Positions 1 to 64,000 of a stretch of DNA of 64,000 nt are shown in pieces (the first letter of the stretch is position 1; each line of letters opens with the position of its first letter). The notes beneath the pieces are model-generated. The model saw nothing but the letters and a program-made list of their open reading frames with translations. It was not told the origin of the DNA and searched no databases. Source of the stretch: Macrostomum lignano (lineage: Eukaryota); NCBI GenBank assembly GCA_002269645.1, contig NIVC01001238.1, forward strand, positions 1 through 64,000, given 5' to 3'. The position numbers were made by a program, and so were the translations under genes.

Positions 1-464
1 GCAGCAAAGACGGTCAGGAAACAGAGACCGTCAGTACAAAGCCGCCATGAAGCACTACGCCGACGCGAACAGATCAGCCGCATCGCATCGCATCCAAGCT
101 GGCGATAAAGTCCTCCGCAGAAAAATCCAACCATCGAAAACGGACACGCCATTTGAAATTCAGCCTTGGACAGTCACGGAGGTCAAAAGGCGATTCTGTC
201 ATCCTGGAGAGCACGGGCGGCAGCAACTGCATGCGCCACGCCAGCGACGTTAAGCGACTGCCAGAGCGGCCAACAGGAGACGGGCCAGACGAGACCGGCA
301 GTCCAGAAGGCGACCCGACGGCCGCTTCGGCCCCCGCGGAGCCGCCGGCCGCCGCCGGTGCGGGGAGCTGCCAATCGCGAACCGTCCGCATCCAAGAAGC
401 TGCAAACTACCGCATCCCAATTATAGGACCTGATTTTTTTCGTGCAAAACTGACGAACCTATAA
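1..464 (+). mobile_element. Ty3/Gypsy-like LTR retrotransposon pol 3' end (integrase C-terminal region), frameshifted
   Basis: ORF 47-253 (KHYADANR...GDKVLRRK...K.DTPF...PWTVTEVK) continues in ORF 153-464 (GDSVILESTGG...RHASDVKRL) after a 1-nt slip in the A4 run at 185-188. The joined sequence resembles Gypsy integrase tails. Confidence 0.65.
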
Positions 465-534
465 ACCTCTTTTTGCTTTTTTTGCGCATGACATTCATTT
501 TTTTTAAATCCGATTTTAATCCGTTAATCTCCGC

Positions 535-999
535 GAAGGGGAAAGATGTTGTACTCTGCCCCCCCTTTCTCGGCACGTTGATTTTAACTCCTGTGTACAT
601 TGCATCATAGATGTACATTACTCTAGAGCAATCGATTACAGAGCTTTGAGCTCAAATATATAATAGCACCCACGTCCAAGTCGGGGCTGTAAGCTTTTGG
701 TTCATCTAAACTTCTGTCTCTCGCGTCAGTCACTACAGTAACCAAATTAACGCATGATATAATGTATCATATATATTTTAATATATCGCTATCTAGCTAT
801 AATTAACAATCTAGATATAGTAATATAAAGCTAAGTAATCCATAAAACAAGTGTTGCATGCTCCAGATTACATGCAGGATGAAGTTGACTTAAGTCCAAC
901 TAATGTTGACACGAAACACATACTGAGTATGCTATAACTATTGAAAAGAATGGTTCTACTGTAACGATAGGAAACAGAGATTAAATAAAAATACTAACA
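535..999 (+). mobile_element. Polypurine tract and probable 3' LTR of the Gypsy element
   Basis: GAAGGGGAAAGA (535-546) directly precedes TGTTG at 547. AATAAA at about 984 and an AACA end at 999. The right boundary is uncertain. Confidence 0.5.
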
Positions 1000-2486
1000 T
1001 ATTAAACAATAGCATCGAACGCGTTACACATGCGTTGTGCACACGCATGGTGCACGCTGTTAGCTTACTGGAGATTTAAAATAATTAACGAGTTTTTTAA
1101 TTTGCTTTGAGCAAAGTATCGCGTCTAAAACGCACTAACTACACTAGCGTATAATAACGCGCGTAATACGCGTGTTTTACGCGCTGTGTATGACAATACG
1201 CTTTAAATATGCGCGTAATACGCGCGTACCTGTTGCTTGGGCCGTGACTTGATCACATTGGCCATGCAGGTACAGAGGGGACTTGTACAGGAAATTCTTG
1301 CAGTGGCGAGACTATGGGGTAGCTACATGTACTACTACGTTGCTAAATACGAGGAATTGTACTTTTGGCCTTCAACGCGCCAACCAGCCTCTCGTAGCGC
1401 TGATGATGGACTAACTCGAACCTCAGAGACCGCATGGATTCATTACCCGAGCCGCTTGGCGAATCTAGAGTGCACAGAGTACATCGCTAGCACCGATTTT
1501 GCACTATTAGCAACTTTGCTAACTGATTTGATAGATGGATCGACTGAGAACTGCCTTGCGATTGTCCACTGTGACCGGCGCCTACTAGCTTAGCTACTCA
1601 TCTGAGCCATGAGTCAGATTTAACCTTCTCACTGATTCACTTCACACACCTCAGATTAAATTGGAGTTTCAGGCTACTAACAGTATTATTGAATGACTTC
1701 TGCCTCAATAACAGCACTACTGAACAAAATGAGCAAAAGTGTGCGCCTAATCCAGCTACTGAAACAGGGGACAGATAAGGAATCACCCATTAATCTCACC
1801 CAACCAATCAGAAACTCAACAGCCGGAGACCAGGTAATCCACAGTGACCGATTCGGCTAAGTGCTTCGCAGCTGTAGGCCGGAGTGATGCTGTCACAGTC
1901 TTCGCAAATAGCTAGCAGGTGTTGATCTTAACCTTGCTGATCGCTGCTGTCGACCGGGGGGATTCGTCCTTGATGATGACGGGGTAGTCGCGATCCGGGG
2001 ATCAAGAGACGACGGTCGAGCTCCGGGAACCAGAAGTGCGTGCTGGGTCTGAGCAGGTTGAGGTCCGATCGAGCGGGCCAAAAACACCGGTTTAAATAGC
2101 CGCCAACTAGACCGCAATTTGTTAGAATGGAGCACCTCGACGCTGATTGGCTGAGCCGATTTATTATAACTGACGTCGAATTTTCTCATTTTTGATTGGT
2201 TGAGCCTGTTACCACCCAAACTCACGTGACCAGAAGATCCCATCAGTTCCCTCGGGGGCATAAAATACGCCAGGTGTTGTCATAAATCACTCAAATCGCT
2301 ACATAATGTTTTATGAATTTTGCGTAGGAATTACGAAAGTTAATGAAAAAATAAGCATTAGAAAGAGCTCATTAAAAAGAAAGTGAAGATGGTGAAGAGA
2401 AATCGATAATCGCTAATCCCAAAGTACTTTTAGGGGTAAAACGCATTGTTGTCAAACTGTCAAACGCTTGAGTGAACACGAACAAT

Positions 2487-4262
2487 CCGGCGGTAAAAAA
2501 TCACGTCGAAATGACGTCGATATTCGACTTTCAAAAACTAGCGACTAATGAGTTGTCGTTTGAACCTTCATTCGACGTCGAAATTTCGATATTAATTTTT
2601 TTATCCCTCAATTTGCAGAATTGATCAGTAATAAGTATTTAAAAATATTTTTCCAACGTTGCTTTAAGTTAACTTAAAGGACAAATTAATTCAGTGTAAA
2701 ACAGACACGATAATTTTTGTTTACAACGCATAAGATACACATTTTTTTAAAAATATCGCCATGCGATGTCGATTATCGATCGCATCTCGATTATTTGTCA
2801 TATTGTAGACTTATAAATTAATTTTAGTGTATTTCATATACGTATATATTTTCTGTATTACACTTGGCAATTCATTCCTTTCATTATGTAATTTGTGTTG
2901 CATTATTTTTGTTGCTATTAATGTGCGTTAAAAATTTTGTGTTTAGTTTGATGTTTTATAATACTGCCGCTGACTACTATATACATGTAGGATTTTATAC
3001 AGGACAAATGAATTAATATCAAAGTAGCCATAAACTAGAAACTTTTACTTTTTAGTGCAGCCTATTGGAAATATTAATAGTGTAACAATGAACAGTGATG
3101 GATTCAATCCTCATACTCGTAAATGTTAAAAGGGCACAACTCTATGTAAAGTATATATTTGTTTTGAAACAAATTTTTGAGAAATGTATTAAAATATAAT
3201 TTTAACTTAAAATTCATTTATATATGCATTCTAAGGAATGTTTGTTACATTCAAAGACAAAAAGCATAGCCCACATAGCTGCATGAATTACTACTTATAC
3301 ATAATTATCTTAACTTTTTCTATGTAGGGAAAACAGGAGATACTATAATATGTAGCTATGCTATAAAAAGTTAAAAACTCTATTGTAAATGCTCTATGAG
3401 GTCTGGATTATATTTAGAACATATTGTATTGTATTTCAATATTGTATATATATTGTAATTTTTTTCAGAAATTTATTTTATTTCAAGTATTTTACTTGTT
3501 TAGTAAAGCCACCTCCTACTCTACCAAAAATTTTCAGCAAATACCCCTCTCAACTTGGCGGCCAAGGACGTCCTATGCGACGGCAGAAGACTGCGCTTTT
3601 TAGGGTGCAGAAAAGCTGACTTTTCCACAAGGAGTAAACGCGCTGACGCCATTGATTTTCAATGTTTCCATTTATGATTCCAATTTGTTGAATTTGTTGC
3701 ATTTGTTGCCATTGTTGTTCCTCATTTTCCATCGTTTACTTTCTGTTCCTGATAGCTTGATGCTATTTCTATGATTATATTTCAAATTGCTAGTGAATTG
3801 AATACACTGTATACTTTTTTCATGGTTGCGAGATAATAATTGCATCTATGGTTTGGATATATATCAAATGAAACGTCATGCAGTCTTGATCGGCATTTTA
3901 TGCTTTATTTCGTTCCTCTTAGGGTAGATTATAGCTAGTGTATGAATTAACATTATGTTTCGTCAGTTATAAGTACATGTAGCTTATGACTATTGTATGA
4001 AACAATGAACTAGCATATTACTAACTAATAATGATACTATAGTATATAGATAAAAAATCGAAAATTTGTCGAAAATCGCCATCAGCTTGCTGTCATCACG
4101 AATATAAACGACGTCGACTTTTCGCCATCAGTAGTGGAAAACGCGACGTCGCATACTCGTCGTCTGATGGCGAAACATTCGACGTCGAAATCGGGGTTCA
4201 AATCGACATGAAATTTCGACGTCGCTTTTCGACGTCATTTCGACGTGATTTTTACCGCCGGG
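2487..4262. mobile_element. Non-autonomous DNA transposon with TIRs (CACTA/EnSpm-like)
   Basis: Left end CCGGCGGTAAAAAATCACGTCGAAATGACGTCG is the reverse complement of the right end CGACGTCATTTCGACGTGATTTTTACCGCCGGG. AT flanks both sides (possible 2-bp TSD). Clustered palindromic CGACGTCG subterminal repeats. Confidence 0.7.
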
Positions 4263-5088
4263 ATAGGCCCTGACCTCATAAATCTGATGACCTGTCAAAA
4301 ATGATGAGATAAAAGCTACCGCCTGCATCCTCTCAGACCATCTGGCGCCAGCCTCAACACTGAGTGAGGCGCAGGTGGCTGTCAGACCAGCTCAAAAGGA
4401 ATGATTTATGACCCCAAAAGCAGCAAAAACCGCGCCTATGTTATTATAACTACAAGTATGGCAAAATCATATAGCTACAAAAATCCTACTAATATGAATT
4501 CAAGGAAAATTACATAAAAAGAAGAAAAATGCCCATAGCCTGCTGTTAGTAGGCTAGCAAGTTTGAAGCCCATGTGCGAGCGTGAAATTTGGAAAAAAGT
4601 GCGTCTTATCATATAAAATAACTTAGTGTGTACGTCAAAATTTCATGCTAATAAGTTTCAATTACTTAGTGTGTGTGTGTGTAAATTAAAATAGTAAAAA
4701 TTTTCATCTTAATAACATAATTCAATGAAGCAAGCTATTGAAAATCCAAAAGTAGTCACAGGAGCGCCATCCTCTAGCAAACAACTAGTCGAAAGCTTAT
4801 TGGTTGCGGTAATTGTCTCGGCATCCGAACGGTTACAATTTTACAATGCAGGGCGCGAAAAAATTGTCGAAATAGCTCCACTACGTCCATTCTACATTCG
4901 ATTCTATATTTCCCCAGACATTCATGTCAGAGTGGATTCGAGGTGATTCAGAACAGGTCTTACAGTGCTTTGAAACATGGACGATCGCGGACTTGACCTG
5001 CACTGCCGAGCTGGACTGCTGAGAACTACACTGCTGAGGGCCCGCCTGCCGTGGACTGAAACTGCCATTCTCGGTGAGATTTGGAACG

Positions 5089-5736
<648 letters not shown>

Positions 5737-7030
5737 CAGATAGGTAGGGCCAGCATGAACGAGTATTTCATTCTATTGAGTTTTCTAGATCTAACGGATA
5801 ACTCAGTTCATTAGAATGAAGTGGAGCATGTCAACAACAACAATAACAACAAAATACGCGGCCCGCATGCACAGTCACAGTTAGAGCAGGGCGCGTCAGA
5901 TGGCGCGCCGCAGAGCCTGGGAGCGAACAAAGTCCGTTCCGTGGGCAGTGTCGGGCGCTCCAGCGTCGCACAGCAGGCAGTCCACGCAGCCTGACCCCGC
6001 CTGAATGGACCCTGCAAAGTGAGCAGCAGGACGTCCTGAACAGGTTGGGGGCAGCAGCCCTCGGCCCGGATCACGTGGCCCGCCAGTTGAAGCATGTAGA
6101 GTTAATTAAAGTGCTGTTAATAAGCTGAAAATTAGACCAGCCTGTGTCTGGCGCAGGCAATCTGCGTGCAGGGCTCTGAAAACCGATTCCTGATAGAGCG
6201 ATCATCGCTGCATCGCCCCCCCCCCCGTTACGCGGCGGTGCCAGTTGTTGCCGCTCGGAATTCGGTGGTTGCGCCCTGTTGTTTGAAAACAACCGAATGG
6301 GAGAAAAATCGAAGCGCGAATCGCAGCTGATGATGAGGATTCAAAGAATTCCCACCGAGGAGGACAGATGCGAGAGCCGCTTCAGTTGGAGCTGGGCCAG
6401 GATTCGGGAATTCCAGCGGCGATCGCCGAGATCTGATGATGAGGCAGCTGCGGCTTTGATGGCGGAGCCCACGGTAGAGATACGGTAGCTGTGGGGGGGG
6501 GGGAGAGCCAGTGGGCAGCTCGGGACGCGGCAAGCAGCGGCACAGTTGGCCTTTCAGTCAGGAGGCGGTGGGGCGTGGGTGCCTCAGGCGACAGGCGGCA
6601 GTGAGCGATGCAAGCAGCGAAGTGGAAGGTAGCCGCATGTAGCCGCATGTAGCCGACGGCCGCCCCCCACCACACAGCACAAATTTCTCCCCAAATTCGC
6701 CGAAAAAATGGGGATCATTGACCGGGAGATTGACGGCGCTAAGAGTTGCGTGGGAATTACAGAATTTAGGGGAAGCGCTATCGGTGGCCGCTAAGATGCC
6801 TGCAATCCCGTGCCGATCTTGTCACCGGAGTGTCGGGCCTGCGACACATGCTGCTGGGACTCTATTAGCCAGAAATTTTCACCAAAGTGACAGCTTTAGT
6901 TTAGCAGGGTTCAGTTAATTGAAGGGGACAAATTCTAACGGGGATAAACCATTCAAGTACGAGATGTTCCTCCTTGCTTTTTGTTTAATCCCGCAACTAT
7001 TAAGATTTTAAATTTTCATTGCTTACGCAG

Positions 7031-7417
7031 CGGATGGCCCGAAACTGCAGCTGACCAACCAGCTGCACAACCTGCCGCTCCTGCGACCGCCGCTGCCGCT
7101 CTACAGTCTGTCTCAGCTGCCGCCGCTGACCAACCAGGCTGCGGCTGCCAGGGCAGCGGTGGCCGCCTCCGCAGCGGCAGCGGCAGCGGCGGCAGCGACA
7201 GCCTTGGCCAGACTGGCCAGTTGGCCGCAGCTCCCGCCGCTGCCACCGCCGCCTCCACCGACGCTTCAGCGAGTTTGCGCACCCTCCGCGGCGCCGAGAT
7301 CCAGCGTTGTCAAAGCGCGGCTGAGCAGCGGCAGGAGCCACCAGCAGCCGCAGCAGCAGGCCGGCTGCGTGTGCAACTACTGCGGCAAGCGGTTCAGCCG
7401 GCCCTGGCTGCTACAAG
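7031..7417 (+). CDS. scrt: Scratch-like Snail-family C2H2 transcription factor, internal exon
   Basis: Acceptor CGCAG at 7026-7030. Open frame DGPKLQ...polyAla...CNYCGKRFSRPWLLQG ending at the phase-1 donor CAAG|GTGACA (7418). The first exon was not identified. Confidence 0.8.
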
Positions 7418-8314
7418 GTGACAAAAACGCTCGGAGGGGGGGTTAATGGATTTGCATCTATATGGCATCTTCTCACGCCCCATTTTGGCTGCAGTTGGTC
7501 TCCTGTTCTGTCATTGCATCATCTGGCTTTCAACGCAACTGTCCCATTATTTGATCCGCTGCTTGTTTAACTTTGGTTGGCACTTCAACACAGGGTGGCA
7601 CATCAGAGCATCACATCAAATGGTAGGCCCTGGTGACTCTTTGTTGGGAGTCCCTCGGCCTGCAGCAGCTAGTCAATGCTCGCTCAGCACAAACATTTGG
7701 CCAGCCGAATATTGAATTAAAAAACTCAGCCTCAGTTCTAGCTTGAATGTCCTGTTGAGGTGGCTGAAATATTGCAAAATTGGTCAATTTGCAGCATACC
7801 GAAAGGATCAACTTGCAGCCACTTTAAGGACCCGGTTGGCAGTGCTGTGATGCAGTCGATTCCAGTGAATAGATAGCGGAATAGGCGACACTGGCCTCCC
7901 CGCTGTGTCTACGGACCACCCTGCAGCTAAGTTAAGCAAGAATGGAGGAAATCATAGTCGTCATAGGATCTAGGAGGGAGATCGATAACCAGCAGAGGTC
8001 GCAAAGCCACGGAGATCGGTGGCCCTGACAACCGGCCTCCAGCATCTTTCTCAGAAAGTCGAGTTTAGCGTCTTTCTACTTACCTTTGTGCATGCGCATA
8101 CCCATGAAGGCTGACCTCCAAGGCACGGAGAGTGTACATGCCTGACGATTATAAGTTCAGGGCCGCTGTACACCCTGTGTGAGTGCGTGTCTGCTTACAG
8201 TACTCGTATTGATGCGCTTGTACCCATGGTTTAGCGGAATGGTCGGACTGAAATGGTAATTTTTATGAAGAGACAAACTGTCCCGTTAACTCCTCGGTGC
8301 ACCCAAATCCGCAG

Positions 8315-8574
8315 GTCACCTGCGCACGCACACGGGAGAGCGGCCCTTCCCCTGCCAGCTGTGCGGCAAGTCCTTCGCTGACAAGTCCAACCTGCGGGCT
8401 CATGTGCAAACGCACTCCAAGGAGAAGCCGCACCAGTGCGGCCGCTGCGGCAAGCGGTTCGCCCTCAAGAGCTACCTCAGCAAGCACGCCGACAGCTCCT
8501 GCATGCGGCGGGAGAGATTCACGGCCGCTGCCGCCGCTGCTGCCGCTGCTGCCACAGGCGAAAGAATTCAGTAG
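8315..8574 (+). CDS. scrt: Scratch-like transcription factor, last exon (zinc fingers)
   Basis: GCAG|GT CAC gives [62 protein letters not shown], stop TAG 8572-8574. The ALKSYL.KH..SSC tail is the Scratch subfamily signature. Confidence 0.9.
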
Positions 8575-9380
8575 AACCAAGGACCACTGTTGATGAGGAG
8601 TGTTCACCTCATGTCCAAGGACCACGCACTGCTTAGTGAGAGGAGTGTACACCTTATCCAAGGACCACTGTTAGTGAGGGAAGTGTACACCCAATTCAAG
8701 GACCACTATTAGTGAGAGGAATGTACACCCAATCCAAGGACCACTGTTAGTGAGGAGTGTAACACCCAATCCAAGGACCACTGTTAGTGAGGAGTGTAAC
8801 ACCCAATCCAAGGACCACTGTTAGTGAGGAGTGTAACACCCAATCCAAGGACCACTGTTAGTGAGGAGTGTAACACCCAATCCAAGGACCACTGTTAGTG
8901 AGGAGTGTAACACCCAATCCAAGGACCACTGTTAGTGAGGAGTGTAACACTCAATCCAAGGACCACTGTTAGTGAGGAGTGTAACACCCAATCCAAGTAC
9001 CACTGTTAGTGAGGAGTGTAACACCCAATCCAAGGACCGCTGTTAGTGAGGAGTGTAACACCCAATCCAAGGACCGCTGTTAGTGAGGAGTGTAACACCC
9101 AATCCAAGGACCACTGTTAGTGAGGAGTGTAACACTCAATCCAAGGACCACTGTTAGTGAGGAGTGTAACACCCAATCCAAGGACCGCTGTTAGTGAGGA
9201 GTGTAACACCCAATCCAAGGACCGCTGTTAGTGAGGAGTGTAACACCCAATCCAAGGACCGCTGTTAGTGAGGAGTGTAACACCCAATCCAAGGACCGCT
9301 GTTAGTGAGGAGTGTAACACCCAATCCAAGGACCACTGTTAGTGAGGAGTGTAACACCCAATCCAGGACCACTGCTAGTG
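8575..9380. repeat. 37-bp minisatellite (AGGACCACTGTTAGTGAGGAGTGTAACACCCAATCCA), about 20 copies, in the probable scratch 3' UTR
   Basis: Direct reading. Degenerate first units start at the stop codon. AATAAA at about 9511. Confidence 0.95.
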
Positions 9381-9840
9381 AGAGGAGTGTACAGCGGCCC
9401 TAGTGGGGGAGGCAACAAAGAAACAACAAAACCCAACTGATCATAACCTAGCTTAGTAATATCATTTCTCTCGTGGACTTTCATGCCTGTCATTGTTTTT
9501 ACTTAATTCAATAAATAAATAAATTGAAGATGCAAACCGTTATTGTTGACAATGGAACAATTTTTTGTTTTTGTTTGCAATTTCCTTTTCAAAGCGAGTT
9601 TTGCAGCCGCAAGCTTTTAAACGGTCGGGGAGTTTACAGTATATATTTATATTCATAACATATCATAGCTTATGCATGAATTTGTATATATAATATATAT
9701 CATTAATTCAGATAAAACTGCGACAGAAAATGAGTGAGGCACAGAACTGTACACAACAAAGAGACAAAGTTGACAGGGTAATAAATAGTTAATGTATTGC
9801 TTCTTTACTGAACCACAGGGCTCCCTGTTCTAGAGGGCTA

Positions 9841-10790
9841 GAGACAGCGGGGACAGGAGGGGAAGAGGGCAGAAGGGATGGGATTAGACAGCGGGGGAAG
9901 AGGGCAGAAGGGATGGGATTAGACAGCGGGGGAAGAGGGCAGAAGGGAGGGATTAGACAGGGGGGGAAGAGGGCAGAAGGGATGGGATTAGACAGCGGGG
10001 GAAGAGGGCAGAAGGGAGGGGATTAGACAGCGGGGGAAGAGGGCAGAAGGGAGGGATTAGACAGGGGGGAAGAGGGCAGAAGGGATGGGATTAGACAGCG
10101 GGGGAAGAGGGCAGAAGGGAGGGTATTAGACAGGGGGGAAGAGGGCAGAAGGGAGGGGATTAGACAGCGGGGGAAGAGGGCAGAAGGGAGGGGATTAGAC
10201 AGCGGGGGAAGAGGGCAGAAGGGAGGGGATTAGACAGCGGGGGAAGAGGGCAGAAGGGAGGGGATTAGACAGCGGGGACAGGGGGGGAAGAGGGCAGAAG
10301 GGAGGGGATTAGACAGCGGGGGAAGAGGGCAGAAGGGAGGGGATTAGACAGCGGGGGAAGAGGGCAGAAGGGAGGGGATTAGACAGCGGGGGAAGAGGGC
10401 AGAAGGGAGGGGATTAGACAGCGGGGGAAGAGGGCAGAAGGGAGGGGATTAGACAGCGGGGGAAGAGGGCAGAAGGGAGGGGATTAGACAGCGGGGACAG
10501 GGGGGGAAGAGGGCAGAAGGGAGGGGATTAGACAGCGGGGGAAGAGGGCAGAAGGGAGGGGATTAGACAGCGGGGGAAGAGGGCAGAAGGGAGGGGATTA
10601 GACAGCGGGGGAAGAGGGCAGAAGGGAGGGGATTAGACAGCGGGGAAGAGGGCAGAAGGGAGGGGATTAGACAGCGGGGGAAGAGGGCAGAAGGGAGGGG
10701 ATTAGACAGAGGGGAAGAGGGCAGAAGGGAGGGGATTAGACAGCGGGGGAAGAGGGCAGAAGGGAGGGGATTAGACAGCGGGGACAGAGA
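9841..10790. repeat. 35-bp G-rich minisatellite (GACAGCGGGGGAAGAGGGCAGAAGGGAGGGGATTA), about 27 copies
   Basis: Direct reading. Confidence 0.95.
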
Positions 10791-12138
10791 GAGAGCAGAC
10801 AGAAATCTATTAAAAAGCCTGTTTGAACACGCGCAAGGCAATAAAAAATGATAATGATATCGTTGTCAAAAACTCGGCAGAATATTAGCTAAGTAAAGTT
10901 GAATCCCAGCGCGCCTATTACTAAGCCTGGTTTCTATGCGGGTACATTGATCCACAGAGTTGGCTGCAGAGAGTTTCAATTTCAACAAAGGACACATAAA
11001 GTAATTAGCGCTACTGATGATTGACCTCGCGTTCAGGACTGCTTTGGACATTTAATTAGAGGCATATAATACATAAAATTGGGCCTGTAATGCACATTAT
11101 TCTCGAATTAAAATAGACCCAAATCAGACTACTGGCGAGTAGAAATAAAAGAAAAAATAGGATTAAATTCCGCTGCGAACAGCAACTGCCCGACTTGAAT
11201 AAGTTTTTTGTGTTAAAATTCCAATTTGCTGCCAAAAAAAACGCTGTTTTGTAGACAGAGCAGGAGCCCCTTTGCCAGACATCGCCTTAAAGGAAGCTGA
11301 TGATACAAGGAGAATAAAAAACATAAAAATAGCAAACACTTTTCTTTAAAAAATATATCATTCAGCAAAGATACAGGGCGCTGCTTAAAATTGTTGTTAA
11401 TACAATCCAATATTATGACTGAACAGGGCAATGGCTGATCAAGTATTGAATCCGCATCAATAAGTATTTATGCATATAATTTAGCAGGTAACATTGTTCA
11501 GCTCGAGCAAAACACAAATCTACGGGCGCAGTCAACAAAACAAACAGAATATTTGAAGAGAAAAAACACGCTAGCGCACACATTGAGAGTTTACTCTGAG
11601 TTCAGTCTGAGCACGATGCACGCCAAGTATATATATATATGCATGCTATGTGTGTGTATGCAAATGTATAAATATGTGTAATAAAAAAATAACAAATTGC
11701 ACACTATATAGATTGCTATGACAGTATTTATTATCATTGTAGAGTTATTGCACACGCACTAACAGCTGAGGCCAGTTAAAGCAATAATAAAATTGACAAA
11801 AAAGTTGTATAAACAGAAAATCAAGTTAAGAGTCAAGCTGCTTCCTATTGCACGCGCAGGGACAAATCCGTATGCACACAAGAACAAAGAGCAATAGAAC
11901 CGCCGCAGACTGCGGCAGACATCAAAACTATTACTAAACCAAGACTAGTGCTCAAAGACTCTGCTAAAAAAAGGATTTCAATCAGCGAATCAAAACGTCG
12001 GTCTGCTGGGATAAAAAGTGCTGCGGCCGCCGTATTGGTAAGAAATTATTTAAAATTTGGGGAGGGGAGATGATGCTATGTACACAGCTGTGAGGCACCT
12101 CGGACACCTCACAGCTCAGTGGGGGGAAGAGGCGGCTG

Positions 12139-12190
12139 AGACAGACAGACAGGCAGGCAGACAGACAGACAGACGGACAGGCAGGCAGGC

Positions 12191-12227
<37 letters not shown>

Positions 12228-12327
12228 GGCAGACGGACAGGCAGGCAGACAGACAGACACACACGCAGACAGACAGACAGACAGACAGACAGGCAGGCAG
12301 GCAGACAGACAGACAGACAGACAGACA

Positions 12328-12368
<41 letters not shown>

Positions 12369-12378
12369 ACAGACAGAC
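12139..12378. repeat. GACA/GGCA compound microsatellite
   Basis: Direct reading. Confidence 0.95.
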
Positions 12379-12996
12379 CAGAGACAGGACCAAGTGCAAA
12401 GCAGCAGAGTACAAGAGTGAGCAATGCTAAAAGCAAGACAGACAGACAGCGGGGCTGAGATTTCAGTAGCATAACTGCGTCAGCAAGCAAATCAGTCTGC
12501 TGAAAAAATCTATTGCCGGCACGCGAACCAGTAGAAGAGTGCAATCGCGAGCGGAGAGCTCTAAAAAGGCTAAACATCCCCCAAAGCAACTGCGACTTTC
12601 CGGGAAGGAAGTGAAGATAAAATAAAGTCTAAGCAAACAGTTGTTAAAAACGGGACAGTGAATAAAATTTAAAACACAAGAAGAAAAGATTAACGCGAGG
12701 CAGGAGACTCAGTTAAACAAAAAAACAAACACAAAAGGGAGTCGCCATTGACTGTAAGCAGTCAATCAATAAAACAAGAATAAAATCCGACACTAAATAT
12801 AGACAGATTTTACGTACAATAACAATAAGCTATTGACCCTATTCGCCTAGATGCGCCAATTCCAAGGATTTGAAACAATTCTGATGGAAAAAGCGGGAAA
12901 ACCAGATAGTCAGTAGACTTAACCCACTCTACTGGCCTCAAACATGTACATGATCTCTGTCCCATGCTTTTCTCTATCTGTCCTTCCGCGGAGAAA

Positions 12997-13108
12997 CTCA
13001 TGGTAAAGCCTCGGAAAACCCATGGTAAAGCCATGGAAAACCCACGGCTAAGCCATGGAAAACCCATGGTAAAGCCACGGAAAATCCATGGTAAAGCCAC
13101 GGAAAACC
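12997..13108. repeat. Degenerate 22-bp tandem repeat (CATGGTAAAGCCACGGAAAACC), about 5 copies
   Basis: Direct reading. Confidence 0.75.
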
Positions 13109-13238
13109 GTTGCCCCGGCGAACCCAGTGGAAAACCCAAAAAGCTTATTGCTACTGCCACACATCACGGAGTCAAGCAGCTTAAGTGACAGACGAAAAAA
13201 ATATTACAAAAGATGATACAGCGCAGTATTTCGGCCGT

Positions 13239-13621
13239 CTATCTGGCAGTCCCACTGGAGCCGACAGCGCCAGGCGGAGATGGAGGCGACGGCCGGCAGA
13301 AGCGGTGCTGCAAGGCCTGGCCCGGCCGGATTCGCTGCCACGGATCGTAGGTGAGCGCCCGGCCAAGAAAGTCGGCGAACACGTGATAGTCGGCCGGTCC
13401 GTGCCCGGCCTCGCCGCGCCGCCGACCGCCCGGGCCGCCGATGTCGGCGCCGAGGATGTCGCGCAGAAGCTGCCGACTGCCTGGCGGCTGATAGGAGGGC
13501 CGCCTGGCGCCCAGGCCGTTCAGGCTGGCCGGCCGGGGCTGGTGTCCGGCTCCGTCCGGTAGGCGCTCGAAGAAGCGCTCGCTCTTTCGGCCCTGGTCCA
13601 GCAGCGAGGACGGGGGCAGGC
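13239..13621 (-). CDS. dyrk1: DYRK1/minibrain kinase, last exon
   Basis: Acceptor CCCGCAG|, phase 1. Translates GLPPSSLLDQGRKSERFFERLPDG...YQPPGSRQLLRDILGADIGGPGGRRRGEAGHGPADYHVFADFLGRALTYDPWQRIRPGQALQHRF, matching the DYRK1 C-lobe. Stop TAG 13239-13241. Confidence 0.9.
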
Positions 13622-13835
13622 CTGCGGGAGCGAGTGCAGTTAAATTTGTTGAAACTGCATATTAGCGACACGGTGCACAATTTGTCAGTCGGTCGGGTGA
13701 CTCAAGATTTCTATTGAGCTGCGTACTAACCTCTACCAACTGTGCTTAACTTGCAATACTCTTCTTATATCCAAAGCTGAGTGGACCGATAGCAGCCGGG
13801 TTCAACGCGTATATCCTCATAGACGGCCGCCAAGC

Positions 13836-16271
<2,436 letters not shown>

Positions 16272-16294
16272 TCAGTACCGATGGGTCAGCATTG

Positions 16295-16625
16295 ATGGAA
16301 CGATATGGGGTGGGTCAATAGGCTAATGGGTTAACAAAGGATGCTAAGTATTGATAGGAAAACAGTATTAGGGCACAAGGGGTGGGTCAACAGGGGTTGG
16401 GTCAACAGAAGCGTGTCAACAGAGATGGGTCAACAGGGATGGGTCAACAGAGATGTGTCAACAAGAATAGGTCAAGGGTCAACAGGGATGGGTCAACAAT
16501 AATAGGTCAAGGGTCAACAGGGATGGGTCAACATGGGTAGGTCAGCAGGAAAGGGTCAATAGAGATGGGTCAGCAGAAAAGGGTCAAAAGAGATAGGTCA
16601 GCAGGTCAATATGGACGGGTCAACA
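16295..16625. repeat. Degenerate GGGTCAACAG-type repeat in the DYRK1 intron
   Basis: About 20 imperfect copies of gggtcaa(c/g)ag. Confidence 0.7.
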
Positions 16626-16661
16626 ATTAACAAAGTGGGACAGCTCGGCATGGCATTTCAC

Positions 16662-17156
16662 CTCATTAATAGTCTTGTAGGTCTTGATAAGTCCGGAGCT
16701 CAGCTTCATCAGCGGCCGGTCGGCAGGGTCGCGGTAGCAGCTTTTCAAGGACTCGCATCCGCTGGCCGATGGTACCGCTGCTGCAGCGGCTGGGGCTACG
16801 GCTGACGCGGTGGTCGATGCTGAATAGGCATGGAAACTGGTGCTCATGTCCGAGGAGGACAGAAACAGAGCTGTCGCTGCTGCAGCCGCCGCCGCCGCTG
16901 AGGACGCCGGAGCTGGTGGCGCAGCCGACACGGCCGTCACCGACACGGTCGTTATAGACGTCGATTTTCCAGCGCCCAACGATGTCGATACTAAGCTGCT
17001 GGGCGCCGGCTTGTTGTTTTCATAGTCTTGGCTGGCGGCCAGCTGGTCGGCCGTCATGATGCGGCCGTACAGCCCGGCCATGCTGGAGCTTCTAGCGGGC
17101 CTGAGACTCAATGCGTGCTTGCTGCGGCCACTGTGCCCAGTAGTGATGGTGCCCAG
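16662..17156 (-). CDS. dyrk1: DYRK1/minibrain N-terminal exon (Ala/Ser-rich)
   Basis: Ends RDPADRPLMKLSSGLIKTYKTINE|GTGAAA (compare DYRK1A LRKLSVDLIKTYKHINE), phase 0. The 5' boundary and start codon are uncertain. Confidence 0.85.
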
Positions 17157-18284
17157 CTGGGCAGTGGGAATAGCAGTTATTTTAGCCCTTTAAAATCTCT
17201 ATTGTAATAAGTGTTTGAAAAGCTGTCTGCCCCCTGCCTATATACATTTGATGCTTTGTACATCGTGCATATTAATCTTTATCAAAAATATTGCTTTTAT
17301 ATTTGCAACAAAAAATAGCCACCAAAATGTAACTCGATGAACATACCAATTAACTCAATATGGCCTTTGGTCTTCTATGCTTTTGATTGATTTAGAACTT
17401 AGAACTAACCAATTATATAGTTATGATTGATTAGGCAAATTAGGCAAAAATTAAATAGCTTTTACCATGTTTTGAGTCAATAACAAGACTAAGTTGAAAT
17501 TGCATTTTCAGTAAAAAAATTAAGTTGCATAACAAATATAATTTCAGTAGTTGCATATGTATGACTTAAAAACATCATCTTATTTATAGAATAAGCTAAT
17601 TAAAAATTGTGATACCATTGGAAAGTTAGTGCCTTTATCTTCTAATTTTGAACAAGAATGGTAAGTTCTAAAATAACTGGTAATATTGAAATATAGAACT
17701 AATATAATAAACTATTTTTTCTTATTCTTAACTCACCTTTTTATTAGATAAATCAAATTTTAACAGTATTTGAACTGTCTTTATTATTTTAATAGGTTAG
17801 CTTTGTTGTCTTAATCAGGAAACAAATTTTTATATACTGAATATGTTTATTACAAGAGAAAAAAAGTTAATTTTATTAACTACAAAAATAGCAAAAAGTA
17901 TTATTTTGCAGTTCTATCATGCATTTTAGGCCTAATACTAACTTTCATAGCTATTGTTAGAAAGTTTTTACTATTCTAACTATATTAGATATAATCTTAT
18001 CAGTAGAAAAAGGATAAAAGATAAAAGAGCAAAGAAATAATAAATAACAAAGTTAAATAAAAAAATAAATAGTATTTGTAAAAAATTATAAACTGATTTC
18101 TACTATCTTAAATTTACCAAAAATATTTTGGGTAAAATGGTCAACAAACCCTAAAAGACAAAATAAATTACAAAAACATTAAAAATTTAAGATAAAAAAG
18201 TTGCACTAATTCAAAACATTACAGAACATTAATTCAAAACAAAACAAAATTCAAATTCAAAACATATGCTTATATTTATAAAAC

Positions 18285-19570
18285 TAGCTACAACCTAGCT
18301 AGCCAATCTGGCTAGGCCAGCTAGCAAGAAGCCCACCCAAGGTAAGTTGCAAAATTCCCATCCAAAAAATCTGCATATTATAGTACTAATTAGATGATAA
18401 GGCATATAGCTTTAATAATATAATCATAATTACTTAAGTAAACAGTGTTGGGCACTAGTCTATTGAGAAGCATTAATCTGTTATAAAGTATTAAGATTTT
18501 TCATTAATGGTAATGGACTGCCATTAAGACTTTTTGCTTTAACTTTAAAATTCTTATTAAAATTTAAGTTAAAATTCTTAATAATAATGCTTAACACTAA
18601 AACTAAATAAAAAAGAAATAAATTGTAAATGTGATAAAGGAAGGGATGTAAAAAAGAATAGGAATTAAAACCCAATAGGTTAATATAGATTGGCTATGCT
18701 ATTGCTTCTATTTATACTTCTACAATTATATCTTTAAATATTCTGTCTATGTGCTAAAGTATTCCTATAATTAAAAGTAATTAAGTTAGAAGACAGGTAT
18801 TTAAAGCAATGGTTTTGGCTTTATAGAAATCTTTTGATATTCTGGACTTATTCTTGGCCTTATTGCATGCAACTACTTCAAACAAGTCATCATATGGGCC
18901 TCTTATAGATAGCCTGCACCTGCATTGGCATGGTCATGGGGTGACAACAATAATGCAAATTTATTTTAATTGTTTAACTAAAAAACTAACTTTAAAATCC
19001 TAAGTTAAATATAAAATGTTATAAGATTAGCAATTTTAAGATAGATATTTCTTGACTATGCGTGAGAAATATATTCTATGAGTACTAATAGAATAACTAT
19101 TAACTAGGCCTAACTTTTTCTAATTATAATAAGGGTAGTAACGATACTATAGTTTAGATTGTGTATTAGTGTATATTGGGTCTAATAGGGAAAAATCCAA
19201 TACTTTGTATATTGGGACTAAAAAGGTGCATCACTAACACAATGTTTCTACTGTTTCATATATGCCAGGATATATACTAATATACATACATGTGCAACCT
19301 CCCTGATTTACACTGGCCATGCAACTTACTTTCTGACCAAAAATACAATTTACCTAAGAAAATAACCCTAAAGCTAAAATTAACACAACTTTGGATAAAT
19401 GGCAGGGCAGGAATAACTTGACTATCTTATAAAGACTAAATACCTCATTATCTAATTAGTACTCTGTATGTCTATATTCTTTTGGGTGGGCATTTTTGTA
19501 ACTTAACCCTGGTCTACCACAATTTACAGTAGCTGGATTGGCCAGGTTGGCTAGCAGTTGCAAATGTATG
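18285..19570. mobile_element. Old foldback/MITE-like element with diverged long inverted arms
   Basis: About 18285-18420 aligns by eye with the reverse complement of about 19430-19570 (GCTAGCCAA.CTGGC...AGTACTAATTAGAT.AT.AGG.AT.TAG). Confidence 0.5.
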
Positions 19571-21165
19571 CTAATATTAGTGTTCTGCTGTAGTTGTAGG
19601 CAAATATGGTAAAATGGGTGCCTATGGCAACTACAGATGCCTATGGTGGATAACTGCTCTTACAGTTACAACTATAGAAATATGGTAGTTTTTGTCATAT
19701 TCCATAGATTCCCATAAGCCATAGTTATTAATTAAAAAATAAATAAATATTAGAAACAGGTAGAGTAAAACAAATATACTTTGGTAAACTGTATTATAGA
19801 CTTTCTACTTTAATTTGCAATTGTTTAAGCACCAGGTTATTTTTTAATTCAAAATATTTCATTTCCTAGACTTTTTGTTAAAACTATGGCTACCGCTATA
19901 AGAACTATGGGAATATGGTAATACTGGGATCCCTACGGCTACAGAATATAGAGAATTGGAATAAGCCATAGTTTTGCTTATGGCTATGGCTATAGCAGAT
20001 GAACCCCTCTTATGGCAAAACACTAGCTAATATACACAAAAAATGACAAATACCCTTGTTATACACTAGGAAATCCCAGCGCCCCTATTGCAGCCAATGG
20101 CCATTTTCGTGGACGGCATCCGGCGCGGATTGGCCTAGCGGCGGCGCAACGCGCGGCGGCGGCGCGGCGCGTGGCGGCGGCGCGCGGTGGCGTGGCGTGT
20201 GGTGGCGGCGCGCGGCGGCGTGGCGCAGGGGCATGGGAAAATTGAACCAAATCACTGATCCTGGGGACTGGCCCTGGCGCAGTATGGGTAGATGTCTGGC
20301 GCGGGAAAGGGGGGCGTCCGGCGCGGTTCAGACCTTGGCTGCAATAGGGCCCAGCGCATATATTTACCTTTCAAACTATAGTTGACTAATAGACTGGGTT
20401 TTTTGGGCCATATAGGATTTTTGGTATCAAAGGCTAATTTTACAACTTTTTTTCTAGTACAAATTGCCAATTTAAAAAATGATTTTGTTAGTGTAGTCTA
20501 AAAAAGTGCTATATAAATCAATATAATAAAATTGTTGGGCCTAGTTTGTTATTGTTTGCAGCATAGATAGCAATCTAAAGAGTTGAGAGAACAAATTTCT
20601 GCTTTTAAAATGCAGCTTTGGAAATATCCATCCTTGAGAGTTTGGCTAGTTGCCAATGGGCAACCAAAAATAACCATCAGAAACTAGATTTTAAGCCCTA
20701 AGGGCAAGCTGGCAACTGGATTTCCAAGCTTAAATTTGGGAAATATGGATACCTTTTTGATAAGATATTTTACCTTTAAGCAACCTCTTTTAAAACTAAC
20801 CGCACTACATTAAAAACCCCTTTCCTAAAAAATCATCCATACAGCTTAAAACATTTTGTCAGACATTTATAATTACAATAGGCTCAATGAGAAGTGAACT
20901 GTGTAGTGTAACATAGTTTGGCTCAGGCCTGTTAAGCCAGTATGGGTTTTGTATTTATAATTTAAATTTTAGATGCTAGAAATAATTGTTAAATTAGTTG
21001 ATGTAAATTATGAAGTATTGCTTTGATTAGGAGATAAAATATGAATGAAGTCAGATTAAAAATCGAAAAAACATAAGAACAATTTTTTTTAATTACTGAA
21101 AAAAGGCATAATGTAAGATAATGAGGTTATTAATAAAAAATTAGTTGCTCTCAATAATTAATTGA

Positions 21166-22520
21166 ATGTCACAAAAAGGCAAACGGAAGAACAATGTTGA
21201 TAAACAAGAAGCATCCCTAACAGGCATCTCCCTCCCACTGCATGCTAAATCATGGCAAGAAACTGATGAAGGTAGCTGCCTAGCCTGCAATGATGAAGTA
21301 CACAAAGGCATACAATGCAAAAGTTGCCACTGCTGGTACTACCAGTCTTGCTCTGGCCTGGCCAAATCAATCTTCACTGCCATAGCAAATGGCCCTAATG
21401 ACAATGGGCTCATTTGGACATCCCATGATTGCAAGACTTATGCCCACACATTCATCAATGGTGCAGAGCTGCTTAAAGACCTTTAAGTAAAGCTGACTGC
21501 ACTCGAAGAGCATATAGAAGAGCTAGAATCAATCAAGAAAAGGAAACAGACAGTCACCTTCAACATCAGCTTTGATGAAATTGTTGAGGAGGTCAAACAG
21601 TGCAGCATAAAGATAAACAACATTGTGGTTTTTGGACCACAAGAAGAGGCAAAGCTCAAAGACCTTATGCAAGACAGACTTAAAGTGTCACCTGCAACTG
21701 TGCCTATTGTTGCCACCAGGTGGATTGGTTGCAAACAACCTCAACTATTGACAAAGGCCCCTGGTTGTTTGACTGGTCAATAAAAGCAAAAAAGCTGCAA
21801 AAAAATCATCAAAGAACTTAAGACTTGTCAAAAATGGTGAGAAGAATATCCAAATTGGATATAAGAGGAAAATTTCTTTCATTAAAACTTACTGAACTTC
21901 TGAAACTTGTGACTTAAGTACCCCAACAGTTAATAGCCAAAATATTATTAAGGCAAATGAAAAGCAGATACAGTACACTAAAGAGTACCTCATCTTTATT
22001 AGAAATAACAATGCTCAAAAGATCAAAAAATTTCCTTACTATATCAAATTGAAACTCTTTAAATTTAATCTTACCCAAAAAAATTGATAAAGAAAATTTT
22101 ACTATCAGCAGCTGGAATATCACTGGACTTTATGTAATAAAAGATTCTGTGATTATTCTCAAGCTAGAATTACTAGAAACTAAATCAATTTTTAAGAATA
22201 ATATTCAACAATTGTTAAGTTCCATTTGTTAAATTATTTTGACTCTAGAAAATTACTGTACAAACAATTTTAAGTACAAACAAATACTTTTAAGAGCCTT
22301 AAGCCTGATTAAGCACTAATTATATGCTTTAATACTTGTTATAATATATCTGACACCAAAAAGCTATAATAGTGTATGGCCAAAATGTTAATAAATGAAC
22401 AAGTCCTAACATGAAACAAATAAAGTATTATTGTCTATGGTCAAACTACCAACAAACAGCAAAAGCTTTACAGGCTATAGTAGTGGGAAATTTATAATAG
22501 GATATTCCCAAATGGCTTCA
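21166..22520 (+). mobile_element. Degenerate non-LTR retrotransposon (ORF1 PHD finger and coiled coil; possible endonuclease traces)
   Basis: CLAC...IQCKSCHCWYYQSCSGL...LIWTSHDC PHD-like finger, then KLTALEEHIEELE and INNIVVFGPQE, as in CR1/L2-type ORF1. Many stops. Confidence 0.55.
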
Positions 22521-23272
22521 CTGGGTTTAGTTGACTCAACAATTCCTCTAAGTATACTTTAAATATGGCTTGTGAAGTCCCATGCATGGCGCATAGCCCA
22601 TAGTCCGGATCATGTTGAGTGCATACCAGAATGCTCTGAACCAATGCATGCCAGTGCCAAGTAGATGCAGGCTAGTGCCAAGCCATAGTCAGGAAGATGG
22701 CACAGTGTGCACTGGAATCATTTTTTGGGACAATTTGTGCACTGTCTATGCGCCGTCTGTGCCATTTGTGCGCTGTCTGTGCACCGTCTGTGCGCCATTC
22801 TTCACGAGTAGAGTTTTCTAAGAAAGGCCTTTGTACAAAAAGCCTTTTTAAAATGTTATGCATATTTTCCTACAAATAGTCATGCAAAATTGACATTCTT
22901 AGTGATAATCTTATATACTAAAGTTGAGTTTGTTTGTTTGTTTGTTTGCTTGTAACAGAAAATCTTGCGAATGGAATGACCGATTTTCTCCGTTTTTGCA
23001 CCATTAGATGGCAAATTGTCCAGAATCGGTACACGTATTTTTAATAAGCTATCCAAATTAAAGAGGCCTCTCAATTGTCAGAAAACAGGTTTTTGCCCAT
23101 CTTGCTAATGTATTTTTTGGCAGTGAGAGCTTGCAAACGGTTTTGGCCATAGATTATAATGCTAATAGCTGTAGGCTGCTTGGTTTTTATGTAGCCCACT
23201 GCTTCCTTTCCTTCTTTCTTTTCTTTGGTTTTTGAACCCTCTAATAGTGCTTTATCTATTTAGCCCCACTGT

Positions 23273-24237
23273 ATGATGGTGCGCCGTGGCGCAAGCCATT
23301 TGAAGAGAAGCCGTGACGCAAAGAAAAGACGACTGGCCGAGTCTGCTGGAGAGCGCGATGCCTGTCTGGAAGAGCAGCGGCGGCGAGACGCCGAGCGCCG
23401 CGCTGTTGAAGACGAGGCTGAGCGGTTTGCCCGTCTGGAGGAACAGCGGCAGAGACAGGCTGAATGTCGCGTTGCTGAAGACGAGGCTGAGCGGATTGCC
23501 CGTCTGGAGGAACAGCGGCAGAGACAGGCTGAGTGTCGCGTTGCTGAAGACGAGGCTGAGCGGATTGCCCGTCTGGAGGAACAGCGGCAGAGACAGGCTG
23601 AGTTTCGCGCTGCTGAGGACGAGGCTGAGCGGATTACCCGTCTGGAAGAGCAGTGGCAGAGACAGGCTGATTGTCGGCGCGGTGAATCTGTCACCAGGTT
23701 ACCTTGTGTCGAATCTATTGTGCCCTTTAGTCAGTTGCAGGTCAATACCACCATTGGCGATGGCAACTGCTTTTTTCATGCCGTGTGCGACCAGCTACGT
23801 GGCACACCGCATGAAACCGATGCCGCTACCCTTTGGCATGAGTTGGCCTGTCGTGCAGTTGAACTTTTGCCACAGTTGGTCGCGAATGGCATCATCGCGC
23901 CTGATTGCGCCGATGAGATTGCGAATTCCTCCTTTCAGGAAGGGGTTTATATTTCAGACGAAGTGGCAGCTCTGTTTAGTAGCTGCTTTGACATGGACCT
24001 GGTGATTTACCAGTCCAATGGTAATGTGCTGCAATATTTCAAGTGTGACAAGCAGCCTCCCAATGCCACTGTGCGTGTGCTCTTGAGTCACGAGCACTAC
24101 GAGTCGCTCAGACTTCGACCGTCTCTGCAAGCTTCTTCAGGTGCAGAGTGTCCCAGGCCAATGGCAAGCGGCTCAAAGGCAGTGCCAGTTGACATCCACA
24201 GCTCATGTGCCGACATTGGAGCATCGGGTGATCATCG
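23273..24237 (+). CDS. Helitron protein exon 1: STPR-like 23-aa repeats and OTU cysteine protease domain
   Basis: Repeats EDEAERIARLEEQRQRQAECRVA (69 bp). OTU motifs GDGNCFFHAV and LLSHEHYESL. Phase-2 donor CG|GTGAGT. Confidence 0.8.
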
Positions 24238-24311
24238 GTGAGTCTTCTTCATTTGTCTTTTTGATTTGAACTGCTGTCCTCACAACATGTCTTATTCCAC
24301 TGTACTCACAG

Positions 24312-25103
24312 ACGTGCCGAGCCATTGCTGCCAGAGGCCCCGGCTCACCAGTGTGGACCAATGAACAACGCCTGCAATGACTGTGGCGCATTGTTTTGGG
24401 CCAAAGAGACGCGCAACTTCTGCTGCGCCAAGGGCAAGGTGAAGCTGCCCACCCGTACGATGCCGCAGGTCTTGGCAGATCTTTACACGGGGCAGCACCG
24501 ACTCAGTGCAGAGTTCCTGGCCCACATCAGGAGCTACAATGCGGTGCTGCACCTCACATCTCTGGGTGTGAAGCTCAGAATGGTGCCTGGCTATAGTCCC
24601 AGCTTCATCATCAGCGGCCAGCTGCATCACAATATGGGGCCGCTGCTTGCCGACCCCTCAGCCGAGCCGCATGGCTGGCAGGTGTATTTTACTGACCGCG
24701 AATTGGAGAGCCGCCTGAGCCTCAGTCAGAGAGTGAAGCCGGAGCTGCTAAAGCTGCTGCAAACTCTGCTGCATCAATCCAACGGCTACGTGCAAAGCCT
24801 TCGAGCTGCTGTTCAGCGAATCAGTGGCGACCCTGAGCTGGGAGATGCGTGAATTGTGATTCACCCGGACTGAAGACCAGCAGGGGAACACATTCGGTGA
24901 GTTTGTGGTGTCAAAATAAACTATGATGTATATATTGTATATATACATGATACAATATATAAAAATATAAAAATATAAAAATATGATTTTTCCTCAGGCG
25001 CTACAATCTTCCTATGGCCAATGAGGTTGGCATTCTTATCGTTGGTGGCACAGAGGACGCAACGACAAATTATTGAGATATTGAATTATAGATACGGTGA
25101 ATA
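24312..25103 (+). pseudogene. Helitron Rep/helicase N-terminal region (exons 24312-24896 and 24998-about 25103), with premature stops, truncated
   Basis: CNDCGALFW...CCAKGKVKLP, IRSYN..L..TSLG, F.I.GQLHH..G.L, QVYF.D, RPAGEH.RRYN.P..NEV motifs. GT-AG introns 24238-24311 and 24897-24997 keep the frame. Confidence 0.75.
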
Positions 25104-28100
25104 AGAGAGATTATTATGAATATTAGTTAATCAATTGCGATAAATAACTGTACTAAATACTCTCCCCGAAGGGGGGTCAACTATTGCTAGTTTATACTAA
25201 TTTTATTTACTGTTAATTTTAAAGAAGCAAAAAGTTTATCATTGACTTTCTAGACAATACAAATATCCTTTATTTTACGTAAAATTGTTAATTTGCATTA
25301 CAATTTTCATGCATGTCAGGGACCTTATGCGCCACAATTATGCACCGCATGCGCCAAAGACCTCAGTGTGCGCCATGATTGTGCCCCAAGTGCGCCAAGG
25401 ACCCCTTGTGTGCGCTGGAATTTTCCATGGCAAAGGCCACCTGCGTGACTATGGGTGCCAAGCAAATGCATGCCAAACTAATATGTATAGAAAAAACATA
25501 CAACTTTTTATATTTAAATAATACACTTCAGAAAATAGTCTAACATTTTTAAAAACTTTTGTAGGCCTAGTATACAACCGTGTTTCTTTTGGCACATTAA
25601 CATTTACTGGTCATTTTGCAATAAAAAAAGGTATGAATTCTTGTCTTTACAAAATCATGTCTTTTTATGAACTTTTGTCTCAACAAAACATGCCAGATCA
25701 TCTAGTGCATTATTGACAGCTTATAAGTCACTAGACACTCAATCTTAATACAATGTAACTGAATCATTCAAAAATTATAACAACTTCCTGACACTAAATT
25801 TTAAACACAAAAAGGATTAAAACAAAAGCTTCATCATAATAAACTTCTATATACCACCAATCTCTTCAAAATATTACGACTAAGAAAATTGAGAACAGTT
25901 AACAACTATCCTAGATGCACTGTGCAGTGTGCACATCACTCAGAGGGAAACATCTTCCTTATTGGAGACTTCACTGCTCCTATAAACAATACCTCTTACA
26001 TAGATTTAAATACAATAAATACCACTAGAGCAAAAAATCTCACTCACTAGGCAAAGCCAAGACAAGAAAAACAAGAGTTTTCCTATCTGAACTCTCGGTT
26101 TATTTCCAAAACTAATTAAGTGCATTTTCTGCGAAATCGTTGTTCCTTTTGATTTTCTTTTTTTCTTTGAATACAGAAAATAAAATTTTAAAATATATAC
26201 TTTTATTTATTACACATTTTTTAGTAATTAATACAGCTAGTATTTGCAGCTAGTAAAATTAATTTTTTAAGTACTTTAGGCTTTGTTATACTATGCATTG
26301 CTTTAGTAGGCTTTTCAACGAAGATCTGTTCTAGAACCTACCGGAATAATTCCAATTCCAGAGCCAGAATCGGTAGTAAAATGAAAAGCTTCGAACCCAT
26401 TGTATGTTTTTCAGTCTTTACAGATTAATTTTGTTTTTCCTTGACTTTGTTTCCTCTTGGATATGACAAAAAAACGGAATAATTATATACCAATAATAAA
26501 AAATTGACGATTTCAAATATATTTTACTGTTAAGGTGTAAACATGACAACGGATCGAGAAAATTTTTCAATCCAAATTCCAAAACCAGAACACGGTTCTG
26601 GAACCGATTCTGAAAACGGAACAGACAATTTGAAAAGCTTCGAACCGATTCTGGTTCTGGAATCGGTAATATGAAAAGCCTATAGAATTTATTTGAAATC
26701 ACGGCGATAACTTTTAAATAGATCGATCTTGTCGTCATGCTTCCGGCAAAACCCACTAAGTCGTCCTTTTTTGCCCTTTTATAGCGAAATGTGTATTCTA
26801 TCAATTCCCATCTAAACCAGAATTGATTCGAAGGACGAGAGAGGATAAAATTCATGCACAATATCTGCTTAGCTATAAGAACACTAACCATGCATATTTG
26901 TTACACCATGACTCATAGATGGCTGGATCAGAGAGCAGTGTTGAATTATTGACTAAGTTCAGCTTTTCTATCGTAACTGTCATTAACTTTCTCACCCTGG
27001 AACCCTGCACAAGAAACCCTTGTGTACAACAGTCGTGTACTTTACATTACAATTGTGCAATATGATACAGTACCGGTAGGGGTCACTGCGAGTACATATG
27101 CAAAGTATATTTACAGTACATGCTATTTATGTTTGCCACTATTGCAGTGCTGAAAATAATTTTATCGATTTCTTAAAATCGTAAGAAATGGAAGTAAATT
27201 CAATCAATCGAAGACGCATTAGTCCGTATATTGATGTGAAATGCAGGCAATAAAAAGCCTGCTCACGACCCCTTCTCATGTCAAGGTCTAACAATAAGGA
27301 ATTAAGAGCTAATTATCAATTCTTCATACATTCTCAGATTTATTTTGCATTCTTATACTAAGATTGCGCTTATTAGCAGGAGTTTGAATCGCTGCCACAC
27401 AGCGTAGTCCAGTAGCACAGCAAAGTCCGACTAAAACAAAAAAACGAATCGCGCCGTTCACCGAAAAAAAGAAAAGATGTCAATAGCATCAGGCATGCAT
27501 ATTTTTTCTGCTATAATTTTAAAACAGCAAGTGTCATTCGATTAGTCTGATTAGAAAATTCTCAAAAAAACTATTCTGATTTGTATAGACCAGCACACAA
27601 GTATGAAATAGGGGTGGATTTCATCGAACAGCCGAATTAGCACGGTTGAGTGCAGCAATCTGAGCAAGGTGTCATTGTTAGATTGCAAGTAATGGTACAA
27701 GTGCCAATGCTGGGGATAGGTTTTTGTTCTCACTCTTATAGTCAAGTTTTAGTAGCTCGTAATAATCAGTGTTTTTTAAGGACAACGCATATTAGGCAGA
27801 GTTTTCTTAGGTTAATGAATGTACAATACAGATACAAGATACAAGAGTACAGGTACATGAAATAGTGCTAATAAATTTCTGGATTAAATCAGGAGAGATA
27901 AAGAAATGGAAACCAGTTTTTCTTATCCGCAACTGGCTACTGACAGTAGGCAGCCAAGACTAATAATAAGAGTGTCAATATAAGCCTACTAACAGTAGCC
28001 CAAAGCGCCTATTAACTGTATTAGCCCAGTAAATCAGTGCAGGTGACAGGATAAGAGCATTCATTGCCGGGATTCGCAATCGTAGATAGGGATAACAACT

Positions 28101-28105
28101 CCAGA

Positions 28106-28375
28106 TTAGGGAGAGTCGGTAGAAAGCAGGTCCTCGGGCAGCACAACCGGCAGGCTCTTCTGTGTGCGGCAGGCGGCCTCGCCGGCCAGTCGGTAGGTCA
28201 GGCTAAAGGCCAGGCTCTTCTCGGCCGGGTCCAGCACCAGTAGGCACTGGGTGATGGGGGCGGCGGCCGGCAGCATGGGGGAGCTAGCCGGCAGGCTGGT
28301 GCCGCTGGGAGCCTGGGTCAGCACCGAGTCGGGGGCGCGCCGGCAGGTCACAGTTAGGGCGACGTCTTGGCAGGC
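28106..28375 (-). CDS. gga: GGA adaptor, last exon (GAE domain C-terminal half)
   Basis: CGCAG|ACQDVALTV...APSGTSLPA..P......ITQCLLVLDP...LAFSLTY, stop at 28106. Confidence 0.8.
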   Translation of the reverse strand, partial: ACQDVALTVTCRRAPDSVLTQAPSGTSLPASSPMLPAAAPITQCLLVLDPAEKSLAFSLTYRLAGEAACRTQKSLPVVLPEDLLSTDSP

Positions 28376-28483
28376 CTGCGGCGCGTGAGGCGGAGTTATA
28401 AATTTGACTGGAGTCTTGGATTTGAAGACCTTAATGCATTTGAAGAATTCTAAGTATTTGGGTCTTGAACGCGGAGTCTTGCT

Positions 28484-29420
28484 TTGGGATTTGAAGGCCT
28501 ATTCATGAATTTGGATTTGAAGGCCTATCCATGACTTGGGATTTGAAGACCTATTCATGACTTGAGATTTGAAGGCCTATCCATGACTTGGGATTTGAAG
28601 GCCTATCCATGACTTGAGATTTGAAGGCCTATCATGACTTGGGATTTGAAGGCCTATCATGACTTGGGATTTGAAGGCCTATCATGACTTGAGATTTGAA
28701 GGCCTATCATGACTTGAGATTTGAAGGCCTATCATGACTTGAGATTTGAAGGCCTATCATAACTTGAGATTTGAAGGCCTATCATGACTTGGGATTTGAA
28801 GGCCTATCATAACTTGAGATTTGAAGGCCTATCATGACTTGGGATTTGAAGGCCTATCATAACTTGAGATTTGAAGGCCTATCATGACTTGGGATTTGAA
28901 GGCCTATCATAACTTGAGATTTGAAGGCCTATCATGACTTGGGATTTGAAGGCCTATCATGACTTGGGATTTGAAGGCCTATCATGACTTGAGATTTGAA
29001 GGCCTATCATGACTTGAGATTTGAAGGCCTATCATGACTTGAGATTTGAAGGCCTATCATAACTTGGGATTTGAAGGCCTATCATGACTTGGAATTTGAA
29101 GGCCTATCATGACTTGGGATTTAAAGGCCTATCCATGACTTGGGATTTGAAGGCCTATCCATGACTTGGGATTTGAAGACCTATCATAACTTGGGATTTG
29201 AAGGCCTATCATGACTTGAGATTTAAAGGCCTATCCATGACTTGAGATTTGAAGACCTATTCATGAATTTGGATTTAAAGGCCAAATCTTCCTTTTGGAA
29301 TTGAATGCCTAATCAATCATGATTTGGGGTTTGAAGGCTGAGTCTTACTTTAAGATTTAAAGGCTGGGTAATGATTTGGGATCTGAAGGGCGAGTCTTAC
29401 TTTGGGATTTGAAGGCCGAA
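28484..29420. repeat. 25-bp intronic minisatellite (GATTTGAAGGCCTATCATGACTTGG)
   Basis: Direct reading, degenerate at both ends. Confidence 0.93.
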
Positions 29421-29562
29421 TTCTGATATGAACTAGCTAGTGATGGTTTCATAAAGATTTCATAATCATAAGGATTTCGCATCTTTAAGTTTCCAAGAAC
29501 ACCTTAATGGATTCGAGGGTTTTGAGTAAATTAAACAGGCTAAGCGCGTTAGTCTCACTTAC

Positions 29563-29764
29563 CTGTCCCAGTGTAGAAGCCACTGCGCACAGGAGCGCTG
29601 CAACGCCAGGCGCAGGCGCACAGTCTGGCTCGGCGAAGTGCAGCATGACGGTCACGTGACCGGCGCCGGGGCCAGCCGGCTCGCTTTGAATGACGGGCTG
29701 AGGCGAGTAGGACGGGTGCGGCCGGAGGGAGGCCACAGAGACCGGGGGCAGGCTGGAGAGTCGG
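29563..29764 (-). CDS. gga: GGA adaptor exon (GAE domain N-terminal half)
   Basis: CTGCAG|C phase 2. SLRPHPSYSPQPVI...VMLHFA...STLGQ|GTAAGT. Confidence 0.8.
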
Positions 29765-29799
29765 CTGCAGCGGAGGTGCAGGGGGAGTGGCGAATGAGC

Positions 29800-30568
29800 G
29801 ACGGAAATGGCATCCCTATCTCGGAAATGGCATCTCTATCTTGGAAATGGCATCCCTATCTCGGAAATGGCATCCCAATTTTGGAAATGGCATCCCTATC
29901 TCGGAAATGGCATCTCTATCTTGGAAATGGCATCCCTATCTCGGAAATGGCATCCCAATTTTGGAAATGGCATTCCTATCTCGGAAATGGCATTCCTATC
30001 TCGGAAATGGCATCTAAATCTCGGAAATGGCATCCCAATTTTGGAAATGGCATTCCTATCTCGGAAATGGCATTCCTATCTCGGAAATGGCATCTAAATC
30101 TCGGAAATGGCATCCCAATTTTGGAAATGGCATTCCTATCTCGGAAATGGCATCTAAATCTCGGAAATGGCATCTAAATCTCGGAAATGGCATCTAAACC
30201 TCGGAAATGGCATCTAAATCTAGGAAATAGCATCCCTATCTCGGAAATGGCATCCCTATCTCGGAAATGACATCCCTGTCTCGAAAATGGCATCCCTATC
30301 TCGGAAATGGCATCCCTATCTTGGAAATGGCATCCCTATCTTCGAAATGGCATCCCTATCTTCGAAATGGCATCCCTATCTCGGAAATGGCATCCCTATC
30401 TCGGAAATGGCATCCCTATCTTGGAAATGACATCCCTATCTTCGAAATGGCATCCCTATCTTCGAAATGGCATCCCTATCTCGGAAATGGCATCCCTATC
30501 TCGGAAATGGCATCCCTATCTTGGAAATGACATCCCTATCTTCGAAATGGCATCCCTATCTTGGAAAT
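29800..30568. repeat. 20-bp intronic minisatellite (TCGGAAATGGCATCCCTATC)
   Basis: Direct reading. Confidence 0.95.
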
Positions 30569-30581
30569 CAAGCTCATCTAC

Positions 30582-31754
30582 CTGTCAACCGCACTGGCGG
30601 GAGCGGCAGCAGCCGCAGCTTCAGGCTTCCCATTAGGCGCCGTCACGCCAGCAGCCTTCGCGGCTGAGTTGCTTGCCGATGCCAACAGAGCAACCGACGC
30701 CGAGTCGGCAGCGGCAGCGGCTGCCGGCGTCTTCTTGGGACTCTGCCGCATCAGGAAGTCCTTGCCGAGCTGGTCCAGTCCTTTGAACACGGCGCTCTCC
30801 GCCGCCGAGGCACCGGTGGAGCCGCTGGTAGACTGCAGCTGCGTGCCAGCCGACGGCTTGCTGGGGTTCAGCGCCAGGTTCGGCACCGCGGAGGACGCGG
30901 CCGGCTTGACGGAGGCGCCGCCGCCGCCACCACCTTTCATCGGCACCATCGGGGCGATGCCAACCCGCTGAACTGGTGGAGCAACCGACGAGGCAGACGA
31001 GAACAGGTCGCTCAACAGGTCGATGTCGCCGCTGCTGCCGCCTCCGCCTGTCGACGCTGTCGCTGTTGATGCCGTAGGTGCTGTCGTATTAAAAATCGAC
31101 GAAGAAATTGTTGCGGCCAACGCGGACGAGGCCGGAGTGGCCGAATAAGCAGGCGGAAGGTCGGGCAGGTCGAGGATGCTGCCGGCCGCGGGAGCGGCGC
31201 TGGACGCAGTGGACGACGTCGAAGGCCCGTAGCTGAGTGGGTCGAACGGGTCGAAGGCCATGTCGCCGATCAGCAGGCCGCCGCCACCGCTGGAGGAGCT
31301 TGTCGGCGAGACTGCCGATGCTGCAGGTGCAGAGCCAGCGGCAGCCGACGAAGAAAAACCGCTGCTGGGCGCCTGCGGCGCCGACGCCTCTCTGAGCTGA
31401 TCCTCGCCAATGAGCTCAGTGCATCGTTTGAGTACCTCGGCGGCCAGATCGTTGACGGCCAGCACCTCCTTCATGGACTCCTCGTCCGTGTTCTCCGTCT
31501 CCCCAGCCAGCCTGTAGAGCCTCGGCCGGGCCTCCCGCAGAGTCCGGTGCAGCTCGCGGATGATCTCCACATCGCTCTGAACAGCCTCGGTAGGCCTGTA
31601 GTGGTTGAGCATCTCGCTGAGCAGTTGGGCATTGTTGCGGACCGTCTCCAGCTCCCCTAGCCGCTTGGATAGCCGGTCCATGCGCTCGTTGTCCTGCTTC
31701 ACTGCGGATTTGATCAGCCGGTTGGCGGCCATCAGGTCCTCGGGCCGCTTGGAC
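30582..31754 (-). CDS. gga: GGA adaptor exon (GAT domain and hinge)
   Basis: SKRPEDLMAANRLIK...ELETVRNNAQLLSEML...RPRLYRLAGET...LAVND GAT signature. The hinge has DFDP/DLL-type motifs. Splice phases fit. Confidence 0.92.
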
Positions 31755-31819
31755 CTGGCCGGGTGGAGCAACTTTGGCTTTTAATAATGCTGCGAATGAC
31801 CCGTGCCTTCATGATGCTC

Positions 31820-32360
31820 AATAGGATGCTCCTTCTAAATCCCTGAACCCCTCAATAGGATGCTCATTGTAAATCCCTGATCCCCTCAATAGGATGCTCC
31901 TTCTACATTCCTGATCCCCTACCTCAATGGGAGGCTCCTTCTAAATCCCTGATCCCCTCCCCTCGACAGGATGCTCCTTCTAAATCCCTGATCCCCTACC
32001 TCAATGGGATGCTCCTTCTAAATCCCTGATCCCCTCAATGGGATGCTCCTTCTAAATCCCTGATCCCCTCAATGGGATGCTCCTTCTAAATCCCTGATCC
32101 CCTCAATGGGATGCTCCTTCTAAATCCCTGATCCCCTACCTCAATGGGATGCTCCTTCTAAATCCCTGATCCCCTCAATGGGATGCTCCTTCTAAATCCC
32201 TGATCCCCTACCTCAATGGGATGCTCCTTCTAAATCCCTGATCCCCTACCTCAATGGGATGCTCCTTCTAAATCCCTGATCCCCTTAATAGGATGCTCCT
32301 TCTAAATCCCTGATCCCCTCCCTCAATAGGATGCTCCTTCTACATCCCCGATCCCCCTAT
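31820..32360. repeat. 34/38-bp intronic minisatellite (AATGGGATGCTCCTTCTAAATCCCTGATCCCCTC)
   Basis: Direct reading. Confidence 0.92.
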
Positions 32361-32423
32361 CTTTTTCCCTTTTCAATTTAGTTTAAAAAATCTCACTAAG
32401 CTAAAAAAGCAACAGTTTCTCAC

Positions 32424-32704
32424 TTGAGCAGCCTGCTAATCTCTTGAGCAGTTTTCTCGTCGTTAAATATAGCAGTGTCCTTCTCGCGCTTCAACGGTAG
32501 ATAGGGATTTGAGCGCAGAGTCTGGTCGATGTACACCGGGTCCCTGGAGATGATGCCCTGCTTCTTCAGCATGTCGTAGGCCTCGCGAATCTTCGGCTCT
32601 GTGTAGAGGCCGCGGGACCAGCCGTAGAGGCACTCGATGCAGCGCTTCTTCACCGCCTCGCTGGACGTGGCGCCCAGGTACTTCGGGGACAGGATCTTGA
32701 TGAT
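32424..32704 (-). CDS. gga: GGA adaptor exon (VHS C-terminus)
   Basis: IIKILSPKYLG...KIREAYDMLKKQGII..DP, donor AA|GTGAGA. Confidence 0.93.
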
Positions 32705-32737
32705 CTGGGAGGGGCGGTTGAGAGACGGGCGGGTTAG

Positions 32738-33597
32738 ATAGTGGCACTCAGTGTAGGAAAATGGCAGTGCAGGGGAGATAGTGGCACTCAGTGTAGGAAA
32801 ATGGCAGTGCAGGGGAGATAGTGGCACTCAGTGTAGGGAAAATTGCAGTCAGTGCAGGGGAGATAGTGGCACTCAGTGTAGGGATAATGGCAGTCAGTAT
32901 AGAGGAGATAGTGGCACTCAGTGCAGTGGAGATAGTGGCACTCAGTGTAGGGAAAATTGCATTCAGTGTAGGGGAGATAGTGGCACTCAGTGTAGGGGAG
33001 ATAGTGGCACTCGGTGTAGGGGAGATAGTGGCACTCAGTGCAGGGGAGATAGTGGCACTCAGTGTAGGGAAAATGGCAGTCAGTGTAGGGGAGATAGTGG
33101 CACTCAGTGCAGTGGAGATAGTGGCACTCAGTGCAGTGGAGATAGTGGCACTCAGTGTAGGGAAAATTGCAGTCAGTGTAGGGGAGATAGTGGCACTCAG
33201 TGTAGGGAAAATGGCAGTCAGTGTAGGGGAGATAGTGGCACTCAGTGCAGGGGAGATAGTGGCACTCGGTGTAGAGAAAATGGCAGTCAGTGTAGGGGAG
33301 ATAGTGGCACTCGGTGTAGGGAAAATGGCAGTCAGTGTAGGGGAGATAGTGGCACTCAGTGCAGTGGAGATAGTGGCACTCAGTGCAGTGGAGATAGTGG
33401 CACTGAGTGCAGGGGAGATAGTGGCACTCAGTGCAGTGGAGATAGTGGCACTCAGTGTAGGGAAAATGGCACTCAGTGCAGGGGAGATAGTGGCACTCAG
33501 TGTAGGGAAAATGGCACTCAGTGCAGGGGAGATAGTGGCACTCAGAGCAGTGGAGATAGTGGCACTCAGTGCAGTGGAGATAGTGGCACTCAGTGTA
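32738..33597. repeat. Intronic minisatellite of interleaved 24- and 21-bp units (GTGGCACTCAGTGTAGGGGAGATA)
   Basis: Direct reading. Confidence 0.93.
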
Positions 33598-33621
33598 ACA
33601 AGTAACAGTAAGCTGGCATAC

Positions 33622-33857
33622 CTCATTAAGAAAGCGGAATTTCCCCAGCTCCTGGTGAAACACGGGGCCGCAGTTGCGCACGCAAGCCTCGGTGACAGCC
33701 AGAGCGTAGAGAGCCTCATTCTCCTGCGGGCTGTGGATCTTGTGAGCCAATAAGCGCAGAGCAATCTGCGGGCCTTCCAGCTCTTTGCTGACTTGCTGAC
33801 TAAATTTGTTCACAGCGTCCCAGTTGATTTCTCGATTAGTTGGGTCAGTGGCTCGGT
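33622..33857 (-). CDS. gga: GGA adaptor exon (VHS N-terminus); first coding exon not located
   Basis: RATDPTNREINWDAVNKF...ELEGPQIALRLLAHKIHSPQE.EAL.AL...EACV..CG..FHQELGKFRFLNE|GTATGC. Confidence 0.95.
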
Positions 33858-34778
33858 CTGTGAAGGTTATTTAAATTAAATGGTATTTATATATAGTATG
33901 AAAAATGAAAGTATTTGCATTTGATAGATTTCAGACATTTTTATTCAAGATTTGTTTCAGGTATTCAAGCAAAGAAGTACAATCGAAAAAGATAGCAAAA
34001 TACAAGTCACACTTAGGGAATCCCTTATTATCCTAACAGTGTTTTGTATATATACTAAAAATTGTATACTATGATCTTATTAATTTTTGGTACAATGGTA
34101 TTAGACAATGCATATTAGCATTCCTTTTCAATAAAGTTTGTTTTATTCATTATTTATCCTGTACTTTAATTCAAATATGCTTTCCAAGAAAATTTTAATC
34201 ATTCTCAAAGACATGCAATGTCTATCAATTTTTTTCTATCAAAGGTCATGCAGGAGTTTAGTGGCTAGAGTTTTAAGGCACCTCTTTGCCACAGAAATCT
34301 AAATGTACATTCACATGTACAGTAGTAGTATCAATTGATAGTACTTCTATTCTGATGTACATTTTCTGCAGTGCACTTAACTGACAATGCACATCTAATA
34401 CTTAAGTTCAAATCATATATTATGCTGTTAAAGGGGATAGGGGTTTGTCTAATAGATGGCTTATATCTAAAGCCTTGTTTTTGATAAAAATCAGACTTAA
34501 CAAGATTTGTTGTTAAACTTGCCTAGATTGTTGCCAGATTAGCTTTTGCCAAATTTGTCCATATTAAATTTCTATTGTTGAATTTGTTTATTGCCTAATT
34601 TGCATGCATTTCATGTTCTGGATCTGAGAATTGTTGAATAAGAAAAACAATTTGTTGATATTTTTATTTCTAAATTTTTTTAATACAATAGTTTTAGTTC
34701 CACTGGTTTGAAATCAAGCCTATTATTCTTTCTGTAAAAAATATATATACATCATATAATAGTTTATTAAAGTGATGG

Positions 34779-35275
34779 AACCTATAGCATTTAACCAATA
34801 TTAATAGAAATGTTAACCTATAGCATTTAACCAATATTAATAGAAATGTTAACCTATAGCATTTAACCAATATAAATAGAAATGTTAACCTATAGCATTT
34901 AACCAATATTAATAGAAATGTTAACCTATAGCATTTAACCAATATTAATAGAAATGTTAACCTATAGCATTTAACCAATATTAATAGAAATGTTAACCTA
35001 TAGCATTTAACCAATATTAATAGAAATGTTAACCTATAGCATTTAACCAATATTAATAGAAATGTTAACCTATAGCATTTAACCAATATTAATAGAAATG
35101 TTAACCTATAGCATTTAACCAATATTAATAGAAATGTTAACCTATAGCATTTAACCAATATTAATAGAAATGTTAACCTATAGCATTTAACCAATATTAA
35201 TAGAAATGTTAACCTATAGCATTTAACCAATATTAATAGAAATGTTAACCTATAGCATTTAACCAGTATTAATAG
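34779..35275. repeat. 36-bp AT-rich minisatellite (AACCTATAGCATTTAACCAATATTAATAGAAATGTT), about 14 copies
   Basis: Direct reading. Confidence 0.95.
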
Positions 35276-36564
35276 AAACATTAAGTAGCTTCCCACCCTA
35301 CTCCCTATTTTATCCCACTCACTCCATTCTCAACCCCAATTTCCTAGCAGATAGTTTTTAAATAAACTTTTTGTCTGTTTAGTAGACAAACAAATAGAAA
35401 AAATGAATTAGAAACCTATAAACCTGCCACTATCAGGGTGTGCAGTGTACACTAGAGTTTTGGACAAAAGATTAGGTATAGGTATATGCAAAGTACACCA
35501 AAAATGTCAAAGGGGTACTGTTCTATCTTTATGAATGCTCTCATAAAATGCTACAAAAGTTATAACAAGGCAAATTTTGTCCTTGTTCTCTACAAATTAT
35601 TCTAATATTGGTAGCTGCCACCAAGACTATTCTATTATTAAATTATTTTTCCTACATTAAGTCTGAGAATGTTTCTTAGAATTAATCTGAGTATATATCT
35701 GAGTACTTTATCTTAGCATAAGTCTGAGTATTTGGTTTGTGAATTATTATTAGAATACTATTTAGCCCTTACAAGTATCATTCTTGTGTTATTCTAGTAG
35801 AGTTTACTGTCATTCTAGTTGCCTTCACTAGTAATTTGGCCTGAGTGGTATACTGGTCTACTGTTATATGTACTTTCTGTATTCCAATCCTGGGTGTTAC
35901 CAAGATCAGAGGGTCATAGCCTCTGTAGTTTTCTATGTACTGCTAGGATCTACTTTGTCTCTTTCTACTACTTCTATTTCTCAGTAGTATGTACTGTATA
36001 TGCTCTCTACCATTTCACTTCTCTTCTGCAAATGAATAACTTGGAAAACAACTTCATTTATATTTGCTTAGAATACTCCTTTCAACTTCTTAACTGTATT
36101 ATATTGCTTGAACTGCGGGAGGTGAGTTGATATTCAACTACCAAAACTCACTTCTATTAATACTATATTTTTGTATCATTTTAAACAAATAATTATATTG
36201 TCAAAATATTGTGCTAGGCCTATGCTCACTCTGTCTTCCTTATTGTTAGCCTTTGCCTAGTCACTTATCTTATGAGCTGCTACCAAAGTTGTCCTAGGGG
36301 TTACTTCTGTCTCTAATAATAATTTCACACTGTCACCAAAAGCTGTCACAGGGCTAATTTACTAATCTCTTAAGTGTTCTTCTTAGGTTGGTAGCAACCA
36401 CCAAGATTATTTGATTAATAAATTATGAGTTTATCAATATTAGAATAATCTGAGAAATGTTTCTTAGAATAGGTCTAAGTATAAGTCTATAAGTATCAGT
36501 CTAAGTATAAGTCTAAGAATAAGTCTAGGTATATGTCTAAGGATTAGTCTAAGTATCTACTTCT

Positions 36565-36800
36565 ATTGGTAGCGTTCTTAATATATGTATTGGTAGCATT
36601 CTTAGTATATGTATTGGTAGCATTCTTAGTATATGTATTGGTAGCATTCTTAGTATATGTATTGGTAGCATTCTTAGTATATGTATTGGTAGCGTTCTTA
36701 GTATATGTATTGGTAGCATTCTTAGTATATGTATTGGTAGCATTCTTAGTATATGTATTGGTAGCATTTTTAGTATATGTATTGGTAGCATTTTTAGTAT
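36565..36800. repeat. 24-bp minisatellite (GGTAGCATTCTTAGTATATGTATT), about 10 copies
   Basis: Direct reading. Confidence 0.93.
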
Positions 36801-38940
36801 ATGCTGAGTGGTCTACTATTGGCCTGGAATGTATTTCTCAGAATGATCTTCCTTGTAATTCTTTTGCAGTTAGTTAAGTATCTGATCGTCTAGTCCAGTC
36901 CTTTAGGCGTTCCCGAGATTAGAGGGTCACAGCCTTCTTAATACTGCATATGTATTCTTGAGATCTACTTTGTTTCACTTGAATCTCCTTGGTATTCTGC
37001 GTATCAATAGTATCTGTGGTATGATTAACTTCCACTTCACTCTTCAAATCGAAAAATTTACTAAGTCTTGAAAAGATTTCTAAGTAACAGTTTAAAGCTC
37101 AACAAGTAGCAAGACTTGAGACTAATTTACAGTAGCAAGAACAGGCAATCAGCCAAGTTGGTGGCTCTCTGGCCAGATCCCGTCTATTTATACTATTTTA
37201 AGACTTGATCAATATTAATTTTGATATATGCAGTATTAAAACAAATAGGGCTAAAATTAGTTTTCAGATTAAAAATACATACAAATTTTACATGAATATT
37301 ATTATTAAACGTTAGAAGATTAAAACAAATAATATGTGAATATTATTCTTGAGTGATTAAACTCGAAATTATTATTGACAAATTTATTTACAAAAACTAT
37401 TATTATTACTATTAGTAGCATTAAGCGCTTGCACAATATTTTGGAAAAAGTGTACAGTATAACAAAAAAGCATTTTTCTTAGATTTATGCAGATTTGAAA
37501 ATAATAGTTTTTGTAGAATAATTGTGTAAAAAGAAAGAGGCCTACCTCAAAAAGAAATATGATTTTGTCATATATGCCAAAATTTCAAAATTATGCAACT
37601 TTACTTTTGTACTATAACAAAAAAGACCTTTTCTACTGTTATGCTCAACATTTATATTTAAATTATAACAAAATAAGTGTCATAGTTATTACTCCTTTAA
37701 AAACTTGCAATTACATAAAGTTCTAATACCTAATTTTTTTGAATGGCATGATCATGTTCAGTTAATTTTTTTATTTTTTATTTGTAGTTTTTTCACTTTT
37801 TAACTATATATCTCTTTCTTTGAAATGTTTGACTTTTGTTATAGAATCTAGAAGAGACTTGCATCTATTTTCAAGTTGCTTCTTATAACAGGCCCTTACT
37901 TTTTGTATGCCAAATATAACTATAAGGTTCAAGCCATATTGCAGAAGGAGGGGTGTATGCCGGAAAATTCTGGAAAACTTGAGTTTTGTAGTGTATACCA
38001 ACGTACATTTCTGGGCTATATACAGTGTTGCATATACAATTGGCATACAAATTAATATAAATAATTTTTTGTACATTTTCTATGTAAAGTTATCTCAAAA
38101 ACCTTTTTTTGCTACTATTTTCTCATTTACTAATCATTTTAATTACCAGAATTGTCATAACAATTGTCATGTCATTATCAATTTTTTGTAATTTAAATTT
38201 AAATTTAAATATTTTTCAATTTTTTTACTATTTTTTAAGTTGGCATACATTTAAAATTTGTTGGTGTACAGTTGAAAATTCAATTAAAATGTGTCCAGCG
38301 TACATAGAAAACCTTCCACAATATGGGGTTCAAGCATGCTAAATATATACGGCGAAATCCAAAAACATAAGATAAAACAGTAAAACAAATCTGCGGACAT
38401 TCGATAGAAAGTAATATATCTAAAAAAGGTTTTTTGAAAGATAGATAGGTCTTTAGAAAATAGTTCTGGATAAAAACTATTGTTTTCATGCTTTATATTG
38501 TTGAATAAATAAGAAAAAACCACAAAAAAGTATTTTGAAAGTCCGAGTTGACCAATTTGCAATTTTTTGTTTTACTTTTTTTCATTATTAAACAATTAAT
38601 TTTAAGACTTGTAGGCCTTAGAGAAGGCTAATTTTTTTACTACTTACAAAACAGAAAGTAATCTATGTTTTACTTTTTATTCAATTCAAAAAGATGAAGT
38701 ATTTCTAAGGATTTCAAAGTTTTTCTAAAACCATATAAACTCGCAAAAATTCATACTAATATAAAGTGCAAAGTTTGCCAGCAAACATCTTTCTCTAAAA
38801 GTAAATATATCGCTAATTCCTTGTTGCAAAATAATCTTTAAGTTGTTTTCTTTCATTTAAATATCAACTTGCATAGTATTAGTATTTGTAATATGCCTAT
38901 ATTTAGACTTAAAAATTTTGGGTAAAAAATGGTACCACAA

Positions 38941-39828
38941 AATGTGAACCCGGTATCCTAATCAGATGCTTACTGTATGCTCATTAAGCGATGAAGAACA
39001 ATGAAATTACACTAAAACATGTATCATCGTGGCGTGTATGCAGGAAAAAAGGAATTTTCCAAATTGCTTTAGTAGAAGCTGAGTAAAATGCAATTTTCCA
39101 ATCCTTATGGGAATTCCAATGTGTTACCCGGCTTCCAAATCAGATGCTTACTGTATGCTTATTAAGCGACGAAGAACAATGAAATTACACTAAAACATGT
39201 ATCATCGCGGCGTGTATGCAGGAAAAAAAGAATTTTCCAAATCGCTTTAGTAGAAGCTGAGTAAAATGCAATTTTCCAATCCTTGTGGAAATTCCAATGT
39301 GTTACCCTGCTTCCAAATCAGATGCTTACTGTATGCTTATTAAGCGACGAAGAATAATGAAATTACACTAAAACATGTATCATTGCAGCGTGTATCCAGT
39401 AAAAAAAGAATTTTCCAAATCGCTTTAGTAGAAGCTGAGTAAAATGCAATTTTCCAATCCTTATGGGAATTCCAATGTGTTACCCGGCTTCCAAATCAGA
39501 TGCTTACTGTATGCTATTAAGTGACGAAGAACAATGAAATTACACTAAAACATATATCATTGTGGCGTGTATGCAGGAAAAAAAGAATTTTCCAAATTGC
39601 TTTAGTAGAAGCTGAGTAAAATGCAATTTTCCAATCCTTATGGGAATTCCAATGTGTTACTCGGCTTCCAAATCAGATGCTTACTGTATGCTTATTAAGT
39701 GACGAAGAACAATGAAATTACACTAAAACATGTATCATTGCGGCGTGTATGCAGGAAAAAAAGAATTTTCCAAATCGCTTCAGTAGAAGCTGAGTAAAAT
39801 GCAATTTTCCAATCCTTACGGGAATTTG
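38941..39828. repeat. 178-bp tandem repeat, 5 copies
   Basis: The anchor ATCAGATGCTTACTG recurs at 38961, 39139, 39317, 39495 and 39672. Confidence 0.92.
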
Positions 39829-42528
39829 TATGTTTAAATAATAAACTTACGTTAAATACAATTTATTGCAAACAAACTCTACAAAATACACGTTGTCAAG
39901 AGTAACGAAAGTGATAAACAAATAAACCCTTGAAAATAATGTTAATAATGTTGTAGAATAATAAAGTGTAACATTATAAGATAGTTAAAGTTAATAAAAT
40001 ACATTATTATAGCTTTTCTATCATTTTCATTAGACTCATTTTAGGTTGTAATTAAACTTACCATTTTAACAAATCATTTTATTAAAAATAAAGCTATACG
40101 AAAATAATTTGTGCTTTAATAGACTTTTTTACTTTTTAAAAACTTGAATAATTTTATTTTATAGCTTTATTGCTTTCAAATTGCCAAAAAACAAATTTTC
40201 ATAAAACTTGCCCCCGATTTTTGGATTTCCCCATACACTAATGAACTATGAAGGGCTAATGCATGCCAGAAAATTCAGGCATACAGGGCACCTTTCTGAC
40301 TATGGTAAACCTGCCCTATAAAGAATTTCTAATCAACTAATATTGAAAATGTTTTTTCTTGACTTATATATATACAAGATACTTTTTTAAAATAAGGAAA
40401 AAATCTTTGAAATTTTAAAAATATATAAAAATACATTATAGGGCCACCTATTTTTCTATGTACACTTGCTATAATGCTATAGGCCTAATATTACTCACAC
40501 TCAATCACAATATACTAAATCTCTAAGATCTTATAATGCAAAATTTAATCCTGTAAAGCAATTTAGTGAAAAATGTTTAAAAAAATTATTATACAATAAT
40601 AAATTTACTATTAGCAAGCAAGCTAAATATTATTAGGTGGAAACAAATAAGTTTGAATTAATTGAATAATAAACTTACTAAGCCACATTTCCAGCTCTTC
40701 ATCTCCTTTACTTTTAATAGATGAGACAGCTGTAGCCATGACAAGAAGCTTTGGTTGACTTTAACAGAAGTTTAGGCTGTATTAATATAGTTACGTTTTT
40801 ACAGTCTACACAGGCTTTCAAACAATAGTGGTTTTTATGATCATAATCAAATATAGTTTAATTTAACTGAAATAAAGAACCTTCTTGCAAACTGAGTTTG
40901 ACAATGACAAAGAATGACGGATTAGATGTTTATTAAGACAGTTTAGTCAACTTTCACACCTTTCAAAGATAACACAAGTTAAAAATTAAAACTATAAAAT
41001 AATTTGTTTCTATTAAGTAACCGACCGAGTCTTTAATATTATCAAATAACTTTCAATTGAAAATTTAATACAACAGCCTTCCCTGATGAATTACTTCTTC
41101 GGCGTTTTTCTGGAAATCATTATTTTAAACTGACACGTAGGAAGTATGCTGATAAAAACAATTTAGCTGTAGAAAGAATGGGCATTGTAATCCTACATTT
41201 ACTTGTCAGTCTGAATCCTTTTTATGCTGGTTTTCATTACAAAATTTTGATTTTCTGGTACAGAATAGCTATTATTTTTGTACACGTTTCGCGGAACAGT
41301 ATATAGCTCACTTGTTGAAGGCGTTAATCGAGGGACGGCAGCGAAAGATAATTTGCATCGAAGCTGGGTAACGGAGCATTATTGAAGACTGTGACGCCAG
41401 GAAAATGGACGGAACGGCACCACATACACTCCATGAGTGTAAATTTAATAAAACACACGACGCAATGCTTTGCACATGCATGTAGCTCGATGTAATTGGG
41501 CCTTGACGGACATGTAAGACTCGGCCCGAAAGCAGGGTTAGATGAGTACTGACCCACCAAAATTCTCCGCCCCTCGAATTTAGCTGCAGCTTTCTCCGCG
41601 GGTTTGAAGGTTAAGAAGATTGAGAACGCGTGGGATAGCCAAACATGACCCACCAGAAAGTCGCAGCTCAGTGCGACAGTACGTATTGAAACATTCATCA
41701 GATTTCCGTAGTATAATTATTCTATCATTTTTGAAGTATGATCCCTAAGGTAAATTTGGAGGACTCGCGAACTCAAAATGCTGAAGGACAATTGTCGTCA
41801 CTTTAACTCGGGAGTTTATTATATATATGCTGCTGCTGCATATAGGCCTAGTCATATGGCGATTTTTTCGGGTCCTGTAAACGCGCATGGTTTTACCAGA
41901 TTTTTTATGCATCAGATGTGCATTATGCTGGAATATTGGCTACGAAGATACTTACTCAACCAGAATTCAAAATAATGTCCCAACTCTGACATTGTCAAGC
42001 CGCAAAGTATGTATGCAAAAAGACATTAAAAGGTTCGGACGGAAACAGCTGAGGTCTCGGACGGCTAAAGGTCGTGCCGCTGAACTCTCAAATCGTAAAA
42101 AAATTCGCGAAAATTCAAAAAACCGGCAAGCAAGCAAAGTTCCAGCGAAAGGTTTGCTGTTTCTGACTCCTTAAACTCTTCGAAGTTACACGTACATCGC
42201 AAATACTGTATTTCAATTGCAATCAGTCATTTATCTTAATACCAGTCCGAGTAATAGCATTACCTCGTGCTTCTTATATAGTACGGGATTTTTTGCTGGA
42301 GGCGGTGTTCGGTGCAGTTTCAGTTCAGACTAAATTTAGCTACTCCATCATATGTCCTATTTCAAGCCGGTGACAATCATTTTACAAGTGCACTGGAAGA
42401 TTTTCCAACCATATGGGCTCCTGTTCCTTTAAACAATTGAGTCCAACCATTTCTCCTGCCATAATAACAAAGTGGACTTCATATTGCTGCCTTCTGTGTT
42501 GCCTGCCTGCCAGCAGGTGAATTCATGC

Positions 42529-42739
<211 letters not shown>

Positions 42740-43197
42740 AACGAACTTTTATTTAGTTACTTTTGGTGGGACAGAAGCGGATATATTTAAATAGAAAGCA
42801 CCAACAGAATAGAATAAGTGATGCTGATTTCACTCCAATAAATATGCTCATAAAATTTCAGTTATTACAAAACAGAATCGGAATGCAGTTTAATGTGAGA
42901 ATTCTAGCTGTCAGAGCATGGTGTAGCAAAAACATCCTAACACAAAGATCCAAGCGTAAATAAAAGAAATCGTGTTTAAATAAAATTTCATAAAAGTTTC
43001 TGCCAGAAACACGAAGACACAATTGTGAGAGTTGCGATTCACAGTTTGATTTTTTGCCGTTTAATAAAATGTAACAACGCGAGATGAGGACAATAGTCAG
43101 TCACTGATAATTTTGTTTTTCGCAACCGATATAAAGAATTGGATTATTAAAAAGCATCTTCAGACATTAACACTGATAATTGAACTGTGACAAAAAT

Positions 43198-43644
43198 TCA
43201 CACCCGCAGCATCATCTGCATCGTATACGGAGGGCCTCGTAGTCTCCAATGATAGTCGAGGCCTTGTAGGCGGCACCGGACGCCTGCGTGGCTGAGTGCA
43301 CGCCGTTCAGGTTGGATTTCATGCAGCTTCCCCACCAGCAGCCGCCCCTGCCATACCCGGTGCTGCAGCTTGAGGAGGAATAAGCGTCGTTGTCCCTGTT
43401 GAAGGTGGAGAACTGATAGCCTCTCGAGCCCCGGCCAAGAAGTCGGAGGTGAAGGTGGAGCTGTTGCTCCCAAAGCTCTTGTTGGCGTTGAGTAAGCTGC
43501 CGCAGTTCATCCTGTAGTTCTTGCTGCAGTTCCCGACCGTGAAGCTGAGATACTCGAACGCGTAGGACTCTCCTTCGAAGGTCTGGGCCTCGATTCGCAG
43601 GTTTCTAGGGCTATTCGCACTCACATCGTGGATGTTATCGAGTC
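43198..43644 (-). pseudogene. Fibrinogen-related domain (FReD) gene, last exon, two apparent frameshifts
   Basis: GLDNIH...LRIEA...YAFEYLSFTVG...Y, then after a shift near 43425 GYQFSTFNRDND....C.....GGCWWGSC.KSNLNG, then after a shift near 43225 TMQMMLRV*. Confidence 0.8.
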
Positions 43645-43736
43645 CTGCAATTGGCATGGTCAAAAACTTACATACTCGCCAAGTTGAGCACACACACAGA
43701 CAATGTTTTACACCCAGCACTGCATGGGATGCTCAC

Positions 43737-43886
43737 CAGCCCAGAACTCTGTGGCATTCCCGAAGCCGCGGACGTAGTCATCCCAGCTCCTGTTGAAGGC
43801 GATTTGACCCGTCTGTCTCTGCTGGAACACCCAGAATGTCCGGCCGCCGATCTGCCGCAGGTATCCGAAACTCATGGCCGAAAAAT
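43737..43886 (-). CDS. FReD gene internal exon
   Basis: CTCCAG|(x)AT FSAMSFGYLRQIGGRTFWVFQQRQTGQIAFNRSWDDYVRGFGNATEFWAG|GTGAGC, phase 1 on both sides. Confidence 0.85.
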
Positions 43887-44666
43887 CTGGAGTGGCTGGA
43901 GCAGTGTACATTCTTTTACTTGGGCAGCAAGAAGCAAAAGTGTTCAATCAGCAAATGAAATCGGTGAATTTTTTTCATTTTTAATTTTTGATTTTTAATT
44001 TTTTCAGCCAACTGCATGGGCCAAATTCATGGAATTTGCGGAACTTGCAACAATTAAGTTCCTAGCAACGCAGCGACAGCCACCTCAGCATGAGCGCCAT
44101 CACTTCATACAGGCAACAATGGCTTTTCATCTATCTTCTAGGGGCTGACTGGTACAGGGACTGCTGTTATAATTCAAAATTCTGTAATTGCCTTTCAATC
44201 TCGACAGACAGAAAATCGATTTCAAAATTATCGATAAATAATTGATTTCGATTGCCAAATAATTGAGAAAAACTACGTACTTTGGACTGAGGTTGGTGTT
44301 TAGAAGGGTCACCGTCCCTAGTAAAGGGTTCTTATTCACAGTGAGTCATGATAAAGGCCATGATAAAGGTTGGTGCGCTACCCTCGAAGGGGCGTGGTAC
44401 CCACCCTACCGCTCCACCTGACCGGGCTGGACTCTCAAGGATGGCCCGACCCAGGAAAGGAACAGCTAGCGACCCAGCTACAGTGTGAATGTAGTAAAGT
44501 TGAAAAAAGTGTTTAAAAAACACTGTATGAAAAATGTAATGATAAAACTGCTCACAAAGTACGACGTATTACTCAAAGTAACACTTCAGCTTTATTGCCT
44601 AGTCAATACAATGATGAAATTAACAGAGGCTCAAATTTCATTTCCTATTGTGAGAGAAAGCACAGT

Positions 44667-45113
44667 TCAAGGAGCAGAGCACACCGAATAGCTGGATAGC
44701 AATGAGTTCAATAACTTCCACCCTTCTTCCTGCGGTCTCCGCCCTTCTTCTTGCTGTTTCCGCCATTGTTCCTGCGTCGTCCGCCATTGTTCCTGGGTTG
44801 TCCGCCATTGTTCCTGCGTTGTCCGCCCTTCTTCTTGCTGTTTCCGCCATTGTTCCTGTGTTGTCCGCCATTGTTCCTGTGTTGTCCGCCATTGTTCCTG
44901 TGTTGTCCGCCATTGTTCCAACGGTCTCCGCCCTTGTTCCAGCGGTCTCCGCCCTTGTTCCAGCGGTCTCCGCCCTTGTTCCAGCGGTCTCCGCCCTTGT
45001 TCCAGCGTTGTCCATCCGTCACTGGAGCCATCAGGCAGACTGGAAGCCGCGATGGCGCACAGAAGCACCGCAGTGGCCGCAAGAAGAAGACGCCTGGATG
45101 AGTTTGTCGCCAT
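44667..45113 (-). CDS. Signal-peptide ORF with 7-aa repeats (PLEQGRR/TTQEQWR); its first 91 nt (45023-45113) may instead be FReD exon 1
   Basis: ATG, hydrophobic LLLAATAVLLCAIAASS, and an open frame through about 14 21-bp units. The candidate phase-1 donor TCCA|GTGACG at 45022 matches the phase of the FReD acceptor. Confidence 0.6.
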   Translation of the reverse strand: MATNSSRRLLLAATAVLLCAIAASSLPDGSSDGWTTLEQGRRPLEQGRRPLEQGRRPLEQGRRPLEQWRTTQEQWRTTQEQWRTTQEQWRKQQEEGRTTQEQWRTTQEQWRTTQEQWRKQQEEGRRPQEEGWKLLNSLLSSYSVCSAP

Positions 45114-45286
45114 TCTGTTTGCTTGAAGCAGATTGGTTGGTCAGCTAGCAAAACGCTATTTGGGAGTTTTGGGTAATGAGGTATAGCGCGGTTATTTATG
45201 CGGAATTTAAAGATACGATAGGTTGATTACGCAACCGCCGCGGAAATTCTCCGGCGATTGAAATATAAAAGTTTTCAAATGTGAGG

Positions 45287-45670
45287 AAGGTCAGTGTGAG
45301 GGAGGTCAGAGTGAGGGAGGTCAGTGTGAGGGAGGTCAGTGTGATGGAGGTCAGAGTGAGGGAGGTCAGTGGGAGGGAGGTCAGTGGGAGGGAGGTCAGT
45401 GTGAGGGAGGTCAGTGTGATGGAGGTCAGTGTGAGAGAGGTCAGTGTCATGGAGGTCAGTGGGAGGGAGGTCAGAGGGAGGGAGGTCAGTGGGAGGGAGG
45501 TCAGAGTGAGGAAGGTCAGTGGGAGGGAGGTCAGAGGGAGGGAGGTCAGTGGGAGGGAGGTCAGAGTGAGGAAGGTCAGTGTGAGGGAGGTCAGAGTGAG
45601 GGAGGTCAGTGGGAGGGAGGTCAGAGTGAGGGAGGTCAGTGGGAGGGAGGTCAGAGTGAGGAAGGTCAGT
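45287..45670. repeat. 15-bp minisatellite (GAGGGAGGTCAGAGT), about 25 copies
   Basis: Direct reading. Reverse complement of the 51575-53130 array. Confidence 0.95.
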
Positions 45671-47029
45671 GTTATTCATCCATATCATGTCAGCAATACC
45701 CATGAGTCTAGATTCCTTAGCAACGCCCTTATAAGCATATACTGACACTGCTCATTTTTGACGTATGCAGTGCGAAAAACTGATTTGAGCGAGTTGTTCG
45801 CGTATATTGAAACCTACTTACATTTAGTTAATTGATTTGCAGGAAGTTCTATATCCATGTACAGACTCTTTTTCGCTCCAAGCTTTGCATAAAGTTATAA
45901 GTACATTTTGTCCAACTCGGCAAATTTCTTGTCAATGCCTTTGCCTTGATTGTATTGCAAACATTCTGACTTCAGGTGGTTCCCTGACGTTTCCAAAAGT
46001 TAAAGGCTGGATGATTCACGAATAATTAAGAAATATGGAATATGAATTTGTAACTAATTTACAGTTGAAACTCTTTCGTGTATTTTACAAGATGAATTGT
46101 GTAAATATGAATATGTATCCATGCAAATGTTATGCATTTCGCAAACCAAGAATCAGCACGTGAAGTTGACTGGGCCGCGAATTAGTGTTCTAATGTGCAT
46201 ATGAATGACAACCGATACAATCACGATTGTCTCAACGAATCCATTCATTGTTTCTCTGAATATTCAACTTTTATAACAAAAGCATCAGAAGCATACAAAA
46301 TAGCTTTAAATTATAACAAAACTGATGTCTGCAGTGTACAAATAGAGTGAGTTAATAATTAGTGCATTCAAATCTTATCGCAATTCAGAAATTAATGCGC
46401 AGAGAATTATGGCACATATTATTGATTAATTTTTTGGTCCGTCAACTACTTTTAGTAGTTTATTGGGCTATATAATCGATCAAAGGCGCTAATAGCTATC
46501 TGTATACTGTATAGGAGCTCGTTAGAGTTCATTTGGCAGAGAAAGCGCACTGCGCGGTTCAATTATCACGCGTGGTGTACCTTCCCTGCAGCCTATTTCT
46601 CGTGCAAGTCCTGCACCGCAATCGTACATGTACTTCACAGCATTCTGCTAGTACACTGCAATTCGTGCATCCGGTACAATCGCAATGCAACCGCATTGGT
46701 TCCACACACGCTGGCATCCGGTATACGCCAGCACAACAATTGGTTCCACAGGTATCACAAAGAACAGACTACTCAGAAGTGCCTCTTCTTCGGGCACATT
46801 CTCGGGTAAGCCCTGCTCACCAGATCTCCACACTGGGTCAAGGTCACATCAGGGACTACTCAATAACTAGTTTTTGAGTAGTCCCTGGGTCACTTGCCAC
46901 TCTAAATAGCAAACTGCCTCTCCCTGTATCCTAAGCTAATCCTGACTCACATCGGGATGCTGCAAACAGCACCATCATCATAGCAGCAACAGGCACTCCA
47001 GCCAATCAGAGCAGGCAGCCGAATATCAG

Positions 47030-47251
47030 CTAACTGTGCACCCAGCCAAAGCTCTGTCCAACCCGGATCTTCTGTCCAGCCGTGGCAGCGAATTGAAACT
47101 GTTCGGGCGCCTCAAACACCAGCACGACGGTGCTGCCCAGGTTGAACTGGCCGAACGGCTCGCCTTTGCCGAAGCGCGGATTCGGCTGGAGGCGTCGGTC
47201 AGAAAAGCCGGCCGGCCCGGCCTGTTTGGCGCCGCGGTTGGTTGCCAGCTC
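47030..47251 (-). CDS. pisd: Phosphatidylserine decarboxylase, last exon
   Basis: CCCACAG|ELATN...[21 protein letters not shown]...KIRVGQSFG, containing the LGST autocleavage motif. Stop TAG 47030-47032. Confidence 0.92.
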
Positions 47252-48077
47252 CTGTGGGAGCAGAGAAGAGAGTTCTCAGCTACATGGGACTAAGACCTGA
47301 CTGAGTAGCGGATCGCGGTCTCCTAGATCGTCCCATCCGGGATGCTTGTCGGGACGATTTGCAGGGTTAATTAAACCACCCAAAGCACCAAGTGTGCACT
47401 AAGTAACCCGTACAGCAGTCCGACGTCTAGCCGACGTATGACGTCTTTATCAGTGGATGTATAGATAATTGCTGTACGGGTAACGACCACTAGATATTAC
47501 CTCTTTAATTAGAACATTCAAAGTAAAATTATTTGAGTTGACAACTTCGAAATTTACTTAAACTTTGGACCTGTTTGTACGCGTTGAATGATAATTTTTG
47601 ACAGACTTTTTCTACAAAATTTTGTCCTCAAACAAGACTTAATATCTAACAATTGATTAGCAAATGCAAATTTATTTTTTACTGTGGTATCGAAAGTCAC
47701 TATAGGCTACTGAAACCCGACTGTAAATCGATTTTATACTGTTCTAAGGTGCTGAGAAGGTGCTAAAGTGCAGTCGGTTGTCAAGGAGGTGGTACTCAGA
47801 TTCCCTGAAACAGCTAACCTACTGTGAAGTCTGGGTTTGCGTGCCGAAAGGGTGGCCTCTGTATGGCTCTGTTTACTCAATATATTTATTAGTCATTATT
47901 GTGGGGTTGGGGTGCAGCGATGCGCGATTGGTCGAGAATTGGTAAACAAGTTTAGGCGAGAGAATGAGTCATGAATAATAATGTGGGGCAGAGAGTGCAG
48001 CGCACGGCCTACGCCCTACACCTACGTGATGGTATTTAGTATGGCACGGTGAAGGCATCCCTCCCCGCGACTCTTAC

Positions 48078-48455
48078 CGGATCGCAGGCGACGCTGATGG
48101 ACCCGACGCCAGTGGCTCCGACAGCCGTCATGCTGAAGAAGCCGTGGCGCCACTCGCCGACAAAAACCGCCCGCTCGTTCACGCAGAACAGGCCGGCCAC
48201 GCACGCGGCCACGGGCGGCGCCACGGACAGCAAGCGGCCGGGGAAGTGGCGCCTGGCCAGCACCAGCCAGTCGGCCGGTGAGTGAAACCGGTGATAGTCA
48301 CCCGGTGCCAGGTAGATCGTGCAGTGGAACAGCTGCGTACCGGGCAGGCGGCGCAGGCCTTCCAAGTAGGGACCGTCGCTACTCGACGCTTTATGGTTGC
48401 TAGGCAGAGTCTGGTTTTTGTCGAATTCACCAATCGGCTGGGGACCAAGGAAACC
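48078..48455 (-). CDS. pisd: Phosphatidylserine decarboxylase, internal exon
   Basis: GFLGP...LFHCTIYLAPGDYHRFHSPADW...RRHFPG.LLSV...LFCVNER...GEWRHGFFSMTAVGATGVGSI; donor CCG|GTAAGA. Confidence 0.95.
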
Positions 48456-49032
48456 CTGCGGTGGTTGGCAGGTGGTTGGCAGGTGGTTTTGTGGCATTTG
48501 CACTGGCGATTGGAGCTAGAAATGGTCTTTCATAGCTAGTCATGTCCATTCCTACGCCACGCACTCAGACAGGGTGCACAGCGAACCCGACTTTCTAATT
48601 GTCAGACATACATACTGTCGGTGCCTTGGGGGTTGATCCTACGTACAGGTCCCACACTACCCCAATAGGCCTCTTGAAGTTGTCATTGTTAACTGAATTT
48701 CTGGCATCAGAGACCAATCCGTGATCCGTGTTTTAGCATCCGGAAAATCGAGGACGAACCACCTGTTGCACAGTATTGCTCAAACAAACATTAGAGCCAC
48801 ATTCGACTACTAATTAGTAGAAATTAGTTTGATAAAGTCCCGGTTTGGCGAGCCAAAGGGGTGAAACAGTGCCGGTTAACAGCCCTCCCGACCTTCAAAG
48901 ATAAGGGACTTGTAGGCGGGTAGAGAAGGATTAACGAGCACCAGAACTCTTAAAGTGTACATTGAGAACCAGGTGCTTTAAACTACAGAACAGAACGGCA
49001 TTAACAGATATAACAGGCCTGATTCAGCTCAC

Positions 49033-49359
49033 CTGTAAGCTGTAGGTGATGCCCTTCACCTGCTCCAGGTGACCGGCATAAACCCGGCCCAGGCTGAGCA
49101 CCCGGCCGTCGGCGGGGGACACCAGGTCACTCGTCGGGCACACCGGTCGAAGTCCCGGCCGGAGGCTGCGAGAGAAAAACTCGGCCAAGCTGTTGAAATC
49201 CGCCAGGCCCTGACAGTCGGCCTCCGTCAGGTCGCAGCTGCAGAGGCGGCTGTACAGCCGGTAGACTGGGGCGCGGGCCAGCCGGGGCAGCGGGCGGCTG
49301 TGACAGCGGCCCCAGGCGCGGGAGATGAAGTTCAGAGGCAGCGGCAGGCGGCAGTAGGC
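49033..49359 (-). CDS. pisd: Phosphatidylserine decarboxylase, internal exon
   Basis: ISRAWGR...FFSRSLRPGLRP...VSPADGRVL..G....EQVKGITYSLQ|GTGAGC. Confidence 0.93.
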
Positions 49360-49394
49360 CTGAGGGTGGGCAGAGGGGCGGACCAGCTGGCTGA

Positions 49395-50040
49395 GGGAAT
49401 GGCTACGCAACTGGGTGAGGGAGTGGCTACCCAACTGGGTGAGGGAGTGGCTACCCAACTGAGTGAGGGAGTGGCTACCCAACTGAGTGAGGGAGTGGCT
49501 ACCCAACTGGGTGAGGGAGTGGCTACCCAACTGGGTGAGGGAGTGGCTATACCCAACTGGATGAGGGAGTGGCTACCCAACTGGGTGAGGGAGTGGCTAC
49601 CCAACTGAGTGAGGGAGTGGCTACCCAACTGAGTCAGGGAGTGGCTACCCAACTGAGTGAGGGAGTGGCTACCCAACTGAGTGAGGGAGTGGCTACCCAA
49701 CTGGGTGAGGGAGTGGCTACCCAACTGGGTGAGGGAGTGGCTACCCAACTGAGTGAGGGAGTGGCTACCCAACTGGGTGAGGGAGTGGCTACCCAACTGA
49801 GTGAGGGAGTGGCTACCCAACTGGGTGAGGGAGTGGCTACCCAACTGGGTGAGGGAGTGGCTACCCAACTGAGTGAGGGAGTGGCTACCCAACTGGGTGA
49901 GGGAGTGGCTACCCAACTGAGTGAGGGAGTGGCTACCCAACTGAGTGAGGGAGTGGCTACCCAACTGGGTGAGGGAGTGGCTACCCAACTGGGTGAGGGA
50001 GTGGCTACCCAACTGGGTGAGGGAGTGGCTACCCAACTGG
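49395..50040. repeat. 24-bp intronic minisatellite (GAGGGAGTGGCTACCCAACTGGGT), about 27 copies
   Basis: Direct reading. Abuts the PISD acceptor. Confidence 0.96.
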
Positions 50041-51033
50041 CTAGATGAGAGGCAGCTGACTGACCCGTTGATCCATAAAGTGCAAGGTAAGATTGACGCA
50101 AATGAGTGAACTACTTAAAGATCAGTGGAAATTTCTCATACAAATTGTTTGCACTAAAAAGCTGCTGATATCTCTTTGAGTTTGCAGCCCCCCCCCATGC
50201 AGTCCTGGCTGCCCCACCCAGTCTTATCTCTCCGCGATAGCAGCCCGCAATTTATCGGGAAAGTTTACAACATTTTTCAGCATTTCAAAGGTCGGTGGAA
50301 AATTACAGAGTTTCCGGAACCGGTCACGCAACCAGTTGGTGAACCAGTTGGCCGGTTGTTCAAACTGGATTGGCTCAGACAAAGCCTGCAGCTCTGGCCC
50401 CCCAGAGCAAACCAGAATTCGACAAGTCAGCTGAGGTAGATCCGAACTCCAATAGCGACTTAGCAAGGCTGAGAACACAATCTTTTTAAGGCAGGTAAAA
50501 ATTTCAACATTTTTCGCTAGCAGTGAGAGGGTTGAGCGAAGCACCGCCTCGAAGCGAACTTTATGAGCCGAACTTGCCCTCGGATTTCGGCGCTGAGACA
50601 GGCGGCAGACCGCTCGTTTCGCTCGTACTGCCCCCCCACTGACCCCCTCTCGCTGACCCCCTCACTGACCCCCCTCTCACTGACCCCTCTCCCCGACTCC
50701 GCCCTCGCTGACTCTCCTAGCTCGTATTACTGACTCCAGTTCACTGACTCATCATTTATTCAATGGCATCCGTGAGATGAGCTTGGGGGAAATTGCTGAG
50801 ATCTCAAAGGCGAATGAGATTCGCTTATTGGCCGCCCCGAAGGGGGGCACCAGACTGCTGGTCTGTTTTGCTAAATCGGTAATCAATGCATTACATGTAG
50901 ATAACAATGCAACTTAATAATGAGCCACGCTCCATTGTCACCTTGATTGTTAAGAATTTCAACAAAGATTTCAACAAGTATTTCAACAAAGATTTCCTGA
51001 TATATCGATTCTGACACCGGGCTGTTGACTCAC

Positions 51034-51213
51034 CCTGATGAGGCAGGTCCGCAGAGCCATCCAGCTGCCAACAACGGCAGCCAGGAGGTGCAGCAGGGCG
51101 AGCAGCGGCAGCAGCTGCCAGCCCGAGACCGCCGCACCGTCAGAGCAGATGGTGGCAACCACGATGGCGCTGGCAACGAGGGTTCGCTTGCGGCACTGCG
51201 ACAGGCGCATCAT
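51034..51213 (-). CDS. pisd: Putative PISD first exon (basic N-terminus and hydrophobic anchor)
   Basis: MMRLSQCRKR...LLPLLALLHLLAAVV...CLIR ends at the strong phase-0 donor AGG|GTGAGT, in phase with the exon at 49359. The link is inferred. Confidence 0.55.
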
Positions 51214-51574
51214 CCTTAGTTTTATTAAAGTACAATGGGAACTTTCCGAATAAAAACTTTGCCGACGAAGCTTCTGAGCGACTTCAGGTCTCAGTCTCAC
51301 CAGCTTGAGGTTTCTGCCACTCTCACTAATACTAGTTTTGTATGCGATTTTTGTAAACAATTCTTATCTGTTCTGCAGCTGAGCTCGAGGCTGGGGTTGC
51401 CCGAACGCCAAGAGGCTTCATATTGGCTGATCTTCGAATTTGGGTAGTGCTTCAACAGAACTGCGCAGGGACCCAGTTAGGCGCTTAATAGGAGAGTGGT
51501 TTAGCAAGTTCTGCCAAACTCAAGTTACTGTTGCAGACCTGAGCTGGTCTTGCTGACCCCGCGAAACATTTGCA

Positions 51575-53130
51575 ATGACCTCCCTCACACTGACCTCTCT
51601 CACTCTGACCTCCCTCACTCTGACCTCCCTCACTCTGACCTCCCTCACACTGACCTCCCTCACTCTGACCTCCCTCACTCTGACCTCCCTCACTCTGACC
51701 TCCCTCACTCTAACCTCCCTCATTCTGACCTCCCTCACTCTGACCTCCCTCACTCTGACCTCCCTCACTCTGACCTCCCTCACTCTGACCTCCCTCACTC
51801 TAACCTCCCTCATTCTGACCTCCCTCACTCTGACCTCCCTCACTCTGACCTCCCTCACTCTGACCTCCCTCACTCTGACCTCCCTCACTCTGACCTCCCT
51901 CACTCTGACCTCCCTCACTCTGACCTCCCTCACTCTGACCTCCCTCACTCTGACCTCCCTCACTCTGACCTCCCTCATTCTGACCTCCCTTACTCTGACC
52001 TCCCTCACTCTGACCTCCCTCACTCTAACCTCCCTCATTCTGACCTCCCTCACTCTGACCTCCCTCATTCTGACCTCCCTCACTCTGACCTCCCTCACTC
52101 TGACCTCCCTTGCACTGACCTCCTTCACTCTGACCTCCCTCACTCTAACCTCCCTCACTCTGACTTCCCTCACTCTGACCTCCCTCACACTGACCTCTCT
52201 CACTCTGACCTCCCTCACTCTGACCTCCATCACTCTGACCTCCCTCACTCTGACCTCCCTCACTCTGACCTCCCTCACTCTGACCTCCCTCACTCTGACC
52301 TCCCTCACTCTAACCTCCCTCATTCTGACCTCCCTCACTCTGACCTCCCTCATTCTGACCTCCCTCACTCTGACCTCCCTCACTCTGACCTCCCTTGCAC
52401 TGACCTCCTTCACTCTGACCTCCCTCATTCTGACCTCCCTCACTCTGACCTCCCTCACTCTGACCTCCCTCACTCTAACCTCCCTCACTCTGACCTCCCT
52501 CACTCTGACCTCCCTCACACTGACCTCTCTCACTCTGACCTCCCTCACTCTGACCTCCCTCACTCTGACCTCCCTCACTCTGACCTCCCTCACACTGACC
52601 TCCCTCACTCTGACCTCCCTCACTCTGACCTCCCTCACTCTGACCTCCCTCACTCTGACCTCCCTCACTCTGACCTCCATCACTCTGACCTCCCTCACTC
52701 TGACCTCCCTCACTCTGACCTCCCTCACTCTGACCTCCCTCACTCTAACCTCCCTCACTCTGACCTCCCTCACTCTGACCTCCCTCACTCTGACCTCCCT
52801 TGCACTGACCTCCTTCACTCTGACCTCCCTCACTCTGACCTTCCTCACTCTGACCTCCCTCACTCTGACCTCCCTCACTCTGACCTCCCTCACTCTGACC
52901 TCCCTCACTCTGACCTCCCTCACACTGACCTCCCTCACTCTGACCTCCATCACTCTGACCTCCCTCACTCTGACCTCTCTCACTCTGACCTCCCTTGCAC
53001 TGACCTCTCTCACTCTGACCTCCCTCACTCTGACCTCCCTCACTCTGACCTCCCTCATTCTGACCTCCCTCATTTTGACCTCCCTTGCTCTGACCTCCTT
53101 CACTCTGACCTCCCTCACTCTGACCTCCCT
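51575..53130. repeat. 15-bp minisatellite (CACTCTGACCTCCCT), about 100 copies
   Basis: Direct reading. Confidence 0.97.
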
Positions 53131-53494
53131 TAAATTTTAAACTTGAAAAAATTTAAGCTTCAATTGCTGGAAAAATCGTGTGTGATTATTAATAAAGTAA
53201 AAGAAGATTTACACAAACCCTTTTTGTTTCCGTAGCAGATCAGATGTTTTTACTTAAAACTGGCATATCGCGGTACTAATCAAGTGCGGGCCAGACCGAA
53301 ACAAATTAATAAGGTTGGCTATTAGCAGCTTGCACCTGGCAAAATGAAGCCACACCTACTGGTAAATAAGACGAACTGGTAAATTCCAGTTAATTTGAGA
53401 TTTTCTCAGCACATCTGAATGTTCACCTGGCACCAAGGCTCTGTTGCAGGTGCTCGGGGTTGCATAATCAACCTATCGTGTTCTCTTCAAATTC

Positions 53495-53508
53495 CGCATA
53501 AATAACCG
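53495..53508 (+). promoter_or_regulatory. TATA-like element conserved in both duplicated arms
   Basis: AAATTCCGCATAAATAACC lies about 100 nt upstream of ATG 53600. The same motif occurs inverted at about 45190-45208, upstream of ATG 45113. Confidence 0.4.
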
Positions 53509-53599
53509 GTATGCTTCATGGCTCAGAACTCTCAGAACGCCCAGAACTCTCAGATAGCGTTTTGCTAACTGCCAAAACAATCTGCTTCAAGCAAACAGA

Positions 53600-54562
53600 A
53601 TGGCGACAAACTCATCCAGGCGTCTTCTTCTTGCGGCCACTGCGGCGCTTCTGTGCGCCATCGCGGCTTCCAGTCTGCCTGATGGCTCCAGTAACGGCTC
53701 CACGAAGGACGGACAACGCTGGAACAAGGGCGGAGACCGCTGGAACAAGGGCGGAGACCGTTGGAACAAGGGTGGTGACGGCTGGAACAAGGGCGGAGAC
53801 CGCTGGAACAAGGGCGGAGACCGCTGGAACAAGGGCGGAGACCGCTGGAACAAGGGCGGAGACCGCTGGAACAAGGGCGGAGACCGCTGGAACAAGGGCG
53901 GAGACCGCTGGAACAAGGGCGGAGACCGCTGGAACAAGGGCGGAGACCGCTGGAACAAGGGCGGAGACCGCTGGAACAAGGGCGGTGACCGCTGGAACAA
54001 GGGCGGAGACCGCTGGAACAAGGGCGGAGACCGCTGGAACAAGGGCGGAGACCGCTGGAACAAGGGCGGAGACCGTTGGAACAAGGGCGGAGACCGTTGG
54101 AACAAGGGCGGAGACCGTTGGAACAAGGGCGGAGACCGCTGGAACAAGGGCGGTGACCGCTGGAACAAGGGCGGAGACCGCTGGAACAAGGGCGGAGACC
54201 GCTGGAACAAGGGCGGAGACCGTTGGAACAAGGGCGGAGACCGCTGGAACAAGGGCGGAGACCGCTGGAACAAGGGCGGAGACCGTTGGAACAAGGGCGG
54301 AGACCGCTGGAACAAGGGCGGAGACCGCTGGAACAAGGGCGGAGACCGCTGGAAGAAGGGCGGTGACGGCTGGAAGAAGGGCGGAGACCGCTGGAAGAAG
54401 GGCGGTGACGGCTGGAAGAAGGGCGGAGACCGCTGGAACAAGGGCGGTGACGGCTGGAAGAAGGGCGGAGACCGCTGGAACAAGGGCGGTGACGGCTGGA
54501 AGAAGGGCGGAGACCGCTGGAACAAGGGCGGTGACGGCTGGAAGAAGGGGGGAGGTTATTGA
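53600..54562 (+). CDS. Predicted secreted protein: signal peptide plus about 40 (RWNKGGD) repeats; inverted paralog of 44667-45113
   Basis: Near-identical signal peptide MATNSSRRLLLAATAALLCAIAASS, an uninterrupted 320-aa frame, and AATAAA at about 54669. Confidence 0.55.
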   Translation: MATNSSRRLLLAATAALLCAIAASSLPDGSSNGSTKDGQRWNKGGDRWNKGGDRWNKGGDGWNKGGDRWNKGGDRWNKGGDRWNKGGDRWNKGGDRWNKGGDRWNKGGDRWNKGGDRWNKGGDRWNKGGDRWNKGGDRWNKGGDRWNKGGDRWNKGGDRWNKGGDRWNKGGDRWNKGGDRWNKGGDRWNKGGDRWNKGGDRWNKGGDRWNKGGDRWNKGGDRWNKGGDRWNKGGDRWNKGGDRWNKGGDRWKKGGDGWKKGGDRWKKGGDGWKKGGDRWNKGGDGWKKGGDRWNKGGDGWKKGGDRWNKGGDGWKKGGGY

Positions 54563-54756
54563 ACCCTTTGCTATTCAATTATTTGGTGCTCTGCTCCTTG
54601 AACTCCTTCTCCCACAATGGGAAATGGAATCAGGGCCTTCGTGTTTTCTCTTTTATTGACTTGACCAATAAATCTGTAGTGTTACTTTGGTGGTACTTTG
54701 TGAGTAGTTTTATAATAAAATTGTTCACCCTGTGTTTTCGCAACCATTCTTTCAAC

Positions 54757-54883
<127 letters not shown>

Positions 54884-55215
54884 TATGAGGTCGTGAACTG
54901 AGCTAATTTACGTGGGAAAAGATTGCTTTGCAAAAACTTTGGGCAAATGTCATGAAAATGCTTGTAAAACATTGATCACCGCTTCTACTTTGGGAATTAA
55001 AAAGCAGATGACAAACCAGGCCAACAAAGCTAGGAAAATCCTCCCCCTATAATTAATGTAAAGGCCAGGCTCGATCTCGCCAATCAAGTAGGGCTAAAGG
55101 AACTCGTGTCTACTTCATCCATAAAAAATGAGAGCATTGCCTATACTGTACAGTCTTTTTGAATGTTACTTCTGTTTCTCGGGTCCTTCAGTTCAACAAC
55201 ATGCAGTTGCGGCTG

Positions 55216-55736
55216 TCAGTTCGCTGGTCTCCTGCGGCCAGAGGCACCCGCTGGCAGCTTCACCGCCGGTTGCTCCATCGGTCGTCGGGCCGTTGTCAAG
55301 GCATTGGCCAGTTCCGAGCAGCCTTTTGCTTGCGTTTTTGGCTGAGTAACTGCTGGCAGGCCCTGCGTCAGCCGCGACCGCGTGAGCAGAAGCTGGTCCA
55401 GAGCCTCGTCGACGTACTCCGGCCGCACCGTGGCGTCGTCTTCCACGGCACCGGCCTCGGCTGAGTCGGTCTGCGAGGCTGTCGAGCTTGTCCAGCCTGG
55501 CCCGTCGAGAGGCGAATCATAAAATCGCTGCTCACAATCAAGCTGGTTGTCAACTGACCCGGAAGGTCTACAACGACTGTGACGTTCTCGAGGCACCGGC
55601 AAGGTCGGTGGTGGAGGCAGCGGCTCAAAGTCGGGCGTCGATGAAACAACAACTGGCTGCGGCTGCTGCTGAGATCGGCGCCGTCTTGGCGTCGGCACTG
55701 GCGCCGCTGCGTTGAAGTTAATCGGCAGCGCTGGAT
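55216..55736 (-). CDS. Unidentified low-complexity protein, last exon
   Basis: TTTCAG|AT phase 1 in frame with ORF 55216-55698 (DPALPINFNAAAPVPTPRR...). GC-rich and coding-like. No domain recognised. Confidence 0.55.
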
Positions 55737-55894
55737 CTGAAATATTTGCACGTACAGACCAATATGCGTCTCAGAGCAAGGAGGTGCAGTTAATGAGAGC
55801 TAATGAATGCAAATCTGCATGGTACCTGTACGCGTGGCTCAAGAAGGGAATTGAAGAAATCGCGATAGGTTTGGTGCTATACATGACCTCCAAT

Positions 55895-56260
55895 GAAATG
55901 GCGCCCCTTCAAATCAAATGGTGCCCCCTCAGATGAAATGGCGCCCCTCAACCGAAATGGCGCCCTCTCATGTGAAATGGTGCCCTCTCATACGAAATGG
56001 CGCCTCTTCAACTCAAATGGCGCCCCTTCAACTGAAATGGCGCCTCTTCAACTCAAATGGCGCCTCTTCAACTGAAATGGCGCCTCTTCAACTCAAATGG
56101 CGCCCCTTCAACTGAAATGGCGCCTCTTCAACTCAAATGGCGCCCCTTCAACTGAAATGGCGCCTCTTCAACTCAAATGGCGCCCCTCAAAATGGCGCCC
56201 CTCAGCTGAAATGGCGCCCTCAACTGGGATGGCGCCCCTCAGCCGAAATGGCGCTCCCCC
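55895..56260. repeat. 20-bp intronic minisatellite (AAATGGCGCCTCTTCAACTC/G)
   Basis: Direct reading. Confidence 0.88.
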
Positions 56261-56314
56261 TCGAATGTAATGTAACAATAAATTCATTATTCAATCGATC
56301 CCTGAGGGATTTAC

Positions 56315-57188
56315 CCAACTGAGTCACTTGAGCAGCCGGTTGCTCCATCGTTAAAGTACGCCTCGTTCTCGGCTTCGGGACTGGCGGCTTCGGAGTCAGA
56401 AAGAGCTCGCCCGACTCAGCCTCCGCGTCGGTCAGTTCGTCATCTGAGAAGTCAGCCAGCAGTAGCTGGTCGCGCACTGTCTCATGATCTTGAGAAGTCT
56501 CTGGTTGCTCTTCGGAGCTGCGACAGCGGGACTGTGGTGACTGCCAGCCTGACTGATCAGCTGAAGACTTCGAATCGGCCAGACGAGTTTGAGCTTCCGC
56601 GCGAGTCACATCGAAACCATTTTGAAACAGCAAGCTTTCAAGACTGATTGTGGATGCTGGATCTCTGCGGGAAGACCTACTTGTCCATCTCTGCCGTTGG
56701 TGCAGAGGTCAGGTCTGGATTCCGAAGTCCGCTGCCACTGCTGCGGTGGTTCGTTAAGGCATGCTTCATCCTGATTCTGCAGCAGCGTCATCTCGGAACC
56801 TGGTGAATCGAACCCCTCCAGAGCGCACTGGTTGTTGCTCCCCTGACTGATCCAGCCTTGTCCGGCTTGCTGCTGCTGACTGATCCAGCCTTGTCCGGCT
56901 TGCTGCTGCTGACTGATCCAGCCTTGTCCGGCTTGCTGCTCCTTCTGAGACTTCTGAGACCCCCCGAGTCCAGCCGATCCCTTGGCTGACTTCGCTGCAA
57001 CCGACCGCCACTTCAGCTGGGAGCTGCACTTTCCACCGGAGATGGACTCGGCGTTGCCGCTCTGTTTCGAAGACGATGACGTCATCATCAATAAAGTCCT
57101 CGTCCTGGCTGGGCTCTTTGCCTGTTGATGAAGCCGCTCAGCCATGCAGTCGGTGAACTTCCTGGGGCGAGCTAAGAAATGCTGGTGC
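56315..57188 (-). CDS. Unidentified low-complexity protein, internal exon with one apparent frameshift (about 56630-56700)
   Basis: Acceptor CTATAG| at 57189 and donor TTGG|GTAAAT at 56314. ORFs 56606-57241 and 56220-56633 overlap. Contains 3 x 33-bp QQQAGQGWISQ. Confidence 0.45.
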
Positions 57189-57314
57189 CTATAGAAGTAA
57201 TTTGGAATGCATTGCGTGCTCATTAAATGCATTTCTGCCATAGAACTTTAGCCAAGTTTTTTTGCTGTTTATTTGGCCTATAGAATACGCCCGTATTGAT
57301 GTCTTGCACCGGTG

Positions 57315-58065
57315 CCTTCGGCGCCGAAAGGAGTGCGGCGGCGCCGAAAGGAGTGCCTGCGGCGCCAAAAGGAGTGCGGCGGCGCCGAAAGGAGTGCGGC
57401 GGCGCCGAAAGGAGTGCGGCGGCGCCAAAATGAGTGCCTGCGGCTGCAAAATGAGTACCTGCGGCTACAAAATGAGTACCTGCGGAGCCAAAATGAGTGC
57501 CTGTGGCTACAAAATGAGTACCTGCGGAGCCAAAATGAGTACCTGCGGCTACAAAATGAGTGCCTGCGGAGCCAAAATGAGTGCCTGCGGCTACAAAATG
57601 AGTACCTGCGGAGCCAAAATGAGTACCTGTGGCTATAAAATGAGTGTCTGCGGAGCCAAAATGAGTGCCTGCGGCTACAAAATGAGTACCTGCGGAGCCA
57701 AAATGAGTGCCTGCGGCTACAAAATGAGTACCTGCGGAGCCAAAATGAGTACCTGCGGCTACAAAATGAGTACCTGCGGAGCCAAAATGAGTACCTGCGG
57801 CTACAAAATGAGTACCTGCGGAGCCAAAATGAGTGCCTGTGGCTACAAAATGAGTACCTGCGGAGCCAAAATGAGTACCTGCGGCTACAAAATGAGTGCC
57901 TGCGGAGCCAAAATGAGTGCCTGCGGCTATAAAATGAGTGCCTGCGGAGCCAAAATGAGTGCCTGTGGCTATAAAATGAGTGTCTGCGGCTACAAAATGA
58001 GTGCCTGTGGCTATAAAATGAGTGTCTGCGGCTCCAAAATGAGTGCCTGTGGCTGCAAAATGAAT
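57315..58065. repeat. Minisatellite grading from a 20-bp unit to alternating 21-bp units (CGGCTACAAAATGAGTACCTG / CGGAGCCAAAATGAGTGCCTG)
   Basis: Direct reading. Confidence 0.93.
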
Positions 58066-58951
58066 GCTAATTTCACGAATTCTTTAAATAAATTAGAAAT
58101 AAATAGTAAAATCAGTTAAGCTGATTCCGCATCATACTACTCACAGACTCTACAAAAGTAGTCAGTACTAACAATCGACATTTTAATCCTCTATTTTGTT
58201 GACTTCTCCTGATCCTGTATTGGATTTTTTCTGCCAAAGCTGCGCGACTTCTTCAATCCCTTTTCTAGCAGCGAGAGGCCCAGCGAGCCTCGGCGATCGA
58301 TGGCCAAGAGTCATGAAAATCAATCTCCCGGATGCCGGCCTCCCAGACCAAGGCAAATTGATCATCGAATGCCCGCCTGCCCGATCGGCCCCAAATTCCC
58401 CCGAGGCCCCGCCTGGGGCTGCAGCAGGAGAAGCAAAGAGCGGAGCAGAAATCCTGTTTAGAAGAGGAGAAGAGCCTCTGAGTCTCTGAGAGTGAGGGGG
58501 CGGTGCGCGGGCTCGGTGGCTCCCTACTTGGGGGGGGGGGGCCCTAGCACCAGTGGCGCTACAGCCAAAGTACATTAGCCCCCAAAATTTGGGGAACAGG
58601 GTGCCAAACCTGTTGTGAGAGTAGCGGCTCCCTTCTCCTCTGGCTACGGCCCTGTGCTGGGGCGCAGAGATCCCATGGGCGAAGATTTCAGTAATCACTC
58701 TACTTTGATCTCGGGCCGAAAATCTCATATTCTCTTAACAAAAAAAACAAAAGAATGGTTCCCAGGTGCACATAAATCCCCCGTGTGGTTTTTAGATTTA
58801 CCGGTCCATGCTCAGTTCCCTTTGCGCGAGAATTCGTCAAAGAGACTCCGCTTTGGCCCTCTTTGCCGGCTCGGTTTTTCGCGTATAAGTGAAAATTTTC
58901 ACCTACTGAAGCAGATTTTGTGAAAAATTAACTTAAAAAATATCACCTTTC

Positions 58952-60005
58952 TCAAACATAGATGCTCAAACATGGCACTCCGATTCTCAAACATAGATGC
59001 TCAAACATGGCACTCCGATTCTCAAACATGGCACTCCGATTCTCAAACATGGCACTCCGATTCTCAAACATAGATGCTCAAACATGGCACTCCGATTCTC
59101 AAACATGGCACTCCGATTCTCAAACATGGCACTCCGATTCTCAAACATGGCACTCCGATTCTCAAACATAGATGCTCAAACATGGCACTCCGATTCTCAA
59201 ACATGGCACTCCGATTCTCAAATGTGGCACTCCGAAACTCAAACATGGCACTCCGATTCTCAAATGTGGCACTCCAATTCTCAAACATGGCACTCCGATT
59301 CTCAAACATGGCACTCCGATTCTCAAACATAGATGCTCAAACATGGCACTCCGATTCTCAAACATGGCACTCCGATTCTCAAATGTGGCACTCCGAAACT
59401 TAAACATGGCACTCCGATTCTCAAATGTGGCACTCCGATTCTCAAACATGGCACTCCGATTCTCAAACATGGCACTCCGATTCTCAAACATAGATGCTCA
59501 AACATGGCACTCCGATTCTCAAATGTGGCACTCCGAAACTCAAACATGGCACTCCGATTCTCAAATGTGGCACTCCGAAACTCAAATGTGGCACTCCGAT
59601 TCTCAAACATGGCACTCCGATTCTCAAACATGGCACTCCGATTCTCAAATGTGGCACTCCGGTTCTCAAATGTGGCACTCCGATTCTCAAATGTGGCACT
59701 CCGATTCTCAAATGTGGCACTCCGATTCTCAAATGTGGCACTCCGATTCTCAAATGTGGCACTCCAATTCTCAAACATGGCACTCCGATTCTCAAATGTG
59801 GCACTCCGATTCTCAAATGTGGCACTCCGATTCTCAAATGTGGCACTCCGATTCTCAAATGTGGCACTCCGATTCTCAAATGTGGCACTCCGATTCTCAA
59901 ACATGGCACTCCGATTCTCAAATGTGGCACTCCGATTCTCAAATGTGGCACTCCGATTCTCAAACATGGCACTCCGGTTCTCAAATGTGGCACTCCGATT
60001 CTCAA
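58952..60005. repeat. 21-bp minisatellite (CTCAAACATGGCACTCCGATT) with periodic 14-bp variant units
   Basis: Direct reading. Confidence 0.95.
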
Positions 60006-60555
60006 ACACGGCGTCATTTTCAGTTATGATGCTCCAACTCTCCAAATGGATTCTTAAATATGGTATATGAAATATGAAATATGAAATATAAAATGCTGCC
60101 CTGTCACCAGTCCGCCCACTTCAGTCTTGTATTTCTTATCCTAATCACTTTAGCGTAATTTTTATTTGCAATCAGGGCTGCAGTCGTTGGGGGGCCGAGA
60201 GTCGCAATTAATATCTTTCAGCTCGACCGATCTCTCCGATATTGCCCAGGACATGGCTAAGCATCGGGGGGGGTGACTCACGTCGCCCTACTCAAATTCG
60301 ATCGCGATAATCCCAGAGCGCAGAATTTAATAATCCTCGTGTCCTCGGGCGCGAGACGGACCGGCTGTTTGCTCAAATCTTGACTTGCTGCTCTACCGAT
60401 TCGCTCTTTCTCTACTGACACTGCAATCCGATCCAGCGGTTTCCTGTAGTAATCCCCCCTCTGAGCTTTCGGCCTCCTGCAGCATTCATTGCATTTGACT
60501 AATCTGCCTGCCGCTGAATGCAGCGCTGACCTCGCTTGTGTGCCTCATTAGGGAC

Positions 60556-61058
<503 letters not shown>

Positions 61059-62104
61059 TCTAGCATCTGTGGTGGTACAGATGCCACTCCCGAGTCAATG
61101 AAATTTACCATACGGAGCCACTGAACTCGGGCAGGCCAGCTGGGCTCCGCATACCAAGAAGCAACGATTCCAAAGTTTTGTAACAGGCGGATTTCTTGAC
61201 AGACCAACTGCAGCGACAGATCGACAGCTGCATTTTGGTATCTCAGGCCACTCGGTTTATTCTAGTCTGGCAAAAAAATTCAGTTAGCCAGCGCAAGACA
61301 GTGTCTGCAGCCCATTGACTTCAGTTTATTTTGTTTAATTGAATAAAAGTCTCGCGCGGATATTTTTGTGAAGAATTTTTTTCTCGGCAGTCGACAGCAA
61401 GCAAGCAGCTGCGCTCTTCTCTGCTGAAGCAAAGCAGTGCTTCGCTACTTCAAAGGCTCAGATTTTGCTTGCAGCTGCTTCTCGCACAACCTGGTGCGCC
61501 TGCAGAGGAGGCCAGCAAAAACATGATCGAATTTCTCCGTGCGCTTCCGATTGTCGTAAGGTTGGTAAAATTGTAACTCACCGATGGGCTGAAATGTATG
61601 TCTGTCCTGTGTCCTCTGCTAGCCCCAACTGTCTCTTGTGTCCTCTGCTTTAAGCCCAATTAAGTTAATAAAATTTTCGAGCCTCTGGCAGAAGCTGCTT
61701 GGCAAATGATTCAATCTCCAAGCTGAAGCTAATGAGTGCATCAAGTGTCTGTCCATAACCTCGTATCTACGGTCGTTCTTGTAAACATAGGATTTTCAAG
61801 TACCCACCTGCACAAGACGGATGCAGAAGCCACATCGAGTCTTTGTCCTGTCGGGTAAGTCTTTGTTTCTCGTTACAAGCAGTCATTTTTTGTCATTTTT
61901 CTGCCTTCTTTCATTAACCCTTCTCGGCTTGGCAACAGCTGGAACAAGTGGATGCTTAACTTGAAAGCTTTTGAAGCCGCGGGTTGCAGTTCACTCGCAA
62001 CACTGCATCAGTCATGCTGGCAATAAAAATTCAATTCAAGTCCCGGCGCAATGATGACTCATGCGAGTTGAGGTGATTTTTGCTGCTATAGAAAATTTGG
62101 GAAT

Positions 62105-62450
62105 ATTATGAAGCTGTGGGGATTGTGAAGCTGTGGGGATTGTGAAGCTGGGGGAATTGTGAAGCTGTGGGGATTGTGATGCTGTGGGGATTGTGAAGCT
62201 GTGGGGATTGTGAAGCTGGGGGAATTGTGAAGCTGGGGGAATTGTGAAGCTGTGGGGATTGTGAAGCTGTGGGGATTGTGAAGCTGTGGGAATTGTGAAG
62301 CTGTAGGGATTGTGAAGCTGTGGGAATTGTGAAGCTGTGGGAATTGTGAAGCTGTGGGGATTGTGAAGCTGTGGGAATTGTGAAGCTGTGGGAATTGTGA
62401 AGCTGTGGGAATTGTGAAGCTGTGGGAATTGTGAAGCTGTGGGTATTGTG
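62105..62450. repeat. 17-bp minisatellite (TGTGAAGCTGTGGGGAT), about 20 copies
   Basis: Direct reading. Confidence 0.93.
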
Positions 62451-63734
62451 AAACGCCCCAACAAAAGCTATATAGCAATGCGAACAGCCAATTGTGGGCC
62501 CAGCTATTTGCAAAGGCAAAAAGCGGCAATGGGCTCCATCAGTTCAAACACGCCACCTCGCTTCCGCTCACACAGGAGCACACGTGGCGCGGCCAGCAAC
62601 TAGCAGCGTGTCGGCCCCTGCCGCTGCTAAGCGAGTGTTTGAATACCTTGAGAAAATGGCCGCCAAGAGGAATAGCCCGAACAGGTGCGGAACAGCGCGC
62701 AACTTTTCACCAAGCCTCGGAGGAGATGGAGGCGAGTGAGAGAGGCAGGGGGAGAGCGGGCAGGTGCGATTCAGACAAAGACTGCCCCAACTGCTGCAGC
62801 TGGAGATGCTGGACAAAATTTTAGCCGGCCACGTGTTCTAAAACAACGTTTTGGAGGAAAATTCTCCCCTAACACCCTACCTGTCGCTGACACAAATTTG
62901 GCAACAGGTGGAGGCGAGGACGCAGGCGGAGGCCCCCCGGGGTCTCCAGTTTCTCACAGGACCCCGCCAGCCCCAGCCCAGCCAAGCATCAGCAGGAGGA
63001 GAAAGAAAAAAAGCATTTTATGCTTCTCACATTTTCTCACGCGGCGTCTCAGAGGGGGGTCTCCGGGTGGCGGCAGTTGCCGTGGGGCTTTGCCACCCCC
63101 AACTGGCACCATGGGAAAGCCGATGCCTGCCGCCCATGGGAAATTCTCGGCCTCGGGCCCAGTTGCGATGCGGACCCGGGAAGGGGGGTGGGGGTGCGCA
63201 CCTGCGCGGGCTTATCGAGAAACTTTGCTTGAGGCTCTGCTTGGCTTTTGCCTGAGCCAAGGAGACCATTTTGATAGAGCCTGGAGCATAGCAACTCCTC
63301 ATCAGGATTGCTGAGATTTTATGCAGCTTTATAGTGAGACTTTAAGCTTGTTAAATTGAGTTCACTCAAGCTTGAGTTTTGATGGGATTAATCAAATTTC
63401 AAACATAATCTCTTCTGAAGATGCTGCAGTTCTGATGAAGACTTGCTGCTCCAGGCTGCCGTTCTGGGCCTCCTTGAAGGGCCGCTGGTCCGCTGGGAGC
63501 GCAGGTGTCCGCGAGCTCTGTCTGATCTGTTTTCATTGCAGCTGCGAGTCTGAATCTCTTCAATCTTGCTGGGCTTGTTGTGGGGCCCAGGGGAAAACGC
63601 TAAGCAGCTTTACTGAATACCGGATCTGCTTCATCTTCCTCTAATTATCTCTCACCTGCGTGTCAGGGGGTCCCGATTCGTTTCGTCAGTTGAGATGAGC
63701 CAGGGTTCAGATGTACTCTGACTGACAGCGCCTG

Positions 63735-64000
63735 TACTCGGTGGGGGCGGGGGGCAAGTCTCGGGGGGAGGTCTCGGAGAGGGGGCAAGTCTAGGGGGCA
63801 AGTCTCGGGGGGAGGTCTCGGAGAGGGGGCAAGTCTAGGGCGGCAAGTCTCGGGGGGGGCAAGTCTCGGGGGGCAAGTCTCGGGGGGGGCAAGTCTCGGG
63901 GGCAAGTCTCGGGGGCAAGTCTCGGGGGGCAAGTCTCGGGGGGCAAGTCTCGGGGGCAAGTCTCGGGGGGGGGGCAAGTCTCGGGGGGCAAGTCTCGGGG
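63735..64000. repeat. G-rich minisatellite of about 14-16 bp (GGGGGCAAGTCTCGG), runs off the window
   Basis: Direct reading. Confidence 0.9.

Follow-up and report, generated by a model that had tools for sequence, protein, structure and literature searches.

An inverted paralogue pair that reads one 21-bp tandem repeat in two different frames behind a shared signal-peptide-like block

Two copies of a repeat-bearing locus lie in inverted orientation in the window, by which we mean the whole 64,000-nt stretch of DNA analysed. Copy 1 occupies positions 44493..45236 of the minus strand, from promoter-proximal sequence to beyond the poly(A) signal, and copy 2 occupies positions 53458..54762 of the plus strand, as delimited by blastn of both regions and by alignment. 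The two are true paralogues, as an earlier sequence-only reading of this DNA had proposed, and are homologous in every part: TATA-like box, 5'UTR, signal peptide, array, stop region, 3'UTR and AATAAA. A 15-bp minisatellite, TGACCTCCCTCACTC, detected by a tandem-repeat scan upstream of copy 1 (45280..45672), is also present upstream of copy 2 (51576..53130, 104 copies) in an orientation inverted relative to the first, so that the duplication was inverted and took the minisatellite along. Phosphatidylserine decarboxylase exons (49122-49033, 48368-48072 and 47257-47045, together 47045..49122, minus strand) were identified between the copies by Pfam (PF02666) and by tblastn with a relative's exons. 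Tandem arrays, other 20-21-bp ones among them, make up approximately 27% of the window. The predicted gene plan at the paired loci is a TATA-like box, a short 5'UTR, a signal peptide, a 21-bp (7-residue) tandem array, a stop, a 3'UTR and AATAAA, and the gene would be a lineage-restricted, orphan and apparently single-exon animal gene.

The TATA-like box CATAAATAAC is the same in copy 1 (45191..45200, minus strand) and copy 2 (53497..53506, plus strand). Each ORF begins with an ATG and a common block of 31 codons, MATNSSRRLLLAATAVLLCAIAASSLPDGSS, located at 45021..45113 (minus strand) in copy 1 and at 53600..53692 (plus strand) in copy 2. The near-identical signal peptide previously reported for both ORFs is thus real, with its length corrected from 30 to 31 codons; 92 of its 93 nt are identical, and the sole difference, at +47, gives copy 2 Ala16 in place of Val16. 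In copy 1 the Kozak context has A at -3 and G at +4. The block has the n-, h- and c-regions of a classical secretory signal peptide, predicted as MATNSSRR-LLLAATA[V/A]LLCAIAA-SS, with a basic n-region bearing RR, a hydrophobic core of approximately 15 residues (9-residue Kyte-Doolittle mean >2 across residues 9-18) and small c-region residues, AIA/AAS, at which AIA-A and AAS-S satisfy the -3/-1 rule by inspection. Across the window, a 44-nt probe from this block matched two sites only, the two copies, and the repeat unit CTGGAACAAGGGCGGAGACCG gave 43 matches at ≤3 mismatches, every one within the two arrays; chance expectation was 0 in both cases.

In copy 2, a 20-nt junction spacer, AACGGCTCCACGAAGGACGG (53693..53712, plus strand), encodes NGSTKDG with an N-G-S sequon and leads into an array of 40 x 21 bp plus TAT TGA that is read as RWNKGGD (53717..54562, plus strand). 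Twenty-one units are identical, and a 42-bp higher-order repeat (RW[NK]KGGD-GWKKGGD) lies at the 3' end. The resulting ORF (53600..54562, plus strand) comprises 320 aa, with a predicted mature product of ~297 aa, a pI of 10.6, a net charge of ~+40 and a content of 30% Gly and 13.5% Trp. Its stop falls at the exact end of the array and is followed ~105 nt later by AATAAA (54667..54672, plus strand), an arrangement that is present twice at the locus. The product is presumably secreted, Gly/Trp/Lys/Arg-rich, strongly cationic and disordered, and from its composition we infer a role in an extracellular structural or adhesive matrix. The adhesive, mucus or antimicrobial-like roles suggested in the sequence-only reading are speculative.

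Copy 1 has a 9-nt junction spacer, GACGGATGG (45012..45020, minus strand), and an array (44708..45007, minus strand) that, in the RWNKGGD register, consists of 14 x 21 bp followed by TAT TGA. Units 1-4 match the copy 2 consensus, whereas units 5-14 have diverged and carry an 84-bp higher-order repeat. The array is open in all three forward frames, and the 148-aa ORF that starts at the ATG (44667..45113, minus strand) reads it in the +2 frame as PLEQGRR/TTQEQWR/KQQEEGR. It overruns the conserved ancestral-frame TGA at 44708-44710 by 14 codons and enters the 3'UTR homologue, upstream of an AATAAA (44591..44596, minus strand) that is conserved in copy 2.

The frame difference arises at the junction. 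The spacers of 9 and 20 nt, and the 11-nt offset between them, are as the sequence-only reading gave them, and they place the first unit at offset 106 in copy 1 vs. 117 in copy 2, so that the copy 1 array is read in the +2 frame from the same ATG. That reading had also counted about 14 units of PLEQGRR/TTQEQWR and about 40 of RWNKGGD, and the arrays hold exactly 14 and 40. Units 1-4 are identical in DNA, yet encode PLEQGRR in copy 1 and RWNKGGD in copy 2. Each frame is that of a separate genomic copy, and an indel in the DNA accounts for the difference; nucleotide homology, unrelated proteins and an indel not divisible by 3 are found together, as in Ohno-type cases. Alternatively, the 11-nt difference may break down into a 15-nt in-frame difference and a 4-nt GGAT-GGAC tandem duplication in copy 1.

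Several features indicate that RWNKGGD is probably the ancestral frame. Both arrays have a length exactly divisible by 21 nt and end in [A/G]GT TAT TGA in the RWNKGGD register, or GG[S/G]Y-TGA, such that the RWNKGGD frame of copy 1 stops at the same conserved TAT-TGA as that of copy 2. Codon usage was compared to a local reference (GC3 0.81) of 588 codons, drawn from exons of the window that have Pfam/tblastn support. The copy 2 array has a GC3 of 0.83 in the RWNKGGD frame vs. 0.57 in each other frame, and a mean ln RSCU of +0.29 vs. -0.31 and -0.33. Five of the eight inferred events among its units are synonymous in the RWNKGGD frame (expected fraction 0.19, P 0.008); the CGC/CGT, GGC/GGT and GGA/GGT alternatives are silent there, as had been pointed out, and GGT-GAC does create TGA in the copy-1 frame, with eight such stops in the +2 frame of copy 2. 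Even the diverged units of copy 1 score best in the RWNKGGD frame (ln RSCU -0.09 vs. -0.42 in +2). The shared terminal stop, codon usage and GC3 thus argue that the cationic Trp/Gly-rich protein, put forward earlier as the newborn one, is read from the old frame and that the proposed direction is reversed. The new protein, if any, would be the near-neutral one rich in Gln, Glu, Thr, Trp and Arg.

The 5' ends of the copies have undergone gene conversion. Between -22 and +161 they differ by three substitutions and the indel only, whereas identity is 87% in the 5' flank, with three indels, and 77% in the 3' flank, with five (tract vs. 3' flank, Fisher P 1.6e-7). None of the ~26 synonymous sites of the signal-peptide block differs (P 0.001-0.03), and the adjoining 5'UTR and array stretch are identical as well, so the identity of the block is due to conversion. 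The identity of the 'secretory cassette' is therefore explained without selection on copy 1 and gives no support for function. Homogenisation with copy 2 would have covered copy 1 from approximately -22 to its first two to four units. Two substitutions flank the junction indel and could mark an old segment that escaped conversion.

On balance, we lean towards regarding copy 2 as the working RWNKGGD gene and copy 1 as a frameshifted duplicate that is either decaying or neutral, in effect a young or 'open' pseudogene. Copy 2 would have kept the ancestral, still working reading, (RWNKGGD)n ending in GG[S/G]Y-stop, and copy 1 would be the older-looking, shorter copy, in which the 11-nt junction difference moved the array to the +2 frame. 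The 148-aa ORF would then be an automatic outcome, kept open solely by the absence of stop codons from every frame of the repeat. Relative to the putative ancestral frame, copy 1 carries a disabling lesion, the +2 shift directly after the signal peptide. Its substitutions also appear independent of frame and its composition appears to drift to background, although counts are small and units non-independent: GC in units 5-14 has gone from 0.67 to 0.55 (flanks 0.34-0.38), GC3 is down in every frame, and the changed unit positions, which are not independent events, comprise 26 S>W vs. 2 W>S. Of 18 inferred events, seven are synonymous in the +2 frame (P 0.23; expected fraction 0.21-0.29), three in the RWNKGGD frame and four in +1, none of these fractions being significant. 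Neither a premature stop in any forward frame nor a further indel was found across the 14 x 21 nt of the copy 1 array, and no loss of expression signals was seen among the TATA-like box, Kozak ATG and AATAAA. The strong Kozak ATG, the intact signal peptide and 148 codons without a stop speak against the pseudogene reading.

The same retained elements would be expected if copy 1 were a functional neo-frame paralogue encoding a Gln/Glu/Thr/Trp/Arg-rich secreted repeat protein of the Ohno type, which we consider possible but rather doubtful. Its TT pairs (ACA-ACA three times, ACA-ACG, ACA-ACC and ACG-ACG) vary, as first noticed in the sequence-only reading, at positions silent in the copy 1 frame only. 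Its two 84-bp higher-order repeats differ at six sites, of which four are silent in +2 and none in the other frames (nominal P 0.04-0.1). The derived unit has lost its old-frame Trp (TGG>AGG) and acquired one in the new frame (GGG>TGG), which could be adaptive; the new-frame Trp is present in seven units. No out-of-register indel interrupts the old part of the array, whereas the flanks contain many. However, the 7/18 silent events do not exceed neutral expectation, CpG dinucleotides (CGC<->CAC, CAA<->CGA) are involved in three of the four TT differences cited as silent, and +2-frame codons are disfavoured ones such as GAA, CAA and ACA, with a GC3 of 0.52 vs. 0.81 in local genes. Signal-peptide identity is attributable to conversion and openness is automatic for a stop-free repeat. 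The suggestion that unit variation favours each copy's own frame thus stands for copy 2 but is not supported for copy 1, where silent-event counts, ln RSCU and GC3 give no sign of selection maintaining the +2-frame ORF, neither purifying selection nor codon adaptation. A fuller version seems unlikely to us: both copies would be expressed and secreted, copy 1 would be a young working invention tuned in its new frame by the GGG>TGG Trp and silent TT changes, and conversion would keep the shared promoter/signal-peptide cassette identical. If true, the junction indel would have turned a stop-free heptad array with a charge of +40 and a Gly/Trp/Lys-rich composition into a protein of quite different chemistry, near-neutral and rich in Gln, Glu, Thr, Trp and Arg. 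As a side possibility, the PLEQ-G-RR units may represent amidated-peptide precursor motifs.

The polarity originally proposed, with PLEQGRR/TTQEQWR ancestral and an 11-nt insertion in copy 2 creating the cationic RWNKGGD protein, appears quite improbable. A lone 11-nt indel without an outgroup gives no direction by itself, and the extra segment of copy 2 resembles a partial duplication (GGCTCCAGTAAC / GGCTCCACGAAG) and so would be derived; but a 15-nt in-frame event covers that duplication and leaves the 4-nt duplication in copy 1 as the actual frameshift. The TAT-TGA that closes both arrays, the match of the consensus unit to local codon usage in the RWNKGGD frame only, and the scores of the diverged copy 1 units oppose this polarity as well.

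We give little credence to the idea that the 11-nt difference is a rare allele or was introduced in error during assembly or consensus calling, in which case copy 1 would truly encode a cationic RWNKGGD/RNNGGQH protein ending in GGSY. The RWNKGGD frame of copy 1 is a coherent Gly/Asn/Arg/Lys protein with GG in 14 of 14 units and the ancestral stop, and there is a precedent in the Drosophila glue genes, where frameshifts in repeat-containing secreted genes repeatedly proved to be assembly errors (PMC6352337). Yet the difference sits in unique junction sequence, outside the array and homopolymers, and its length of 11 nt and two flanking substitutions are unlike usual consensus errors. The RWNKGGD frame of the old copy 1 units (3/18) is also without a silent-site excess.

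Least probable of all is that neither locus is protein-coding and that both are minisatellites with a chance ATG and hydrophobic stretch: the abundance of tandem arrays in the window, the absence of a homologue in any database searched and the part of conversion in signal-peptide conservation would fit, but a canonical signal peptide straight after a strong-context ATG with a TATA-like box ahead, the duplicated arrangement of array-end stop and AATAAA, and GC3 and a silent-site excess specific to the ATG frame of copy 2 would not.

Two protein searches, in a collection without the source organism, returned no significant true homologue, and no Pfam family was found. Nor did the databases searched, from which the source organism is absent, yield a transcript or an orthologue. 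A literature text search for WNKGGD gave no match, and the RWNKGGD heptad is not a described motif. The best-looking matches in an exhaustive search were Acaromyces ingoldii XP_025374716.1 (hydrophobin-annotated, KPGKGGD) and a Proboscia alata protein (KPSKGGD), which are secreted, as predicted for copy 2, and have a 7-residue repeat ending in KGGD. Unlike copy 2, they come from a fungus and a diatom, respectively, and lack signal-peptide or flanking similarity to it; they were rejected as homologues since the matches are driven by periodic low complexity, which indicates convergence.

Genes of the REST/semen-coagulum locus (SEMG, Svs2-6, PI3) combine a hypervariable, repeat-rich main coding exon with a signal-peptide exon and UTRs that are conserved; some members, orthologues or paralogues, are read in a different frame, and Svp5 is very basic (pI 10.3) (PMC7556508). 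The pair described here is similar in its very basic repeat protein, in its change of reading frame, and in that paralogues with a conserved signal peptide and conserved non-coding parts have radically different secreted repeats. Unlike REST genes, with their separate signal-peptide and 3'UTR exons, no intron is evident and in both copies an uninterrupted ORF runs from ATG to stop; the TCCA/GT site has a plausible acceptor in copy 1 only (AG at 44693-44692), which is not conserved in copy 2. Signal-peptide identity is here a product of gene conversion, also unlike REST genes, and neither protein search nor Pfam revealed homology to SEMG, Svs or PI3.

The -1 frameshifts of DSPP are another example of a frameshift in the repeat of a secreted gene. 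The MUC1 frameshift protein and MUC1-ARF are VNTR frameshift products of a secreted/mucin-like gene (PMC5074479). As in MUC1 and DSPP, a frame shift before or within a coding tandem repeat turns the whole array into a different polypeptide without a stop; those cases, however, are alleles or alternative initiation in one gene and often pathogenic, and here the difference is fixed between two paralogues. The C-terminus of molluscan shematrin/KRMP proteins is basic, with Tyr as its last residue; adhesive foot proteins rich in Trp or Lys are likewise repetitive and secreted. By these descriptions the present proteins would share with both a signal peptide followed by a Gly-rich short tandem repeat, and with shematrin/KRMP a C-terminal basic cluster ending in Tyr (KKGGGY / RRKKGGSY). 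Like invertebrate repetitive, low-complexity secreted proteins, they form an orphan-like, fast-evolving family, although no homology was detected.

Frameshift novelty in internally repetitious genes and in frameshifted duplicates has reportedly been described by Ohno in 1984, by Raes and Van de Peer in 2005 and by Okamura et al. in 2006; the paper by Ohno is cited in PMC8935012, among others. As in such cases, a stop-free oligomeric repeat is open in alternative frames, and where one duplicate gains or loses a number of bases that is not a multiple of 3, the common start is followed by a long ORF of unrelated sequence. Unlike them, the shifted copy 1 looks degraded, with GC>AT drift and loss of codon bias.

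Two ORFs with a common signal-peptide block lie in the window, as the sequence-only reading had claimed: copy 1 at 45113->44667 on the reverse strand (148 aa) and copy 2 at 53600->54562 on the forward strand (320 aa). The block, MATNSSRRLLLAATA[V/A]LLCAIAASSLPDGSS, has a canonical signal-peptide organisation and is near-identical as described (92 of 93 nt), but it spans 31 codons rather than 30. A 44-nt probe from it matches at these two sites only, and all 43 matches to the 21-bp repeat unit fall within the two arrays (chance expectation 0 for each). Homology reaches beyond the ORFs (44493-45236 vs 53458-54762), and both copies have the same upstream box, CATAAATAAC, together with a homologous 5'UTR, stop region, 3'UTR (with the motif GTGCTCTGCTCCTTGAACT) and AATAAA. 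A 15-bp minisatellite precedes each copy, in inverted orientation. From this minisatellite and the shared flanking homology, the pair is evidently an inverted duplication on either side of a phosphatidylserine decarboxylase (PISD) gene (PF02666; 47045-49530, reverse strand; exons 49122-49033, 48368-48072 and 47257-47045), which was recognized by Pfam and tblastn. The most upstream recognized PISD exon lies in an ORF that adjoins or overlaps a 24-bp minisatellite (49383-50040). The presumed ancestor and derivative copies are 8.5 kb apart, and no third copy was found within the 64-kb window. The 5'UTR of copy 2 also contains a 9-bp microsatellite, CTCAGAACT x3.7 (53522-53554, forward strand), which explains why this 5'UTR has 18 nt more than that of copy 1 by insertion and brings in upstream ATGs at 53511 and 53520; these ATGs may precede the transcription start.

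The arrays comprise, in one register, exactly 14 units in copy 1 and 40 in copy 2, in agreement with the approximate sizes first given, and each is followed directly by TAT TGA. Comparison of the copies likewise confirmed junction spacers of 9 and 20 nt, an 11-nt offset (GACGGATGG in copy 1 vs AACGGCTCCACGAAGGACGG in copy 2). The distance from the ATG to the first unit is 106 nt in copy 1 and 117 nt in copy 2; copy 2 is therefore read as RWNKGGD (the G frame), and copy 1 in the +2 frame, as four PLEQGRR units followed by TTQEQWR/KQQEEGR variants. The junction difference can be described as one 11-nt indel plus two substitutions. It can equally be described as a 15-nt in-frame difference, corresponding to NGSTK of copy 2, a partial duplicate of the DGSS codons before it, plus a 4-nt GGAT|GGAC tandem duplication in copy 1. 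All codon statements of the sequence-only reading are correct, including eight TGA stops that GGT-GAC places in the +2 frame of copy 2. The array of copy 1 is stop-free in all three forward frames, and its open ORF therefore carries no weight as evidence of function. A T in the copy 1 junction (GGATGG; GGACGG in copy 2) creates a third-frame ATG that opens a 125-aa ORF (MDNAGTRAET...; 44638-45015, reverse strand) across the same array, so that each of the three frames of copy 1 has an ORF that starts at an ATG or continues. The consensus unit, when read in the +2 frame, gives PLEQ-G-RR, formally a glycine followed by a dibasic amidation/cleavage motif; it occurs as four repeats in copy 1 (44922-45005, reverse strand), and the same consensus unit is found in the array of copy 2. 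The motif is probably a by-product of frame, because the units concerned appear to be conversion-derived copies of the copy 2 consensus.

The sequence-only reading proposed that a frameshift gave birth to a new, cationic Trp/Gly-rich secreted protein. Our analysis suggests that this direction is most likely reversed, and that the cationic RWNKGGD protein is most likely the old one. In the G frame the two arrays end at a homologous [A/G]GT TAT TGA (...KKGGGY* and ...RRKKGGSY*), and the frame of copy 1's own ATG passes this stop by 14 codons into the equivalent of copy 2's 3'UTR. In 588 codons of Pfam- or tblastn-supported exons from the same window, GC3 is 0.81; the copy 2 array comes close to this in the G frame (0.83) but not in either of the others (0.57 each), and its mean ln RSCU is likewise highest in the G frame (+0.29, vs -0.31 and -0.33). 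Even the diverged units of copy 1 score best in the G frame (ln RSCU -0.09 vs -0.48 and -0.42). Variant events were inferred from a minimum-spanning tree of the unit types. Of eight such events in copy 2, five are silent in the G frame (neutral expectation 0.19, P about 0.008), and variation in its +2 frame includes a nonsense change.

The near-identical signal peptide, which had been regarded as part of a duplicated secretory cassette, bears the mark of gene conversion and not of selection on copy 1. Between positions -22 and +161 the copies differ by three substitutions and the indel, while identity in the flanks is lower, at 87% with three indels on the 5' side and 77% with five on the 3' side. 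The signal-peptide block has no synonymous differences in about 26 synonymous sites (P 0.001-0.03 if constraint acts on the protein only), and near-identity continues on both sides of the block, into the 5'UTR and into the opening units of the array. In copy 1, unit 5 combines a 5' half resembling the CGT variant of copy 2 with a 3' half of derived type, a hybrid make-up that is consistent with a conversion boundary. Within 18 nt are clustered both the indel and two of the three tract substitutions; this cluster may postdate conversion, have arisen as a single complex event, or be an old island that conversion bypassed. The best explanation, and on balance a probable one, is that copy 2 is an intact gene in the ancestral frame and that copy 1 is a frameshifted duplicate, patched by conversion, which is decaying or neutral.

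A functional copy 1 in its new frame is possible, if doubtful. Copy 1 retains the promoter-like box, an ATG in a strong Kozak context and AATAAA, its array is free of out-of-register indels, and the derived unit drops the G-frame Trp (TGG>AGG) and acquires one in the +2 frame (GGG>TGG). The earlier claim that unit variation favours each copy's own frame holds for copy 2 but not for copy 1, where seven of 18 events are silent in the +2 frame, three in the G frame and four in the +1 frame, none of them significantly above what neutrality predicts (0.19-0.29; P = 0.23 for +2). The silent differences in the TT codons are real, but they are a selected subset. Between two 84-bp higher-order repeats, four of six differences are silent in the +2 frame (nominal P 0.04-0.1), and three of these four involve CpG dinucleotides (CGC<->CAC twice, CAA<->CGA), sites at which mutation alone is expected to produce frequent change. 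The older units of copy 1 have fallen in GC from 0.67 to 0.55, in the direction of the flanks (0.34-0.38), with 26 strong-to-weak vs two weak-to-strong changed unit positions (positions that are not independent events) and a lower GC3 in every frame. This pattern is as relaxed constraint would have it, and the opposite of codon adaptation in the new frame.

The converse polarity, in which the PLEQGRR/TTQEQWR frame is ancestral, is improbable, since the shared stop, codon usage and silent changes of copy 2 are three independent lines against it. An artefact or allele, with copy 1 truly in the G frame, is likewise improbable; a study of Drosophila glue genes cautions that frameshifts in such repeats are often errors of assembly (PMC6352337), but the 11-nt difference lies in unique junction sequence, where an error is unlikely. 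Least probable is that neither locus is coding, set beside the G-frame codon bias of copy 2.

The predicted mature protein of copy 2 has about 297 aa, a pI of 10.6, a net charge of about +40 and a composition of 30% Gly, 16% Lys and 13.5% Trp, which tentatively suggests an extracellular structural or adhesive-matrix role. The predicted ATG-initiated product of copy 1, of about 125 aa when mature and with a pI of 9.1 and a net charge near +1.5, is rich in Gln, Arg, Glu and Thr; in the G frame the same array gives a +23 Gly/Asn/Arg/Lys peptide. Removal of the array by splicing at TCCA|GT, which the sequence-only reading had named as counting against its proposal, was rejected, the sole decent acceptor being found in copy 1 only. 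The signal-peptide block was also considered as a 5' exon spliced at TCCA|GT to the downstream gene with a fibrinogen C-terminal domain (FBG, PF00147); this was rejected, as the donor is phase 1 where phase 2 would be required by the FBG exon, an AATAAA is present in copy 1 itself, and FBG sequence is absent downstream of copy 2. Leaky scanning to an internal G-frame ATG in copy 1 was rejected, as the first ATG is in a strong context and initiation at the internal one would yield a product without a signal peptide.

The window is eukaryotic and metazoan-like, with tandem (minisatellite) arrays of 4-355 bp period making up about 27% of the 64 kb and a strong contrast between GC3 of confirmed exons (about 0.81) and GC of non-repeat flanks (0.30-0.40). 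The FBG gene relic (43215-43938, reverse strand) lies directly downstream of copy 1 on the same strand and has no duplicate beside copy 2. Its domain is divided over two reading frames that overlap near 43421-43430 without intron signals, suggesting either a frameshift (pseudogene) or an error in the sequence. Elsewhere, a DYRK1/minibrain-like protein kinase domain (PF00069, E 2e-43) is encoded in a large exon, adjoined upstream by an Ala/Ser-rich ORF with no Pfam match (15390-16271 and 16623-17189 for the region, reverse strand). C2H2 zinc-finger exons (7012-8571, forward strand; FSRPWLLQG..., HTGERPFPC...), identified by Pfam zf-C2H2 only, may be of the Snail family by their look. A 69-bp (23-codon) tandem repeat of 4.7 copies (23351-23676), possibly coding, has a unit that translates to the charged, coiled-coil-like ERIARLEEQRQRQAECRAAEDEA. 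A 195-aa ORF (24265-24849, forward strand) has a Cys-rich N-terminal motif, CNDCGALFWAKETRNFCCAKGKVKL, and no Pfam match; we take it to be reminiscent of Helitron-like transposon proteins.

Neither ORF is on record by exact sequence, and a word-indexed homology search with copy 2 gave no matches. An exhaustive HMMER search returned 818 matches, which on inspection were unrelated heptad-periodic low-complexity proteins, none with the signal peptide; they include a fungal KPGKGGD protein annotated as a hydrophobin and a diatom KPSKGGD protein. Two metagenome DNA scans, with degenerate repeat and signal-peptide patterns, had no matches, nor did Rfam over the whole window, and a full-text literature search for WNKGGD found no papers. 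Pfam recognized nothing in copy 2 and only a sub-threshold low-complexity match to DUF874 in copy 1. Orthologous loci were sought through the neighbouring PISD, whose best matches in the protein collection were only 70-72% identical, with no close relative. As far as seen in the collections searched, the gene family appears to be an orphan.

If copy 1 proved to be translated and under selection, the pair would show with unusual clarity how, in an animal, a frameshift in a repeat gene can give rise to a new secreted protein, with ancestor and derivative close together and the causal indel still visible. At present the locus serves mainly as a warning. Where coding repeats are stop-free, a long ORF outlasts any frameshift, and a copy that is dead or neutral can keep a "conserved signal peptide" through gene conversion; function can therefore be deduced from neither. 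As an intact orphan gene for a predicted strongly cationic, Trp-rich secreted protein, copy 2 may merit its own characterisation. The mechanism at this locus is the same as that reportedly described by Ohno, in which a stop-free repetitious coding sequence remains open after a frameshift. Among described systems, the mammalian REST/semen-coagulum locus comes nearest: its signal-peptide exon and UTRs are conserved, and its repeat-rich secreted exon is hypervariable and sometimes in another reading frame (PMC7556508). In the present locus, by contrast, the signal peptide has no exon of its own, and there is no homology to the REST family. The VNTR frameshift and ARF products of MUC1 (PMC5074479) are allelic or translational analogues.
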